A stretch of DNA of 64,000 nt from Candidatus Latescibacterota bacterium (lineage in GTDB: Bacteria; Latescibacterota; UBA2968; GCA-2709665), in contig CBDCOX010000002.1 of assembly GCA_965219995.1 (NCBI GenBank), forward strand, positions 3,328,001-3,392,000, in the 5' to 3' direction. Of this stretch, positions 1 to 64,000 are shown piece by piece; the first letter of the stretch is position 1, and every line of letters starts with the position of its first letter. The notes beneath the pieces were generated by a model. It was given only the letters and a program-made list of their open reading frames with translations. It was not told where the DNA came from and ran no database searches. The translations under genes were made by a program, and so were the position numbers.

Positions 1-2
1 TG

Positions 3-200
3 GTTAAGGAAGCCGTGAGCGGTGAAGAAATTATCATTACTCAGCAAAATGGCTCTGCAGTTAGACTGGTACCCCTCGCGTCCGACAAACCTGTTCCAGA
101 ATTCGGTAGCGCCCGGGGACTCGTAGCGATGTCTGACGATTTCGACGAACCTCTTGACGATTTCAAGGATTTTTCTCCATTAAGCAGTTCCTCACCTTAA
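3..200 (+). CDS. Phd/YefM-family (DUF2281-like) antitoxin, 5' truncated by window edge
   Basis: Motifs GEEIIITQ..GSAVRLVP and FGSARGLVAMSDDFDEPLDDF; frame is open to the window start. Confidence 0.8.
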   Translation, partial: VKEAVSGEEIIITQQNGSAVRLVPLASDKPVPEFGSARGLVAMSDDFDEPLDDFKDFSPLSSSSP

Positions 201-387
201 GATCCTTCCCTCACACGTTTCACATCTCGCCTCTTCTTCCCAATCTCCCCGCCATTTGCTGACCACGTATTACCAGGAGCAGAAAATAGTCGACGTCTTT
301 AGCTCCTGCTAAGATGGTAGGGGACTTGCCCGAACCGGGACGTTGAACTTATCGAAGCGCCCATGCATATGCCGCCACCCGCGGTTT

Positions 388-411
388 CGTAGGGGCGACT
401 CTTGTGGTCGC
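388..411 (+). repeat. GTAG-type REP-like palindrome
   Basis: GTAGGGGCGACTCTTGTGGTCGCG; related REP-like hairpins at 11399-11422 and 63354-63377. Confidence 0.6.
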
Positions 412-537
412 GCGTCTGTCAGCACAAACATCGCTGCTTGACATCTCGTTGCCACATCGCTAGTCGATTTCGCCTGATTGCTGCTCGGGATCGCGAAACC
501 ACTCTGGTCACGAACGCTGTGCGGTTCCAGAGCACGT

Positions 538-929
538 CCAGAGCAGAGCGCGCTGATCCGTACAGCAACGCTGTTCGATGTGCCTCCGCGGGTCTCAGGG
601 CAGAGGATCCTGTGCATCCTGTGAGTGGATTCGCGCTGTGCCTGTGGCAGGCCCCGCGCCCAGCGGCGACTATTCTAAATGCGGTAAGAGGGTAGACGTG
701 AGACGGTAGAAGATAACGTTACCACCGTGTTTTCACGCTAACCGTGCCTGTTTCTCTACCGTTATCGTAACGACAAGAAATACCATGTGGCACTGATATC
801 ATCTCCCGTCTCCCGTCTTACGTCTCCCCGCCTTTAGGGAATTTGGGGAAAAGGGGATTTTGAAGTTGATCTTCGGCTTGATGGTTTTCGATTTTGGTTC
901 AAGCTGATTGCTGATGGCTGACCGCTGAC
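538..929 (+). repeat. Scaffold repeat family D, copy 1 (contains a heptamer-arm element)
   Basis: AGCAGAGCGCGCTGATCCG...GGCAGGCCCC(G/A)CGCCCAG(C/T)GGCGACT...GGGAATTTGGGG shared with 1643-1907 and 62983-63346. Confidence 0.85.
675..837 (+). mobile_element. MITE/REPIN-like element with inverted heptamer arms (core type 1)
   Basis: Left arm CTAAATGCGGTAAGAGGGTAGACGTGAGACGGTAG and right arm CTCCCGTCTCCCGTCTTACGTCTCCCCGCCTTTAG; reverse copy at 18381-18541. Confidence 0.7.
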
Positions 930-1248
930 AGATGTTTCTCGACGGCAAGGAATGTGGGGAGATGTGGACGTTGAGTTTGATTCTTGGTTTTGATTCTAAC
1001 TGACGGCTGACAACGGATCGCTGCTTTTCTCCCGCCGAATTCAGGCAGCTTGTTTCCGGGACTGAACACCAGGCGCTGATAGACGAGAATTGATAACGCC
1101 GGACCGTTCGCTAACCGGGTTCAGCTGACTGCTTACGGCTGATTGCTGACCGCTTTTACCGGATGGTCATTTATTCATGGAACAAATCTCCTCGGAAAAC
1201 GATCAAATCCATGAAACCAATATACAATCTCAAGAGGGGGTGGTCATC

Positions 1249-1323
1249 GTGCCACAGATCAAACGGCGAAGGCGCCGCCCGAGGCTCATATTCGTCAAGG
1301 GTCGAAGGCGACCAAAGGAATAA
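1249..1323 (+). CDS. Small Arg/Lys-rich peptide MPQIKRRRRRPRLIFVKGRRRPKE (24 aa; 48 aa if the in-frame ATG at 1177 is used)
   Basis: AAGAGGGGG SD-like run 8 nt before GTG; intrinsic terminator immediately after TAA. Confidence 0.5.
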   Translation: MPQIKRRRRRPRLIFVKGRRRPKE

Positions 1324-1334
1324 ATCAGCGCAAA

Positions 1335-1371
1335 AATCACCGGTCTCGTAGAGAGGCCGGTGATTCTTTTT
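1335..1371 (+). terminator. Rho-independent terminator
   Basis: Stem AATCACCGGTCTC / GAGGCCGGTGATT followed by CTTTTT. Confidence 0.8.
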
Positions 1372-1642
1372 ACTCGTTCAAGCCTCCACAGTCTAACCAA
1401 AAAAGCAGCGATCAGCCGTTAGCCGTCAGCCAAAACCGAAAACCAAACACCGCAACCCATACAAACCCAACATCGCAAAGCCCGTGCTGGGGGAAAGGCC
1501 TGCGCCGTTCTGGTCCTGGTGTGTCACGGAGTCGACGAGACGTGATGTCGGTTTTAGCTGAATGCCTTTCTCCAATAGCTGTTTGTCCCTCGCTCACAGA
1601 AAGCGAACGTATACACGTATGAACAGCCTTTCGAGAGGGCTT

Positions 1643-1907
1643 CCAAAGCAGAGCGCGCTGATCCGTCCAGCTACGCGGGTCGATGTGCCGGCGTGGGTGT
1701 GAGGGCTGCGAATTGTGTGCATGCTGTGAGGGTGTTCGCGCTGTGCATATGGCAGGCCCCGCGCCCAGCGGCGACTTTTGGTTCCTTTTGGTCGCTTCAA
1801 AAGGAACCCGCCGGAGGCAGGGAATTTGGGGAAAAGGGGATTTTGAAGTTGATCTTCGGCTTGATGGTTTTCGATTTTGGTTCAAGTTGATGGCTGACCG
1901 CTGACTG
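1643..1907 (+). repeat. Scaffold repeat family D, copy 2 (no heptamer-arm insert)
   Basis: Same flanks as 538-929; central hairpin GGTTCCTTTTG/CAAAAGGAACC at 1780-1808. Confidence 0.85.
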
Positions 1908-2000
1908 CTAATAGCTGTTCTTTCCCTTTGTGTCTTTGTGTCTCCGTGCGAGCTGATTTTCGGTTTCGGCGAAGATCCGGCGCCTGGTTCTGCTCCCCCT

Positions 2001-3194
2001 CTACCCTCGTGAGAGGGGCCGGGAGGTGAGGGTCTCCCCGCCTTTGGGTATTTTGAATACCAACCCCACGCCGATCAGCATCAGAACCGCGCTGACTTCG
2101 AATGCCCGCCGCAGGCCGTATGCGTCTCCCATCATGCCGAGCAACAACATCGCCAGTCCCCGAAGCGCGAATCCTCCGCCCATATAGAGCCCAGTCGCAA
2201 ACGCCCTGTTTTCCGGGCAGCTTTCCTGGACCATCGCCAACACCACCGGTCCGGTCGCAAGCGCGACAAATCCCATGACGACCAGAACGGGAAAGAGAAA
2301 CCAGCCCTGACTCTGGAGAAACAGAAACAGCAGGAGCGGACTCCCGATCATGGAAAAGGCGAGCACCTGTTTGCGCCCCCACCGATCGCTGACCCATCCG
2401 CCGGTCAGCGCGCCCGCGATGCCCGCGCCTTCCAGCACGGAAAGAGACGCGCCGGCCAGCCACAGGCTCGCCCCCTCTTCATTCAGAAAGGTCGGGAGAA
2501 ACGCGGTCAGCGAGGCCATCATAAACGCCCTGACGAACACGATTCCGGATAGCGGGACCATGACGGGCGCCATCCGCCGCAGCGCGGCTTGCCACGGCAG
2601 CGCTCGATAGAAGGAAAACGCACGGGCGGCGACGCGCCCCATCCGGAACAGGAGCACGATCGAGGCCAGGATCCCGGCCGGAATCAGATAGGTTGTCCCC
2701 GCGATCCCCCACAGACCGATGACGGTCACGATCAGGATGGGCCCCAGGGTGCGGCCGAGTTCGCCGCACAACATCCAGATGCCCATCCCGCGGCCCAGGT
2801 TCGGGCCGGAAAGCCTTCCGGCCACCGCCGGTCCGACCGCGTGAAAGGCGGCTGAGGCAAACCCGGTGACGAGCAACAAAGCGACCAGGGACCCATAGTT
2901 CGGCGCGACACCCAGCAGGCTCATGGCAATGCCCGTTATCGCGGGTCCCAGAATTACGAGGAACCGCAGATTCGAGCGGTCCGCCCGATGCCCGATGATC
3001 GGTTGGAACACGGACGGAGCCTGTCGCGCCAGCATCAACAGGCTGGCCTCGGTCTTCGACAGGGAAAGCGTTCGAATGAAGATGGGAAGCAGCGGCGCCA
3101 GGAATCCGCTGTACGTATCGTGCACGGCGTGCCCACCAGATAGTACGACCACGTCGGCGGTCTGAAATCGATCCTCCTGGCGCTTATCGGACAT
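2001..3194 (-). CDS. MFS transporter (Fsr/fosmidomycin-resistance-like)
   Basis: HAVHDTYSGFLAPLLP, QPIIGHRADR, GWVSDRWGRK MFS motif A; about 12 hydrophobic segments. Confidence 0.9.
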   Translation of the reverse strand: MSDKRQEDRFQTADVVVLSGGHAVHDTYSGFLAPLLPIFIRTLSLSKTEASLLMLARQAPSVFQPIIGHRADRSNLRFLVILGPAITGIAMSLLGVAPNYGSLVALLLVTGFASAAFHAVGPAVAGRLSGPNLGRGMGIWMLCGELGRTLGPILIVTVIGLWGIAGTTYLIPAGILASIVLLFRMGRVAARAFSFYRALPWQAALRRMAPVMVPLSGIVFVRAFMMASLTAFLPTFLNEEGASLWLAGASLSVLEGAGIAGALTGGWVSDRWGRKQVLAFSMIGSPLLLFLFLQSQGWFLFPVLVVMGFVALATGPVVLAMVQESCPENRAFATGLYMGGGFALRGLAMLLLGMMGDAYGLRRAFEVSAVLMLIGVGLVFKIPKGGETLTSRPLSRG

Positions 3195-3347
3195 AGGATG
3201 CTCACACGGAAAAAGCGGCCCGTTATGACCGCTTTTCCAGCCTCTTCAATTCATAAAGCGAAACTTACATGGATGGACCTGCCAGCTGAAGCAGGCGAGA
3301 CAGGCAGGTTAGACAGATTAACGTCCCCGAAAATTGAGGAATCATAG

Positions 3348-4721
3348 TCAGACGCGCACCCAGTACAGCTGGTTGTCGATGGTCTCGCCCTCGTCCGCAT
3401 ATCGGGATTCGCCCAGCGTGTAGATGAATGACGGACGGGCGCCCGGCGGGATCGGGTTGGCGCCGTTGGGGCGTTCCAGGGATGACATAACCTGACCTCG
3501 TTCAGGGTCCGATGCGAGCACCTCGCGCGGCGTGAATGTCTCCCCGTAATCGGACGACTCGAGCCAGACGATGCGTGAGAGTTCATCGTGCTCGCGCAGC
3601 CACAAGGTGGGCAGGCCATGGATGCCGGGGGCCCAGTTCGCGTCCGGATGTCCCAGGGCAACGAGCTGGGCGAGAATGCAAAGGACGTCATCGGACGTCA
3701 TGATCGGCTTGAAGGCGACCATCCCCCAGCCGGGCCAGTGTGACGCCACGGCCTCGTTTAACGGCAGTCCGCGCCACCCCCCGGCGCCGGGTGTCTTCAA
3801 ATAGGCACGACACGGCGTGGGTGTGTGGCGCACGTAGCCGACGTAGGGTCGGTCTTTCGAATCGACGGCCAGGCCGCAGTGGTCAATGCCGGGCTTGGGG
3901 TTGTTGCTCTCCCCCTCCTCCAGCAAGTCGAGCGTGTCGGACGTTGCCGGAAGCGGAATTGGGGTCCCGTCGGCTTTCTGCCAGGTACGGCCGAAGTCGG
4001 AGGAGCGCATGTAGCCCACCGCTTGATACAGACCGGATACGTCGCGTGAGTGCTCCCCCGCATTCGGCTTGCGACCCAGAAAAAAGGCCATGCTCATGTG
4101 CATTGTCTTCCGGCCCGGGCCCCAGGCCACGTCGTTGTTCATGCCGGTGTACCCCGTGAAACGCGGCTGCCGGGTCACGATCAGGCCGCAGCTTTGCCAC
4201 GGACCGCCGGAAGGTCTTTCCCACATCTCCATGCCCTTGTGGCTGCCGTCACGGACCATCAGGTGAAGCGTGTCGTCGGGACCGCACAGGAGCACGGGAT
4301 AGGTGTTTCGGCCAAAGGCCTCGACGGGGGTCCAGGCGGACGCATCGTGCGGCCGCAGCGAACGCTGGTACTGCAGCGGCGAGTTGTGTCCGCCCATGAC
4401 CATGTGCAGATATCCCCGGCTATCGACCGCAAGGGTGGGACGGGAGTGTTCGTCGACGCCCTCGGCCAGGAGCGCGCCGGCGGTCCACCTGCCCGATTCA
4501 TGATCGAGCGTGCGTACCCGGGCGAAGTACCTCTGATCGTACGAGTCTTGCCAGGCAATGTGGGTCCTGCCGCCACAGGTGACGATCTTGTTTCCCGGCC
4601 CCTGGCTCGCGCGTTCGCCGGCGATCACGGACAGCAAGGCGTCGCCGCGGTTGCGATCGGCAGCGGCGAACGGGTCGCCCACGTCGCAGGTCCTGATACG
4701 TTCAAACAATTCAGTCTCCAT
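3348..4721 (-). CDS. BNR-4 repeat/beta-propeller protein (sialidase- or lyase-like)
   Basis: HSRPTLAVDSRGYLHMVMGGHNS; Asp-box motifs SSDFGRTW and SSDYGETF; GGAGAG RBS. Confidence 0.75.
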   Translation of the reverse strand: METELFERIRTCDVGDPFAAADRNRGDALLSVIAGERASQGPGNKIVTCGGRTHIAWQDSYDQRYFARVRTLDHESGRWTAGALLAEGVDEHSRPTLAVDSRGYLHMVMGGHNSPLQYQRSLRPHDASAWTPVEAFGRNTYPVLLCGPDDTLHLMVRDGSHKGMEMWERPSGGPWQSCGLIVTRQPRFTGYTGMNNDVAWGPGRKTMHMSMAFFLGRKPNAGEHSRDVSGLYQAVGYMRSSDFGRTWQKADGTPIPLPATSDTLDLLEEGESNNPKPGIDHCGLAVDSKDRPYVGYVRHTPTPCRAYLKTPGAGGWRGLPLNEAVASHWPGWGMVAFKPIMTSDDVLCILAQLVALGHPDANWAPGIHGLPTLWLREHDELSRIVWLESSDYGETFTPREVLASDPERGQVMSSLERPNGANPIPPGARPSFIYTLGESRYADEGETIDNQLYWVRV

Positions 4722-4909
4722 TGCTCTCCTCCCTCGTCATTCATCGAGCGCCAGATGCCGTTTATGCGGCAAGCGCCCGGGATATCCCGGGCGCAACCAA
4801 AAAAACTGGGTAACTGAATGTAAGTCAATTCGCTATGGAAACTCAAGAACGAGAGGCTGTGGCTTTCAGCGCGCGACTTGCTGGCGAAGCCGCCAGGCGA
4901 CGATCCGTC

Positions 4910-5206
4910 CGCGCATATGGGCTGGCGATGCCTTCCGCTAAACGTCAACCCGAATAGACGGGAGATTCTTCGCTGCGCTCAGAATGACATGTTTTGCACT
5001 CGACATCTGCGAAGTGTGTCCGTCATGCCCTCGCCAAACATGTCATCCTGAGAAAGCCGCCCAGCCTGCCGGCCATTCACCGGCAGGCTGGCTGACGAAG
5101 GATCTACTGCGGCATCGCTTGATAACCGAGCGTCTTCTGTCATTCGCCGTGACCGGGCAGGCGGCACATCTGCTCCCCTCTCCGTGCAGGGAGGGGCTGG
5201 GGGAGT
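4910..5206. repeat. Composite REP-like cluster (CTCAGAATGACA / TGTCATCCTGAG family plus CCCCTCTCC hairpin)
   Basis: Segments shared with 11738-11826, 7664-7815 and 11555-11704. Confidence 0.8.
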
Positions 5207-5214
5207 GGTCGCTC

Positions 5215-7599
5215 TCATTCATACCTCAACGCGTCGACGGGATTCGCGCGGGCTGCTTTGAGCGTCTCATAGCTCACGGTCAGTAGCGCAATGCACAACG
5301 CTAACAAGCCCCCAAGGACAAACGTGGAGATGGCCGGATCAATCCGGTAGGCGAAATTCTCCAGCCATCTCGTCATCGCAAAGTAGGCGATCGGCCAGGC
5401 GACGAGATTGGCAGCACCGACAAGCAGGACATATTCTTTTGACAAGAGCAAGACAATACCGGAAACAGATGCCCCCACCGCCTTCCGGATACCGATCTCC
5501 TTGGTACGTCGTTGCACGCTTATGGACGCCAGGCCAAACAGACCAAGGGCGGCCACAACAATCGCCAGGACTGAGAAACTGCCGAATAGCATCCCCAGCC
5601 GAGTTTCCGTCCGGTACAGCCGGTCGAATGACGTATCCAGGAACGAGTATTCGAATGGCGTATTCGGTACGACTTCGCGCCATTGGGTTCTGAGAAAATC
5701 CAGCGTATCCCCGATATCCTCCGGCCGTATCCGGATGGAAATGTAGTCTCTTGTCCATCCCCCGCCCATCATGATCACAAGCGGTTCAATCTGATGATGG
5801 AGAGACTTGTAATGAAAGTCTTTCACAACCCCCACGATGTCTCCCTGGAGTCCCGCTTTCATTTCAGCACCTTCTCCATAGACATCCATTCCAAACCTTT
5901 TCTTCTCACAGGTAGTCCACCCCAGATTCCTCATCGCCGCTTGATTCAGTATAAAGGCTCCCTTGCGATCACTTGAAACGTCATCCGAAAATGCCCTTCC
6001 CTCCAATACTTCAATTCCAAACGTCTCGATGAACCCGTGATCCACGTACATCACATTCATCAGCACAGCATCATTGTAGATGCCCTCCGTGAAGGGGAAA
6101 AACAAATTTCCGGGCATCACTCCGCCTGGTACAGTCGAAGAGGCTGTTACATTCAGTACGGCGCTGTGTGCCGACACCCTGTTTCGGTAGCGTCGCTCCG
6201 GCGCGCCGCCGTCGTTCGGCATGACAACGATATGTTCCTTTCGAAATCCAAGGCGCCTGTTTCGAATAAACTCTGCCTGGTCATAGACCAGACCGGTTCC
6301 GATGACCAGAATGACCGATATTGCAAATTGGACGATAATGAGCGTCTTTCGAATGGCAGATTGTTTCGAACCGGCGTCCATCACCCCTTTGAATACCAGC
6401 ACCGGTTTAAGCGCAGAGAGAAAAAACGCGGGATAGCTTCCGGAGAACAAGCCAGAAAACAGCGCAATGCCGATCAGAGCCAACAGAGTGTTCCGGCTTT
6501 TCAGGTAATCAACGACCAGGTCGCGTTCGACAAAGGCTTCAAATGACGGAAGCACGATCTCCACCATTACACCGGCGATGACAATGGCGATGAAAGCCAG
6601 CAACGTCGATTCGCCCAAAAATTGACCGATCAACTCACCCCGGTACGCGCCGACCACTTTCCGCATCCCGATTTCCTTTGAGCGGTTCTCCGAGCGGGCG
6701 GTCGAAAGGTTCATGAAATTGATACACGCGAGCATTAATACAATAAACGCGATAACCAGAAAGAGATAGACATACCGGATATCCCCGTTGGGACTGATTT
6801 CGAAATCCAGGTGTGAATGAAGGTGAATATCGGTCAATGGCTGCAGAAAGAGCCTCAATTGTACACCTGCAGCTTCCATATCCGCTCCGAGGTGCCTGTG
6901 GATGAAACCCGGCAACTTCGATTCGACCTCCTGGGCAGCCTGCGCGGCCTGCAAGAGCAGATAGGTATGGAAGTCTATGCTAAGCCAGCCCTTGCTGATG
7001 TCTAGCGATGCGAGAAAGTCGAACTGTAAATGCGATCTGTTTTTTGAGTTCCTCAACACACCCGAAATCTTATGGGTGTTGCCGCCCAACGAAAGCGTCC
7101 GCCCCATCGGATCTTCGTCGCCGAAATATTTCCGAGCCATTGCTTCCGTCAGGACAATGGAATTCGGCTCCTGGAGTGCGGTTTGAGGATCACCTTTGCT
7201 CAGGGGAAAATCGAACACCTGGAAGACATTTGAATCGACGAACAGAACGCCTCTCTCGTAAAAGTGACGCTGCTGATTTGCAACAAGCGTCTTTTCATCT
7301 TTTCGGTGAAACCTGACCGCGTCTTCTACTGACGGGTATTCTTGAACGAGAGTTGAACCCATTGGGAATGATGTAACGGCGAACCGACCGGGCGCTCCTT
7401 CCGAATGAATCTCTGTGGCGAGCCGGAAAATCCGATCTGCATTCCTGTGGTGCCGGTCATAGCTCAGTTCATCTTGAACGTAAAGGAGAATGAGCAAGCA
7501 GCAGGCCATGCCGATTGCAAGGCCGAGGATGTTTATCGCCGAAAATACCTTGTTCCTCATCAGGTTGCGGACGGCGACTTTCAGGTAGTTTGCGACCAC
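5215..7599 (-). CDS. ABC transporter permease, duplicated FtsX/MacB-PCD type
   Basis: NYLKVAVRNL..FSAINILGLAIG, ACINFMNLSTARS..RSKEIGMRKVVGA, C-terminal ANPVDALRYE; AGGAGG RBS before GTG. Confidence 0.95.
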   Translation of the reverse strand: MVANYLKVAVRNLMRNKVFSAINILGLAIGMACCLLILLYVQDELSYDRHHRNADRIFRLATEIHSEGAPGRFAVTSFPMGSTLVQEYPSVEDAVRFHRKDEKTLVANQQRHFYERGVLFVDSNVFQVFDFPLSKGDPQTALQEPNSIVLTEAMARKYFGDEDPMGRTLSLGGNTHKISGVLRNSKNRSHLQFDFLASLDISKGWLSIDFHTYLLLQAAQAAQEVESKLPGFIHRHLGADMEAAGVQLRLFLQPLTDIHLHSHLDFEISPNGDIRYVYLFLVIAFIVLMLACINFMNLSTARSENRSKEIGMRKVVGAYRGELIGQFLGESTLLAFIAIVIAGVMVEIVLPSFEAFVERDLVVDYLKSRNTLLALIGIALFSGLFSGSYPAFFLSALKPVLVFKGVMDAGSKQSAIRKTLIIVQFAISVILVIGTGLVYDQAEFIRNRRLGFRKEHIVVMPNDGGAPERRYRNRVSAHSAVLNVTASSTVPGGVMPGNLFFPFTEGIYNDAVLMNVMYVDHGFIETFGIEVLEGRAFSDDVSSDRKGAFILNQAAMRNLGWTTCEKKRFGMDVYGEGAEMKAGLQGDIVGVVKDFHYKSLHHQIEPLVIMMGGGWTRDYISIRIRPEDIGDTLDFLRTQWREVVPNTPFEYSFLDTSFDRLYRTETRLGMLFGSFSVLAIVVAALGLFGLASISVQRRTKEIGIRKAVGASVSGIVLLLSKEYVLLVGAANLVAWPIAYFAMTRWLENFAYRIDPAISTFVLGGLLALCIALLTVSYETLKAARANPVDALRYE

Positions 7600-7669
7600 G
7601 TAGGGTCACCTCCTGCGTTTCATTGACGCGTCTCCGCTCAGAATGACAGGCCGGCCGATCGCCAAACAT

Positions 7670-8325
7670 GTCATCCTGAGGAAGCCCTGCCTGGCAGCGT
7701 TTCATCGGCAGGCAGGCAGACGAAGGATCTACTGCAGCATCGCTTGATCCCCGAGCGTCTTCTGTCATTCGCCGTGACGTGGAAGGCGGCACGTTTGCGC
7801 CGACACGGTCAGGCTGATGTGGCGCGCGTGTTGAAGGGAATCCGAGTTACGGGCATTTCGACAAGCCGTTTCGACAGGCTCAACGCAAGCAATGACCACG
7901 TTTTGGTAGGCGTTCTTGGACTTTGCTCAGAATGACATGCTTTGCAATGACCATTGGCGAGATGTTACGGTCACGCGTTTGCCAATCCGGTCATCCTGAG
8001 GAAGCCGCCCTGCCTGCGATTCATCGGCAGGCAGGCTGACGAAGGATCTACTGCGGCATCGGATGGCGCCCGAGCGTCTTCAGTCATTCGCCGTGACGCG
8101 GAATGCGGCACGTTTGCGCCGACACGGTCAGGCTGATGTGGCGCGAGTGTTGAAGGGATTCCGAGTTACGGGCATTTCGACAAGCCGTTTCGACAGGCTC
8201 AACGCAAGCAATGACCACGTTTTGGTAGGCGTTTTTGGACTTTGCTCAGAATGACATGCTTTGCAATGACCATTGGCGAGATGTTACGGTCACGCGTTTG
8301 CCAATCCGGTCATCCTGAGGAAGCC
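7670..8325. repeat. Tandem ~319-bp palindromic repeat (2 full units plus a partial)
   Basis: GTCATCCTGAGGAAGCC recurs at 7670, 7990 and 8309; near-identical spurious ORFs 7744-7935 and 8063-8254. Confidence 0.9.
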
Positions 8326-8365
8326 GCGAGGCTACTCCCCTCTCCGTTCAGGGGAGGGGTCGCCA

Positions 8366-10936
8366 TCACTCATACCGCAACGCGTCGACGGGATTCGCGC
8401 GGGCAGCGCGCGCGACCTGAAGGCTGACCGCCAGGAGTACGACGAGAAGCGTGAGCAGGCCTCCCAGCAGAAAGGTCCCGATCCCCGGATCCACACGATA
8501 CGCGAAATTCTGCAACCAGCGCTCCGTCGCGTAGTACGTTGCAGGCCATGAGATCAGCGCGGCGATTCCGACCATGATCACATATTCCCGGGTCAGCAGG
8601 TAGATGATACGGGTCGTTGGCGCACCCACGACTTTCCGGATTCCGATTTCCTTGGTCCGCCTGGCGACGGTGAGTGATATCAGCCCGAACGCGCCCAGGC
8701 AGGCGATGAATACCGCAAAGAACGTCGCATAACCCGCGATTCTGAACCAACGGCTTTCCTCACGGTATTGACGGTCTATTTCCTCATCCAGGAAATTATG
8801 GTCAAACGGAACACCCGGTACAATTTCGTCCCATTTCTCTCTCAGGAATTCCAGTGTGTCAAAGACGTTCTCCGGGCGAATCCGAATCATCAATAGGACC
8901 CGGAAGTCCGGCAGGGACCTGGCGGTCGACGAGGTCGCCTGCAATTGCAGCACCGCGGGTCCAATGGCGTGGTGAAGAGACCGGAAATGAAAATCCCTGA
9001 CGACGCCGATAACCTGCATGTCCTTCCTGCCGATTCGAATCATCTCGCCTAGAGCCGAGTCCCTTCCAAGTGCCCTGGCGAGCGTTTCATTGACGATGAC
9101 CGAGGTCTCCGCGTCGCTGTCCCTTTCGAAATTCCGGCCGTCCAGTAGCCTTATATCCATTGTTTCCAGGAAGCGTGTATCACAAGACATACTCTCAACC
9201 CCTTCCAACGTCGTCCCCTCCCAACTGATGTTGAAGCTACTCCGCATCAGACTGCTGAATCCGTGTCCTGTTCTCGTCGTATTCAAAACGGAATGGTATG
9301 GCCGGACGGCCTCCTCAAAGGCCTTGGCCAGCTTCATTCTTTCCGTTATCCCAAATAGACGAATTACGACGACATGGCTGGGCTCGAATCCAAGCGGTTT
9401 CGATTTCAGTATGTCCATTTGTATTGAAGCTATGGTCATGCATGTCACCAGTGACGTGGAGATGGCCAGTTGGAATGCCACGAGCGACCGGCTGAAGGTC
9501 CCCATGCGATCCGCCTTGAATCGCCCCTTCAACGCATCGACCGGGATGAATCCCGACATGAAGAGTGCCGGGTAACCCCCGGCGATAACCCCGACGACCA
9601 GCGCCATGACGAGTAGATACGGAAGTGAGTTGGAATCCGCCAGATCGGAAAGGGAGAATTTCCTGCTGACCAGGCTATTGAAGCCCGGTAGGAGCACTTC
9701 AGCAAGCGCGAGCCCGAGCCCAAACGCGACCAGGGTCAGCAGGATCGACTCCGCGAGAAACTGCCTCACCAGTTGGGTTCGCAGTCCCCCGGCAACCTTC
9801 CGCATTCCAACTTCCCGCGCACGGGAGAACGACCGGCCGACCGAAAGGTTCGTATAGTTGACTGCGGCCACGACCAGCACGAGTATTGCAATGCCCGCCA
9901 GGATAAACGAATGGCCGGGAGTCCCTGAACGACCGGTGAGGCGGCCGAATCCGACGTCGGTGCCGACGATGTTGGAATTAAAGTAGATGTCTCTCAAAGC
10001 AAGCAGTTTCAGCTTCTCCGGCTGTCGGTTCCTCGGCCACGGTATAGAAAGACCGCCAAGCCGGCGCTCCATTTCGAGGCGACTCAGATTTTCCGGCAGC
10101 AGGACATAAGTGTTCACGGTGTTCCAATCCCGTTTCTGAACCGCTGGGTTCAGTGCTGAGAGAAGGTCAAAGCGAAGGGTGGAATTTTTGGGAATGTCCC
10201 CGATCACACCGGTCACCGTCAATTCCTGAGTCGGACGTTTATCCGGCACTTCCGGCCTGGTGTAAGATGATGTTGGGTTTATTGAGAAGGATAAAATTCT
10301 TGCCCCGGATACTTCGCCGGGATGATCCGAGCGCGCCGGGGCTGGCGTTGCGCCGGCAGGACCTTCTTTTTGTCCAGTCCGTTGCTTGTCACCTTCATCT
10401 GATCCTCCGCCCCCGAAATTCAATACGATCGGCTCGACATCCTGAACGGAAATCGACTTCCCGATCGGGTCCTGCCCTGAGAAATATCTCGCAGCCATGG
10501 ATTCGGTAATCACCACGTAGTTCGGAGCCACCAGAGCGGTGGCAGCGTCTCCCTTGATCAGAGGAAAGGAGAAGACGTCCAGAATTGATGGATCTGCCTG
10601 AAGGATGTTTACCTTCGTCGTCTGGCCTCGATCGTGAACAATGCGCATCCCGGAATGTATCCTCACGGAACGGACGTCCGGCAGCGTTTCCGACAACGCA
10701 GGCCCCAATTCCGTTGGTGTATTTTCTGAAGTGATGCGGCTCCCAAATTCTGCGTAGACCCTGTAAATCCGTTCGGCGTTTTCATGAAACCCGTCGTAGG
10801 TCCATTCGTATCGCACAAACAGGTAGGCAAGGAGGCAAAACGCAATCGCGATGCCCAGCCCCACCACGTTGATGGCGGCGTACAGCCGGTGCCGCAGCAG
10901 ATTGCGATACGCGACCTTGAGATAATTCCAGAACAT
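8366..10936 (-). CDS. ABC transporter permease, duplicated FtsX/MacB-PCD type
   Basis: MFWNYLKVAYRNL, RAREVGMRKVAG, RTKEIGIRKVVGA, ANPVDALRYE; AAGGAG RBS. Confidence 0.95.
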   Translation of the reverse strand: MFWNYLKVAYRNLLRHRLYAAINVVGLGIAIAFCLLAYLFVRYEWTYDGFHENAERIYRVYAEFGSRITSENTPTELGPALSETLPDVRSVRIHSGMRIVHDRGQTTKVNILQADPSILDVFSFPLIKGDAATALVAPNYVVITESMAARYFSGQDPIGKSISVQDVEPIVLNFGGGGSDEGDKQRTGQKEGPAGATPAPARSDHPGEVSGARILSFSINPTSSYTRPEVPDKRPTQELTVTGVIGDIPKNSTLRFDLLSALNPAVQKRDWNTVNTYVLLPENLSRLEMERRLGGLSIPWPRNRQPEKLKLLALRDIYFNSNIVGTDVGFGRLTGRSGTPGHSFILAGIAILVLVVAAVNYTNLSVGRSFSRAREVGMRKVAGGLRTQLVRQFLAESILLTLVAFGLGLALAEVLLPGFNSLVSRKFSLSDLADSNSLPYLLVMALVVGVIAGGYPALFMSGFIPVDALKGRFKADRMGTFSRSLVAFQLAISTSLVTCMTIASIQMDILKSKPLGFEPSHVVVIRLFGITERMKLAKAFEEAVRPYHSVLNTTRTGHGFSSLMRSSFNISWEGTTLEGVESMSCDTRFLETMDIRLLDGRNFERDSDAETSVIVNETLARALGRDSALGEMIRIGRKDMQVIGVVRDFHFRSLHHAIGPAVLQLQATSSTARSLPDFRVLLMIRIRPENVFDTLEFLREKWDEIVPGVPFDHNFLDEEIDRQYREESRWFRIAGYATFFAVFIACLGAFGLISLTVARRTKEIGIRKVVGAPTTRIIYLLTREYVIMVGIAALISWPATYYATERWLQNFAYRVDPGIGTFLLGGLLTLLVVLLAVSLQVARAARANPVDALRYE

Positions 10937-10984
10937 CGACTGACTCCTTCGTGGAAAGTACCATCCACTTCAATTCGGCGCGGC

Positions 10985-12060
10985 TCCGCTCAGAATCACA
11001 ACTTGGGCGATGAACATCCGCGAATCGTATCCGTCATACCTTCGCCCAAACTGTCATCCTGAGGAGGCTGCCCTGCCTGCCAGAGATTCATCGGCAGGCA
11101 GGCCGACGAAGGATCTACTGCAGCATCGGATGATGCCCAAGCTTCTTGCACTTAGTGCGACCTGGCAGGCGGCACGTTTGCGCCTACACGGTCAGGCGGA
11201 GCAAGCGCGAGTGTTGCAGTGATTCCGGGTTACGGGCATTTCGACAAGCTTACTTCGGCAAGCTCAGCACAGGCAATGACCACGTTTTGGTTGGCGTTCT
11301 TGGACATTGCTCAGAATGACATGTTTTGCAATAGCCTTTGGCGAAATGTCCCGGTCATACCTTTTTCCGACCGTCAACGTGAAGAAACCGCAGTGAGGGT
11401 GGGGCGGACATTCCTGTCTGCCTGCCTCGCGTCGTACGGGCTGCCTAAACGCGGGCATTTCGACAAGCCGTTTCGACAGGCTCAACGCAAGCAATGACCA
11501 CGCGTTCGTAGGCAATCTTGGATTTCACTCAGAATAACAGGCCGGCCGCTCGCCAAACATGTCATTCTGAGGAAGCCGCTATGCCTGACAGCGGTTCACC
11601 GGCAGGCTGGCTGACGAAGGATCTACTGCGGCATCGCTTGATACTCAAGCATGTTCTGTCATTCGACGTGACCTGGCAGGCGGCACGTTTGCGCCTACGC
11701 GGTCTTGCTGTGGCGGCGCCAGAGAAGCCAGGCCTCCGCGCATATGGGCCGGTGTACGGGTCCGCTGAACGTCAAGCCGAGAAGACGGGAGATTCTTCGC
11801 TCCGCTCAGAATGACATGTTTTGCAATTGCTAAATGCGAAATGTTTCGGTCATACGTTTGCCAGTTCCGTCATCCGCTCGGCCTGTGCCGCTCCCTGAAT
11901 TTGCGGTTCCTGAGCCGTTCCCTGAGCATGCGTTGCCCTGAGCTTGTCGAAGGGTCGAAGGGCCGGCGAAGGGCTGCCTGAATGCGGGCATTTCGACATT
12001 TCGACAAGCTCAATGCAGGCATGCTTACTTCGGCAAGCTCAGCACAGGCAATGACCACGC
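10985..12060. repeat. Mosaic of REP-like modules (TGTCAT(C/T)CTGAG...CTCAGAATGACA; TTCGACAAGCTC)
   Basis: Modules match 5037-5172, 7664-8325 and 4910-4998; no credible ORF. Confidence 0.85.
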
Positions 12061-12129
12061 ATAGATACGTTCTATTGAACTCAGTTGGCCGCGAATGGGA
12101 TTCTCTTCAATACCCTGCGCCATACCCTG

Positions 12130-12145
12130 AGCAACGGGCGTGCCA
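12130..12145 (-). promoter_or_regulatory. sigma54 (-24/-12) promoter facing the ABC permease genes
   Basis: Minus strand reads TGGCACGCCCGTTGCT, matching the consensus TGGCACG-N4-TTGCW. Confidence 0.8.
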
Positions 12146-12208
12146 TGTGTTTTCGGCTCGATTTTACAGGTACTTAGCGATGCGACGGCGAAATACCCCG
12201 CCCGGAAG

Positions 12209-12245
12209 TGTTCGAAAATGATACAGCAGTGTCCGAAAACGCACA
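12209..12245. promoter_or_regulatory. Candidate tandem enhancer (bEBP) binding sites
   Basis: TGTTCGAAAATGATACA and TGTCCGAAAACGCACA (TGT-N11/N10-ACA) with starts 21 bp apart, between two sigma54 motifs. Confidence 0.55.
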
Positions 12246-12333
12246 TGCACGAGGGGCCGGTCTCCGTACCGCTTGACAGGATAAGTCTCTGTGATCATTA
12301 TGGTTGTGCGTAATTTCGGCTCAAGAGGCATAT

Positions 12334-12348
12334 TGGCACGAAAAATGC
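12334..12348 (+). promoter_or_regulatory. sigma54-like promoter upstream of the response regulator
   Basis: TGGCACGAAAAATGC, GG-N10-GC spacing. Confidence 0.55.
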
Positions 12349-12459
12349 GCATCTTGTCAGGCAATGAAACATCTCCGACATGTTCGGCTGCCGATCCCTT
12401 TTCGTCTCCGGGACACGGGTAGCGCCCGCCGATTCATGCTCGAACGCTCCGAGGCTCCG

Positions 12460-13836
12460 ATGAAATCATCCGACAAAATCCTCATCGTCGACGACGACCA
12501 CGACGTGCTGCTGGCCGCGCAACTCTATCTCAAGCAGCACGCCGGGCGGGTGGATACGGAAGCCGATCCCAACCGCATTCCCGAACTGCTGCAGAATGAT
12601 TCCTACGACGTGATCCTGCTGGATATGAACTTCGCGCAGGACGCCACGTCGGGCAGAGAAGGGTTCCACTGGCTGAGGCGGATTCTGGAGATGGATCCGT
12701 CCGCGGTGGTGGTGCTCATCACGGCGTTCGGCGACGTCAAGACCGCCGTTCAGGCCATCAGGGAGGGCGCTACGGACTTTGTCCTCAAACCATGGCAGAA
12801 TGAAAAACTCCTGGCCACACTGTCCGCGGCAGCCCGGCTCCGCCAATCGCGCCTCGACGTCGCCCGGCTCCGCTCACGGCAGAAGCAGCTCCATGCCGAC
12901 CTTGACCGGCAGTTTCCCGGCATCGTGGCCGTCTCTCCGGTCATGCGCGAGGTCTTCGAGACCATACGGAAGGTCGCCGCAACCGACGCCAACGTCCTCA
13001 TTCTGGGCGACAACGGAACGGGAAAGGATGCGGTGGCGCGCGCCATTCACCGAAATTCCAGCCGCGCGGACCAGGTCTTCATCCACGTCGACCTCGGCGC
13101 CGTCCCCGAGACCCTTTTCGAAAGCGAGCTTTTCGGGCACAAAAAAGGCGCCTTTACAGACGCCAGGGAGGACCGTGCGGGGCGGTTTGAAACGGCGTCG
13201 GACGGGACGCTCTTCCTGGACGAAATCGGCAACCTCTCGCTGACGCTTCAGGCGAAGCTGCTCACCGTACTCGAAAAGCGCACGGTGTTCCGGCTGGGCA
13301 CCAACAAGCCCGTCCCCATCGATATCCGGCTCGTGTGCGCCACGAATACCCCCATCCACGAACTTGCTGCCCGGAACGACTTCCGCCAGGACCTGCTCTA
13401 CCGCGTCAACACCGTTGAAATCAGCCTGCCGCCGCTCCGGGACCGCCGCGAAGACCTCCCGCTCCTCGTCGGCAGCTTCCTGGACAGGTATTGCAGGAAA
13501 TACAAGAAGCCCCGTATCGGCCTGCATCCCCGCACCCTGGAAAAACTCAAAGGATACGCCTGGCCCGGAAACGTCCGCGAACTCCAGCACGCCATCGAAC
13601 GCGCGGTCATCATGAACGAAAACGGCACGCTGCAACCGGCGGATTTTCCGCTCAGCACGTCGGAAGGCGCCGCGGGCGACCACATTCACTGCGAAGACTT
13701 CAATCTCGAACGCATCGAGAAAACCGCCATCCGCAAAGCCATCGAGAAGCACGAGGGCAACATCAGCCACACGGCCCGGGAACTTGGCATCACGCGCAGC
13801 GCCCTTTACCGAAGGCTGGAAAAATATGGTCTATAG
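12460..13836 (+). CDS. sigma54-dependent response regulator (NtrC/ZraR family)
   Basis: Receiver ILIVDDD..LLDMNF; AAA+ GDNGTGKD, ESELFGHKKGAFTDA, WPGNVREL; Fis-type HTH; start re-set to ATG 12460. Confidence 0.95.
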   Translation: MKSSDKILIVDDDHDVLLAAQLYLKQHAGRVDTEADPNRIPELLQNDSYDVILLDMNFAQDATSGREGFHWLRRILEMDPSAVVVLITAFGDVKTAVQAIREGATDFVLKPWQNEKLLATLSAAARLRQSRLDVARLRSRQKQLHADLDRQFPGIVAVSPVMREVFETIRKVAATDANVLILGDNGTGKDAVARAIHRNSSRADQVFIHVDLGAVPETLFESELFGHKKGAFTDAREDRAGRFETASDGTLFLDEIGNLSLTLQAKLLTVLEKRTVFRLGTNKPVPIDIRLVCATNTPIHELAARNDFRQDLLYRVNTVEISLPPLRDRREDLPLLVGSFLDRYCRKYKKPRIGLHPRTLEKLKGYAWPGNVRELQHAIERAVIMNENGTLQPADFPLSTSEGAAGDHIHCEDFNLERIEKTAIRKAIEKHEGNISHTARELGITRSALYRRLEKYGL

Positions 13837-15169
13837 ACACTTTCGGACGCTGTGCATCGTGCGTGTGGCGTTCCTGTGCGCCAACATCTGCGCCCTCGTG
13901 TTCGTGCTCTTTCAGACGTCCTACTACACCACCGTCTTCATTCTGGCCGGCATTGCACTCTACCAGGCCTGGGCCCTCATCCACTTCGTGGAGCGCACCA
14001 ACCGGGACCTCACCCGCTTTCTGCAGGCCATCCGGTACGAAGACTTCTCCCAATCTTTCAGCGGCAGGGGACTCGGGTCCGCATTCGACGACCTGAAAGA
14101 GGCGTTCAACGAGGTGCTGAACGCCTTTCGGAAGACACGCGCGGAAAAAGAGGAGAACTTTCAATACCTGCAGACGGTGGTCCAGCACGTGGGCGTGGGC
14201 CTGGTGTGTTACGACGCCGACGGCCGCATCGAGCTCATGAACACCGCCGCCCAGCGCCTGCTTCGCAGACCCCACGTCCACAACGTGCGCGAGCTGCGGT
14301 CGGTGAGCGAGTCCCTTGCCGACACCCTTCTCGCCCTGCGGCCGGGCGACAGGACCCTGGTCAAAGTCCAGGACGACGATGAACTCCTTCAGATTGTCAT
14401 CCACGCCACCGAAATCAGAATGCGCGGCGAGTCGTTCATCCTCGCCTCCGTGCAGGACATACAGAGCGAACTCGAAGAACAGGAAATGGAAGCGTGGCAG
14501 AAGCTTATCCGCGTGCTCATCCACGAAATCATGAACTCCATCACCCCCATATCCTCTCTGGCCTCCACCGTACGCGGTCATTTTCCCGAATCGGACCGCC
14601 CTCAGTCGCTCGATCCCCACATCGTAACCGACGTACACGCGGCGCTGGAGACCATTCAGTCGCGGAGCGAGGGCCTGCAACAGTTCGTCGACACCTACCG
14701 CCAACTCACACGGATCCCCCGGCCCGACTTTCAGATCTGCCCGGTCGGCGAACTCTTCGCCCGCGTTGTAAACCTGATGCAACCGGAATGTGAAAAGGAG
14801 CGCATCGGACTCCGCACACGGGTCGAACCCGAGTCCCTGGAAGTTACGGCCGACCCCCACCTCGTAGAGCAGGTCCTCATTAATCTGGTGCGGAACGCGC
14901 TCCAGGCCCTCGCCGGACGCGATCAGGCCCGCGTCGAACTCGCCGCGGGCCTGGACCGAAGAGGCCGCGTCCTCATCCGCGTGAGGGACAATGGACCCGG
15001 CATCCTCGAAGACGTGCAGGAACGTATCTTTATCCCGTTCTTCACCACCAGACAGGAGGGTTCAGGCATCGGGCTGTCGCTCTGCCGGCAGATCATGCGC
15101 CAGCATCGCGGCGCCATCAGCGTTCAGTCTACGCCCGGCAGTGAAACTGTATTCACCCTCCGGTTCTGA
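13826..15169 (+). CDS. Sensor histidine kinase (NtrY-like, PAS + HisKA + HATPase)
   Basis: HEIMNSITPI H-box, QVLINLVRNA N-box, DNGPGI, FIPFFTT, GSGIGL; overlaps the regulator stop. Confidence 0.95.
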   Translation: MVYRHFRTLCIVRVAFLCANICALVFVLFQTSYYTTVFILAGIALYQAWALIHFVERTNRDLTRFLQAIRYEDFSQSFSGRGLGSAFDDLKEAFNEVLNAFRKTRAEKEENFQYLQTVVQHVGVGLVCYDADGRIELMNTAAQRLLRRPHVHNVRELRSVSESLADTLLALRPGDRTLVKVQDDDELLQIVIHATEIRMRGESFILASVQDIQSELEEQEMEAWQKLIRVLIHEIMNSITPISSLASTVRGHFPESDRPQSLDPHIVTDVHAALETIQSRSEGLQQFVDTYRQLTRIPRPDFQICPVGELFARVVNLMQPECEKERIGLRTRVEPESLEVTADPHLVEQVLINLVRNALQALAGRDQARVELAAGLDRRGRVLIRVRDNGPGILEDVQERIFIPFFTTRQEGSGIGLSLCRQIMRQHRGAISVQSTPGSETVFTLRF

Positions 15170-15185
15170 TCCGCTGACACCGCTC

Positions 15186-16724
15186 CTATCCCCAATCCTC
15201 CAGGATGGCCTTCGCGGCGTTGTGCCCCGGCGCCCCGGTCACTTCGCCGCCGGGGTGAGTGCCCGCGCCGCACAAATAGAGATTCTCGATCGGCGTCGAA
15301 TAGTGCGACCATCCGGCGAGGGGGCGTTGCGCGAGGAACTGGTCCGGCACGATATCCAGATGCCGTATGTTTCCGTCTGTGAGGCCCACCCGTTCCTCCA
15401 GGTCATGCGGTGTGAACAGCGACCAGTCCACCAGAATGTCCCGCAGGTTCGGCGCGTAGATCGACAGCGTATCGATAAGGCGCTCGCCCACCTCTTCGCG
15501 TCGCTCATCCCACGTGCCGTCGCGCGGGCGAACCGGAGCATAGAGGGCCCAGACGGACATCACGTGGTGGCCGTCCGGCGCCATCGTGTCGTCGTAAACG
15601 GATGGGATCTGTACTTCGATCACCGGCTCCCGGGCGGGGTCTCCGCGGCGCGCGTCGTCCCATGCGCGAGCAAAATAATCGATGGACGGGCAGATCTTGA
15701 TCTCCGCAACCCAGCGGGGATCGTAGCCTGATTCGCCCCTCGCGAAATCCGGCAGGCCGGAAAGCGCGGCGTGGAACTTCAGGTAAGCCGTCCCGGTCTT
15801 CATGCGATTCGCCCTCGCAAGGAATCGCGCATCCAGCGCACCCGGCGGCAGCAGCTTCAGGAACGTGCGCTTCGGGTCCGCGTTCGAGACCACGATCCGG
15901 CTGCGGATTTCCGTGCCGTCGGCAAGCGCCGCGCCGCACGCGCCTCCATTCGACAACAGGATCCGCTCGACTTCCGCGCCCGTCTGCAAGACCGCCCCTC
16001 TCGCCCTCGCGGCCCTCGCAAGGGCGTTGGCAATGCCGCCCATCCCGCCCTTGACGATCCCCACGTTCTCCGGCCGTCCGAAAACGCCGCATTTGATGTA
16101 CGTGTAAACCCATGCGCTGCCCGGCGCCGCGGGATCGCCCACGTCCTGCGCCTGGATGAACGCGCCGCGGGCCTGGTCGGACTCGAAGAAACCGGTCACG
16201 AGGTCAGTCATGCTGGTCGTGAGCAGGCGGTCCAGAAGCGCTTCGTCGTCCGTACCGCGCACGCGCGCGGCGATCTCGCTGATTGTAGGCGGCGGCGTCA
16301 GGAAATACGGATAGATGATGCCCGCCGCCCGTTCCCAGAACGAGAGCCACTCGGGATAGGCTTCCGCGTCCTTCTGCGAGAATCGCGCGAGTTCCGCCTG
16401 GCTGCGTTCCAGGTCGTCCCAGAGGCGGAGGGCGGAGCCGTCCGGGAAGGGCTGGAACCGGGAGGGATCGAGGTGATACACGTCGAACCCTTGCTCCCGC
16501 AGGCCCAGTTCGTCGATCACCCGGTCCTGCAACAGGTGGCAGATGTACGAACAGGACGAAAACCGGTACCCCGGAAAGAGTTCCTCGGTCGCACAGGCGC
16601 CGCCCAGGATGTCCCTGCGTTCCAGCAGGAGAACATCCATCCCGGCATCCGCCAGATAGGCCGCCGCAACCAGCCCGTTGTGCCCGCCGCCCAGGATCAG
16701 CGCATCGCAATCAACCGTGGCCAT
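15186..16724 (-). CDS. Phytoene dehydrogenase-like NAD(P)/FAD oxidoreductase
   Basis: GGGHNGLVAAAYLA, GGACATEE, LYLCGAGTHPGGEVTGAPGHNAA. Confidence 0.9.
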   Translation of the reverse strand: MATVDCDALILGGGHNGLVAAAYLADAGMDVLLLERRDILGGACATEELFPGYRFSSCSYICHLLQDRVIDELGLREQGFDVYHLDPSRFQPFPDGSALRLWDDLERSQAELARFSQKDAEAYPEWLSFWERAAGIIYPYFLTPPPTISEIAARVRGTDDEALLDRLLTTSMTDLVTGFFESDQARGAFIQAQDVGDPAAPGSAWVYTYIKCGVFGRPENVGIVKGGMGGIANALARAARARGAVLQTGAEVERILLSNGGACGAALADGTEIRSRIVVSNADPKRTFLKLLPPGALDARFLARANRMKTGTAYLKFHAALSGLPDFARGESGYDPRWVAEIKICPSIDYFARAWDDARRGDPAREPVIEVQIPSVYDDTMAPDGHHVMSVWALYAPVRPRDGTWDERREEVGERLIDTLSIYAPNLRDILVDWSLFTPHDLEERVGLTDGNIRHLDIVPDQFLAQRPLAGWSHYSTPIENLYLCGAGTHPGGEVTGAPGHNAAKAILEDWG

Positions 16725-16781
16725 ATTGAAGTCTCCATTATGAATGTGGCGCTATCCGCTTTCTGCTGCCTTTCTTTTCAA

Positions 16782-17102
16782 TTATCGAAGTCCCCAGCCA
16801 TTTTTCACCAGCCAGTCGCGGACCTCTTGCCGGCAATCTCCCTGCAACTCAATCGTGTCCCCCCGGAACGTCCCTCCCGTTCCGCACGCTTGCCGCAAGG
16901 CCCGCGCGAGATCCTTCAAATCTCCCTTCTGAAGCACCAGACCGCCAGCCAGCGTTACGACCTTGCCCCGCTTCCGTTTCTCCAGCGAAATTCGAATCCG
17001 CTGCTCTTCCGGCGCACGGGAAACCTGCACTTCCGTGTCAAATTCAGGCACGTCGTCGGAAACAAACGCCCATCCTTCCCCGGATGTTCGCCTAATCGCC
17101 AT
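16782..17102 (-). CDS. yciH: SUI1/eIF1-like translation initiation factor
   Basis: KRKRGKVVT, L..ACGTGGT, IELQGD; GGGGAG RBS before ATG 17102. Confidence 0.85.
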   Translation of the reverse strand: MAIRRTSGEGWAFVSDDVPEFDTEVQVSRAPEEQRIRISLEKRKRGKVVTLAGGLVLQKGDLKDLARALRQACGTGGTFRGDTIELQGDCRQEVRDWLVKNGWGLR

Positions 17103-17141
17103 ATTTCTCCCCCAACCTGAATCATTCACAACACCGTGAAC

Positions 17142-18338
17142 TTACAGCTTCCCGCCGCCGTCGCCATAATCGGGCACGGCCGTCAGCGCGCCGCCGTTCA
17201 TCGCGGACTGGTGCGCGATCAGGCCCGGCACCAGGTACCGCGCCGCCTGCCAAACGCTGTTCGACGGCGTCTCGCCCGTCACACACGCCGTTACGAAATC
17301 GTGCACCAGAAACTGGTGGGCTCCCTTGTGCCCGTTGCCCAGGCCGATAAACTCCCTGGGCAGCAGGTGCACCGGATGTACCCGCGACACTCCCTGGTGC
17401 GTGCCGTCGTCTCCCGTAACCGCGCCCATCGGGTCGTCGGCAGGGCCGGCCAACACGCCCTCGCAGGACAATTCCACGGAAAGATCCACGCAGGTTTTCC
17501 GGTCTTTGTTGATCCACACCTGGCCGCCCACCTGCTCCTCGTATCCCGCATCGGTCCCGTACAGACTCATCCCGACCGTGCCGGGATGTCCGATCCGGCG
17601 GAACTCGTTGAAGCGCGCCATGCTCCCGTCCGACATCCTGCACAACATGGTTTCATTACTGAACGGGTTCTTCCAGAAATTGTCGTCGCGCGCATACAGA
17701 TTGTCTTCGTGGCGATCGACGAAGCCCATGCCGCTCACGTGTGTGGCATGCGCCCCCGTGACCGACACGATCATACTTGTCGAATGCGTCGGATAAAACA
17801 TGGGGGGCGACCCGAAATACCGCTTCCACTCCTCACCGTGCCGCCACTGCGACACCGCATACAGTCCGTGAGAGTAATCGTGGTAATACTCCGCTTCCCC
17901 GTACACGATATGGCCGAAGTCTCCCTTCCGAAAGCGGTCGCGGCAGTAAATCGTACACGGGTAATAGTAGCTCGTCTCCCCGATCATATACGTCAACCCC
18001 GTCTCCTCCACGGCCTTGACGAGATCGGATATTTCCTCCAGGCTGACGGCTGACGGCACCGCGGAATACACGTGCTTGCCGCTGCGCAGCGCCTGAACCG
18101 CCTGCGGTCCGTGAAGATGATGCTGGGTGATGATCGCGATCGCGTCCACGTCGGATTCACAAAGCGCATCCAGCGACGGATAGGTTTCCGGCACGTCGAA
18201 GCGCGCCGATTTCTCGGCCAGCTTCTCCGCGTCCAGGTCGCACAATACCAGGTGGCCCACATCCGGGTGCGCTTTGAACAGCGGGATGAAGGAGTTTGCA
18301 AACGCCCCGGTGCCGCAAATCCCTAGACGGATACCCAT
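17142..18338 (-). CDS. Gfo/Idh/MocA family oxidoreductase
   Basis: Rossmann GICGTGAF, GKHVYSAVP, YGEAEYYH, YPTHS. Confidence 0.9.
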   Translation of the reverse strand: MGIRLGICGTGAFANSFIPLFKAHPDVGHLVLCDLDAEKLAEKSARFDVPETYPSLDALCESDVDAIAIITQHHLHGPQAVQALRSGKHVYSAVPSAVSLEEISDLVKAVEETGLTYMIGETSYYYPCTIYCRDRFRKGDFGHIVYGEAEYYHDYSHGLYAVSQWRHGEEWKRYFGSPPMFYPTHSTSMIVSVTGAHATHVSGMGFVDRHEDNLYARDDNFWKNPFSNETMLCRMSDGSMARFNEFRRIGHPGTVGMSLYGTDAGYEEQVGGQVWINKDRKTCVDLSVELSCEGVLAGPADDPMGAVTGDDGTHQGVSRVHPVHLLPREFIGLGNGHKGAHQFLVHDFVTACVTGETPSNSVWQAARYLVPGLIAHQSAMNGGALTAVPDYGDGGGKL

Positions 18339-18380
18339 TGCTACTCCGATTTAAAAAACCATCAGCGATTGGCTTTGAGT

Positions 18381-18541
18381 TAAAGAGGGTGAGAGGGAAG
18401 ACGGGAGACGGGAGATGACATCAGTGCCCTATGGTCTTTCTTTTCGTTACCATTTCGGCAAAAAAACAGGCACGGTTAGCGTGAAAACACTGTGGTAACG
18501 TTATCATCTACCGTCTACCCTCTACCGTCTCACCGCCTTTT
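18381..18541 (-). mobile_element. Heptamer-arm element, reverse copy of 675-837
   Basis: Core GATAACGTTACCAC.GTGTTTTCACGCTAACCGTGCCTG shared; inverted arms. Confidence 0.75.
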
Positions 18542-18725
18542 GCCGACCTATCCTCCAAGAAATACACGATAAGTGCAATGCGCAAGCCAGAAAACCTTTC
18601 GCCCGGTAAGCCGATCAGCCGAATCGATCGGCAATCCCGCAGCAAGTGCTTCGCTGTGGCGCACCTGTTGAATCTTGAATCCCCGATCCACATTTCGTAA
18701 ATTGCCCCTATCGAAAGGAGACACC

Positions 18726-21050
18726 ATGGATCTCTCGAAGTTTCAAGATGACGTCATCGTAACCGAATGGCTGCTCGCGGAATCGGAACAGGTTGGACCC
18801 GTCACGCTCCCGCTGGACGTCGGCGACTGGCGTCTGGCCAACGAAATCCGTGCCGATATCTTCCTCCCCGACGGGGTGGACGACCAGATCTACTGCACCC
18901 TCACGTCGGGTCACCGTACCGAAGGCATGAGCGAGGACGACGGCTACTGGTTCAACGCCATCGTATCCCCTCGCGGCGGCAACATCTGGCGGGGCTGGCG
19001 GGAATTCCGTTTCCCGGCCGAGTGTTTCTACACCCGGGGCATCCCGTCCGCGGGATGGGGCGACATGTCCTCAGGCGACGTCCGCCTGCCGCCCGGGAGC
19101 CGGATCCGGAATATCCGTCTGATCCAGCGCCGGATCGTCCGGGGTCCGAGAATGTCTGACAACGCCCTCATCGCCGCCGTCGACCTGACCCGGCCGGGAC
19201 TCAAAGTCGCGTTGCGGGCGCCGGACACGTCATCCTGTCTGGCGGCAATCGCGGACCACTTCCGCCTGAGCGCGTTCGACCGGCGGCACACGGCGCCCGG
19301 ATCCGCTTCCGGCGCAAACATCGAAGAGGCGGACCGTATCCTCGCCGGTTACATCATGGACCACCACTGGCCGGACGGCGTGGACTGGGACGCCAACCCC
19401 TACGGATATATCGAGTGGTCTATCATCATTCACGCTTTCTACTACTTCAAATCGCTCGAACTCGCCTGGACAAAGACCCGCGATCCGAAATACGCAAAGG
19501 GAATCGAAGGCATCCTGCGCGACTGGATGCGTAAAACTCCCGTGCCCTACGACGTCCGCGCCGGCGGCCTGGCCTGGGGACATTCACTGATTGTCAGCAT
19601 GCGGTCGTTCAACACGCTTGTCGATGCCTTCACCGTACTCTGCGACTGTCCGGAAACCGAAGACCGGACGATCATCGACCTGCTGAAATCCGTCTACGAA
19701 CACGCCGTCTACCTTTTGAAGTTCGAGTCCTTCCCGCCTTCCAACAAAACCATATCGGAAGGCAGGTCCCTGCTCGCAACCGCCTGCTCCTTCCCTGAAT
19801 TCAACGAAGCCGAATCCTGGTACGAAGCCGCCAGCCGGAGGCTTCTGGACGATATGAACATCCAGGTGATGCAGGACGGCGCCTCATACGAACTTACTCC
19901 GGGCTATCAGATCTCAATCGCCTCCTGGTTCCTCGACGCGTATAACGTGACCGGTAAATTCGACCGATCGCTGGATCCTGAACTCGAAGCCGGCATCCGG
20001 CGCATGTACGACTGGTGCGTCTCCATCAACCGACCCGACTTCACCTTCCCATCCGTCTCCGATGCCGGCAGCCTCGATGGAAAATTCGGCGACGGGCTCG
20101 CCCGTCCGGGCGGCATTCTCAACGACGCACACGCCACCTGGATCGGCAGCGAGGGCGAAGAAGGCAGCCCGCCGGAGTACGCCTCCATCGCACACCCGGA
20201 CTCCGGTTACTTCGTCATGCGCAGCGGCTGGGATCGGGACGCTCGCTACCTGCTGTTCGAAGGGGGTCCATACGGTCGTTTTCACCAGCACGAAGATATG
20301 CTCTCCTTCGATCTGTACTCTCATGGCCTGCCCTTTATCGTGGACCCGGGAATCACCTCGTACTACCCGAACGCGTGGACGTCGTTCTACCGGACAACCG
20401 AAGCGCACAACACGGTACTCGTGGGCGGCTGCGGGCAGAACCGCCGGGCCCAGTCCATCGCCGAATGGGTCGAATCCGCCCGGGACAGGACGGTGTGGCG
20501 CTCCGACGACCGTTGTGACGTCGCCATCGCAACGTACGACGCCGGTTACGCCGGGCTGGACGCGGCCGTTTCCCACCGCCGGGTTGTCATGTTCGTCAAG
20601 CCCGATTACTTCCTGATCTTCGACGAGCTCGCGGGCGAAGGCCGCCATACGTACGAGGCGCTTTTCCACTTCATGCCCTACCGCGTGCTGATCGACCCCG
20701 ACACCGGCGCCGCGCGAACGGGACGCATGCATCCGCCGAACCTGGAAATCCTGCCCCTCGTCAGAATGACGCCGCGCCTCGTGTGCGGCCGGAACGACCC
20801 GGTCCAGGGCTGGCTCGCCATCGACGGGCAGGACGTACCCGCGCCCGTCGTCATCTACAAAAAACGGACGACGCTGCCGTTCCGGACCGGGTACGCCCTG
20901 GTGCCGTTCACGGAAGGCGTCAGCGCGGGCGTCACTTCGCGCATAACGCGTCGCGGCGACACCTGGAACGTGAACATCGTGCGGCCGGACGGGACGATCG
21001 ACCGGATCAATATGGACTGGTCCGACACCAACGGCCCTGTGCTGGTTTAG
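18726..21050 (+). CDS. Heparinase II/III-family polysaccharide lyase-like protein
   Basis: DGASYELTPGY, SGYFVMRSGW, HQHEDMLSF, IVDPG, TEAHNTV; AAGGAG RBS. Confidence 0.85.
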   Translation: MDLSKFQDDVIVTEWLLAESEQVGPVTLPLDVGDWRLANEIRADIFLPDGVDDQIYCTLTSGHRTEGMSEDDGYWFNAIVSPRGGNIWRGWREFRFPAECFYTRGIPSAGWGDMSSGDVRLPPGSRIRNIRLIQRRIVRGPRMSDNALIAAVDLTRPGLKVALRAPDTSSCLAAIADHFRLSAFDRRHTAPGSASGANIEEADRILAGYIMDHHWPDGVDWDANPYGYIEWSIIIHAFYYFKSLELAWTKTRDPKYAKGIEGILRDWMRKTPVPYDVRAGGLAWGHSLIVSMRSFNTLVDAFTVLCDCPETEDRTIIDLLKSVYEHAVYLLKFESFPPSNKTISEGRSLLATACSFPEFNEAESWYEAASRRLLDDMNIQVMQDGASYELTPGYQISIASWFLDAYNVTGKFDRSLDPELEAGIRRMYDWCVSINRPDFTFPSVSDAGSLDGKFGDGLARPGGILNDAHATWIGSEGEEGSPPEYASIAHPDSGYFVMRSGWDRDARYLLFEGGPYGRFHQHEDMLSFDLYSHGLPFIVDPGITSYYPNAWTSFYRTTEAHNTVLVGGCGQNRRAQSIAEWVESARDRTVWRSDDRCDVAIATYDAGYAGLDAAVSHRRVVMFVKPDYFLIFDELAGEGRHTYEALFHFMPYRVLIDPDTGAARTGRMHPPNLEILPLVRMTPRLVCGRNDPVQGWLAIDGQDVPAPVVIYKKRTTLPFRTGYALVPFTEGVSAGVTSRITRRGDTWNVNIVRPDGTIDRINMDWSDTNGPVLV

Positions 21051-21106
21051 TTCTACTATCGTACATAGAGGTACATAGAGAAACAGGGACCGGAGAGAGG
21101 AGGTAG

Positions 21107-21301
21107 ATGATGAGAATGCAAAAGTACATTTACTGGCAGGACGGCCCGATGTTTTTGGGATATCTTGATGAGTATCCCGACTATTGGACTCAGGGCGAGA
21201 CGATGGGCGAACTGAAAGAAAACCTGATCGACATTTACAATGAGCTGACAGGGGGCGCCATTCCATGCGTGCGGAAGGCTGCTGAATTACAGGTATCATG
21301 A
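21107..21301 (+). CDS. hicB: HicB-like antitoxin (short)
   Basis: YWQDG..LGYLDEYPDYWTQGET..ELKENL; GGAGGT RBS; ATGA overlap with hicA. Confidence 0.8.
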   Translation: MMRMQKYIYWQDGPMFLGYLDEYPDYWTQGETMGELKENLIDIYNELTGGAIPCVRKAAELQVS

Positions 21302-21639
21302 AACGACGAGACTTGATAAACCACTTAAGAAGCTGCTTTAAAATTCCCAGCGGTCTTCGCGCGGCTGCAAAAGCGCCGGTCGGCGTTGGTCAAATCCACC
21401 CGTATAATCAAATATGGGCGGATTTTCCCGCCTTGACCGCCACTCTTTCGCTCGCGCTTGGGAACTCACCGGTAATTTTAAAACAGCTTCTAAGAGAAAT
21501 AGGTTGTGTATTTATACGTCACGGGTCAAGGCACGACTGGTATCAGAATCCCAATACCAGGGTATCTCAGCCTGTTCCCCGGCATAGAGAAATCAAAGAG
21601 TCCTTGGCAAAACACATCATGAAGATGCTTTCTGGATAA
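21298..21639 (+). CDS. hicA: HicA toxin carrying a 55-aa in-frame MITE insertion
   Basis: MKRRDLINHL + REIGCVFIRHGSRHDWYQNP..QPVPRHREIKE reconstitutes a 58-aa HicA. Confidence 0.85.
   Translation: MKRRDLINHLRSCFKIPSGLRAAAKAPVGVGQIHPYNQIWADFPALTATLSLALGNSPVILKQLLREIGCVFIRHGSRHDWYQNPNTRVSQPVPRHREIKESLAKHIMKMLSG
21329..21490. mobile_element. 162-bp MITE with 17-bp TIRs and TAA target duplication
   Basis: GAAGCTGCTTTAAAATT ... AATTTTAAAACAGCTTC (16/17 match), TAA at 21326-21328 and 21491-21493. Confidence 0.9.
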
Positions 21640-21673
21640 ACTAAACTCGTAACCCCTCCGTTGGGAGAAGCCC

Positions 21674-23350
21674 ATGCAGCCCAATTACGATGTAGACATG
21701 AGCCTGGACGTTAAGGTCCCCATGCGCGACGGGGTCAACCTCTCGGCGGACATTTACCTGCCGCGCGCGCGAGGGAAGTTTCCCACTGTCCTTATGCGCA
21801 CGCCCTATAGCAATAACGCCGATCCGATGGTCGAAAAGGCCATGCGGCTCGCGAACGACGGATACGCCTGCGTCCTGCAGGATTGCCGCGGGCGCTGGGA
21901 CTCCGAAGGCACCTACTATGCGTTCCGGGAAGGGGAAGACGGGTACGATACCCAGGAGTGGATCGGGGCCCGGGAATGGTGCGACGGCAACATCGGCATG
22001 GCCGGAAGTTCCTACGGCGGGACGGTTCAGTGGCGCAGCGCGCCGTACCGGAGCCGGTATCTGAAATGCATCACACCCAGGGTGATCTGCACCGATTATT
22101 ACACGGGTCTCGTCCACCCCGGCGGCGCCTTCCAGCTCAACGTGCTGCTGACCTGGGGCATGCGTACCAACGCCCGCACCGGCCAGACCATCGAATTTCA
22201 CAACTGGACCGAAGCCTTCCGGGCGCTGCCGCTCGAGAAAATGGACGAACACGCGGGCCGCAATCTGGCCTTCTGGAAAGACTGGGTCGAACACGACGCT
22301 TACGACGACTACTGGGAAGATTTCAACGACGAAACCCGGTGGCGCGACATTACAGCCCCCGCGTTCAACATGGGCGGCTGGTACGACCTCTATGCCGCGC
22401 AAACTTTCAGCAACTACAACGGGCTTTGCCTGAACGGCGGGTCGGAAGAGGCCAAGAAAAGCAAACTCATTGTCGGTCCGTGGCCGCACGCGCTCAGCGC
22501 GTCGCCGAAGACAGGCGACGTCGATTTCGGGGCGCCATCCATGGTCGACCTCGAAAGCCTCGAACAGCGCTGGTTCGACTATTGGCTCAAGGGCATCGAC
22601 AACGGCATTGCGGACGAACCGCCGCTGCGGCTGTTCATCATGGGCGTCAACCGGTGGCGCGACGAATTCGAGTGGCCGCTGGCGCGGACCCAATGGCAAA
22701 AGTGGCACCTGCATTCCGCCGGGCACGCCAACACGCTGCTTGGCGACGGCTGCCTGTCAGTCGAATCTCCGGCGCAGGAATCCCCGGACCGCTTCACGTA
22801 CGACCCCCGCTACCCGGTACCGACCATGGGAGGCAACAACTGCTGCTCTCCACATATCGTACCATGGGGACCGCAGGACCAGCGGCCTGTGGAAATGCGG
22901 AGCGACGTGCTCTGCTATACCAGCGACCCTCTGGTAGCCGACCTTGAGGTGACGGGACCTGTTAAAGCGGTCGTTTACGCCGCGACCGATGGTACGGACA
23001 CGGACTGGACCGCCAAGCTGGTGGATGTGTCCCCGTCCGGGTATGCCATGAACCTCTGCGACGGCATTCTTAGAGCCCGCTTCCGCGAAAGCCTTGCAGA
23101 CCCTACCTTGCTTGAACCCGGCAACGTCTACGCCTATGAGATCGATCTGGGCGTCACCGGAAACGTCTTCAGGAAAGGCCACCGCATCCGCCTCGAGGTC
23201 TCGTCGTCGAACTTCCCGCGGTTCGACCGGAATCTCAACACGGGCGGGTCCCTGGGCAGCGAGACCGAGATGCGCCAGGCCCATCAGACCGTCCACCACT
23301 CGAGACAATATCCATCCCATATTGTCCTGCCGGTAATCCCCATAACATAG
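21674..23350 (+). CDS. CocE/NonD family hydrolase
   Basis: VPMRDGVNLSADIY, RTPY, QDCRG, GSSYGG nucleophile, SSSNFPRFDRNLNTG. Confidence 0.95.
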   Translation: MQPNYDVDMSLDVKVPMRDGVNLSADIYLPRARGKFPTVLMRTPYSNNADPMVEKAMRLANDGYACVLQDCRGRWDSEGTYYAFREGEDGYDTQEWIGAREWCDGNIGMAGSSYGGTVQWRSAPYRSRYLKCITPRVICTDYYTGLVHPGGAFQLNVLLTWGMRTNARTGQTIEFHNWTEAFRALPLEKMDEHAGRNLAFWKDWVEHDAYDDYWEDFNDETRWRDITAPAFNMGGWYDLYAAQTFSNYNGLCLNGGSEEAKKSKLIVGPWPHALSASPKTGDVDFGAPSMVDLESLEQRWFDYWLKGIDNGIADEPPLRLFIMGVNRWRDEFEWPLARTQWQKWHLHSAGHANTLLGDGCLSVESPAQESPDRFTYDPRYPVPTMGGNNCCSPHIVPWGPQDQRPVEMRSDVLCYTSDPLVADLEVTGPVKAVVYAATDGTDTDWTAKLVDVSPSGYAMNLCDGILRARFRESLADPTLLEPGNVYAYEIDLGVTGNVFRKGHRIRLEVSSSNFPRFDRNLNTGGSLGSETEMRQAHQTVHHSRQYPSHIVLPVIPIT

Positions 23351-23416
23351 CGTTCAAGACCCGCCGAGACGTCTGGAGGGCGAACGGGTCCCTGCCCGCA
23401 ACAAGGACTTTCCTGC

Positions 23417-24805
23417 ATGCCCGAACCCCATCTGGTCATTGCCATCCCGGACAAGAGCTTCGGTTTCGTTCCCGGCCAGCGGATCTCCATCGACATCCAC
23501 GTGATCGGGCTCGAAAAGCAGACGGTCCGCGTCCGGTTCGCGGTCAACGATCCCCTGGGCGCGACGCGGTTTTCATTCAGGGAAGTGGAACGGAACCTCG
23601 ACGGTGGGCACACGGTACTCCCGTTCGACTTCGACCTCGAATCCGACTTTCCGCCTGGCGCCTATCTCGTCACCGCGCATGTCCTTTCCGGCGCGCAGAA
23701 TTTCAGAGCCATCGCAACCGAGTCCTTCGAGGTTGTCGCGCCCGGAAGCCGCATGCAAGACGGCTTTCCGGTTGCGCCTCGCGACCGAATCATCGACGCG
23801 AGCTACGTGTTCGACTCGACAGATCCGGAAACACTGGCAAGTGCTTTCCAGACGGCGCATACGGCGTGTGAAGCGTGCCGCAATCCGGACGGCGGGTGGG
23901 GCCGGAGCCCGGATGCGGAAAAACCCGCTTACCGCTCGCCGGCGAATGTCACCCTGGGCTATCTGTATGGTTTCGAGGCACTCGGCAACGAGCAATATGG
24001 AAAGCTCGCTCTGGGCGGCCTGGACTATCTGCTTTCGGAGCAGGAAGAGAACGGCGCCTTCCGCTGGTGGTACAAAGCCGTCCCCGGCGGCGTGATGAAC
24101 CAGCGAGATAACTTCTATGACACGGGCTGGGCCGGGCTGGCGCTCGCCGAGGGGTTTCGCGTTTCGGGCGAGGCGAAATACCTCGATGCCGTTCGAAGGG
24201 CCGCTGACTGGACGATGACCTGCCCGTTTACGGGAAACAACAACTACGATGCATTCGCCCTCTGGTTTCTCTCCCTGCTGTACGACTTTACCGGAGACGA
24301 AAAATATCTGGAGACGGCCGTCTGGCGGACCCGGGGCGGCGTTATCTTCGCGCAGCTTCCCAGGGGCGGATGGCCGGGTCACAATTTCCATATCGGCTAT
24401 CAATCCATTACCGTCAACGGCCTTGCGTCCCTGTACGACGTGCTCCCCCGGGACCATCCGTTCTCCGATCCGCTCAGAGACCGCCTCTGCGCGGCCCTCA
24501 ATTTCGCCACATTCCTGCAGACGGAGACGGGGGACTATTGCATGGGTTGGGAATATGACCGGGACTTCCGTCTCGACGGCGCGGGAAGACCCGCGGGAAA
24601 CACGGTACCCGCCCGGGCCGAGCTCATCCACGCCTTTTACAAGACCCGCACCCGCCTGGATGTGCCGGTCAATGTCCTCAACGGGCTCTGCCGTTCCACC
24701 ATCGGCAGAATCGAATCCCTTGAGGATCGCTCCGATGACGGCCGGACAGAGCACGCCTACCTGATGGATATCGGCACGCTCCTCAAATGGCGCCACAACA
24801 AATAA
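23417..24805 (+). CDS. Hypothetical protein, N-terminal beta domain plus probable alpha/alpha-toroid
   Basis: Repeats LDYLLSEQEENGAF, YLDAVRRAADW, TGDEKYLETA; coding-like 462-aa ORF. Confidence 0.65.
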   Translation: MPEPHLVIAIPDKSFGFVPGQRISIDIHVIGLEKQTVRVRFAVNDPLGATRFSFREVERNLDGGHTVLPFDFDLESDFPPGAYLVTAHVLSGAQNFRAIATESFEVVAPGSRMQDGFPVAPRDRIIDASYVFDSTDPETLASAFQTAHTACEACRNPDGGWGRSPDAEKPAYRSPANVTLGYLYGFEALGNEQYGKLALGGLDYLLSEQEENGAFRWWYKAVPGGVMNQRDNFYDTGWAGLALAEGFRVSGEAKYLDAVRRAADWTMTCPFTGNNNYDAFALWFLSLLYDFTGDEKYLETAVWRTRGGVIFAQLPRGGWPGHNFHIGYQSITVNGLASLYDVLPRDHPFSDPLRDRLCAALNFATFLQTETGDYCMGWEYDRDFRLDGAGRPAGNTVPARAELIHAFYKTRTRLDVPVNVLNGLCRSTIGRIESLEDRSDDGRTEHAYLMDIGTLLKWRHNK

Positions 24806-25053
24806 GGCACGGCTTGCGCCGTGCCTTGAATTTCTCCAATGGCCACCCAGGGGGCCTTGTCTTCCTGCGAGACGACTGTAATTCTTGCTGCATTCCCGCT
24901 AATGTCGCATCTTGCGGCACTTGGGAGCGAGGGCATCTTGCCCTCATCGCGCCCTTGTGGTCCTTACGCTTCAAGGCGCGCACATCGACTGATTGGGTTT
25001 CTGGTTCAAGCTGATTGCTGAAAGCTAACGGCTGACGGCTGAATTCAGGCAAG

Positions 25054-25956
25054 CTACTTCCGGAACCCGACAACGGGAACCACTTCAATTTCGAACAGCT
25101 TCGGCCATCGTTTCCCGGTCACGAACAAGCGCTTCCCTCCCGGATCGTAGGCGATTCCGTTCAACGCGGCATCCGCGCCGAGCCGTTCCCGTCCTGCCAA
25201 TAATCCGGTCAGATCGATCCAGCCCAACACCCGGCCGGACTCGGGATCGATTCTGGCGATCAGATCCGACTCCCAGACATTCGCAAAGACTTCGCCCTCA
25301 ACGTATTCGAGTTCGTTCAGACGGGTCACGAGGCCCTTGTCGTCCCGTACCTCCACCCGCCCGACCTCCTGAAACGTCCCCGGGTCCCTGAAAGACAGCG
25401 TGGGCGTTCCGTCGCTCACAATCAACCGACGTCCGTCGTGCGTAATGCCCCACCCCTCGGTGGCATAGGTGAATGACCGCGTGCGTTCGAATGTCTCCTT
25501 ATTGTAGACAAGGCCGGTCCGCGCCACCCAGGTCAGCTGGATGACGTGGTTTCCGAAGATCGTAATCCCTTCGCCGAAATAACGGGATTCCAGCGGCTGG
25601 AAACGGATGACGCGGCCCGTCTCCAGCACGACCTTGCGCAAGGAGGACCGCCCGTAAAGCCCTGTTCCCTCGAACAGGAAACCGTTCTCATAGACGAGAC
25701 CCTGGGTAAACGCGCCAGGATCGTGAGGGTACGTCCGAACGATCCGGTAGGTGTAACGGCGCGGCTTCCCGATCGAATCCTGATGGGAGGAAACGCCCCT
25801 GTGTCCGGATGCGGCCCGGACGGCGCTCGAATCCGCTCCCCGAACTTCCACCGCGGCGGACGCGACGAAAACAAACAGAATAATTCCAGGCAAATGGAAA
25901 ATGCCTGGAAGTCGGGAATGGGAGTGCCGGGTTTTGCTTCGAGACTGCGAGGTCAT
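25054..25956 (-). CDS. Glutaminyl-peptide cyclotransferase (beta-propeller type)
   Basis: PHDPGAFTQGL, FGEG, QLTW, EGWG, LNELE, LNGIA, VTGKRW. Confidence 0.92.
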   Translation of the reverse strand: MTSQSRSKTRHSHSRLPGIFHLPGIILFVFVASAAVEVRGADSSAVRAASGHRGVSSHQDSIGKPRRYTYRIVRTYPHDPGAFTQGLVYENGFLFEGTGLYGRSSLRKVVLETGRVIRFQPLESRYFGEGITIFGNHVIQLTWVARTGLVYNKETFERTRSFTYATEGWGITHDGRRLIVSDGTPTLSFRDPGTFQEVGRVEVRDDKGLVTRLNELEYVEGEVFANVWESDLIARIDPESGRVLGWIDLTGLLAGRERLGADAALNGIAYDPGGKRLFVTGKRWPKLFEIEVVPVVGFRK

Positions 25957-26405
25957 TTCCCTCTGTCTTCTTGCCGAGATGCCGAGGGGTCGCCTTCAAT
26001 CCACTCTTCGCCGTCCGTCCACACTTCCTTCTTCCAGATCGGCACGGTTTCCTTCAACCGGTCAATCGCATAGTGACAGGCTTCCAGAGCGGCTTTGCGG
26101 TGCGGCGCCGAGATCGCAATCAACACGCTGGTCTCGCCGATATCCAATCGCCCCACCCGATGCAGCATGCCCACCCGGTCCACCTCCCACCGGTCCTTCA
26201 CCTCCCGGCCGATCTCCGCCATCTTCTTCTCGGCCATCTCCCGATAGGCATCGTACACCAGATAGCTGGTTCGGTGGCCCATGGAATGGTCACGGACCAC
26301 TCCGGCGAAGGTCGCCACCGCGCCATCCGAATCCCTCAGCACGGCGTCGTGCAGCGCATCCGCCCGTACGGGTTCTTCCTGAATTCGGTACAGATCACCG
26401 GACAT
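25953..26405 (-). CDS. moaE: Molybdopterin synthase catalytic subunit
   Basis: GAVATFAGVVR, HRVGRL, SAPHR, LKETVPIWKKE; own AAGGGGAG RBS. Confidence 0.95.
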   Translation of the reverse strand: MSGDLYRIQEEPVRADALHDAVLRDSDGAVATFAGVVRDHSMGHRTSYLVYDAYREMAEKKMAEIGREVKDRWEVDRVGMLHRVGRLDIGETSVLIAISAPHRKAALEACHYAIDRLKETVPIWKKEVWTDGEEWIEGDPSASRQEDRGK

Positions 26406-26697
26406 CGGCTCTCCCCTTCTTCAGGCCGCCTCTTGCAGCAGGTTGGACCGGCGCTCCCCCGCTTACCGGCGGGATAAGCGCCGCCTCGTCCCCATCTTGA
26501 AGCGGTTGAGACCTGTCCACGTACGCCTGGTTAACCGACACCATCAGGCTGGCTTCCATTTCCGTCAAGCGGGGGTGATCCGCCGCCAGCCGCGCCAGCA
26601 GATCGGACACACTTGCGCCATCGGACATGGTAATAGAGGTCTGGCTCTGTCCAACAAGGTCCCTGCACGACGCGAAAAACAAGACTTTGATTTCCAT
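26395..26697 (-). CDS. moaD: MoaD sulfur carrier with a 19-aa extension after the GG motif
   Basis: MEIKVLFFA...VSVNQAY...GDEAALIPPVSGG followed by APVQPAARGGLKKGRADVR. Confidence 0.9.
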   Translation of the reverse strand: MEIKVLFFASCRDLVGQSQTSITMSDGASVSDLLARLAADHPRLTEMEASLMVSVNQAYVDRSQPLQDGDEAALIPPVSGGAPVQPAARGGLKKGRADVR

Positions 26698-26747
26698 CGG
26701 CCGTCCTCTGTGCTGCACCGCTGGAAGCATACGACAATATCGATCCG

Positions 26748-27749
26748 TTAACGCACACGGCTCAGCCTGGTGTTCTCCGTCATCCCCGGTCTGCGTCCCC
26801 GCTTCGCCACGGACCTGGCGCCGATGGTCTTTATATCGGCCGTAAAGTCGATCGGTGACGCGCCGCTGATCGCGCTGCCCACGCCGAACCCGTCCACCGG
26901 GGATCCCGCCCCTGCAAACTCCCGGATGCGTTCCGGCGTCATCCCGCCGCTTACGTAGATCTTCACCTCGCGGTGCCCGGCGCGGTCAAGCCTCTTCCGA
27001 ACCCGACACACGAGATCGGGGGTCACGCCACCCAGTTCAGAGGGTGTGTCGAGGCGCACGCCCAGCAAACGCCCTCCCATTGCCTCCGCCAATCGAACGC
27101 TCTCGTCCGCTTCATCCATGAACGTATCCACCAGCACGATCCGGCTTATCGATTCCGGCATGTGCCGGTCGAACGCCTGCGCTGCGGTCAGCGTGTCTCC
27201 CAAGATCAACATCAACGCGTGCGGCATGGTGCCCGTCGGGTCCCGGCCGGCCAGCTTCGCCCCGCCAGGCGTGGCGCATCCGGCGCAGCCGCCCACGATG
27301 GCCGAATACTCCATCCGGTCCGAAACCGCGGGATGGACGTGCCGGGCGCCAAAACTGATCACCGGAATACCCGCCGCGGCCGCCACGCATGACCTCGCCG
27401 CCGTCGCCCAGCCGCTCTTCTGGGCAAGCGTGCCCAGGTACGCGGTCTCGTAGATGCCGAAACTGCTGTACGGCGCCTGAATCCGGAGCACGACCTCCTT
27501 GCGGGACATCGGCTGACCCTCGCCAAGCGCCCAGACGGACGCGTTACCGGGCCACACCGCTTCGAGGTTTTCCAGAACCTCGGTCACTCCGCAAAGGATG
27601 CCGTCCCCGTTCGGAAACACCTCCATCGTCACAACGGGATCAATCTCTTCCCGAGCCAGAACCTCGCGAGTATTCAGAAAGTAGAGATCGGACCGATCTT
27701 CGTCGTAAAACGCCCGTTTCGGCAGCATGGGTTCGTCCGGTCCGGACAA
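26748..27749 (-). CDS. pncB: Nicotinate phosphoribosyltransferase (short type)
   Basis: SDLYF, SFGARH, GTMPHA, LVDTF, GVRLDTPS, VSGG, FGVGS. Confidence 0.8.
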   Translation of the reverse strand: MSGPDEPMLPKRAFYDEDRSDLYFLNTREVLAREEIDPVVTMEVFPNGDGILCGVTEVLENLEAVWPGNASVWALGEGQPMSRKEVVLRIQAPYSSFGIYETAYLGTLAQKSGWATAARSCVAAAAGIPVISFGARHVHPAVSDRMEYSAIVGGCAGCATPGGAKLAGRDPTGTMPHALMLILGDTLTAAQAFDRHMPESISRIVLVDTFMDEADESVRLAEAMGGRLLGVRLDTPSELGGVTPDLVCRVRKRLDRAGHREVKIYVSGGMTPERIREFAGAGSPVDGFGVGSAISGASPIDFTADIKTIGARSVAKRGRRPGMTENTRLSRVR

Positions 27750-27797
27750 GTGTCCTGATTCCGGCGGTGATCAAGACTGGCGAACGCGGCCCTTGCA

Positions 27798-28646
27798 TCA
27801 CCGCGAATCGTATTTTCCTTTAGAAGCTGGCTTCAGCCGCTCCCGCATCGCATCCACGTATGAGAGCGGGACGTCCACACTGCCGATCATCGGGTTCCCT
27901 CTGCCGTCGCCGTGGCAGTCCGAACCCCCCGTACACAAGAGGTCGTTCTCCGCTGCAATCCTGGAATATCGTGCGACGTGAGAGGAATTATGCTTGGTGT
28001 GGCGCACCTCGATGCCATCGAGCCCGTCGGACACCATACCCGGAATCAGGTCGTCCTTCCGGTAGAGTCCGGGGTGCGCAAGACAGGCCAGCCCGCCCGC
28101 AGCCCTGATGACCTGGATGGCCCGGGACGGCGACTGCGAATACTTGGCTGCATACGCCGGTTTCGAATACCCCAGGTACTTGTGAAACGCTTCGTCAACC
28201 GAAAAAACCAGGCCCTCTTCCACCATCACGTCGGCGATATGCGGACGTCCTATCGCGCCCGGCCCCGCCCTGGAAAGAACCCTTTCCAGGGGAACCCGCA
28301 GCCCCATGCGATTCAACTTCTCCACCATCCGTTCCGCACGCTGCAGCCTGGCCTGTCGAAATGTGTCGAGCCATGAGATCAGGTCCGGGTGACTCGGGTC
28401 GATGAAGTATCCCAGGATATGCACGTCGGTACTGCCGATCCTGGCACTCAATTCAGTTCCCGGCACGACCTCCACACCCAGCCGCGCGCCTTCCTCCTGC
28501 GCCGCCGCAACGCCCTCTGTCGAGTCGTGATCCGTCAGGCTGATCACGCTGAGTCCGGCTGCTGCGGCCCGGCGCGCAACCTCTCGTGGCGTGAATGTCC
28601 CGTCGGAGCACGTCGAGTGCAGGTGAAGGTCGATGCGCCCCGTCAT
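27798..28646 (-). CDS. PHP-domain phosphoesterase
   Basis: DLHLHSTCSDG, LTDHD, HILGY, GRPH, LAHP, TGGSDCHG. Confidence 0.92.
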   Translation of the reverse strand: MTGRIDLHLHSTCSDGTFTPREVARRAAAAGLSVISLTDHDSTEGVAAAQEEGARLGVEVVPGTELSARIGSTDVHILGYFIDPSHPDLISWLDTFRQARLQRAERMVEKLNRMGLRVPLERVLSRAGPGAIGRPHIADVMVEEGLVFSVDEAFHKYLGYSKPAYAAKYSQSPSRAIQVIRAAGGLACLAHPGLYRKDDLIPGMVSDGLDGIEVRHTKHNSSHVARYSRIAAENDLLCTGGSDCHGDGRGNPMIGSVDVPLSYVDAMRERLKPASKGKYDSR

Positions 28647-29215
28647 GGTCCGGCCTTCGGATTGCCGGCCCGCACCGGGTCCAGGTAGGTCAACCCGCGC
28701 CGCTGGCGGCTGCCCTCACGCTTCAAGGCGACGAGTTGGCTCCGTAGAAGATTCCGTTTGATTGCGCTGAAATGATCCGTCACCAGAACGCCGTTCAGAT
28801 GATCGACCTCGTGCTGAACCGCACGGGCGGAAATGTCCGTCATCTCCTCGCAGACGACATTGCCGTTTCGATCAAGGGCATTGACACGGACCTGCGCCCG
28901 GCGGGTTACATCTCCGACCACCCCCGGCAGGCTCAGACATCCCTCTTCACCCTCGACCTCGCCGTCGCCCTGACTCAATTCCGGATTGATCAACACAGCC
29001 GGTTCGGCTTCAGGATCGGTGGGGCTCACGTCCAGTACCACCACGCGCAGGCTTACGCCAACCTGGGGCGCCGCGAGCCCGATTCCCTCCGCCTCGTACA
29101 TCGTCTCGAACATATCGTCCACGAGAGCCCGGATTTCTTCCGTTACGGCTTCAACCGGCCGCGCTCTTCTTCTCAGCGTTGGACATCCGAATTTTTTGAT
29201 CTCTAGCAGCGCCAC
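28643..29215 (-). CDS. def: Peptide deformylase
   Basis: GIGLAAPQVG, EGCLS, QHEVDHLNG. Confidence 0.97.
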   Translation of the reverse strand: MALLEIKKFGCPTLRRRARPVEAVTEEIRALVDDMFETMYEAEGIGLAAPQVGVSLRVVVLDVSPTDPEAEPAVLINPELSQGDGEVEGEEGCLSLPGVVGDVTRRAQVRVNALDRNGNVVCEEMTDISARAVQHEVDHLNGVLVTDHFSAIKRNLLRSQLVALKREGSRQRRGLTYLDPVRAGNPKAGP

Positions 29216-29246
29216 TGTTCAGGTTCCGTATAGTGAGCGTCGGCGC

Positions 29247-30125
29247 TCATCTGCGCCGTATAGTCAGTAACGTTTCGTTCAGGCTCCCGCTTCGGTATCC
29301 CTGCATATCCACCGTGACGTACCGATATCCGATTTCCTTCAGGCGCGCGACAACCGGGTCGACGAGTCCCTCCTCGAAGAATCGTCCGATCTCCGCGGCC
29401 GGAACTTCAATGCGGGCGATGTCGTCATGGTGCCTCACCCGGACGAGGCTGAATCCCAGCGTCTTGAGAAAAGCCTCGGCCCGGTCGACCATCGAAAGCG
29501 CTTCCTCTGTCACGGGCGTCCCATAGGAAATGCGGGATGACAGGCACGCCGATGCGGGATGGTCCCAGGTCGGCAGGCCCCACGTTCTGGACAACAACCG
29601 GATTTCTTCTTTCGTCATGCCGACCTCGACCATCGGCGCCCGCACCCCACGGTCGCTGGCCGCCTTCATACCCGGCCTGAAGTCGCCCACGTCGTCCGCG
29701 ATGGCTCCATAAATCAGATATCGATAGCGTCCTCCGTACTTCGAGAGGACGTCATCCAATTCGTCCGCCAGCGCCGTCTTGCAGTGGTAGCAACGATCGG
29801 ACTCGTTCTTCACATAGTCGGGATTCTCCATTTCCCGTGTATGGACCACTTCCATCGCGATGCCGATCCTGGCCGCGAGAGCCCGCGCGTTCTCGAGTTC
29901 ACCGGTCGCATAACTGGCCGAAACCGCGGTCACCGCCAGCGCGTTCGATCCCAGCACCCTGTGCGCCGCCGCGGCCAGAAACGTGCTGTCCACGCCGCCC
30001 GAGAACGCCACGACCACACTCCCCAACCCGCCTAGAAGGTCTTCCAGCCGCCGCAGTTTTTCTTCGGCCTGCAGATTCCCGGCCCGCGTGTCTTCTCTCG
30101 TCTGTCGTCCGACAGGAAACGTCAC
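29247..30125 (-). CDS. larE: LarE-family ATP-dependent sulfur transferase
   Basis: PP-loop AFSGGVDS, RCYHCK, DFRPG, ACLSSRI, VRVRHH; GTG start overlapping the upstream TGA. Confidence 0.88.
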   Translation of the reverse strand: MTFPVGRQTREDTRAGNLQAEEKLRRLEDLLGGLGSVVVAFSGGVDSTFLAAAAHRVLGSNALAVTAVSASYATGELENARALAARIGIAMEVVHTREMENPDYVKNESDRCYHCKTALADELDDVLSKYGGRYRYLIYGAIADDVGDFRPGMKAASDRGVRAPMVEVGMTKEEIRLLSRTWGLPTWDHPASACLSSRISYGTPVTEEALSMVDRAEAFLKTLGFSLVRVRHHDDIARIEVPAAEIGRFFEEGLVDPVVARLKEIGYRYVTVDMQGYRSGSLNETLLTIRRR

Positions 30126-31579
30126 TTGCGATCCTCCACTCCGCCAGGCATCACGACCGCATCGACCATCCCGTGCAATACCTTCTTGTCCGGCGGACAA
30201 ACCGTGGCCTGCACGCCGGACAACACGGGATGACCGTCCTGAATGAAGTAGTATGGCTGAATGCGCACCCGCCCTTTCAGGCGCATGATGCGGTCCGTCT
30301 CGAAATCGTAGTACGTCACCGGAAAGCGGGAACCCGTGTGGAACTCCTGCAGAATGTGCGGCGACCTGTCAAAATCGGCAAGCGCGGAGTCGATCGTCGT
30401 CCGCCAGTCCGACTCCGACATATCGTGGCCGACCGATACGCCCCGGCTGCCCCATGCCCGGTCGGAGAACCCGGACGGCTTGATCACGAAATGGCGCTGT
30501 TTCTGTTTCAGGCTGCCGAGGGCGCGCCAATCTCCGAAGGCCTGACCGTCCACGTTCAATCCCGGTATGACGCCGTAGGGCGGCAAGGGGCGCGGGTCCA
30601 GAATCCAGGTCTTCGGAAAGGTCTGCATCAGGAATGCCACGCCCTCTTCTCCCAGCTCGCGATCCCAGAACGAACGCAACATGGGATGGTGGAAGAGTGC
30701 CATCAACATCTTTTCTTCCAACTGCGCTTTCAGCGGCGGCGTTGCCTTTACCGTTCCCTTGCGAATGGCATACAGAATCAGATCCATCTTCGGGATGTTT
30801 TTCAGGTCGAACAATTCGAAGAAACGATAAAGCACATCGATCTGCCGCCTTCCTCCCGCGCCGTTCACGAACAGTCCGGCTTCGCTGAAGAGTACCTCCT
30901 CAGGGCGTACCACGTAGGTTTCCAGCCCCGCGCGATTCAGAGACTCGCCCAACCAGGTCATTTCAGGACGGTACCCCGAGGATTCCTCGGAAACCACAAC
31001 GCCGAGAACCGGTTCTTCCAATCCGGCAATCGACCGCACCATCCCCATGAATCCGTTCAGCATTCCGTTGGCGCCGCCCACGATGTCGAATCCGAATTGG
31101 CCGTACCGCTCCGCCAGGCTGGCCGTAAACCCGATACCACCCGGCACCGAATCCAGTTCGGATGCAATCGTTCCATAAGGAGTCGGGATCAAGTCCGGCC
31201 GGATCACCAGGGGCAGATGCTGTTTGAATCGGTTCATCCTGCCGTATCCGATGACGGTTTCCGGCTTTCCCCGGTCCAGGTATGCCGATACCCATGCGGG
31301 CTGAATATTGCGGACGCTCTGAGAATACAGAAGGTTGCAGGCTCTGTAAAATCCGTATAGATGGACGCCCAGGCGTTTCAGATGTTCGATCACCCGCGGC
31401 GGCATCCAGAACGGCTCGGGAGACACCCGCCACGGGCTGTTCGAATTCGGATGCACCGTGCGCTGCACGTCCGTATACAGGCCGCCGGAGGGCGTCATCC
31501 TGTCAATATGAAGGCTCCGCTCCTTCGCGTCCGTCAATTCAATCGGTTCCTGCTGCGCACAGATTCCCATGCCTCGCAC
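30122..31579 (-). CDS. Circularly permuted ATP-grasp-like ligase (hypothetical)
   Basis: IRPDLI..ELDSVPGG, VLYRFFE, IKPSG..WGSRGV, ILQEF; start uncertain. Confidence 0.6.
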   Translation of the reverse strand: MRGMGICAQQEPIELTDAKERSLHIDRMTPSGGLYTDVQRTVHPNSNSPWRVSPEPFWMPPRVIEHLKRLGVHLYGFYRACNLLYSQSVRNIQPAWVSAYLDRGKPETVIGYGRMNRFKQHLPLVIRPDLIPTPYGTIASELDSVPGGIGFTASLAERYGQFGFDIVGGANGMLNGFMGMVRSIAGLEEPVLGVVVSEESSGYRPEMTWLGESLNRAGLETYVVRPEEVLFSEAGLFVNGAGGRRQIDVLYRFFELFDLKNIPKMDLILYAIRKGTVKATPPLKAQLEEKMLMALFHHPMLRSFWDRELGEEGVAFLMQTFPKTWILDPRPLPPYGVIPGLNVDGQAFGDWRALGSLKQKQRHFVIKPSGFSDRAWGSRGVSVGHDMSESDWRTTIDSALADFDRSPHILQEFHTGSRFPVTYYDFETDRIMRLKGRVRIQPYYFIQDGHPVLSGVQATVCPPDKKVLHGMVDAVVMPGGVEDRK

Positions 31580-31699
31580 CTGATCCGTTTCGGTAAATGA
31601 GCGGCCCGGCGGCCGAATCCGGGCAACCTGTTTCCGGGACAGAGCTCCTGTTTCCGCCAGGATACCGCGACGACTCGGCTTGCTTCCAACGGCGAATGC

Positions 31700-32158
31700 T
31701 CACGAACCGCTTCCCCCGCTCCGTCCCTGACGTCGTTTCGGCTTCCTGACTCTTTTCCACACCACGGTGGACCCGCCGATCCGGAGTCGCCGCCAGGGTT
31801 CGCCGGTGTCGCCGGTCTCACCGCTCTGCTCGCCGGGCTCCGAACCGGCGTCCCGGTGATTTCGGGCCCGGGGACGCGGTGCCGCGGATTTGTCGGCCGG
31901 CAGGAGCGCCTGAACGGATGACAGCGCTTCCGGAACGGAAAGCCCCTGGGCATCCGATTCATCCTGCAGGTTCAGGCGCGCGGCAGCGGCCTCATATACA
32001 GCCTTCGCCGCCTCAACGCGCGCTTCGAGAAGGCCGAGCGTTCGTCTGAGCTCGTCGACCCGAGAGGCGGAGGCCTCAATTTCGCGTCGCGCGTGCTCAA
32101 GCACCTGTTCGTAGACGTCGTACCGTTCACCCGTTGTTTCTTCCATCATCTCCACCAA
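31700..32158 (-). CDS. Hypothetical protein with N-terminal coiled coil
   Basis: Heptad-like LEHARREIEAS..VDELRRTLGLLEARVEAA; GGTGGAG before ATG; co-oriented with neighbours. Confidence 0.55.
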   Translation of the reverse strand: MVEMMEETTGERYDVYEQVLEHARREIEASASRVDELRRTLGLLEARVEAAKAVYEAAAARLNLQDESDAQGLSVPEALSSVQALLPADKSAAPRPRARNHRDAGSEPGEQSGETGDTGEPWRRLRIGGSTVVWKRVRKPKRRQGRSGGSGS

Positions 32159-32270
32159 TCAACCGTGACTCGTGTTTTTCGGTGCCGTTTCGCAGCCATG
32201 CCCTTTGTGTCTTTTGTGCTTTTTGTGGCTGATTTTTCGGTTGTCTTTTTTCGAATTGAGGTCAATGCTG

Positions 32271-32432
32271 GTGTCCTGTCCCAAAAATACCTCACCATTC
32301 TTCCGCCGATTCATCCCGTCTCGCAGCGTTGCCTTCGCTCGCCGACCTGTCCAGGTCGCCTGCGCTCTGGCGCCTTGCGAGCCGGGCGACTCGACGGCCG
32401 AATTTTGGCAACTTATTTCCGGGACAGAACAC
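32271..32432. mobile_element. 162-bp MITE with 19-bp TIRs
   Basis: GTGTCCTGTCCCAAAAATA ... TATTTCCGGGACAGAACAC (16/19 match); end fragments at 1034-1069 and 31612-31647. Confidence 0.75.
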
Positions 32433-34348
32433 TAGTTCCCTTCGGCAAGCGCCAACTTCAACCTCTGTCGGTATCGTTCGGGATCCTTGAGAATCCGAAC
32501 GGCCTCCTGAAACTGTTCATCGCCGCTCAGGCGCGCCAGAATACGCCCTTTCTTGCCCCAAACCCGGTTTCCCAGCTCCCTCCCGATCTCCAGCCGGATA
32601 AACGGTTCGGCCTTTTCGAACTCCGCCTCCCGCTCCGTTTCAACAACGTTTCGCAGGACATCCAGCGCCTGGTCCGCCTTCGCCTCAAGTCCTGCCGCCT
32701 TCAGTGCACGGCTCAGATTCTCCAGTTCGTTTTCTGACGGCGTACGGTACCGCTTGAAGTTCCCGATCTTTGAGGTGTCCGCGAGGAATGCACGGAACGC
32801 GGCGATTTCGGTATCTCCCACCTCATACTCCTCCGGGTGCATGGGAAACGCGTTCCGCGCGGCGTATTCAACGGCAAAATCGAAAAAGAGACCGGCTCGG
32901 TACATTTCCAGAACCAGCCGCGGCCTGCGCTCTGGCTTCACAACCACGTCGGGCGTAATTCCGCCTCCGCCGTAAACCGTGCGTCCACCCGCGGTTTTGA
33001 ATGCCATGGCCGAGTCCGGGGCTTCGGAAGCGAGGCTTTCCTCTCTCAGCGCCTTCCCCAGCATCCGCCCCAGTTCCATCTCGAAAAGCTGCTCCGCCTG
33101 GTTCGAGGATTCCAGGTCGAACTGCTCAAAGAGCCGTGTGATCGCGTCCTCCCGCGTCTCTTCCCCGGCAATCGTCGCAACCGTCTGGTACAGCGGCACC
33201 TGCAAGTCCCCAACGTTCAGGGCAAGGTTGCCCAACCTGCCGAATCGTCTGTTTTTGTGGATGCTGCGCCCGCTGGGGGTGTAGTAAAGCGCCGTTGTCC
33301 ACTTGAGCGCCTTGTCGTCGCCAACTTGCTGGAAGGATTGCACAGATCCTTTCCCGAAGGTCGGCACCCCAAGGATCAACCCGCGGTCCGAGTCCTGAAT
33401 TGCGCCGGCAACAATCTCCGAAGCGCTGGCGCTGTGTGCGTTGACGAGTACCACAAGTGGGATATCCCTGACCAGGGACCTCTCCCGGGTACGATATTCC
33501 TTATTCTGGGATTCCACGCGACCCCGGGTGGTGACGACCAGCAGATCGGGTCCGAGAAACACGTCGGCGACGGCGACGGCCTGGGTCAGCAGCCCGCCCG
33601 GATTCCCCCGCAAGTCCAGTATAATGCCCTCCACGTTCTTCGCTTTCAATTCATCAACTGCGGCCGCCAATTCATCGGGCGTGGTTTCCGAGAACCGGCT
33701 GTTGATCAAGCCGGACATGGCGATATAACCGATGCCTTCTTCAATTCCCGCAATGCTCGCCACGCTCTTTACGCGAATGTGCGCCCGAATGATCTCCTGG
33801 TCGAACGGCGCCGACCGGCCCGTCCGGTCGATTGTAACCACAACCCGATTGCCCGGCTTCCCCCGCAGCACATCCACAACTTCCTCCAGCTTCCTGTTGA
33901 GCGTGGGGTCGCCATCCACCGCGACAATCCGATCCCCGACCACGAGTCCGGATGTGTCCGCGGGGGTACCCTCGATCACACTCAGAACGACGGGCACCTC
34001 GACACCTCTCCTCTTCATGGTGCTGATCGTGATGCCCAGGCCGCCGAATTTCCCCTGGGTATCGATCATAAGGTCTTCGAAGGTGCGCCGATTGAGGAAT
34101 TGGGTATACGGGTCCAGTTCATCCAGCATGCCTTCAATGGCCGAGGTCGTGAGCGAGTCGGATGCCAGGGGTTTAAAGTAGCTCGTGGTCAGCAATTTCA
34201 GCGTTTCGGCGTATTCGTCTATACTGCGACCCACCGTGGCGTACGCGTCTTCCCCTTTTACGAGACGCGAGTCCAGGAACACGCCGGTTGCCAGAATGAC
34301 GACAAGCGACACCCCAACCCAAATTCGTCTGCGATTCCGTCCGATCAT
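32432..34348 (-). CDS. ctpA: S41 carboxy-terminal processing protease
   Basis: LDPYT, FGGLGI PDZ, LDLRGNPGG, SASASEIVAGA, TFGKGSVQ, GGGITPD; N-terminal TM; GGAGG RBS. Confidence 0.92.
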   Translation of the reverse strand: MIGRNRRRIWVGVSLVVILATGVFLDSRLVKGEDAYATVGRSIDEYAETLKLLTTSYFKPLASDSLTTSAIEGMLDELDPYTQFLNRRTFEDLMIDTQGKFGGLGITISTMKRRGVEVPVVLSVIEGTPADTSGLVVGDRIVAVDGDPTLNRKLEEVVDVLRGKPGNRVVVTIDRTGRSAPFDQEIIRAHIRVKSVASIAGIEEGIGYIAMSGLINSRFSETTPDELAAAVDELKAKNVEGIILDLRGNPGGLLTQAVAVADVFLGPDLLVVTTRGRVESQNKEYRTRERSLVRDIPLVVLVNAHSASASEIVAGAIQDSDRGLILGVPTFGKGSVQSFQQVGDDKALKWTTALYYTPSGRSIHKNRRFGRLGNLALNVGDLQVPLYQTVATIAGEETREDAITRLFEQFDLESSNQAEQLFEMELGRMLGKALREESLASEAPDSAMAFKTAGGRTVYGGGGITPDVVVKPERRPRLVLEMYRAGLFFDFAVEYAARNAFPMHPEEYEVGDTEIAAFRAFLADTSKIGNFKRYRTPSENELENLSRALKAAGLEAKADQALDVLRNVVETEREAEFEKAEPFIRLEIGRELGNRVWGKKGRILARLSGDEQFQEAVRILKDPERYRQRLKLALAEGN

Positions 34349-34478
34349 ATTCCGCCTCCGCATTGTCCGTTCCCGCCATCCTGCGGCACAGCGGGAAGTG
34401 TTCTGCCCGGGTAAGCTGTAACGTTGGACGCGTCCTCTGCCCCCGTGCACCCGACCACGCGCCTGGATTCTCCGATTT

Positions 34479-35114
34479 TCATCCGCCGGGGCGATCCGCG
34501 GCCGAAAGCCGTTTGTGTGTCTCGTTGTAAATCAGGCATGCCAGATCCTCGACGGACAGAAGGCCGTCAACCCGAAAAACGCGCTCGGGTTGCTCCTGCC
34601 AGATCCTGCGATACCCGCCTCTTACCCGCTCAAAAAAAGCGTCGCCGGCCGCTTCGAGCCTGTCGGCATCTGCCGACGTGGACCGCTGTCTGGCCGTTTC
34701 GAGATCCATATCGATCCAGACGGTCAGGTCCGGCCTAAGCCCCCCCGTGGCCACCTCCTGCACCGCCTGAATGCCGTCCTGTTCCAGCCCGCGCCCATCG
34801 CCCTGATAGACCATCGTGGAATCAGCATAGCGGTCTGAAACAACCACTTTGCCCTGCAACAGTGCCGGCCGGATCAGCGCATTGACGTGCTGGGCCCGAT
34901 CGGCCGCGAATAACAGCATCTCGGCGACGGGATCCATCTCCGCCCGACGCGCGAGTACGAGACTGCGCACCTTTCGGCCAAGCCCGGTTCCCCCCGGCTC
35001 CAGGGTGAACACCACGTCGCGGCCCTCCGTGCGAAGCCTCTCAACCAGCCGCTCGGCCTGTGTGGTCTTTCCGCACCTGTCGATGCCTTCAAACGTAATA
35101 AACAGTCCGGCCAC
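34479..35114 (-). CDS. tmk: Thymidylate kinase
   Basis: FITFEGIDRCGKTTQ, EPGGT, LLFAADRAQH, SDRYADS; GGGAGG RBS before GTG. Confidence 0.95.
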   Translation of the reverse strand: MAGLFITFEGIDRCGKTTQAERLVERLRTEGRDVVFTLEPGGTGLGRKVRSLVLARRAEMDPVAEMLLFAADRAQHVNALIRPALLQGKVVVSDRYADSTMVYQGDGRGLEQDGIQAVQEVATGGLRPDLTVWIDMDLETARQRSTSADADRLEAAGDAFFERVRGGYRRIWQEQPERVFRVDGLLSVEDLACLIYNETHKRLSAADRPGG

Positions 35115-35152
35115 GCCGATGGAACCTCCCGTGCCACACGCAGGTTGCGCCT

Positions 35153-36067
35153 TTATCCGAGCAACTGCGTCAGGATCGCCTTCTGGACGTGCATCCTGTT
35201 TTCCGCCTGATCCACCGCTACGCATCTGGGGCTTGCCATCACTTCGGCCGTCAATTCGTACCCTTTGTGCGCGGGCAGGCAATGCATGACCAGCGCGCCG
35301 GTCTTGTCCAGGAGGTCCATCGTAATCTGATACGGAGCAAATGCCTCGACGCGCCGTTTCTTTTCCACTTCATATGCGGGATCTTCGAAAAACTCCATGT
35401 CGATCCAGGTATCCGTATAGAGAAAGTCTGCCTCGGCCGCTGCCGCCTCCAGGTCGAGGGTTTCCTGAAAAAGACCGGTCGTCCGTGCCCGATCGGTGAG
35501 GTCTTCGTCTTCGGAGGGTTTGTTTACCTCCGGCGTCACCGTCGTGATCCTCACTCCGGCCTTGGTACATCCGGCAATTAATGAATTGCACACATTGTTC
35601 CGAATTCCCACGTAAACCACGTGGGCGCCTTCGAGTTTTCCCCGGATTTCGCGGACCGTCATCAGATCGCCAAGCGCCTGGCAGGGATGGTACCGGTTGC
35701 AGCAACCGTTGATCACAGGCACCTCGGCCCCCGCGGCAAGTTTCTTCAGGTCGCAATGGTTCAACATCCGGGCCATAATGACGTCAGCGTATCGGGAAAG
35801 CACCTGGGCCTCGTCGCCGAGGTCCGCGAGCTGGAAATTGGTGGCCCGCCAGTCCAGATTCATGGCAAACCCGCCCAATTGGTTCATGCCCGTCTCAAAC
35901 GAACACCGGGTACGCGTCGACGGCTTCTGAAACAGCATCGCCAGCGTCCGGCCCTGCAATGCGCCCGAAAATCGTTTCGGGTCTGCCTTCATCAACAGAC
36001 CCGCTTCTACCGTTTCCAGGATGTCCGCTTCCGACCATGTCTTGAGCGTAATCAGATCCATGGGCAA
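35153..36067 (-). CDS. argF: Ornithine carbamoyltransferase
   Basis: STRTR, HPCQ, HCLP, QAENR. Confidence 0.9.
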   Translation of the reverse strand: MPMDLITLKTWSEADILETVEAGLLMKADPKRFSGALQGRTLAMLFQKPSTRTRCSFETGMNQLGGFAMNLDWRATNFQLADLGDEAQVLSRYADVIMARMLNHCDLKKLAAGAEVPVINGCCNRYHPCQALGDLMTVREIRGKLEGAHVVYVGIRNNVCNSLIAGCTKAGVRITTVTPEVNKPSEDEDLTDRARTTGLFQETLDLEAAAAEADFLYTDTWIDMEFFEDPAYEVEKKRRVEAFAPYQITMDLLDKTGALVMHCLPAHKGYELTAEVMASPRCVAVDQAENRMHVQKAILTQLLG

Positions 36068-36143
36068 ACCACGCTCTCTATCACCCGTTCGCGCGGTCGA
36101 TTGCCGACCGCCGCCCGTTTCCGTTCGATTCGATCGCCGGAGA

Positions 36144-37103
36144 TCACCGCAGCTGCTTCCCTACTTCGTCCAGTAGCATCCGTTTCGCCTCTTCCAGGTG
36201 CTTTTCAATCCTGCAGCCCGATGCCCGCGTGTGCCCGCCGCCGCCAAACGCCGCGGCGACGCGGTTCACATCCACCGCGCCGCGGGAACGAAGGCTGACG
36301 CGGAACCGTCCCGGGGCCTCTTCCTTGAAGAACAACGCCGCCTGAATCCCGTCGATCGCCATCGCGTGGTCTACCACCGGGTCCAGATCGCCGCCCTTGC
36401 GGAATGTTTCGTAGTCCACAACCAGTGTATTCACTCGAGCGTCGAAATGAAGTTCCAGGGTACTCAAGGCGGCCGCCAGCGTCACCATGGTCTGATAGCT
36501 CTCCCGGGCAAACAGCGCATCGGCGATCTCTTCCGGGTTGGCGCCGAAATCCACCAGTTCGCCGCAGACCTTTAACGCCCGTTCCGGATGAGAAACCCTG
36601 AAAAGCTTGGTATCGAACGCGATTCCCGTGTAGATCTGGGTGGCAACCGCCGGATCGATTGCCGTTCCGGCAGCCCGAAGCAGTCCATAAACCAGTTCGC
36701 TGGCGGAACTGGCCGAACGGTCCACAATGCGGACGTTGCCTTCCGGTTTCCGGACGGCGTGATGATCGATGATCATCGTGCGTGCGTCCTCACGGAGAAG
36801 ACGCCCCACGTCGCCCACTCTTTGCGGGTCCAGCGTTGGCGTGTCCACGAATATCGCCCGGCTGAACGCCGGCTGTGCCGCTAGCGACCCGTACAGTTCA
36901 ATATGGTTAAATCCCGGCAGAAAAGCAAATTTCGGATTCAACGTCTCATCGCTGACGACGAGACGGCACGTCCGCTTCTTCCGGACGAGCATTTCCCTGA
37001 TCGCCAGAATGCTTCCAACCCCATCCCCGTCCGCATTGACGTGGGTTGAGACCAGATATGGTACGTCGGGATCGATAAAAGACAAGGCCGCGGTGTAGTC
37101 CAT
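36144..37103 (-). CDS. nrnA: DHH/DHHA1 phosphoesterase (NrnA-like)
   Basis: THVNADGDG, IIDHH, SLRS, FGGGGH. Confidence 0.88.
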   Translation of the reverse strand: MDYTAALSFIDPDVPYLVSTHVNADGDGVGSILAIREMLVRKKRTCRLVVSDETLNPKFAFLPGFNHIELYGSLAAQPAFSRAIFVDTPTLDPQRVGDVGRLLREDARTMIIDHHAVRKPEGNVRIVDRSASSASELVYGLLRAAGTAIDPAVATQIYTGIAFDTKLFRVSHPERALKVCGELVDFGANPEEIADALFARESYQTMVTLAAALSTLELHFDARVNTLVVDYETFRKGGDLDPVVDHAMAIDGIQAALFFKEEAPGRFRVSLRSRGAVDVNRVAAAFGGGGHTRASGCRIEKHLEEAKRMLLDEVGKQLR

Positions 37104-37131
37104 AATCCGGCTCTGAAACCCCCCTGTCAGA

Positions 37132-37950
37132 TCAACGTCCGTCTGCTGCTCGCGAGCCGCACGTTCCACGCCGCGCAGCCCCACCCTGTTCGATTTTCCG
37201 CAATACGAAATGGACCCGATCCGACCCCTCGTCGGGCGCGCAGAAGCTGAATCCGTCGTAAGCCCCTTCGATGGAAAACGGAGACTGCTCCAGCGCGGCC
37301 TGCATTTCCGGCAGTGCGTATATCCGTTGACGATGCACCTCTTCCACGGCTTCGTCGGTCCGCGTGAACCGGATCTTGAAGCGGTTGAACTGAATCCCGT
37401 TCCTGTAAAAGCTCTCGCGGACGTACGTGAACCCGTCTCCGCGGTCTCTATCCGTCAACTTGCGAAAGTACCTGAGCGAGTTCGTTTCGGTACAAACGTC
37501 GAAAATAAAAATACCTTGCGGCGGCAGAATCGTGTGGACTTCCTCCAATGCCCGGGCGACGTCCTCGATCGTCATCAGATAATTCATGCTGTCGTACAGA
37601 CACAACGCAGCCTCGAATCGGGGCAGCCCGGTCAGGTCAAGCAGGTTTCTGTGGAAGAACTCCACGCTGTGCCCGGATCTTCGCGTCTTTTCTTGCGCCA
37701 CGTCCAGCATTTCCCGGCAATTGTCCGCACCGGAGGCGAGATAGGCCCGTTTTCGCAATTCCAACGCCATACTGCCGGTGCCGCATGCGAGATCCACCAC
37801 CCGTGACGGTGTGGCTTGATGTCGCGCAAAGACAGCTTCTATGTAGTCCGCCCACTGCACATAGTCCACGTGCCGCATCACATGGTCATAGATCTCCGCG
37901 AGCCGGGTGTACGGTTGGGCCGCAGGTGGATATCTCTTTCGTCCGAGCAT
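37132..37950 (-). CDS. Class I SAM-dependent methyltransferase
   Basis: VDLACGTG motif I, CLYDSMNYL, GIFIFD. Confidence 0.9.
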   Translation of the reverse strand: MLGRKRYPPAAQPYTRLAEIYDHVMRHVDYVQWADYIEAVFARHQATPSRVVDLACGTGSMALELRKRAYLASGADNCREMLDVAQEKTRRSGHSVEFFHRNLLDLTGLPRFEAALCLYDSMNYLMTIEDVARALEEVHTILPPQGIFIFDVCTETNSLRYFRKLTDRDRGDGFTYVRESFYRNGIQFNRFKIRFTRTDEAVEEVHRQRIYALPEMQAALEQSPFSIEGAYDGFSFCAPDEGSDRVHFVLRKIEQGGAARRGTCGSRAADGR

Positions 37951-38026
37951 AAATCCAATATAAACAGGACACAGGGAAAGGGCAAACGACAGGCCCGCGC
38001 ACCCGCGGCTCTCCCTGTGGTTCCCC

Positions 38027-38054
38027 AAAAAAACCCGGCCCCAACGGGACCGGG
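38027..38054 (-). terminator. Rho-independent terminator after the S4-domain gene
   Basis: Minus strand CCCGGTCCC-GTT-GGGGCCGGG-TTTTTTT. Confidence 0.75.
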
Positions 38055-38087
38055 CACTCCGGCTTGACGGACTGGCTTCGGGCTGTG

Positions 38088-38360
38088 TCAGAAGTCTGTG
38101 ACCGCACGCGCCTCGTCCCGAAGCACTTCGTAATACGATCTGGCATCCGCCCGGGAGACGTTTCCGGTCGGCAGCTTCAGGATTTTCAGTTCCAGGTATC
38201 GATCCAGAAACGAGATGCTCACGCGCCTGCCCGGTCCGACGGCATGTCCCGGCTTCGCCCGCCGTCCGTCAAGCGTCACGATTCCATTCTCGCAGGCGCG
38301 TTTTGCCTCGGACCGCCGCCGCGTCAGACAACATCGTTTCAGGTATAGATCCAGCCGCAT
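38088..38360 (-). CDS. S4-domain RNA-binding protein (Hsp15/RqcP-like)
   Basis: MRLDLYLK..L.RRRSEAKRACENG..KPG. Confidence 0.88.
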   Translation of the reverse strand: MRLDLYLKRCCLTRRRSEAKRACENGIVTLDGRRAKPGHAVGPGRRVSISFLDRYLELKILKLPTGNVSRADARSYYEVLRDEARAVTDF

Positions 38361-38409
38361 GTTGAATTGAACGCCCGTTGTCGACTCGGATCCGGGGCGC
38401 GCCGCGAAC

Positions 38410-39711
38410 TCACTCCTGCGGCCGGCTTCCGTACCCCAGATCGTAGGGCCGAACTTCCACGTAGAGACGCGCCCGTGTTTCCGCAAGAACCTCTTCAAAC
38501 CGCTCTTGAAGGCGCACCTGTTGGATGATTCCCTCTATGGCTGCCTCGTCGTCGTTCACTTTTACGACATGCCATCCGTACTCCGACTGTATCGGGGCGC
38601 TCACTTCGCCCATGCGCATGGTTTTCAGGACGTCCGAGAATTCGGATGGCAGGTTTTCCGGTGTGAACGGCCCGGGCAGCCTCCCGCCTTTCTGGGCGGT
38701 CTCCTCGTGCGCGGAGTGTTTTCGAGCCAATTCCGCGAAATCCGCTCCCGCCTGAACCTTCTTTGCGAGTTCGAGCGCGTCTTCGTAGGCCGTCTTCACG
38801 TCCCGCGTCGAGGGTTGCAGCGGGATGAGTATGTGCCGCGCCCATACCTGGTCGCCGGCTACGGCTTCCACCCTGATGACGTGGTAACCGAACTTCGTCT
38901 TGACCGGCGCGCTGATCTCCCCGGGACGCAGCGCAAAGGCGGCCTCCTCGAACGCCGGGACCATGCGTCCTCGCGGGAAATACCCCAGGTCGCCGCCTTC
39001 TTCCCTGCTGCCTGCGTCGCTGGAATACTGCCGGGCCAGCGTCGCGAAGTCTTCGCCTTTGTTCAAGCGGTCGATGATCGCGTCCGCCTGCGACCTGACT
39101 TCCGCGTCGCGATCGCCGGAGGCTTCGATCGCCACCAGAATATGACTGATACTCAATAGCGGCGGCAGTTCGTCTCTATACCGGTCCCGATAGTCCTGAA
39201 CGTCCTTGAACGACACTTCCACCTGTTCGCTCAGGCGCGTGTACATCCGTTGCCGCAGGAAGTCCTTCCGGAAATCCTGGCGAAACTGGTCGCGAAGATC
39301 CCGTTCCGACACACCCCCTTCGGTAAGCTGCGCGGCAAACGCCTCTTCACCATGTTCCGCCTTGAGTTCCCGGACGCGGGAACGGACCGCGCGTTCGATG
39401 ACCTCCTCGTCTACCTCGATGCTGTCCTCTTCCGCCCTGGCCAGCAGGAGTTTTTCCTGGATCATGTTCCCCAGGATAACCTCGAACAATTCGCTTACCC
39501 TGTCCGGTGTGAGATCCTCCCTGCTCATCCCCTGCTGCATGGCAACCAGCGCCATGCTCGACATCACGTCGGAGCGCAGGACGATCTGATCGTCCACGAC
39601 CGCCACAATCTGGTCGAGGAGCTGCGGCTTTGCCGCGGCGCTCGCCGCGAACATCGTCGCCAGCGCCGCCGCCGCGATGACACGCACGCCCCTTGAAGAA
39701 GCTTTTGTCAT
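38410..39711 (-). CDS. surA: SurA-like parvulin peptidyl-prolyl isomerase
   Basis: Signal peptide, [27 protein letters not shown], two rotamase domains. Confidence 0.88.
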
Positions 39712-39868
39712 AGCGCCTTTTCTCCGAATGTCGGACAGGTCCCCACCGCCCTGCGGGGAATGCCCCTTAATGATCCGGCCACCCCATTAGCTGACGGCCC
39801 GCGCATCGTATGGTTCCAAATGAACCGCCGTAAAAAGGCCGCCGGAATTCGGCCGGGAATATATGCGC

Positions 39869-42800
39869 TCAAACGAGGCTCTGCAAGACCTTTCTGGCAT
39901 TTGCAAGGCGTTCGCCGGGGCTCTGGCCGTCCAACTCGGCCTCGATAAGCAACTGTTCGCCGAGGGAAAAATGCAGCGGTACGGGCGCAGCCGCCACCCA
40001 GTCCTCCACCTGCTTCCGCGTCAGCGTGCGGTCCTTCGGAAACGTGACCGCCAACATTCGACCCGTTCGCACCGTATGCGCGCGAAGCTGGCGCGCCAGC
40101 AGCCGCACGGTTATCTTGTCAAGCAGCGCCGAAACGGGCGCGGGCAACTGTCCGAACCGGTCCGTCATCTCCTCTTCCATCGCCAGGACCTCCACCGTCT
40201 GCCGGCACTCGCCCAGCCGCTGGTAAAACTGCATCTTCAGATCTTCATCGGAAATATACGCTTCCGGAATATAGGCGGAGACGGCCACCTGCACCTCCGG
40301 CTCGGCCACAGGTTCGGCCTCATTGCCGTGAACCTGAGCGATGGCTTCATCCAGCAGCCGGCAGTAGAGCTCGAATCCCACCGCCGCGATATGCCCGTGC
40401 TGCTGCGCTCCCAGCAGATTGCCCGTCCCCCGGATCTCCATGTCCCGCATTGAAATATTGAAGCCGGAACCCAGATCCGCGAATTCCTCGATGGCGCGCA
40501 AGCGGCGGACCGCGTGCTTCTTCAGTGATTTCCACGAAGGGATCAGCAGATACGCATACGCCTGCCGCGCGGATCGGCCCACACGGCCGCGAAGCTGGTA
40601 GAGCTGGGCGAGTCCCATCCGGTCGGCACGGTTCACGATCAGTGTATTCACACTCGGAATATCCAGTCCCGACTCGATAATCATCGTGGAAACCAGACAG
40701 TCGTACCGGGCTTCGAGAAAATCCATCATCACCTTCTCAAGTTGTCTTTCCGGCATCTGACCGTGGGCCACCCCGAACCGCACCTGCGGGACGAGCTGCT
40801 CGAGAAAATTCACGATGGCCGGCATCGACTGCACCCTGTTGTGGACAAAATACACCTGTCCGCCCCGGTCGATCTCCCGCAGGATGGCCTCCGCAACCCT
40901 CTCTTCGTCAAACGGGAGGACTTCGGTCGTAATCGGCAGACGGTCTTTCGGAGGCGTTCGGATAATCGACATATCCCGGGCCCCCATCAGGGACATATGC
41001 AGCGTCCTGGGAATCGGAGTCGCCGTCAGTGTCAGGACGTCCACCTGCCGCCGCATCTGCTTCAGCCGCTCCTTATGGCGGACGCCGAACCGGTGCTCTT
41101 CGTCTATCACGAGCAATCCCAGATCCCTGAACCGAACGTCCTGCGACAGCAGGCGGTGGGTGCCCACCGCAACGTCCACCCGCCCTGCCGTCAGACCGTC
41201 GAGAGCCGTCCGCTGCTCACGCGGCGTTCGGAACCGGCTCAACACGTCGACCGTAACGGGCAAGCCGTCCATTCGCTCCAGGAACGTCCGGAAGTGCTGC
41301 TGCGCCAGAATGGTGGTTGGCGCCAGCACCGCAACCTGCTTTCCATCGGCCACGGCCTTGAATGCGGCGCGTACCGCCACTTCGGTCTTCCCGTATCCCA
41401 CGTCGCCGCACACCAGGCGGTCCATCGGCGCCGACTGTTCCATGTCCTTCTTGACCTCGTGAATCGTCTGGAGCTGGTCCCGCGTCTCCTGGAACGGAAA
41501 CGAGGCTTCGAGCGCACCCTGGAGCGCCGTGTCGTCCGAAAACCTGATGCCGGGCGTTGCCTTTCGCTCCGCGTAAAGGGACAGCAACTCGGCCGCCATT
41601 TTGAAGACCTCCTTTTTGGCCTTCTCCTTTACGCGTTCCCAGGTTCCCGTGCCCAGTTTGCTCAATGCCGGGACGACACTGTCCTGTCCGGCATACTTCT
41701 GTACGCGGTCCATCTGGTCCACAGGCACGTACACCCGGTCGCCGCCGCGATAGAACATCGTCAGACAGTCCTGCCGCACTCCGTCGACCGTAAGGTGCTC
41801 GATCCCTTCGTAACGCCCGATGCCGTGGTCCACGTGGACGACGAAATCTCCCGCTCTGAGGCTTGAAATGCTGCGGATCGGCGTGGCGTCCTTGAACCGC
41901 CGGTATCGGCGGCGGCGGCGCGCGCGGGCGTAAATCTCGTGGTCGTTCAGCACCAGCACCCGCGCCGCCGGAGACGGGTAGGCGAAGCCGCTGCGCAGGG
42001 TGCCCACGGTTATCGAGATCAGGTGCTCCTCTTCTTCCAGCAGTTCTTCGAAACGGGCTTTCTGGCCCTGGCTCTCGCACAAAAGCACGACCTCGTAATC
42101 CGCCTGCCAGTGGCTCCTCAGATCCTCTTTCAGCGTTTCCAGATGCCCCTCATACCGCCGTCCGCCGACGCCGGAAAAATGGACGCCATCCTCCGATCGT
42201 CCGCCCAGCGGCCAGTTCAGGACCCTGCGCAACCCGGCCAGCCGCTTCAGAATCGCCTCCGGATGCCGGGCTACGGCATCCGCCGGAAGCGGCTCCGGCT
42301 CTCCGCGCCTCTTCTTCTGGCGCCGGGCCGCCACCTCCACCCGCGCCCACGCGTCCGCCGCGGCCGTGTCGACGGCGACAGGGTCGTCCACCACGACGTA
42401 ACTTTCCGAAACGTGGTCCAGGAGACAGGTCCTGTCTCTGTACAGAATACCCAGGTAATGCTCCAGTCCGTCAAATGCGCCCTGGCTCTCCATCAGTTCA
42501 CGCAGGCCTTCCAGGTTTATCCCAAGCCGCTGTTCCGCTTCGTCCACGTGCTCCGCGAACACGTCGTCCAGCGTCTCTACCAGGACGGCCTCGCGGCATG
42601 GCAGCATCCGCACCGTCTCGTGCGTGTCCACCGACCGCTGCGTACCCAGATCGAATGCCCGAATGGATTCCACCTCATCGCCGAAAAACTCGATCCGGAC
42701 CGGATGTGTGCTGCCAAACGAGCACACGTCCAGGATTCCGCCCCGCACGCTGAACTGCCCGACTCCGCCCACCAGCGTCACACGCTCGTAGCCGATATCC

Positions 42801-43279
42801 ACCAGATGTTCAGCCAGCGAGTCCGGCGCCACCTCTTCCCCGACCCGTATTTCACGAACCGCCAGATCATACAGATCCGGAGGCAGCGTGTGGCTCATCA
42901 GGGCCTCCACCGGAACGACCACGACCCCGTTCTTTGCCCCCTGCAGCTGATCCAGCGCTTCCAGCCGAAGTCCCATCACGTCGAGATGGGGCGACCGATG
43001 GTCGTATGGCGATCCGCCCCAGGCGGGGAAAATCCCGACCCGGCTCGAACCCAGCACGCGCTCCAGATCGTCGCGCACTTCTTCCGCTCGATCTTCGGAA
43101 GCGCATACCACCAGCACGGGACCCGTCGCCTTCTCCTCCACCCACGCGATGCCGAACGCCGTGAGCGAACCCGGCAGCCCGCGTACTGGAATCGAAGGCG
43201 CGCAAGACTCGATCAGGCGCGCCAGATCCTCAAATGGCTGCGACTTGACCATCCTGTCGTATATCCGCCTGATCGACAT
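39869..43279 (-). CDS. mfd: Transcription-repair coupling factor
   Basis: VVHVDHGIG, GDVGYGKT, DEEH, TATPIPRT, QLRGRVGR, TRG motif. Confidence 0.98.
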   Translation of the reverse strand: MSIRRIYDRMVKSQPFEDLARLIESCAPSIPVRGLPGSLTAFGIAWVEEKATGPVLVVCASEDRAEEVRDDLERVLGSSRVGIFPAWGGSPYDHRSPHLDVMGLRLEALDQLQGAKNGVVVVPVEALMSHTLPPDLYDLAVREIRVGEEVAPDSLAEHLVDIGYERVTLVGGVGQFSVRGGILDVCSFGSTHPVRIEFFGDEVESIRAFDLGTQRSVDTHETVRMLPCREAVLVETLDDVFAEHVDEAEQRLGINLEGLRELMESQGAFDGLEHYLGILYRDRTCLLDHVSESYVVVDDPVAVDTAAADAWARVEVAARRQKKRRGEPEPLPADAVARHPEAILKRLAGLRRVLNWPLGGRSEDGVHFSGVGGRRYEGHLETLKEDLRSHWQADYEVVLLCESQGQKARFEELLEEEEHLISITVGTLRSGFAYPSPAARVLVLNDHEIYARARRRRRYRRFKDATPIRSISSLRAGDFVVHVDHGIGRYEGIEHLTVDGVRQDCLTMFYRGGDRVYVPVDQMDRVQKYAGQDSVVPALSKLGTGTWERVKEKAKKEVFKMAAELLSLYAERKATPGIRFSDDTALQGALEASFPFQETRDQLQTIHEVKKDMEQSAPMDRLVCGDVGYGKTEVAVRAAFKAVADGKQVAVLAPTTILAQQHFRTFLERMDGLPVTVDVLSRFRTPREQRTALDGLTAGRVDVAVGTHRLLSQDVRFRDLGLLVIDEEHRFGVRHKERLKQMRRQVDVLTLTATPIPRTLHMSLMGARDMSIIRTPPKDRLPITTEVLPFDEERVAEAILREIDRGGQVYFVHNRVQSMPAIVNFLEQLVPQVRFGVAHGQMPERQLEKVMMDFLEARYDCLVSTMIIESGLDIPSVNTLIVNRADRMGLAQLYQLRGRVGRSARQAYAYLLIPSWKSLKKHAVRRLRAIEEFADLGSGFNISMRDMEIRGTGNLLGAQQHGHIAAVGFELYCRLLDEAIAQVHGNEAEPVAEPEVQVAVSAYIPEAYISDEDLKMQFYQRLGECRQTVEVLAMEEEMTDRFGQLPAPVSALLDKITVRLLARQLRAHTVRTGRMLAVTFPKDRTLTRKQVEDWVAAAPVPLHFSLGEQLLIEAELDGQSPGERLANARKVLQSLV

Positions 43280-43536
43280 TCAAGCCCCCGCAGGTGTCCT
43301 GTCCCGATCGACGCCACCCGTGCGCACGAATAGGCGAAAAGCAGAAATCGCGCAGCCCCATTCGCAGGGATCGGCCGCAACACCAAAAAGCCCGACCCTG
43401 GGTTGAGTCGGGCATTTCCAATACAAACACAAAAAACCACCCGTACCGCATCGGGTGACGCAGTGGGCGTTCACAATGCTCCGGAACTTCGGAGCACGTT
43501 GCCGGGAAGCCTTCCGCCGGCCATTCTTTGTTTAAA

Positions 43537-43615
43537 TGGCGGGGTAGACGGGACTCGAACCCGCGACCTCAGGCTTGACAGGCCTGCACTCTCACCAATG
43601 CTGAGCTACTACCCC
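43537..43615 (-). tRNA. tRNA-Asp (GTC)
   Basis: Cloverleaf GGGGTAG acceptor stem, anticodon arm CAGGC-CTGTCAA-GCCTG, TTCGA T-loop, G discriminator, encoded CCA. Confidence 0.97.
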
Positions 43616-43663
43616 GCATCAACGGCACACGCGCTCAAATCAACTGTCATTTGAGCGGGCGTA

Positions 43664-43692
43664 AAGATAACACAGCCCCCTGAAGCTGTCAA
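43664..43692 (-). promoter_or_regulatory. sigma70 promoter of tRNA-Asp
   Basis: TTGACA-17 nt-TATCTT. Confidence 0.7.
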
Positions 43693-43865
43693 GCCCTTTC
43701 AGGTAAATTCCACTGCTTCACGGGGTGTCCCTCCTTGCCTCCCCCTCCCCTTTGTCTTATATTGGTCCGTTGCTTCAGTTCCGTCCATTTTTCACGGGCA
43801 TTTCGGCGGCGGAAACAACCTTCGGGAATACGCGGCCAACCACTATTCGGACCATGGGCTCCAGC

Positions 43866-45173
43866 ATGTCCAATCACCGACCCGTCGGTATCGGTCTCAT
43901 TGGCATGGGCGTCGTCGGCGCAGGCGTCGTGCGCATACTCAGAGAGCGTGCGGGCTATTTCAAGTCCATACGCGGCGTGCCGCTTGACCTGAGACGCATC
44001 GCCGTGCGGGATAGCTCCAGGCCGCGAGACCGGGACCTGCCCGCAGAAATTCTCACCGGCAACGCCAGGGAGGTCGTTGAAGACCCCGACGTCCAGATTG
44101 TCGTTGAAGTGATGGGAGGGCTGAACCCGGCCCGGGAATTCTGCCTTAACGCGCTTGAGAACGGCAAAGACCTGGTAACCGCGAATAAAGCCCTGCTCGC
44201 GGAACAGGGCGACGACCTTTTCAGCGCCGCCGCGCGCAACGGCGCAAACATCGGCTTCGAAGCCAGCGTCTGCGGCGGCATACCCATCATCCGATCGCTG
44301 ACGGACGGTCTGGCGGCGAACCGAATTCAGTCCATTTACGGTATTCTCAACGGCACCACCAACTATATTCTTACCCGAATGACCGACGATGGCGGAGACT
44401 TTCAGGCCATGCTGCGCCGGGCACAGGAAAAGGGATTTGCCGAGGCGGATCCGACCATGGACGTCGACGGCACGGACGTCGCCCAGAAACTTGCGCTTCT
44501 GTGCCGCATCGCATTCCGTGTCGGCCTGGATCCCTCGCACATCCTCAAAGAGGGCATCTCGCACGTTTCTCCGCTGGATATCGACTTTGCCGGAGAACTG
44601 GGATATACCATCAAGCTTCTGGCCATCGCGAAGGCGATCGGAACCCGCATTGAAGCCCGCGTCCATCCGTGTCTCGTGCCTTCCGGCGCGCTGCTGGCAA
44701 ATATCAAGGACGAATTCAACGCCGTGGAGATCGTGGGCAATGCAGCCGGTCCACAGGTCCTGTATGGCCGCGGGGCCGGGCAGATGCCCACGGCGAGCGC
44801 CGTCGTTTCCGATCTGCTCGACCTGGCCGAACGCCGTCTGACGGGCCGGGCCTCGGGTCGCGCGGCTCTCGCGGACCTGCCCCGCGCCGACGCCATTCCG
44901 CCGGAAGAGGTCGAAACCAGCTTCTACTGCCGCTTTACGGTATATGACCGGCCCGGCGTCCTGGCCAGGATCGCGCGCATCTTTTCAGAGCAGGACATCG
45001 GCATCGCGACCGTAATCCAGCACGGCCGGTCTGAAACCGAACAGGGTACCGTGCCGCTCATCATGACGACCCACGAGGCCCGCGAAGCCAGCATGCGCAC
45101 GGCGGTTCAACAAATCGACCGGCTTTCCGTAATCACCGAGCCCTCGCAGATCCTCCGCATCGAAACGCTTTAG
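43866..45173 (+). CDS. hom: Homoserine dehydrogenase with ACT domain
   Basis: GMGVVG, VTANKA, FEASVCGGIP, GILNGTTNYIL, GFAEADP, C-terminal DRPGVL. Confidence 0.96.
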   Translation: MSNHRPVGIGLIGMGVVGAGVVRILRERAGYFKSIRGVPLDLRRIAVRDSSRPRDRDLPAEILTGNAREVVEDPDVQIVVEVMGGLNPAREFCLNALENGKDLVTANKALLAEQGDDLFSAAARNGANIGFEASVCGGIPIIRSLTDGLAANRIQSIYGILNGTTNYILTRMTDDGGDFQAMLRRAQEKGFAEADPTMDVDGTDVAQKLALLCRIAFRVGLDPSHILKEGISHVSPLDIDFAGELGYTIKLLAIAKAIGTRIEARVHPCLVPSGALLANIKDEFNAVEIVGNAAGPQVLYGRGAGQMPTASAVVSDLLDLAERRLTGRASGRAALADLPRADAIPPEEVETSFYCRFTVYDRPGVLARIARIFSEQDIGIATVIQHGRSETEQGTVPLIMTTHEAREASMRTAVQQIDRLSVITEPSQILRIETL

Positions 45174-45201
45174 GAGTACCCGCGCGACACCGCCTGAACA
45201 C

Positions 45202-47688
45202 CTATTTCGCGTCTCCGTTCGGGCCGGTATCCGGGGGAAGGCCCTCCGACCCGTCCCCGTTGTTCTGGGAAACCACGCGGGCAACGTCCATCACCTCGTC
45301 GTCCTCGTCGAGATTGATGAGACGCACGCCCTGTGTATTCCTGCCGATCGAACTGATTTCCCCGATCGGCTGCCGGATCAGGATGCCGTTCAGGGTCACG
45401 ATCATCAGTTCATCTTCATCCACCACGCCTCTCACCGCCACTACCTTGCCGTTGCGCTCGGAGGTCCTGATGTTGATCACCCCCTTGCCGCCGCGGCGAG
45501 TCAGCCGGTAGTCCGTGACCCCCGTCCGTTTGCCGTATCCCTTTGCCGAGACCGTCAGCAGGGTGCTTTCGGCGTCCTGAACCACGACCATGCACACCAC
45601 TTCGTCGCCTTCGTCGAGGGAAATGCCACGCACGCCCCGGGTCCCCCGGCCCATGTCGCGCACGTCCTGTTCGTGAAACCGGATGGCCTGTCCATTTCGG
45701 GTTGCCAGCACGATTTCCTGTGACCCGCTGGTAACTTCGGCCCCGATCAACCGGTCGTCATCCATAATGTTCATTGCGATGATTCCGCCGCGCCGCGGCC
45801 GGCTGTACGCGGGCAGGACGGTCTTCTTGACCAGCCCGTTTCGCGTCACTTTCATCAGATACCGCCCGTCTTCGAACGCCTTCACCGGGACGATCGCGGC
45901 CACCTTGTGTCCCTCGCCGATCTCGATCAGGTTGACCACGGGCCGTCCGCGCGAAACACGCCCGCCTTCCGGAATCTCGTGGACCTTCAACCAGTGGCAG
46001 TGACCCCGATCCGTCAAAAACAGAATGTAGCTGTGGGTGGACGCGATGAACAGATGCTCCACGAAATCCTCTTCCCTGGTACTCATGCCCGTCACCCCTC
46101 GCCCGCCCCTGTGCTGTTGCCGATAGGTGTCCACCGGAATTCGTTTGATATATCCCTGGTGGGAAATGGTGATGACCATATCCTCGTCGGCGATCAGGTC
46201 TTCGATGTTGAATTCCGATGCCGACAAAACGACGTCGGTCCGCCGGTCATCTCCGTACTTCGCCTCGACCTCCAGCAGTTCCGACCTTACAAGCTCCATC
46301 CGCTCCGGCCTGCTGTTCAGAATCGACTTTAGCCGTTCGATCTCTTTGACCAGGGCTTCGTATTCCTCTTCGATCTTCCGGTGTTCGAGTCCCGTCAGCC
46401 GCTGTATGGTCATCGTCAGAACCGCCTGCGCCTGTCTCTCGGACAGGGACAGCCGTTCCATCAGGATCGTCCGGGCGGAATCCGGATCCTCGGCCCCCCG
46501 GACGATTTGAATCACCTCTTCGATCGCATCCAGCGCAATTCGCAAGCCTTCAAGGATATGCGCGCGGTCTTCGGCGACCTGAAGCTCGTAGGTGGTCCGC
46601 CGCACCACCACGTCGTGCCGGTGATCGATATAGTGCCGAAGCAGCTGCTTCAGGTTCAACTGCCTGGGCTGCCTGTCGACCAGTGCGATCATATTGGCGC
46701 CAAACGTGCTTTCCAACTGGGTATGTTTGTAGAGCTGGTTCAGGACCACCTCGCTGTAGGCATCCTGTTTCAGCTCCACCACCACCCGCATTCCCTTTCG
46801 GTCGGACTCATCCCGGATATTCGAAATCCCTTCAACCCGCTTTTCCCGAACCAGATCGGCCATCTTCTCCAGCAACGCGGCCTTGGCCACCATATAGGGG
46901 ATTTCAGTAATGACGATGTTCTCGCGCCCGTTCTTCAAGGACTCCACCGCGGCGGTCGCCCGCACCCGGATCAGGCCCCGGCCTGTACGGTAGGCGTCCA
47001 GCACGCCGCTCATCCCGTAAATCACCCCGCCGGTGGGGAAGTCAGGACACTTTATATATTCCATGAGATCCCTGACATCCAGGTCGGGGTTGTCGATCAA
47101 CGCCACCAGACCGGCGACCACTTCGCGGAGGTTGTGCGGGGGTATCGCCGTGGCCATGGTCACGGCGATACCAACGGCTCCATTGCAGAGCATATTCGGA
47201 AAGCGGGAGGGCAGGACGGCGGGTTCCTCGAGCCGTTCGTCGTAATTCGGGTGAAAATCCACCGTATCCTTGTCGAGGTCCTGCAACATCTCGCTGCCTG
47301 CGCCGGCCATTCTCGCCTCGGTATACCGCATCGCCGCGGGGGGATATCCGTCTATCGAACCGAAATTGCCCTGTCCGTCAACGAGCGGATAGCGCAGCTT
47401 GAAGTCCTGCGCCAGGTTGACCAGCGTCGGGTAGACGATTTCCTCGCCGTGGGGATGGTAGTTGCCGGATGTGTGTCCGGCAATGTTGGCGCACTTCCTG
47501 TGCTGCCTGGCGGGACCCAGGCCCAGGTCGTTCATGGCGATGAGGATGCGCCGTTGCGAGGGCTTGAGCCCGTCGCGCACATCCGGCAACGCACGATTCA
47601 CCAGCGTGCTCATGGAATAGTCCAGCATGGACTTCTTCAGTTCGTCGCCGATGTCCATCGGGACAATCCGCTGCCGCTCGCTCATCAT
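45202..47688 (-). CDS. gyrA: DNA gyrase subunit A
   Basis: RALPDVRDGLKP, YHPHG, AAMRYTE, GyrA-box QHRGGRG, pinwheel repeats. Confidence 0.98.
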   Translation of the reverse strand: MMSERQRIVPMDIGDELKKSMLDYSMSTLVNRALPDVRDGLKPSQRRILIAMNDLGLGPARQHRKCANIAGHTSGNYHPHGEEIVYPTLVNLAQDFKLRYPLVDGQGNFGSIDGYPPAAMRYTEARMAGAGSEMLQDLDKDTVDFHPNYDERLEEPAVLPSRFPNMLCNGAVGIAVTMATAIPPHNLREVVAGLVALIDNPDLDVRDLMEYIKCPDFPTGGVIYGMSGVLDAYRTGRGLIRVRATAAVESLKNGRENIVITEIPYMVAKAALLEKMADLVREKRVEGISNIRDESDRKGMRVVVELKQDAYSEVVLNQLYKHTQLESTFGANMIALVDRQPRQLNLKQLLRHYIDHRHDVVVRRTTYELQVAEDRAHILEGLRIALDAIEEVIQIVRGAEDPDSARTILMERLSLSERQAQAVLTMTIQRLTGLEHRKIEEEYEALVKEIERLKSILNSRPERMELVRSELLEVEAKYGDDRRTDVVLSASEFNIEDLIADEDMVITISHQGYIKRIPVDTYRQQHRGGRGVTGMSTREEDFVEHLFIASTHSYILFLTDRGHCHWLKVHEIPEGGRVSRGRPVVNLIEIGEGHKVAAIVPVKAFEDGRYLMKVTRNGLVKKTVLPAYSRPRRGGIIAMNIMDDDRLIGAEVTSGSQEIVLATRNGQAIRFHEQDVRDMGRGTRGVRGISLDEGDEVVCMVVVQDAESTLLTVSAKGYGKRTGVTDYRLTRRGGKGVINIRTSERNGKVVAVRGVVDEDELMIVTLNGILIRQPIGEISSIGRNTQGVRLINLDEDDEVMDVARVVSQNNGDGSEGLPPDTGPNGDAK

Positions 47689-47760
47689 GCTCCGTATCTC
47701 CCGTGTTTGTCAGTTAACCGCCCGATCCTGCGAGGCGGCAGGACAGGATGCATACAGCTC

Positions 47761-49758
<1,998 letters not shown>

Positions 49759-49827
49759 CTATTCCCATGTTCTGCTCACGAACGTATTCTTCGTGAGCAG
49801 ACTGACGGAAGCCGCTGCCGTCGTTCC

Positions 49828-50172
49828 TCACGCGAACCGGATTGAAGTGACCACTTCCCGCCCCAGAGCCTCGTTCAACTTCCCCTGGATCCGATGCCGC
49901 TCGAACAGCAGACGGTGGCGCACGGCGTGCTGGCTGATCCGGATGACCAGTTCGCCCCGGTGAATCTCGGCCGAACGCGCGATCGCATGGGGCAGACCGG
50001 TGATTTCGTCGATCACCTCCGGCAACAGCATCAGCGCTCGCTGCTCCAGGAGCTTCGCGTCGATGCCGAGGCCCCGTATGGCGGCCCTGAGGGCCTCTCC
50101 CAGGGCAACGGCGCCATCGCCGGTGCGGCCGGACAGACGTGCCCCGCTTCCGGTTTCCTCGATGTGTCGCAA
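49828..50172 (-). CDS. DUF721/DciA helicase-loader-like protein
   Basis: Conserved recF-gyrB position; LGEAL..LGI..L, I..KLNEALG..V..IRF; start uncertain. Confidence 0.75.
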   Translation of the reverse strand: MRHIEETGSGARLSGRTGDGAVALGEALRAAIRGLGIDAKLLEQRALMLLPEVIDEITGLPHAIARSAEIHRGELVIRISQHAVRHRLLFERHRIQGKLNEALGREVVTSIRFA

Positions 50173-50199
50173 GTCTCACTCCTGGCGGCGCCACCGCGA

Positions 50200-51303
50200 T
50201 TACAGCGACAGCAGTTGAAATCCCCGGTCCTCAAAATTCACATCGGGTTCGCGCGCGGACGTTATGACAACCTGCCCGAACGACGCGACAAGATCCATGG
50301 CCGCCTCCGCCCTGTGTTGATCCAGTTCGGCGAAAATGTCGTCCATCAGCAGCACCGGCGAACGGCCGGTGTGCGACGCGAGATAGGCTGCTTCGGCGAG
50401 CTTCCAGGACAGCAGAATGCTCTTGAGCTGACCTTTCGAGGCAAACTTGTGCGCGCTTCGGCCATCCAGCGTGAAAACCAGATTGTCCCTGTGCGGGCCG
50501 ACCAGCGTATAACCCAGACCCGCTTCGTCTCCCCGCCGACGCCTGAGTTCCGCCTCCAGTATCTCCTGACCGCGTTCTCGTTCGTCGGCCTTTACGGGAC
50601 TACGGTAAACGGATGCGATCTGCTCCTTGCTGCGCGAAATCTGCCGGTAATACGCATCGATCGCGGGCCGCATCGCATCCAGCGCGTCCAGCCTGTCGCG
50701 AATAATCCGCGCGCCAAGCTCCGCCAGCTGTACGTCCCAGGGGGCCAGATGACGCACATCCAGCGCATGCTCCCGACCTTCTCTGAGCAACCGGTTCCTC
50801 TGGGCCAGCACACGCCGGTACTGATCCAGGTCGGACAGATAGGAGGTCTGGCACTGAGAAACAAGGATGTCCAGGAGACGGCGTCGCTGGGGGGGATCCC
50901 GCAAGACCAGGTCTACATCTTCCGGGAAGAACAGAACGGCGTTAAAGGTGCCGATCAGGCTCGAAAGACGGGGGAGTGGGGATGCATCCAGAAGCGCTCT
51001 TTTTTTTCCGACGCGCCGGTCGAAGGCGATTCGAATCGATCTCGTACGGTCTTCGAAGGCAACCGACGCATCGATGCTGAAATATTCCGCCCCCCACCGA
51101 ACGACGTCCCTGTCTCTCGATCCGCGGCCGGACCTGGCTATGGCAAGGAAATATATGGCTTCCAGCAGGTTCGACTTGCCCACGCCGTTTTCCGCGCAAA
51201 CCGCGGTCTTCCGGCCCGGAAACTCAAAATCGGCGGCATCGAAGTTTCGATAGTTGTCAAGCTTGAGCGCCGTAAGGTACAAAACCTGTTGCCCATCAGT
51301 CAT
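50200..51303 (-). CDS. recF: DNA replication/repair protein RecF
   Basis: NYRN, NGVGKSNLLEAI, GPHRD, SKGQ, LLMDDIFAELD. Confidence 0.96.
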   Translation of the reverse strand: MTDGQQVLYLTALKLDNYRNFDAADFEFPGRKTAVCAENGVGKSNLLEAIYFLAIARSGRGSRDRDVVRWGAEYFSIDASVAFEDRTRSIRIAFDRRVGKKRALLDASPLPRLSSLIGTFNAVLFFPEDVDLVLRDPPQRRRLLDILVSQCQTSYLSDLDQYRRVLAQRNRLLREGREHALDVRHLAPWDVQLAELGARIIRDRLDALDAMRPAIDAYYRQISRSKEQIASVYRSPVKADERERGQEILEAELRRRRGDEAGLGYTLVGPHRDNLVFTLDGRSAHKFASKGQLKSILLSWKLAEAAYLASHTGRSPVLLMDDIFAELDQHRAEAAMDLVASFGQVVITSAREPDVNFEDRGFQLLSL

Positions 51304-52495
51304 TTATCCGAAGCGGCATCAGCAGACACAGGTAGTCTTCGCCTTCCGGCTGCTCCGCCGGACGAATGATCCCCGCAGCCATAGGACCGTCCAGTTCGAA
51401 CAATACCTCCTCGGAGTCGATACGTCTGAGAATATCCAGGAGATAGTTCGAATTGTAACCGACCACCATTTCGTTGCCGCTGTATTCGGCTTCGAGCTCC
51501 TCGCGGGCCTCACCGCCGATTTCCTGGCTCGAGGCCGATAGAACGACGCGGTTGTCGTTCATTTCCAGGCGAACCTGGTGTGTCTGTGCGCTTGAAAGAA
51601 TGGAAACCCGTCGGACAGCCGGCATAAATTGGCCGTTGGCCACCTTCATCGTTGTGCCGTTGTCCTGGGGGATTACCTGCTCATATTCGACGTAGGGGCC
51701 CTCCACTAGGCGGGAAAACAGGCGGATGGACCCGCGGGCACCCGTTTCGGAGCCGTTGGCCGCCTGCAAATCGAACACCAGGTGGTTCTGACCGAACTGC
51801 ACGCGGCCCAGGCTGCAGCCGCCGGAAGCCAGCTTGACCACGTGATTCAGCGCACGGGTCGGGACGATCGCCTCAGTTGAGACTTCATCGCCCTCCGACC
51901 GGGAAAGTGTCCTGGAGTATCTGACCAGTCTTGCGCCGTCCGTAGCGACCATCGTCATCCGGCCGCCGCCAACCTTCCAGAACACGCCGTTCAGGACAGG
52001 CCTGGTCTCATCTCTGGACACGGCAAACGTCGTCTTCAGAATCATCTCCCGCAACATCTGGCCCTCGCCACCGCCCTCAAGGTTCTCGTCTGCGGCCTCA
52101 AAGGCCATCTCGGGGCCGTCGACTTCCGCGGGCAACTCAGGAAAGTCTTCCGCGGGCGCCGCCATGAGCGCGTACGTTCCCTCCAGGCCCGACTCGCACT
52201 GGAGCGTCACGCGCCCTGAGTCTTCGGTCAGAACAAGGGGGCCTTCGGGCAGTTCCCGCACGATCTCGGCGAATTTCCGGGCCGGGACCGTGGTTGACCC
52301 GGGAGCCTCCACCGTGCCCGAAAGCAAACAGTTGATGGAAATGTCGAGATCGGTCGCGGTCAGACACACTTCGCCGCTCTCGTTGGTTCCGACGAGTATA
52401 TTTGACAGCACAGGCAAGGCTGTCTTCGACGGGACGATATCCAGCACCGAATTGATGCCCCAGATGAGCAGATCCTGCTCAATAACCACCTTCAT
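51296..52495 (-). CDS. dnaN: DNA polymerase III beta clamp
   Basis: LPVLSNIL, ATDLD, ETRPVLNG, VATDG, LLMPLR; start re-set to ATG 52495. Confidence 0.96.
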   Translation of the reverse strand: MKVVIEQDLLIWGINSVLDIVPSKTALPVLSNILVGTNESGEVCLTATDLDISINCLLSGTVEAPGSTTVPARKFAEIVRELPEGPLVLTEDSGRVTLQCESGLEGTYALMAAPAEDFPELPAEVDGPEMAFEAADENLEGGGEGQMLREMILKTTFAVSRDETRPVLNGVFWKVGGGRMTMVATDGARLVRYSRTLSRSEGDEVSTEAIVPTRALNHVVKLASGGCSLGRVQFGQNHLVFDLQAANGSETGARGSIRLFSRLVEGPYVEYEQVIPQDNGTTMKVANGQFMPAVRRVSILSSAQTHQVRLEMNDNRVVLSASSQEIGGEAREELEAEYSGNEMVVGYNSNYLLDILRRIDSEEVLFELDGPMAAGIIRPAEQPEGEDYLCLLMPLRIND

Positions 52496-52899
52496 TTTCC
52501 TGTCTCCCGGGAACCCATGTTTCAACGACGTGGTTCCACCTGAATCCGGTTGAAATCTCGAGATTGTATTCGTCAAAAAAAACGGCCTGTTCGGGCGTTA
52601 TCAATCATGACGTAATATACTGATTTTTATCGAATTTGTCAACGGATATTGTCTGTGTCGAGGTCCCGCGCAGGACCCCTCCCGAGGCGCCAATTGCGGG
52701 ATCACGGAAACGGCGGATTCAGCAGCCTCGTACAACCCTTCTCCGCACCGCGAAAAGCCACTGCTGTTTTCGACTGGTCTCGGAACCGATCCCGGTCGCC
52801 CCAACGTCGTTTTTCCCGGACTCGCACGTTCGCGGCCGACGGTCTTCGGACGCCGGCGACACGCAGCGCATTGTGTCCGTAATCCTCGCGGTCCAACCC

Positions 52900-53310
52900 G
52901 GATTTGCGGGATCTGTCCACATTCGCGATTGTGGATAACTCTTACCGAACTCATTGCGGATGTCGTGCGAATAACACTCATAAACTACGATTAATATGTA
53001 AAATACGGGGATCAAGCGTGTCAGGGCTCCGGAGAAATGAATCTGTGGAATGTTTTCCGGATAACCTGTGGATAGAGATTGGCGCACGGTACCTGTCCCG
53101 GGGATAGTGAATAAGCCTTCGGTTGCGCACAGGTTTTCCATATCAAACCGACAATTCCATTACCCCGTTTTTGCTTCCGGTCAGCGCTGAACTGCCAATT
53201 TTCCACTTTTCCACCGGGCTTATTGTTATTGTATCTTGATTAAATGTTATTGAAAAGATATAAAAATCAACAATGCCGGACGGAATTCCTGTGGATAGGT
53301 TCCGGTTTCC
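52900..53310. other. Replication origin oriC (DnaA boxes and AT-rich unwinding element)
   Basis: TGTGGATAA 52930-52938, CTGTCCACA 52913-52921, TGTGGATAG 53067-53075 and 53290-53298; AT-rich tract ~53219-53272; dnaA-dnaN intergenic. Confidence 0.85.
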
Positions 53311-53428
53311 AAAAAAGAAACGACCGATACAAAACGTTTGTATCGGTCGTTCCGCAGGGAGACATGATGACAGGAGTCGTATTCAGCGGGCTTTGTTTGC
53401 CTTCACGGAAACACCGGCGAAGAAGGGT

Positions 53429-54856
53429 TCAGGCCGAAGAGAACTGCTGGACCCTGTTCTGGATGCGGCCGACAAGCGCCTCGAAATCGGGATCGGCAGA
53501 AAGCCTGGTGGCGATGTTCTTGCACGCGTGAATAACCGTTGTATGATCGCGATTTCCGAATTCAGTGCCGATTGACTTGAGGGGCGCCTCCGTAAGCCGT
53601 CTGCAAAGGTACATGCAGATATGCCTTGCCGTGGCGATATCCTGCTTTCGGGTGGAACCGGTCAGCATTTCCACGGGGATGTTAAAGAAGCCCGCCGTAC
53701 CCTTCTGAATCTTCTCGATGCTGATTGCGGGCGACATAATGGCATCGGCGCGTCCCAGACTCTTTATGGTATCCCTAGCAATCTGGAGGGAAACGGGAGC
53801 GCGTTTATATACCGAAAAAGTAATGAGATGGGTCAGAGCACCCTCCAGCTCCCTGATATTCGAGTCTACCTGCTCAGCCATGAAACGCGCGACGTCGGAC
53901 GGTATTCTGACGCCATGGTCTCCCGCCTTCTGATTGACAATTGCCATTCGGGTTTCCAGGTCCGGTCGGTCGATATCCGATACAAGCCCCCATTGAAACC
54001 TTGAAATCAGTCTGTCTTCGAATCCCTTCAGGGTTGACGGCGGCCGGTCGGAACTCAGGACGATCTGTTTGTTGTGTTGATACAATGTGTTGAAGGTGTG
54101 AATGAGTTCGCGCTGGCAGGCTTCGGTCTTTACGTAGAACTGAATGTCGTCGATGAGAAGAATGTCGGCATTTCGATAAATCTCGACATAAGCGGATGTA
54201 TCCTGCTTCCGGATGGCCTTCAGATAGTCGGTAAAGAACCTTTCGGCCGTCGTATACACCACGCGCCCGGCCGTGTGGTTCCGCACGCAATAGTCGGCGA
54301 TTGCCTGGAGCAAATGCGTTTTCCCGAGGCCCACGCCGCTATAGATGACGAGGGGATTGTAGGACGTCGTGCCCGGCGACTCCGCGACGGCTTTCGCCGC
54401 TGTAAACGAGAACTGATTGCTTTCACCGACGACGAAATCTTCGAACCGGTATCTGGGATTCAGCGGAAAAACGGCTTCGGATACAACAGCGGGTACGGGG
54501 TCTTCACTGGTCGGCCGGGCATTCGGGGCAGGCGGGGAATCATCGGTTATGGTGAAGTCGGGTGGCGACCCCGAGGCAGACCGGACGTTTATCTTGACGG
54601 CAAACCGAATTTCCGGCGTCCAGGAAGTGATTTCCTCGATTACAGACTTGATTAGATCGAGCCAATGTTCTTCAAGCCAGTCTCCGAAAAAGGAAGTTGG
54701 CACCTCAATAACCGCGAACTCCGCGTCCAGTCGTGGTGACAACGTCTCGGCGAACCAGGTACTGTACGCATCCGCCTCGATTTTCCCCTCGATTTTCCGC
54801 AGACACCTGCCCCAGAGGACGGAAGGATCTTCAACCATAAAGACAAAGCCACCCAT
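53429..54856 (-). CDS. dnaA: Chromosomal replication initiator DnaA
   Basis: LNPRYRFEDFV, YNPL, GLGKTHL, IDDIQF, NIRELEG, RDHTTV. Confidence 0.98.
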   Translation of the reverse strand: MGGFVFMVEDPSVLWGRCLRKIEGKIEADAYSTWFAETLSPRLDAEFAVIEVPTSFFGDWLEEHWLDLIKSVIEEITSWTPEIRFAVKINVRSASGSPPDFTITDDSPPAPNARPTSEDPVPAVVSEAVFPLNPRYRFEDFVVGESNQFSFTAAKAVAESPGTTSYNPLVIYSGVGLGKTHLLQAIADYCVRNHTAGRVVYTTAERFFTDYLKAIRKQDTSAYVEIYRNADILLIDDIQFYVKTEACQRELIHTFNTLYQHNKQIVLSSDRPPSTLKGFEDRLISRFQWGLVSDIDRPDLETRMAIVNQKAGDHGVRIPSDVARFMAEQVDSNIRELEGALTHLITFSVYKRAPVSLQIARDTIKSLGRADAIMSPAISIEKIQKGTAGFFNIPVEMLTGSTRKQDIATARHICMYLCRRLTEAPLKSIGTEFGNRDHTTVIHACKNIATRLSADPDFEALVGRIQNRVQQFSSA

Positions 54857-55154
54857 ACATTAGCGAGGGACATGCGCCGTCGCTAAGCTCTATTTACAAT
54901 ATAAAAGAGAGTTGGCGGGGAAGTATGCCGAGCCCTGCCAGAAGCCAGAAGATCATCTATGGAGGGAGTATTGCAGAAGATATTCTGGGGGGATGGAATT
55001 CACGGCAGAGAAAGAGGTGAATTCCTTGTATACGGACAATAAAAAGGCCTGCCGGTTGCAGACCGGTCTCTGGAAAATAGCGGGAACAATAAAACTGATG
55101 ATCATGATGCGGGGGAGTCGCCGAAGGAACTGCCTCGGCAAAAAGGACGGCGCC

Positions 55155-55183
55155 AAACTAAAGAATGGATCTGCAAAAGTCAA
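55155..55183 (-). promoter_or_regulatory. Candidate sigma70 promoter for dnaA
   Basis: TTGACT-17 nt-TAGTTT. Confidence 0.45.
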
Positions 55184-55321
55184 GCCCTTTCTGGCAGAAA
55201 AACCGCCTTGTTTTTCAACAATCGTCCTTTGACCTCGATATACCATATAGTGTATATTTCTCCCGATAAATACACCATTTAGTGGAGTTTTTCGTGATTG
55301 CATGGAGACCAATGAAATCCC

Positions 55322-55350
55322 TTGACAAAGATTCCTTCCCCGTCTATATT
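55322..55350 (+). promoter_or_regulatory. sigma70 promoter for the rpmH operon
   Basis: TTGACA-17 nt-TATATT. Confidence 0.7.
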
Positions 55351-55417
55351 CATAAGTTCCTACAATTCATTTAGATACAACAACAGCTGTTCTCTGCGCA
55401 ACGCACGGACAAGGGAT

Positions 55418-55552
55418 ATGAAGCGGACGTTCCAGCCCAGCAACCGGAAACGAAAAAACAAACACGGCTTTCGCCACCGCATGCGAACCCCAGGCGGGCG
55501 TCAGATCTTCTCCAGGCGCCGGCGCAAGGGCCGCGTACGGGTGTCCCTGTAA
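55418..55552 (+). CDS. rpmH: 50S ribosomal protein L34
   Basis: [21 protein letters not shown]. Confidence 0.98.
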
Positions 55553-55553
55553 T

Positions 55554-55916
55554 ATGACGAGACCAGCCGCCGGATTGCGCGGCGAGGTTCACAGTCTCCG
55601 GCGGACCGGATCGTTATTCAAGGGTCGCTGGTTGCATGTCCGTGCAGGCAATGCCTCAGAAGATCGTATTATCATCTCCGTGCGCAAGCGGTTTGGAAAG
55701 GCCGTCGCGCGAAATCGCGCACGGCGGCGAATTCGCGCCATCTGCAGAGAAATGGCTCCGCACCGCAGCACGGGTCATCTGGTCATCATATCCGTCGGCG
55801 ACGGATCGGCCGCTGCAGGGTTCCGGGATCTGCGCAGAGACGTGATCGCTGCGTTTGGAAAACTGGGTCTTCTCCACGGGTCGGCCATCCCGCCGTTGGG
55901 GTTGCGTCCTCGTTGA
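55554..55916 (+). CDS. rnpA: RNase P protein component
   Basis: KRFGKAVARNRARRRIR RNR motif; follows rpmH. Confidence 0.9.
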   Translation: MTRPAAGLRGEVHSLRRTGSLFKGRWLHVRAGNASEDRIIISVRKRFGKAVARNRARRRIRAICREMAPHRSTGHLVIISVGDGSAAAGFRDLRRDVIAAFGKLGLLHGSAIPPLGLRPR

Positions 55917-56110
55917 ATCGCCCTCCGCTTTTTCTTCGGATGCGTGTCGCCCCCCGTACCATGCCCCCTCAGTGTTCTGACCCGGAAACTGATTGCCGAA
56001 ATCCGGTCGATGAGTCGCCCGGCTCGCATACGGTGTGCAAGCCGGGGCACTTCCAAGGGCTCACATTCCTTTCTGCAACTTGCAGAACCGCGACATCACA
56101 GGTCTGACGA

Positions 56111-57808
56111 ATGGACAAGCGTACAATTCTCGCCTTTATCTTGATCGGCCTGATCATCATCCTCTATCCCCATTACATGGAGTGGATTATGGGCGATCCG
56201 CCACCGGGTTCACCCCCGGAGCGGATCCCCTCCGAAAGCCTGAGAACGCCCCCTTCTCCGCCGCAGGAAACACCCGTCCCACAACCCGAGATCCGGCAAT
56301 CCGAGATTGCGCGGAAGGCCACGGACGACGTCTCGACCGGACAGCGGCCCGGCCCGGTCACCCCCGGAGAATTCATCCCGCAAGACGTCTTTATAGAGAC
56401 CGACCTGTTTACCGCGACATTCAGTACGCGGGGCGGGGTATTAACCCGGCTTCGGCTGAAGGCGTACGAACATCCGGACGGCGGGCAACTGGATCTGATT
56501 GCGCCCGGGTGCGCCGCGCTGGGCCTTTCTCTGGCCGGTGAATCGCTGGATGCATACGAGTTTTCCACGAACACGCCGCGGCTTACGCTGGTCGGCGCGG
56601 AGCAGGCCGAGCTGATCTTCAATGGTCAGGTTGGAACGCGCACGATTGAGAAGCGGATCCGCTTTCAGGGCAACCGGTACCGGGCGGACATGGCGGTGGC
56701 CGTTTCCGCACTGGAGCCGCAGGAGAAACTGGGCGTGCGATGGTCGGGCAGTCTTGCCGACACCGAGAACAACCCGGAAGAGAACGCAGCCTACATGTCG
56801 GTTGTCACGCGGGCGGGCGGCGAAGTCGAGACCTGGAACGTGGATGACATGGGCCCCGACGGCGATCCCCCGCCGGGCGGACGGATCTCGTGGGTCGGGA
56901 TACGGAACAAATATTTCCTGATTGCCCTGATTCCGCCGGAGGGCAGCTACAGCCTGAATCTGGGCGGCGAGTTCCGCGATATCGACGAATGGTACGACGT
57001 CGAAATCCTGGCGAAGGGTGTCGATCCCGGACAACGGTACGGCGTCTATTTCGGCCCGATCTCGTACGATCGGCTCAGGCAGCAGAACCAGGACCTGTGG
57101 AGCAATTTCCGGGAACTGGAGATGGAGGAGTTCATGGAGTATGGCTTCGCCATCTTCCGGCCCATCATTAAACCGATCACCAACCTGAATCTTCGTGCTT
57201 TTCTTGCGCTCCATCCCCTGATCCCGAACTACGGCCTGGTGATCATCGTTTTCTCCGTTCTGATCAAAATCGTGGTGTTTCCACTGACGCACAAGAGTCT
57301 CGAGGCTGCCGCGAAGATGCAGCAGTTTCAGCCCAGGATCGCCGCGCTGCGCGAGAAATACCCGGACGACCAGCAGAAGGTCAACCGGGAGATGATGAAG
57401 CTCTACAAGGAAGAAGGCGTAAACCCTCTGGGCGGGTGCCTTCCGATGGTCATCCAGATGCCCATCCTCTTTTCGCTGTTCAATGTGTTCCGCGGCGCAA
57501 TCGAACTCCGACAGTCCGAGTTCATGTTCTGGATTACGGACCTGTCCCAGCCGGACCGGCTGTTCATCGGGGGATTTGAAATCCACCTCCTGCCGCTGCT
57601 GATGGCCGTCTCGACGTTCGTGCAGTCGAAAATGACCATGAAAGATCCCAAGCAGGCGTTCATGGTCTACATCATGCCCGTATTCATGACCTGGATATTC
57701 TGGAGCATGTCCTCCGGTCTGGTGCTGTACTGGACGATGTTCAACGTACTCACGATTTTGCAGCAACAAGTTATGGAACGTGTGAAACGCGTGCTGGGCA
57801 CGCGCTGA
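56111..57808 (+). CDS. yidC: Membrane protein insertase YidC
   Basis: MDKRTILAF, NYGLVII, NPLGGCLPM..QMP, WITDLS, SGLVLYW. Confidence 0.97.
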   Translation: MDKRTILAFILIGLIIILYPHYMEWIMGDPPPGSPPERIPSESLRTPPSPPQETPVPQPEIRQSEIARKATDDVSTGQRPGPVTPGEFIPQDVFIETDLFTATFSTRGGVLTRLRLKAYEHPDGGQLDLIAPGCAALGLSLAGESLDAYEFSTNTPRLTLVGAEQAELIFNGQVGTRTIEKRIRFQGNRYRADMAVAVSALEPQEKLGVRWSGSLADTENNPEENAAYMSVVTRAGGEVETWNVDDMGPDGDPPPGGRISWVGIRNKYFLIALIPPEGSYSLNLGGEFRDIDEWYDVEILAKGVDPGQRYGVYFGPISYDRLRQQNQDLWSNFRELEMEEFMEYGFAIFRPIIKPITNLNLRAFLALHPLIPNYGLVIIVFSVLIKIVVFPLTHKSLEAAAKMQQFQPRIAALREKYPDDQQKVNREMMKLYKEEGVNPLGGCLPMVIQMPILFSLFNVFRGAIELRQSEFMFWITDLSQPDRLFIGGFEIHLLPLLMAVSTFVQSKMTMKDPKQAFMVYIMPVFMTWIFWSMSSGLVLYWTMFNVLTILQQQVMERVKRVLGTR

Positions 57809-57820
57809 GGGTTTGTCCCG

Positions 57821-59176
57821 ATGAGACCATCGGACCGCGATACCATTGTCGCAATCGCCACCGGTAACGGCGAGGCAGCGATAGGCATCGTCCGGCTTAC
57901 GGGTCCGGAGGCGGTAGGAATCGCCTCCGGGTTTTTTTGTGGCGCGGGTGAATTGAGGGGAATAGAGGACCGCCGCCTGACGTATGGAAGGTTTGTGGTT
58001 GGAGACCAGGTCCTGGACGAGGTCCTCGTCTCTGTCATGAGGGGTTCCAGGTCGTTTACGGGCGAAGACACGGTCGAGTTCAACTGCCACGGCGGCCCCT
58101 TTCTTTTGCGGCGCGCGATGGAGGCGCTGGTCTCGGCGGGCGCACGCCCCGCCGAACCGGGCGAATTCACCCGGCGGGCATTTCTCAGCGGCCGAATCGA
58201 TCTTACCCAGGCCGAAGCGATATCGGATATGATCAGCGCCCGGGCCGACCGGGGTCTTCGGTCCGCCTATTTCCAGTTGCGCGGTGGTCTGAGGGCCCGG
58301 TTCGAAGATCTGGCGGAAGCCCTGCGGGATTCGCTGACAATGCTCGAGGCGGGACTGGATTTTTACGAAGACGCGGGTGTCGAACAGGACGCGATGCGTC
58401 CGTCGCTCACGCGGGCGGCGGAAGAAATCGAGCGGCTGATCGCCTCGTATCAACACGGAAAAATCATACGCGAAGGCGCCCTGGTCGCCCTGGCCGGCCC
58501 GCCGAACGCCGGCAAATCGAGCCTGCTCAACCGGCTGCTGGAAGAGGACCGCGCCATCGTTTCGCCGGTTTCCGGAACCACGCGGGACACGATTGAGGAG
58601 TCGATCATCCTGGACGGCATTCGCGTCACGCTGGTCGACACGGCCGGGATTGCGAAACCGCGTGATGACATTGAGCGGGAGGGCGCGCGACGTTCACGCA
58701 AGGCGATCGCGCGGGCCGGCCTCGTGCTGCTGATCGTGGATGCGTCCGTCCCCGCAGCCCCCGGGCTGGAAGCGATGGTGGAGGGCGTGACTCCCGAAAA
58801 CGTGCTTCTCGTCAAGAACAAGCAGGATCTCGGCCTCCACGACGACTGGCGGGGGACGCACATGTTTCAGGGACTCTCCACCTCCGCCCTCACGGGGGAG
58901 GGTCTTGACAGCCTCAGGAAGCGTGTCCGCGGGTGCGTGATGGCGGTATCCGATCCCGATCCTGGCGTGGTAACGCACGCGCGACACGTGGAGGCGTTGC
59001 AGCGGGCCGGAGACGCGCTCGGCAGGGCAACCGGGGCGCTTGGCGAGGAACTTCCCGGAGAGGTGGTGGCGCTGGAACTGCGGGAGGCAACCGACGCGTT
59101 GGCGGAGATTGTCGGCGAAACCACGTCGGAGGACATCCTGGACCGGATCTTCAGTACATTTTGTATAGGCAAATAG
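57821..59176 (+). CDS. mnmE: tRNA modification GTPase
   Basis: DTIVAIAT, SFTGED, GEFTRRAF, GPPNAGKSS, GTTRD, FCIGK. Confidence 0.97.
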   Translation: MRPSDRDTIVAIATGNGEAAIGIVRLTGPEAVGIASGFFCGAGELRGIEDRRLTYGRFVVGDQVLDEVLVSVMRGSRSFTGEDTVEFNCHGGPFLLRRAMEALVSAGARPAEPGEFTRRAFLSGRIDLTQAEAISDMISARADRGLRSAYFQLRGGLRARFEDLAEALRDSLTMLEAGLDFYEDAGVEQDAMRPSLTRAAEEIERLIASYQHGKIIREGALVALAGPPNAGKSSLLNRLLEEDRAIVSPVSGTTRDTIEESIILDGIRVTLVDTAGIAKPRDDIEREGARRSRKAIARAGLVLLIVDASVPAAPGLEAMVEGVTPENVLLVKNKQDLGLHDDWRGTHMFQGLSTSALTGEGLDSLRKRVRGCVMAVSDPDPGVVTHARHVEALQRAGDALGRATGALGEELPGEVVALELREATDALAEIVGETTSEDILDRIFSTFCIGK

Positions 59177-59177
59177 C

Positions 59178-59388
59178 ATAAAGGCGGTGAGACGGAAGAC
59201 GGTAGACGGTAGAAAAAAGCGGTAAGACGTGAGACGGTAGACGGTAGAAAAAAGCGGTAAGACGTGAGACGGTAGACGGTAGATGACATCTTTGCCCGAT
59301 AGGTTGCTCCTTTTTGCCTGCGGCAAGAAATGAAACCGAACAGGCAATGATATTTTCTCACGTCTTGCGTCTCACGTCTCACCGGTTT
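59178..59388 (+). repeat. Heptamer-arm element with a triplicated 35-bp left arm (core type 2)
   Basis: AAAAAAGCGGTAAGACGTGAGACGGTAGACGGTAG at 59213 and 59248, variant at 59178; core TTTTGCCTGCGGCAA similar to 62533-62597. Confidence 0.85.
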
Positions 59389-59392
59389 GTAA

Positions 59393-59408
59393 TGTTCCAC
59401 GTGAAACA
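59393..59408. promoter_or_regulatory. parS centromere site
   Basis: TGTTCCACGTGAAACA, 15/16 match to TGTTTCACGTGAAACA; origin-proximal. Confidence 0.9.
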
Positions 59409-59465
59409 TCATACCCGATATGTAAAACCGGCGCGTTGTCGCCGGCGGACGCGTGCGGAGGAACG

Positions 59466-60110
59466 GTGACGGATCAGGAGTTTCTGACGGCCGCCGAAGC
59501 GCTGTCCGTCACCCTTTCTGACGAACAGGCCTCGCGGTTTTTTCAATTTGAAGCGCTGCTCCGGTCGTGGGCCGAACGGGTAAGACTGGTGTCCCGGGGA
59601 GACCGGGACAGGATCAGGGCGCGTCACTTTATCGAGAGTCTGCGGGTGGTTCCCTTTCTTCCGGAAGGGCCGATTTCGCTCCTGGACCTGGGATCGGGCG
59701 GGGGTTTCCCGGGCGTTCCGGTCAAGATCGCCCGTCCGGAAGTGGAGGTCGTACTCCTGGAGTCGGCAAGAATGAAGGCGCTCTTTCTGAAACACCTGGT
59801 CGGTGAACTCGAAATGGACGGGCTGTCCGTTTTGCACGAGCGGGCGGAGGTTGCCTGCGAACGCGAGGAAAATCGGGGGAGATTCGATATTGTAACTGCA
59901 CGTGCTGTGGGCGCCCTGCCGGTCCTGTGGCGCCTATCGTCAGGCTTCCTCACGAAGGGCGGCGAGCTGTTCGCGCTAAAGGGGCCTGGCGCGCGCCGGG
60001 AGGCGGAGGAATTCGGGCTCGACGGTCCCGTCGTGACCATAGAAGCCGGGGCGCCGGGGGTCCGGCGAAGGAACACGGTTCTTGTCAGGGCTTCCGCCCG
60101 GCGCGAATGA
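59466..60110 (+). CDS. rsmG: 16S rRNA m7G527 methyltransferase
   Basis: RHFIESL, LDLGSGGGFPG, VTARAV; GGAGG RBS before GTG. Confidence 0.95.
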   Translation: MTDQEFLTAAEALSVTLSDEQASRFFQFEALLRSWAERVRLVSRGDRDRIRARHFIESLRVVPFLPEGPISLLDLGSGGGFPGVPVKIARPEVEVVLLESARMKALFLKHLVGELEMDGLSVLHERAEVACEREENRGRFDIVTARAVGALPVLWRLSSGFLTKGGELFALKGPGARREAEEFGLDGPVVTIEAGAPGVRRRNTVLVRASARRE

Positions 60111-60509
60111 TCACTCGGCCTGGACGAGTTCGATCAGGACGCCCGATGCGCTCCGGGGATGGATGAAAGCCACCCGCCGGCCGAGCGCGCCCGTCCGGAT
60201 TCCGCCGGCGATTGCGACGCCCCGGTCCTTGCAGGCCGAGACGGCGGCATCGATATTTTTAACACGGACGGCAATATGGTGCAGACCCTGTCCCTTCCTG
60301 GAAAGGAACCGTGTCAGGGAACTCCCTTCGTGCGTTGGTTCCAGGAGTTCGAGCCGGATCAGGCCGGTTCCGCCCAGAAATACCGCCCGGACACCTTCGG
60401 CTTCCACGGTCTCTTCGTCCGTTGTTTCAAAACCGAGCATCGCATAGACGGCCAGTGCCCGGTCAATCCCCTCCACCGCGATGCCCACATGATCCACGTG
60501 TCCGTCCAC
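60111..60509 (-). CDS. mce: Methylmalonyl-CoA epimerase
   Basis: DHVGIAV, LELLEP, GLHHIA, AFIHP..GVLIELVQ; adjacent to the mutase. Confidence 0.92.
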   Translation of the reverse strand: MDGHVDHVGIAVEGIDRALAVYAMLGFETTDEETVEAEGVRAVFLGGTGLIRLELLEPTHEGSSLTRFLSRKGQGLHHIAVRVKNIDAAVSACKDRGVAIAGGIRTGALGRRVAFIHPRSASGVLIELVQAE

Positions 60510-60511
60510 GG

Positions 60512-62368
60512 TTATCCTCCCGGTCTGTAGGATCCAAAAGCGGAACGCAGCCTGTCCGATATCTCGCCAACCGTCCCGCCGGCGAACCCTGCCGCCACGA
60601 CCGCTTCCGTTATCGACCCCGTGCCCCGCGCCCGTCGTTCGACGTTGTCCAGCGCAGCCTGCAGGGCATCGGAATCCCGCAGGGCCCGTGTCCGCGCCAG
60701 GCCCAGTTTCTGACTTTGTTCCGAGTCCTGTGTGGGTTGGAAGGTCGAAACCGGCACGTCAGGATCTCCCTGAAAACGGTTCACCCCCACCACCACGGTC
60801 TCCCCGGACTCGATCTTCTTTTGCGCATGGTATGCCGAGTCCGCAATACAGCCCGCCGTAAAGCCGTTTGCGGCCGCCTGACCCGCCCCGCCCTCGCGGT
60901 CGACCGCCTCCAGTACGGCCATAGCTTCCTCCTCCAGTTCATCGGTCATTTTTTCGACCGCGTACGACCCTCCCATGGGATCGATGGTATCCGGGATGCC
61001 GCTTTCGTAGGCGAGGATCTGCTGCGTTCGTACCGCCAGTTGCGCGCCCGCATCCGTTGGCAGACCCAGCGCTTCATCGTACGCGTTGACGTGCAATGAC
61101 TGGGCGCCGCCCAGAACGGCGGCCAGCGCCTGCAGCGTGGTCCGTGCGCAGTTGTTCATCGGCTGCTGGGCCGTGAGGGTCGAGCCGGCGGTCTGCGCAT
61201 GGAATCTCAGGCGCCTGCAGCGCGGATCCTCCACACCGAGGCGTTCCTGGACGAGGCGGCTCCAGAGTCGTCTTGCCGCGCGGAATTTTGCGATTTCCTC
61301 CAGAAAATGGTTGTGGACGCCGTAAAAGAAGGAGAATTTCGGGAGGAACCGCTCCGGTTCGAGCCCTGCAGCGATGGCGGCATCGGCATACGACAGGGCG
61401 TGGGCGAGCGTAAAGCCAAGCTCCTGCGCGGCGGTTGCGCCGGCCTCCCTCATGTGGTAACCGCTGACGCTGATTGGATTCCATTTTGGCGCCTCTCTGA
61501 GACAATAGTCCATCAGATCGACCACCAGGCGCATCGAGTCGGCAATCGGGAAGACATATGTTCCACGTGAAACATATTCCTTGAGAATATCATTCTGGAC
61601 CGTGCCGGTAAGCGCCCGCGAAGGCAGACCTCGTTTCTTTCCGAGGCCCGCGTAGAACGCGAACAGGATGCACGCCGTCGCGTTGATCGTCATCGATGTA
61701 CTGATGCGGTCGAGCGGGATACCATCGAACAGGGCATCCAGGTCCCAGAGGCCGTCCACCGCCACGCCCACCCTGCCCACCTCGCCGTCGGCGTTTGGAT
61801 GGTCCGAGTCGTAGCCCATCTGGGTGGGCAGGTCGAACGCCACGCTCAAGCCGGTCTGACCCCGGGCAAGCAGATCGCGAAACCGGGTGTTGGTCTCCGC
61901 GGGGGTGGAAAATCCCGCGTACTGGCGGAAGGTCCAGAGGCGTCCGCGATACATGGAGGGATAGGCGCCGCGGGTGAAGGGGGGTTCGCCCGGGCGTCCG
62001 ATCCGGTCCTGAGCGTCGCCGTCGCTTCCGTCTCCGCTGCCCCCTGCCCCCGCGGAATGTGGTTCGCTATTGACCCCGCCGTCGCACGTTTTCACGCTCT
62101 CGGAGGGGCCGGCAAGAAGTCCTGCCATCCGGTCGAACAGGCGCCTGGCTTCTGCCGAAGTGGCGCGCTGCCTGTAGGCCTGCAACAGGAGCGTACCGGA
62201 GTCCAGGTCAAGGGCGGCCGCCAGATCCAGGCATCGTTTGTCCGAAGGAATTCGCTTTCCGCTCTCGATCTGTCCGATATAGGTGCCCCAGACGCCGATC
62301 GATTCACCCAGACCCTGCTGGCTGAACCTGCCCTGGCGCGCTTTCCTGATCATCTTGCCGAAATCCAT
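60512..62368 (-). CDS. XRE-HTH / methylmalonyl-CoA mutase (substrate-binding subunit) fusion
   Basis: N-terminal FGKMIRKAR..SQQGLGESIG..YIGQIESGKRIP; then PFTRG, RQYAGF, GLSVAFDLPTQMGYDSD, QNDILKEY, ISVSGYH; GGAGG RBS before ATG 62368; no B12-binding domain. Confidence 0.92.
   Translation of the reverse strand: MDFGKMIRKARQGRFSQQGLGESIGVWGTYIGQIESGKRIPSDKRCLDLAAALDLDSGTLLLQAYRQRATSAEARRLFDRMAGLLAGPSESVKTCDGGVNSEPHSAGAGGSGDGSDGDAQDRIGRPGEPPFTRGAYPSMYRGRLWTFRQYAGFSTPAETNTRFRDLLARGQTGLSVAFDLPTQMGYDSDHPNADGEVGRVGVAVDGLWDLDALFDGIPLDRISTSMTINATACILFAFYAGLGKKRGLPSRALTGTVQNDILKEYVSRGTYVFPIADSMRLVVDLMDYCLREAPKWNPISVSGYHMREAGATAAQELGFTLAHALSYADAAIAAGLEPERFLPKFSFFYGVHNHFLEEIAKFRAARRLWSRLVQERLGVEDPRCRRLRFHAQTAGSTLTAQQPMNNCARTTLQALAAVLGGAQSLHVNAYDEALGLPTDAGAQLAVRTQQILAYESGIPDTIDPMGGSYAVEKMTDELEEEAMAVLEAVDREGGAGQAAANGFTAGCIADSAYHAQKKIESGETVVVGVNRFQGDPDVPVSTFQPTQDSEQSQKLGLARTRALRDSDALQAALDNVERRARGTGSITEAVVAAGFAGGTVGEISDRLRSAFGSYRPGG
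61559..61574. promoter_or_regulatory. parS site inside the mutase gene
   Basis: TGTTCCACGTGAAACA, identical to 59393-59408. Confidence 0.85.
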
Positions 62369-62500
62369 CGCCGAAGCCTCCATTGCGGAATCGCGGGACC
62401 GGATCAACCGAGCGCGACGCCGGAACCGCGTCAACACACGCTTGTGTGTGTAGTGTTAAGACATAAAATACTGTTTTTAAATACGCTTATAAAAACCTGC

Positions 62501-62825
62501 AATCGGTGAGACGTGAGACGGTAGAAGGTAGATGACGTCCTTGCGTGATTGACTCTACTTTTATGCCTGCGGCAAAAAGTGAAACCGGACGGGGCAATAA
62601 AGGCGGTGAGACGTGAGTCGGGAGACGGTAGATGAGTTGGTCCGCCTGCGGTTAATCCATCGCGTGCTGGCAGGTCTCCTGTCGGCGGAAAACCCACTCG
62701 ACAATTGCATCCTTGCAAAAGACATGCCTTCGCGAATTGATGAATTGACAACGCCAGGCCATATCGAAATCCAGTGGACGCGGAATCATCCTCTCCCCTC
62801 TCCCGTCTAACGTCTCCCCGCTCTT
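62501..62825 (+). repeat. Two adjacent heptamer-arm elements (core type 2 truncated, core type 3)
   Basis: Arms CGGTGAGACGTGAGAC at 62504 and TAAAGGCGGTGAGAC at 62598; right arm ending CGTCTCCCCGCTCTT. Confidence 0.7.
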
Positions 62826-62982
62826 CAGGCACTCACATCATCTCCCATCTCCCCGCTTCTTGAGGGGCCGGTGGGAGAGGTCTGCGCCCTTCATGGTGTT
62901 CCAGCCTTATGGCGCACCCACAGCTGTCCTCGTTATACAGACACCAATTGGTTTACAAAGGTATTTCCCGACCGGAGGGTTA

Positions 62983-63346
62983 CCAGAGCAGAGCGCGCTG
63001 ATCCGTCCAGCGACGCGGATCGATGTTCCTCCGAGGGTGCCAGGGCAGAGGATGATGTGCATCCTGCAAGCGTGTTCGCGCTATGCATATGGCAGGCCCC
63101 ACGCCCAGTGGCGACTATTCCAAAGGCGGTAAGACGTTAGAGGAAAGACGGTAGAAGTAACCCTTGCCAAGTATGTTTTCCCTTCTTGCCTTCGGCACTT
63201 ATAGAATTCGCACAAGGCAGGTAATCTCTACCCTCTCCCGTCTTCCGTCTCCCCGCTTTTAAGGAACCCGCCGGAGGCAGGGAATTTGGGGAAAAGGGGA
63301 TTTTGAATTTGATTCTTGGTTTCGATTCTAACTGACGGCTGAATTC
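62983..63346 (+). repeat. Scaffold repeat family D, copy 3, with heptamer-arm insert 63121-63261 (core type 4)
   Basis: Flanks match 538-929 and 1643-1907. Confidence 0.85.
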
Positions 63347-63466
63347 TGGTTTGTTGGGGCAACCCTTGTGGTTGCCCGCCTTTCGCGTGTTTCCGGGTTT
63401 CCTTTGTGTCTTTGTGTCTCCGTGTGAGCTGATTTTCGCTTCAAGCCGACGGCTGAACGCTGCCCT

Positions 63467-64000
63467 TCAGCCGGAAACGACCGGATTTTCGAGCCGGCCG
63501 ATGCCGTCGACTTCGCATACGACGCTGTCCCCTGCCTTGAGCCAGAGCTGCGGCTCGCGGGCCATTCCGACGCCCGGCGGCGTGCCCGTGAAGATCAGGT
63601 CTCCGGGCTGGAGGGTGACAACCCGGGAAAGGTAGGCGATCAGCTGGTCGACATTGAAAATCAGTTGCGCGGTATTCGAGTCCTGTACGGTCTCGCCGTT
63701 CAGGATACAGCGAATATCCAGGTTGTGGGGATCGCCAACCTCGTCGGGGGTGACAAGATCCGGGCCCAGCGGCGCGAAGGTCTCGAAGGTTTTGCCCAGC
63801 AGCCACTGACCGCCGGGTTTTTCCAGCTGAAAGTCCCGCGCGCTCACGTCGTGGCCCACCGTATAGCCCGCGACGTGGCCCATCGCGTCGGATTCCGGGA
63901 TGTCTTTTCCCGCCGTTCCGATGACAACGACCAGTTCGACCTCATAGTCGATGGAACTGGTGATCGACGGCAGGCGGATCGCGTCGCCGGGTCCGATGAT
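63467..64000 (-). CDS. Fumarylacetoacetate hydrolase family protein, 5' end beyond window
   Basis: IDYEVELVVVIG, DVSARD, GKTFETFAPLGP, GDLIFTGTPPGVG. Confidence 0.93.
   Translation of the reverse strand: MIGPGDAIRLPSITSSIDYEVELVVVIGTAGKDIPESDAMGHVAGYTVGHDVSARDFQLEKPGGQWLLGKTFETFAPLGPDLVTPDEVGDPHNLDIRCILNGETVQDSNTAQLIFNVDQLIAYLSRVVTLQPGDLIFTGTPPGVGMAREPQLWLKAGDSVVCEVDGIGRLENPVVSG

Follow-up and report, generated by a model that had tools for sequence, protein, structure and literature searches.

An XRE-type DNA-binding head fused to a methylmalonyl-CoA mutase large subunit in a genus of Latescibacterota: a natural candidate for an enzyme also controlling genes

The window, i.e. the whole stretch of 64,000 nucleotides analysed here, stems from a genus of uncultured marine (sponge-associated) bacteria and carries on its minus strand a gene in which a DNA-binding domain is joined to a mutase, followed by an epimerase gene. 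The pair is flanked by rsmG and by a gene of the FAA-hydrolase family, both of which were confirmed as synteny anchors by tblastn. The locus is composed as follows:

59436..60110, plus strand: rsmG (GidB; Pfam GidB), synteny anchor, transcribed towards mce and the fusion gene
60111..60509, minus strand: mce, methylmalonyl-CoA epimerase gene, GTG start 2 nt past the mutase stop; TIGR03081 (equivalog) 123.9 bits against a cut-off of 114.95
60512..62368, minus strand: HTH-mutase fusion coding sequence, stop included, 618 aa; ATG 62368-62366, TAA 60514-60512
60515..62023, minus strand: methylmalonyl-CoA mutase large-subunit domain (substrate-binding barrel), residues 116-618
62024..62113, minus strand: linker, disordered, Gly/Ser/Asp-rich, residues 86-115 (~30 residues), varying in length and sequence
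62114..62155, minus strand: sixth helix, residues 72-85, the last segment in common with a free-standing XRE protein (AF2, alignment)
62165..62368, minus strand: XRE/Cro-type helix-turn-helix (HTH), five helices, residues 1-68; Pfam HTH_3 at residues 7-56
62377..62381, minus strand: Shine-Dalgarno sequence GGAGG, ATG 8 nt further on
62432..62453, no strand assigned: palindrome CAACACAC-GCTT-GTGTGTGTAG with an ACACAC...GTGTGT core, ~65-85 nt 5' of the ATG; candidate operator or hairpin
62455..62500, minus strand: AT-rich block, always 5' of the palindrome and conserved in 14 loci of the genus; possible promoter region
63467..64000, minus strand, continuing past the window: FAA-hydrolase-family gene (Pfam FAA_hydrolase), the other synteny anchor

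A sequence-only reading had described a single frame with a good ribosome-binding site running from an XRE HTH through a helix and a Gly/Ser/Asp linker into a mutase barrel with the motif RQYAGF, and all of these elements were recovered in the open reading frame, by Pfam and in the AF2 model, which gives a folded HTH, a disordered linker and a mutase barrel. A GGAG(G) sequence lies 8-9 nt 5' of the homologous ATG in 15/15 orthologous loci of the genus. The head scores 29.9 bits for HTH_3 (gathering cut-off 23; residues 7-56), while its matches to HTH_19 and HTH_31 stay under their cut-offs. The model places the helices at residues 3-11, 17-23, 28-35, 43-53 and 57-68 with a pLDDT of 89-95 across the block, the head thus being predicted as a compact five-helix fold of the XRE/Cro type. 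Residues 86-115 have a pLDDT below 50 and are modelled as disordered, and indels between species are seen in this linker.

The C-terminal part matches MM_CoA_mutase (PF01642) with 644 bits against a cut-off of 22.1, residues 123-612 covering profile positions 23-512 of 512, and TIGR00641 (NCBIfam, mutase N-terminal domain) with 648 bits against a cut-off of 303.8. The motifs RQYAGF, SRGTY and SGYHMREAG are present, the Tyr of RQYAGF, the Arg of SRGTY (xRxTY) and the Tyr-His of SGYH being residues which we take to determine methylmalonyl-CoA specificity. The best solved sequence match is HcmA, the large subunit of 2-hydroxyisobutyryl-CoA mutase (PDB 4R3U; E 1.8e-149, residues 119-615), which has the same split architecture. 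The alignment with HcmA covers the first two of these positions, at which HcmA carries Ile (RQIAGF) and Gln (AQKEY) in contrast to the Tyr and Arg of the fusion, and HcmA has no DNA-binding domain. That the frame lacks a B12-binding domain and that mce directly follows the mutase had both been noted from the letters, and they were borne out by the Pfam scan and by the TIGR03081 match, respectively.

The missing partners are encoded together ~860 kb from the fusion gene, at ~2.53 Mb of the host contig (G000:C2): a B12-binding small subunit of 131 aa with a DGHDRG motif (TIGR00640, 159.6 bits, cut-off 57.45) and, directly after it, MeaB (TIGR00750, 291.4 bits, cut-off 240.75). This answers the suggestion of the earlier reading to locate both. 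The fusion thereby has the same parts as split methylmalonyl-CoA mutases, composed of a large subunit, a B12-binding small subunit and MeaB, and differs from these in its N-terminus consisting of HTH, helix and linker. With the Pfam and TIGR00641 thresholds passed, the specificity residues present and the partners available, we assign the barrel as a putative methylmalonyl-CoA mutase large subunit. It is the sole MM_CoA_mutase match in the genome, and together with a dN/dS of 0.124 and the coupling to the epimerase gene this indirectly predicts the conversion of methylmalonyl-CoA to succinyl-CoA. For the carboxyltransferase of propionyl-CoA carboxylase, both genome candidates (L037 and L038) fall far under the NCBIfam cut-offs.

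The full-length fusion is present in 15/15 genomes of the genus, with orthologues 79-92% identical, and in 0/153 other genomes of the phylum searched. We consider an artefact, i.e. a lost stop, a frameshift, a chimeric assembly or a mutase translated from an internal start, close to refuted and leave it hardly any probability. The same open frame is found in 15 independent assemblies, several of them being single-contig genomes, and 11 protein clusters from several sources each hold both Pfam domains. For the junction, where read support across 62000-62170 had been called for, an independent metagenome supplies a bridging contig (record 26 of run X7, 1572 nt, covering 60962-62533), and a further contig (record 14 of run X5) crosses the entire linker. 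Purifying selection at the amino-acid level acts 5' of the linker, and nowhere inside the linker does the genus alignment conserve an in-frame start preceded by a ribosome-binding site, so that the fusion withstands the internal-start objection as it does those of misassembly and a lost stop. An RNA run (X20) yielded short contigs only, one of which (173 nt, 61865-62037) enters the linker by 14 nt without bridging it; such contigs cannot reveal starts. Nothing was found in favour of an artefact, the nearest case being a 7-nt deletion near the 5' end in one genome (G009). We show the HTH-mutase fusion being a real, genus-restricted architecture.

Searches with this head as query, covering fusions of this HTH and its relatives, gave no others: a search with residues 1-100, restricted to lengths of 339-1082 aa and yielding 350 candidates, recovered none but the 11 clusters named above, and a mutase domain was present in 0/34 proteins of at least 341 aa among the best 150 of 228 matches to residues 1-120 in 1.84 billion representatives. 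The earlier reading knew of no described HTH-mutase fusion, and full-text literature searches likewise gave none by title or abstract; judged on that basis, the architecture is apparently undescribed so far.

The head has a free-standing counterpart. XRE genes of 165-167 aa occupy the same rsmG/FAA-hydrolase locus in many relatives, and the mnmE-rsmG/FAA-hydrolase synteny surrounds the free-standing gene at 17/18 named Latescibacterota loci. These proteins (e.g. L028:1297-1797, P0122, P0128 and P0143), annotated only as 'helix-turn-helix transcriptional regulator', are 56-67% identical to the fusion over residues 1-88 and share with it the locus, the recognition helix, the upstream palindromes and the dN/dS. 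They match only HTH_3-type families in Pfam and continue in a helical C-terminal domain of their own of ~75 residues that belongs to no Pfam family, where the fusion has linker and mutase. Many relatives with the free-standing gene have no mutase match at the locus or, with the query used, elsewhere.

The neighbours from which the fusion could have arisen are seen as well. In one MAG the regulator (MDA0744899.1) and an unfused mutase (MDA0744898.1) are encoded on one 40,946-nt contig, their adjacency resting on consecutive accessions and equal contig sizes, and P0014 and P0128 apparently lie on one 4743-nt Logan contig. A scan of genome contigs for pre-fusion DNA gave only 51-55% relatives. 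The sister genus has unfused mutase and mce at the locus, without HTH and without palindrome. Mutases of unfused relatives begin with ~35-50 residues (MELEKKAW... in the sister genus; also in P0014 and P0022), and HTH, helix and linker stand in for these residues in the fusion. The head stems from an XRE regulator that resides at this locus in many relatives without such a mutase match, which makes the fusion look like a by-product of gene neighbourhood and deletion.

This origin also decides on a relation to the ScfR/PccR-type acyl-CoA regulators, which the sequence-only reading had brought in. ScfR, PccR and RamB are separate XRE regulators of short-chain acyl-CoA assimilation with C-terminal sensor domains of their own, and they have in common with the fusion an N-terminal XRE HTH linked to propionyl-CoA/methylmalonyl-CoA metabolism. 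In contrast, Pfam shows only HTH_3-type families and MM_CoA_mutase in the fusion and only HTH_3-type families in its free-standing ancestor, which sets both apart by domain content. A kinship with these regulators was not supported: the HTH is instead the head of the 165-167-aa XRE protein, found mostly in genomes without a mutase. The closest solved sequence relatives of residues 1-95 are C.BclI (2B5A; E 0.002), C.AhdI (1Y7Y; E 0.0047) and the P22 C2 repressor (E ~0.3), the similarity being very weak. All three are small XRE-type heads like that of the fusion, but stand-alone proteins of 70-80 residues without an enzyme. C.BclI and C.AhdI, controllers of restriction-modification systems, and P22 C2 are autoregulatory dimers binding palindromic operators. 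For two copies of residues 1-95 of the fusion, complex prediction gave a score of 0.35 against a mark of 0.42, which we count neither way.

The free-standing regulator is accompanied by a divergent promoter, a structured leader with a conserved hairpin and a coiled-coil gene, and the fusion genus lacks all of these: the divergent promoter pattern is found at 0/15 genus loci, and neither the coiled-coil partner nor the regulator's C-terminal domain was found in the host genome (search to E 10; tblastn to E 1). Such losses, and a sister genus without any HTH at the locus, favour a reading according to which the fusion is real and the head a passenger, no longer binding DNA usefully, its ancestral targets being gone. 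It would be kept because promoter, ribosome-binding site and start codon of the sole mutase gene come with it and because the enzyme would suffer from an unfolded N-terminus. We regard this as a real but rather improbable alternative, and the pattern of selection speaks against it.

Among the fusions (91 pairs), dN/dS is 0.128 for the HTH, 0.238 for the sixth helix, 0.841 for the linker and 0.124 for the mutase; the free-standing genes show 0.122 for the HTH (231 pairs) and 0.111 for the helix following it. Both HTH and mutase are kept by purifying selection, the HTH as strongly as in its free-standing orthologues, while the adjoining linker drifts at 0.84, which is not expected of a passenger. 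Within the head, conservation is highest in the recognition helix, which is a surface element: GVWGTYIGQIE is invariant in 14 aligned fusions and identical in the free-standing proteins of f1, g10 and g11. On the side of the passenger stands G009, 1/15 species, in which the 7-nt deletion (codons 12-14) puts the canonical start out of frame and destroys helix 1, which is replaced; the head may therefore be dispensable in this species.

The palindrome upstream of the gene, the sole operator-like element seen, is the candidate target of the head. It is kept in 14/15 loci of the genus, at a synonymous divergence among the species of ~0.76 and despite the loss of the nearby divergent promoter, hairpin and coiled-coil gene, and it is absent from both HTH-less loci of the sister genus. 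This retention argues against a head that has lost its function. Homologous ACAC...GTGT palindromes lie upstream of the free-standing genes; in relatives they fall within the spacers of the divergent promoters (32/46 loci, strict pattern) and in family f3 within the spacer of the XRE gene's own promoter. These positions suggest the palindrome being inherited from the ancestral regulatory region and make it a candidate operator.

Its distance to the ATG is 80 nt in 6 loci and 590-1100 nt in 8 loci, so that there is no operator at a fixed distance from the start, as a passenger head would allow. The flanks co-vary symmetrically (TTAC/GTAA, CCAC/GTGG, TATAC/GTATA), a pattern that a selected hairpin (of RNA or of DNA) would explain no less well than a protein site would. 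Neither the locus in the window nor four related ones matched Rfam up to E 0.1, and a consensus scan of 62300-63500 found 0 promoters (no consensus sigma-70 match) and 0 terminators. ACACAC-N2-10-GTGTGT occurs at 2 sites in the 5.44-Mb genome, about 2 being expected by chance from a rough base-composition estimate, and these numbers give no hint of a regulon. The second copy (C2:4538220) lies between convergent genes without a link to the pathway, and the genome scan found none near the operon of small subunit and meaB or near the carboxylase genes. A regulon operating through this palindrome is not supported, which is again in line with a passenger. The genomes compared directly show the fusion and where it came from, that both halves are under selection and that head and palindrome are retained together.

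The explanation we prefer, and to which we give about an even chance, is a vertically inherited fusion with both halves working, in which the head binds DNA, probably at the palindrome upstream of its own gene. The C-terminal 500 residues would be the organism's only methylmalonyl-CoA mutase large subunit, presumably partnered by MeaB and by the B12-binding small subunit encoded elsewhere, and sharing a transcript with the epimerase. Residues 1-88 would be the DNA-reading head and one helix of the conserved free-standing XRE regulator. A deletion would have fused this regulator with the mutase encoded just 3' of it, the regulator losing its C-terminal domain of ~75 residues. We infer that the head still binds DNA as a pair held together by the oligomeric mutase core, dimerisation through the mutase substituting for the lost domain, and that the inherited ACACAC-N4-6-GTGTGT palindrome is the likeliest operator. 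Binding there would result in autoregulation of the mutase-epimerase operon. The regulatory activity would be inherited, and a response to substrate or cofactor of the enzyme would not be required. Weighing against this explanation are the variable position of the palindrome and the lack of a consensus promoter in the window, a sixth helix less constrained in the fusions than in the free-standing proteins, the 5' deletion in G009, the hairpin-like covariation of the flanks and a palindrome count close to chance.

The sequence-only reading had proposed more, i.e. a trigger enzyme whose mutase subunit senses acyl-CoA or partner/B12 status and regulates transcription directly. DNA binding of the head would then be switched by the state of the mutase (acyl-CoA as substrate or product, loading with AdoCbl, or contact with MeaB or the small subunit), and pathway flux would feed back on transcription. 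Enzyme and DNA-binding module do share one polypeptide in 15/15 genomes, both modules being under selection, and the lost C-terminal domain, likely the part for oligomerisation or sensing, was swapped for an enzyme whose assembly with its partners depends on a cofactor; as the partner genes lie far from the fusion gene, a connection through regulation would be of use, and PutA, BirA and NadR are precedents for enzymes acting as repressors. Yet a disordered tether of ~30 residues, evolving neutrally and varying in length, would be a poor allosteric conduit, the fusion appears as a neighbourhood accident from a regulator that is widespread without a mutase, and no palindrome lies close to the genes for the partners and the carboxylase. 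As modelled, the linker argues against tight allosteric coupling, control via oligomerisation remaining compatible with it. Switching by the state of the mutase is on balance unlikely in our view. The same low expectation applies to its boldest form, a new type of trigger enzyme in which an XRE repressor would have its sensor or dimerisation domain replaced by a B12 mutase. Whether two heads clamp the ACACAC...GTGTGT operator would depend on the core being assembled with AdoCbl, small subunit, MeaB or acyl-CoA bound. If true, the supply of cofactor and substrate would directly govern transcription of mutase and epimerase in a sponge symbiont.

In PutA, BirA and NadR a DNA-binding domain and a metabolic enzyme share one chain, and their ligand-dependent switching was shown experimentally. 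They differ from the fusion in the DNA-binding fold and in the enzyme; the tether of the fusion is long and disordered. Within the mutase family, IcmF, an isobutyryl-CoA mutase with a MeaB-like GTPase and a B12 domain, is a precedent for fusion to partner functions, but what IcmF adds to the enzyme is the enzyme's own chaperone and a domain for its cofactor, whereas a DNA-binding domain is joined here; the fusion protein matches NF045497 only partially, with 253.7 bits, far under the cut-off of 1500. IcmF-like frames of ~1100 aa occur in four relatives (G016, G017, G020 and G054).

To our knowledge, fusions of enzymes and transcription factors are rare and none has been described for B12-dependent acyl-CoA mutases, each such fusion being a direct view of the link between metabolism and gene expression. 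The free-standing ancestor, the pre-fusion neighbours, the fusion and a head-less lineage are all present in sequenced genomes, and therefore the birth of a bifunctional protein can be reconstructed stepwise. If the head is only a passenger, the fusion would be a clean example of strong conservation of a 'useless' domain, which matters for reading domain architectures. If the head binds DNA, a large enzyme can take the place of a repressor's oligomerisation or sensor domain, and a fusion responding in addition to B12 or acyl-CoA would represent a new class of trigger enzymes and possibly a natural biosensor for B12 or propionate. With both halves kept by selection, the fusion is a natural candidate for a gene-controlling enzyme.

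We show that the fusion of an XRE-type HTH to the large subunit of methylmalonyl-CoA mutase is a real and selected architecture confined to one genus.

Features of the window
60512-62368, minus strand: HTH-mutase fusion ORF, a single frame of 618 codons
62432-62453: palindrome (core ACACAC...GTGTGT) upstream of the fusion gene, with an AT-rich block ahead of it
59436-60110: rsmG (Pfam GidB), anchor gene
63467-64000: FAA-hydrolase gene, anchor gene

The fusion gene starts with ATG, with GGAGG 8 nt before it. Pfam assigns HTH_3 to residues 7-56 (29.9 bits against a gathering score of 23) and MM_CoA_mutase to residues 123-612 (644 bits) and detects no B12-binding domain in the ORF, and NCBIfam identifies the C-terminal part as TIGR00641, 'methylmalonyl-CoA mutase N-terminal domain' (648 bits against 303.8). 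The gene after it, starting with GTG 2 nt past the mutase stop, is a methylmalonyl-CoA epimerase (mce; equivalog TIGR03081, 123.9 against 114.95). An AlphaFold2 model (46-row alignment, mean pLDDT 84.4, pTM 0.78) shows residues 1-68 forming a confident five-helix head, residues 72-85 a sixth helix, residues 85-115 a disordered linker (pLDDT below 50) and residues 116-618 a well-folded barrel domain. The sequence-only reading had described the ORF correctly in all points checked.

Searching 61 related genomes first and then 168 genomes of the phylum, we found the full-length fusion (query 1-618, 79-92% identity) in every one of the 15 genomes of a single genus, including the window's own, several of them assembled as a single contig, and in no other of the 168. 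Eleven protein clusters of 601-692 aa with both Pfam domains are the top 11 of 120 matches listed, and the next matches among these 120 reach at most 67% identity over ~80% of the query, with the mutase domain only. The named loci sharing the architecture are Candidatus Latescibacterota MAGs; one fusion cluster carries the source label Gemmatimonadota, and near-identical contigs occur in sequencing runs X5, X6 and X7, which carry sponge and marine metagenome labels. An artefact, be it a frame absent from relatives, a misassembled junction or a mutase translated from an internal start, as the earlier reading had considered, is extremely improbable: the same full-length frame is kept in 15 of 15 genus genomes, and contigs from these three independent DNA metagenomes cover the fusion region. 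A 1572-nt contig of run X7 (record 26, 18 differences) extends from 60962 to 62533 and so includes the head, the linker and two thirds of the barrel. In run X5, record 14 spans the entire linker with more than 31 nt on either side. Run X6 tiles the region in pieces, no single one of which bridges the linker with such flanks. GGAG(G) lies 8-9 nt ahead of the homologous ATG at all 15 loci, and the linker holds no conserved in-frame start codon preceded by a ribosome-binding site. In at least two species (L079, G010:C1:3645000-3652000; L080, G014:C1:146000-153000) two genes are inserted between fusion gene and mce, encoding a 993-1018-aa TonB-dependent receptor (Pfam Plug, TonB_dep_Rec_b-barrel, CarboxypepD_reg) and a 532-aa protein without Pfam family, and a remnant copy of the final ~37 mutase codons stands immediately ahead of mce; speculatively, this receptor, with a B12 enzyme as its neighbour, could import corrinoids.

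The barrel is a typical representative of the methylmalonyl-CoA mutase large subunits and the sole MM_CoA_mutase match in its own 5.44-Mb genome (98.6% complete). The B12-binding subunit and meaB, which the sequence-only reading had proposed to locate, are encoded by adjacent genes ~860 kb from the fusion gene, i.e. a 131-aa B12-binding protein with a DGHDRG motif (TIGR00640, 159.6 against 57.45) directly followed by MeaB (TIGR00750, 291.4 against 240.75). A second B12-binding protein, of 256 aa and corrinoid type (PF02310 scored; L001, G000:C2:4592513-4595845), is encoded between a 348-aa gene and a large gene running past the locus end, and looks like part of a corrinoid methyltransferase cluster. 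Among solved proteins, HcmA (4R3U; E 1.8e-149) matches best by sequence, and human and bacterial methylmalonyl-CoA mutases come next. In the alignment HcmA has Ile and Gln where the fusion has the Tyr of RQYAGF and the Arg of SRGTY, positions we take to set mutase substrate choice. The barrel shows a dN/dS of 0.124 across the genus, and the genome encodes two predicted acyl-CoA carboxyltransferases. We conclude that the fusion serves a split methylmalonyl-CoA mutase as its working large subunit, with activity predicted from sequence. In P0013 (790 aa, ENA), a mutase relative, the C-terminal half is repeated almost exactly, a block starting QRAGLQVDDFAPQLAFFF... occurring twice, reflecting either a tandem duplication within the gene or an assembly artefact.

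Nei-Gojobori dN/dS values for 91 pairs of 14 orthologues (G009, with a disturbed 5' end, omitted) are 0.128 for residues 1-66, 0.238 for the next helix, 0.841 for the linker, which also varies in length between species, and 0.124 for the mutase. For 22 free-standing regulator genes of one genus (231 pairs) we obtained 0.122 for the head, 0.111 for the helix and 0.122 for the C-terminal domain. The fused head is thus as constrained as the stand-alone head (0.128 vs 0.122), with the adjoining linker drifting. The helix-turn-helix core SQ..LG...GVWGTYIGQIE.G.R.PS does not vary across the 14 fusions and recurs in most free-standing proteins, one genus having Tyr for Gly in the recognition helix. 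This genus, g6 (L032-L035, L041-L056), reads YIYQIE vs YIGQIE in L028-L031, L036, L052, L057 and L058, its promoter-spacer element is ACACAAAC...AGTGT vs ACACACAC...AGCGT in the other free-standing loci, and the right arm of its second palindrome is altered in step; as a single evolutionary event, this is a lead only for a regulator co-evolving with its site. Head identity is 0.59-0.67 between fusions and the free-standing protein of the same family and 0.68-0.77 between free-standing proteins across families; the slightly lower values indicate some post-fusion change in the head, outside the reading helix. That the head is carried along as a passenger is possible but doubtful in view of its constraint; what counts against head function is a 7-nt deletion in codons 12-14 in one of the 15 species (G009), putting the canonical ATG out of frame, where an upstream in-frame ATG lacking a ribosome-binding site would yield a protein with helix 1 replaced.

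Relatives of other genera and families without a mutase match contain a short frame of ~175-185 aa from stop to stop, 57-65% identical to fusion residues 1-89/99. L028 and L032 carry it as a gene of 166/167 aa between a convergent rsmG and a FAA-hydrolase gene, with a coiled-coil gene divergent from it. The mce and fusion genes occupy the place of this regulator gene in the window, whose third anchor is a GTPase gene ending ...FCIGK, presumably MnmE-like. The order FAA-hydrolase, coiled-coil gene, regulator, rsmG, mnmE-like gene is found in 17 of 18 named Latescibacterota loci, with no mutase within 8 kb in any of the 18. Pfam matches only an HTH_3-type domain in the free-standing regulator and no family in its C-terminal half (~75 residues); searches of the window's own genome found neither the coiled-coil protein nor this C-terminal domain. 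At the same locus a sister genus (G018, G021) carries mce and an unfused mutase starting MELEKKAW..., ~49 residues ahead of the PFTRG motif, and lacks head, coiled-coil gene and palindrome altogether. One NCBI MAG has, on a 40,946-nt contig, the regulator P0143 and the unfused mutase P0022 under the successive accessions MDA0744899.1 and MDA0744898.1, and a single 4743-nt Logan contig appears to be the source of P0014, the closest unfused mutase (67%), and P0128, the best-scoring free-standing head (65%). Consecutive accessions and shared contigs point to the pre-fusion state, regulator and unfused mutase together, existing among sequenced genomes. In the simplest history, the mutase-epimerase pair would have come to sit directly downstream of the regulator gene, and in the genus ancestor a deletion would have taken out the C-terminal domain of the regulator, the spacer and the initial ~35-50 mutase codons with the frame staying open; the sister genus would have lost the regulator instead. 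The exact breakpoints are inferred.

The AT-rich block and the palindrome are kept in 14 of 15 genus loci; in the fifteenth (L020) the upstream sequence is just 410 nt long. The palindrome lies ~80 nt from the ATG in six loci and 590-1100 nt away in eight, where repeat-rich insertions separate the two. Short intergenic repeats of the type TCTACCGTCTCACGTCTCACCG occur at 62500-62667 and 62752-62835, with similar sequence at ~59180-59400; across these stretches the contig depth rises abruptly, 5- to 30-fold, in four metagenome runs, related repeats fill the palindrome-fusion gene insertions of other species, and they probably represent a genus-wide REP/MITE-like element family.

In free-standing genes the 260-nt upstream intergenic region is very strongly conserved and carries, on the opposite strand, a near-consensus promoter TTGACA-N17-TATATT with an ACAC...G(T/C)GT palindrome in its spacer, a strict pattern found in 9 of 9, 17 of 18 and 6 of 19 loci in three sets and in none of the 15 fusion loci. 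A second palindrome is near-identical to the one retained in the fusion genus, and in family f3 a further palindrome lies within the spacer of the regulator gene's own TTGCAC-N17-TATATT promoter. This XRE/coiled-coil intergenic stretch (L028:1893-2067, plus strand; L032:1231-1405, minus strand; equivalents in L029-L036, L041-L058 and L059-L078) is highly conserved class-wide and contains, after TTGACA-N17-TATATT, a hairpin whose stem co-varies round an invariant C-rich loop (CUCCCCAC; CCUCCCCACACC in family f3), a second hairpin/palindrome, a third co-varying hairpin and an A-rich tail; it has no Rfam match and looks like a structured leader or small RNA.

Palindromes in both promoter spacers of a divergent pair, beside an XRE gene, are the classical layout of an autoregulated repressor. 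Because of this layout, and because head and palindrome are kept together in the fusion genus and lost together in the sister genus, we propose the palindrome as a candidate operator. The evidence is not clean, given symmetric flanks, compensatory pairs, an unfixed distance and two genomic copies. Between species the flanking bases vary symmetrically, suggestive of a selected hairpin, and 13 of the 30 pairs that RNAalifold predicts for the intergenic region show compensatory changes. The core occurs at two genomic places, about equal to a rough composition-based chance expectation; the only other copy, ACACACACACAAGTGTGTGT (G000:C2:4538220-4538239, outside the window), falls between two small genes that converge on it with their 3' ends, and has no obvious link to the mutase pathway.

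These data are consistent with a model according to which the enzyme half acts as the large subunit of the split mutase and the head, on a flexible ~30-residue linker, would retain its ancestral DNA specificity. Solved mutase relatives are dimers of large subunits. Since the ancestral C-terminal domain is gone, two heads would be brought together solely through the oligomeric mutase core, and their binding at the inherited palindrome would autoregulate the mutase-epimerase operon. We give such an inherited, ligand-independent regulator about an even chance. The true trigger enzyme suggested earlier, in which the state of the enzyme alters DNA binding, appears unlikely, and more so than a passenger head: the neutral, length-variable linker argues against direct allostery, with control via assembly as the route left to it.

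PutA, BirA and NadR are known analogues in principle, and IcmF shows the same enzyme family tolerating a fusion, but to its own chaperone; an identity as a ScfR/PccR-type regulator was rejected, Pfam matching only HTH_3-type families and the mutase in the fusion. The head is an ordinary HTH_3 domain with the restriction-modification controllers C.BclI and C.AhdI as closest solved relatives by sequence (E 0.002, 0.0047), and the unusual feature is its combination with an ordinary barrel. In proteins of 339-1082 aa the head led only to the same 11 fusion clusters. Of 228 relatives of residues 1-120 (1.84 billion representatives), the best 150 include 34 proteins of at least 341 aa, none of them with a mutase domain; fusions of the mutase to other HTH types could have arisen independently. 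Judged by titles and the starts of abstracts, none of the papers found by full-text searches concerns an HTH-mutase fusion protein, and the architecture is, to that extent, apparently undescribed. We regard its regulatory function as a well-motivated hypothesis with a concrete candidate site rather than a finding. The birth of the fusion can be reconstructed from living intermediates.
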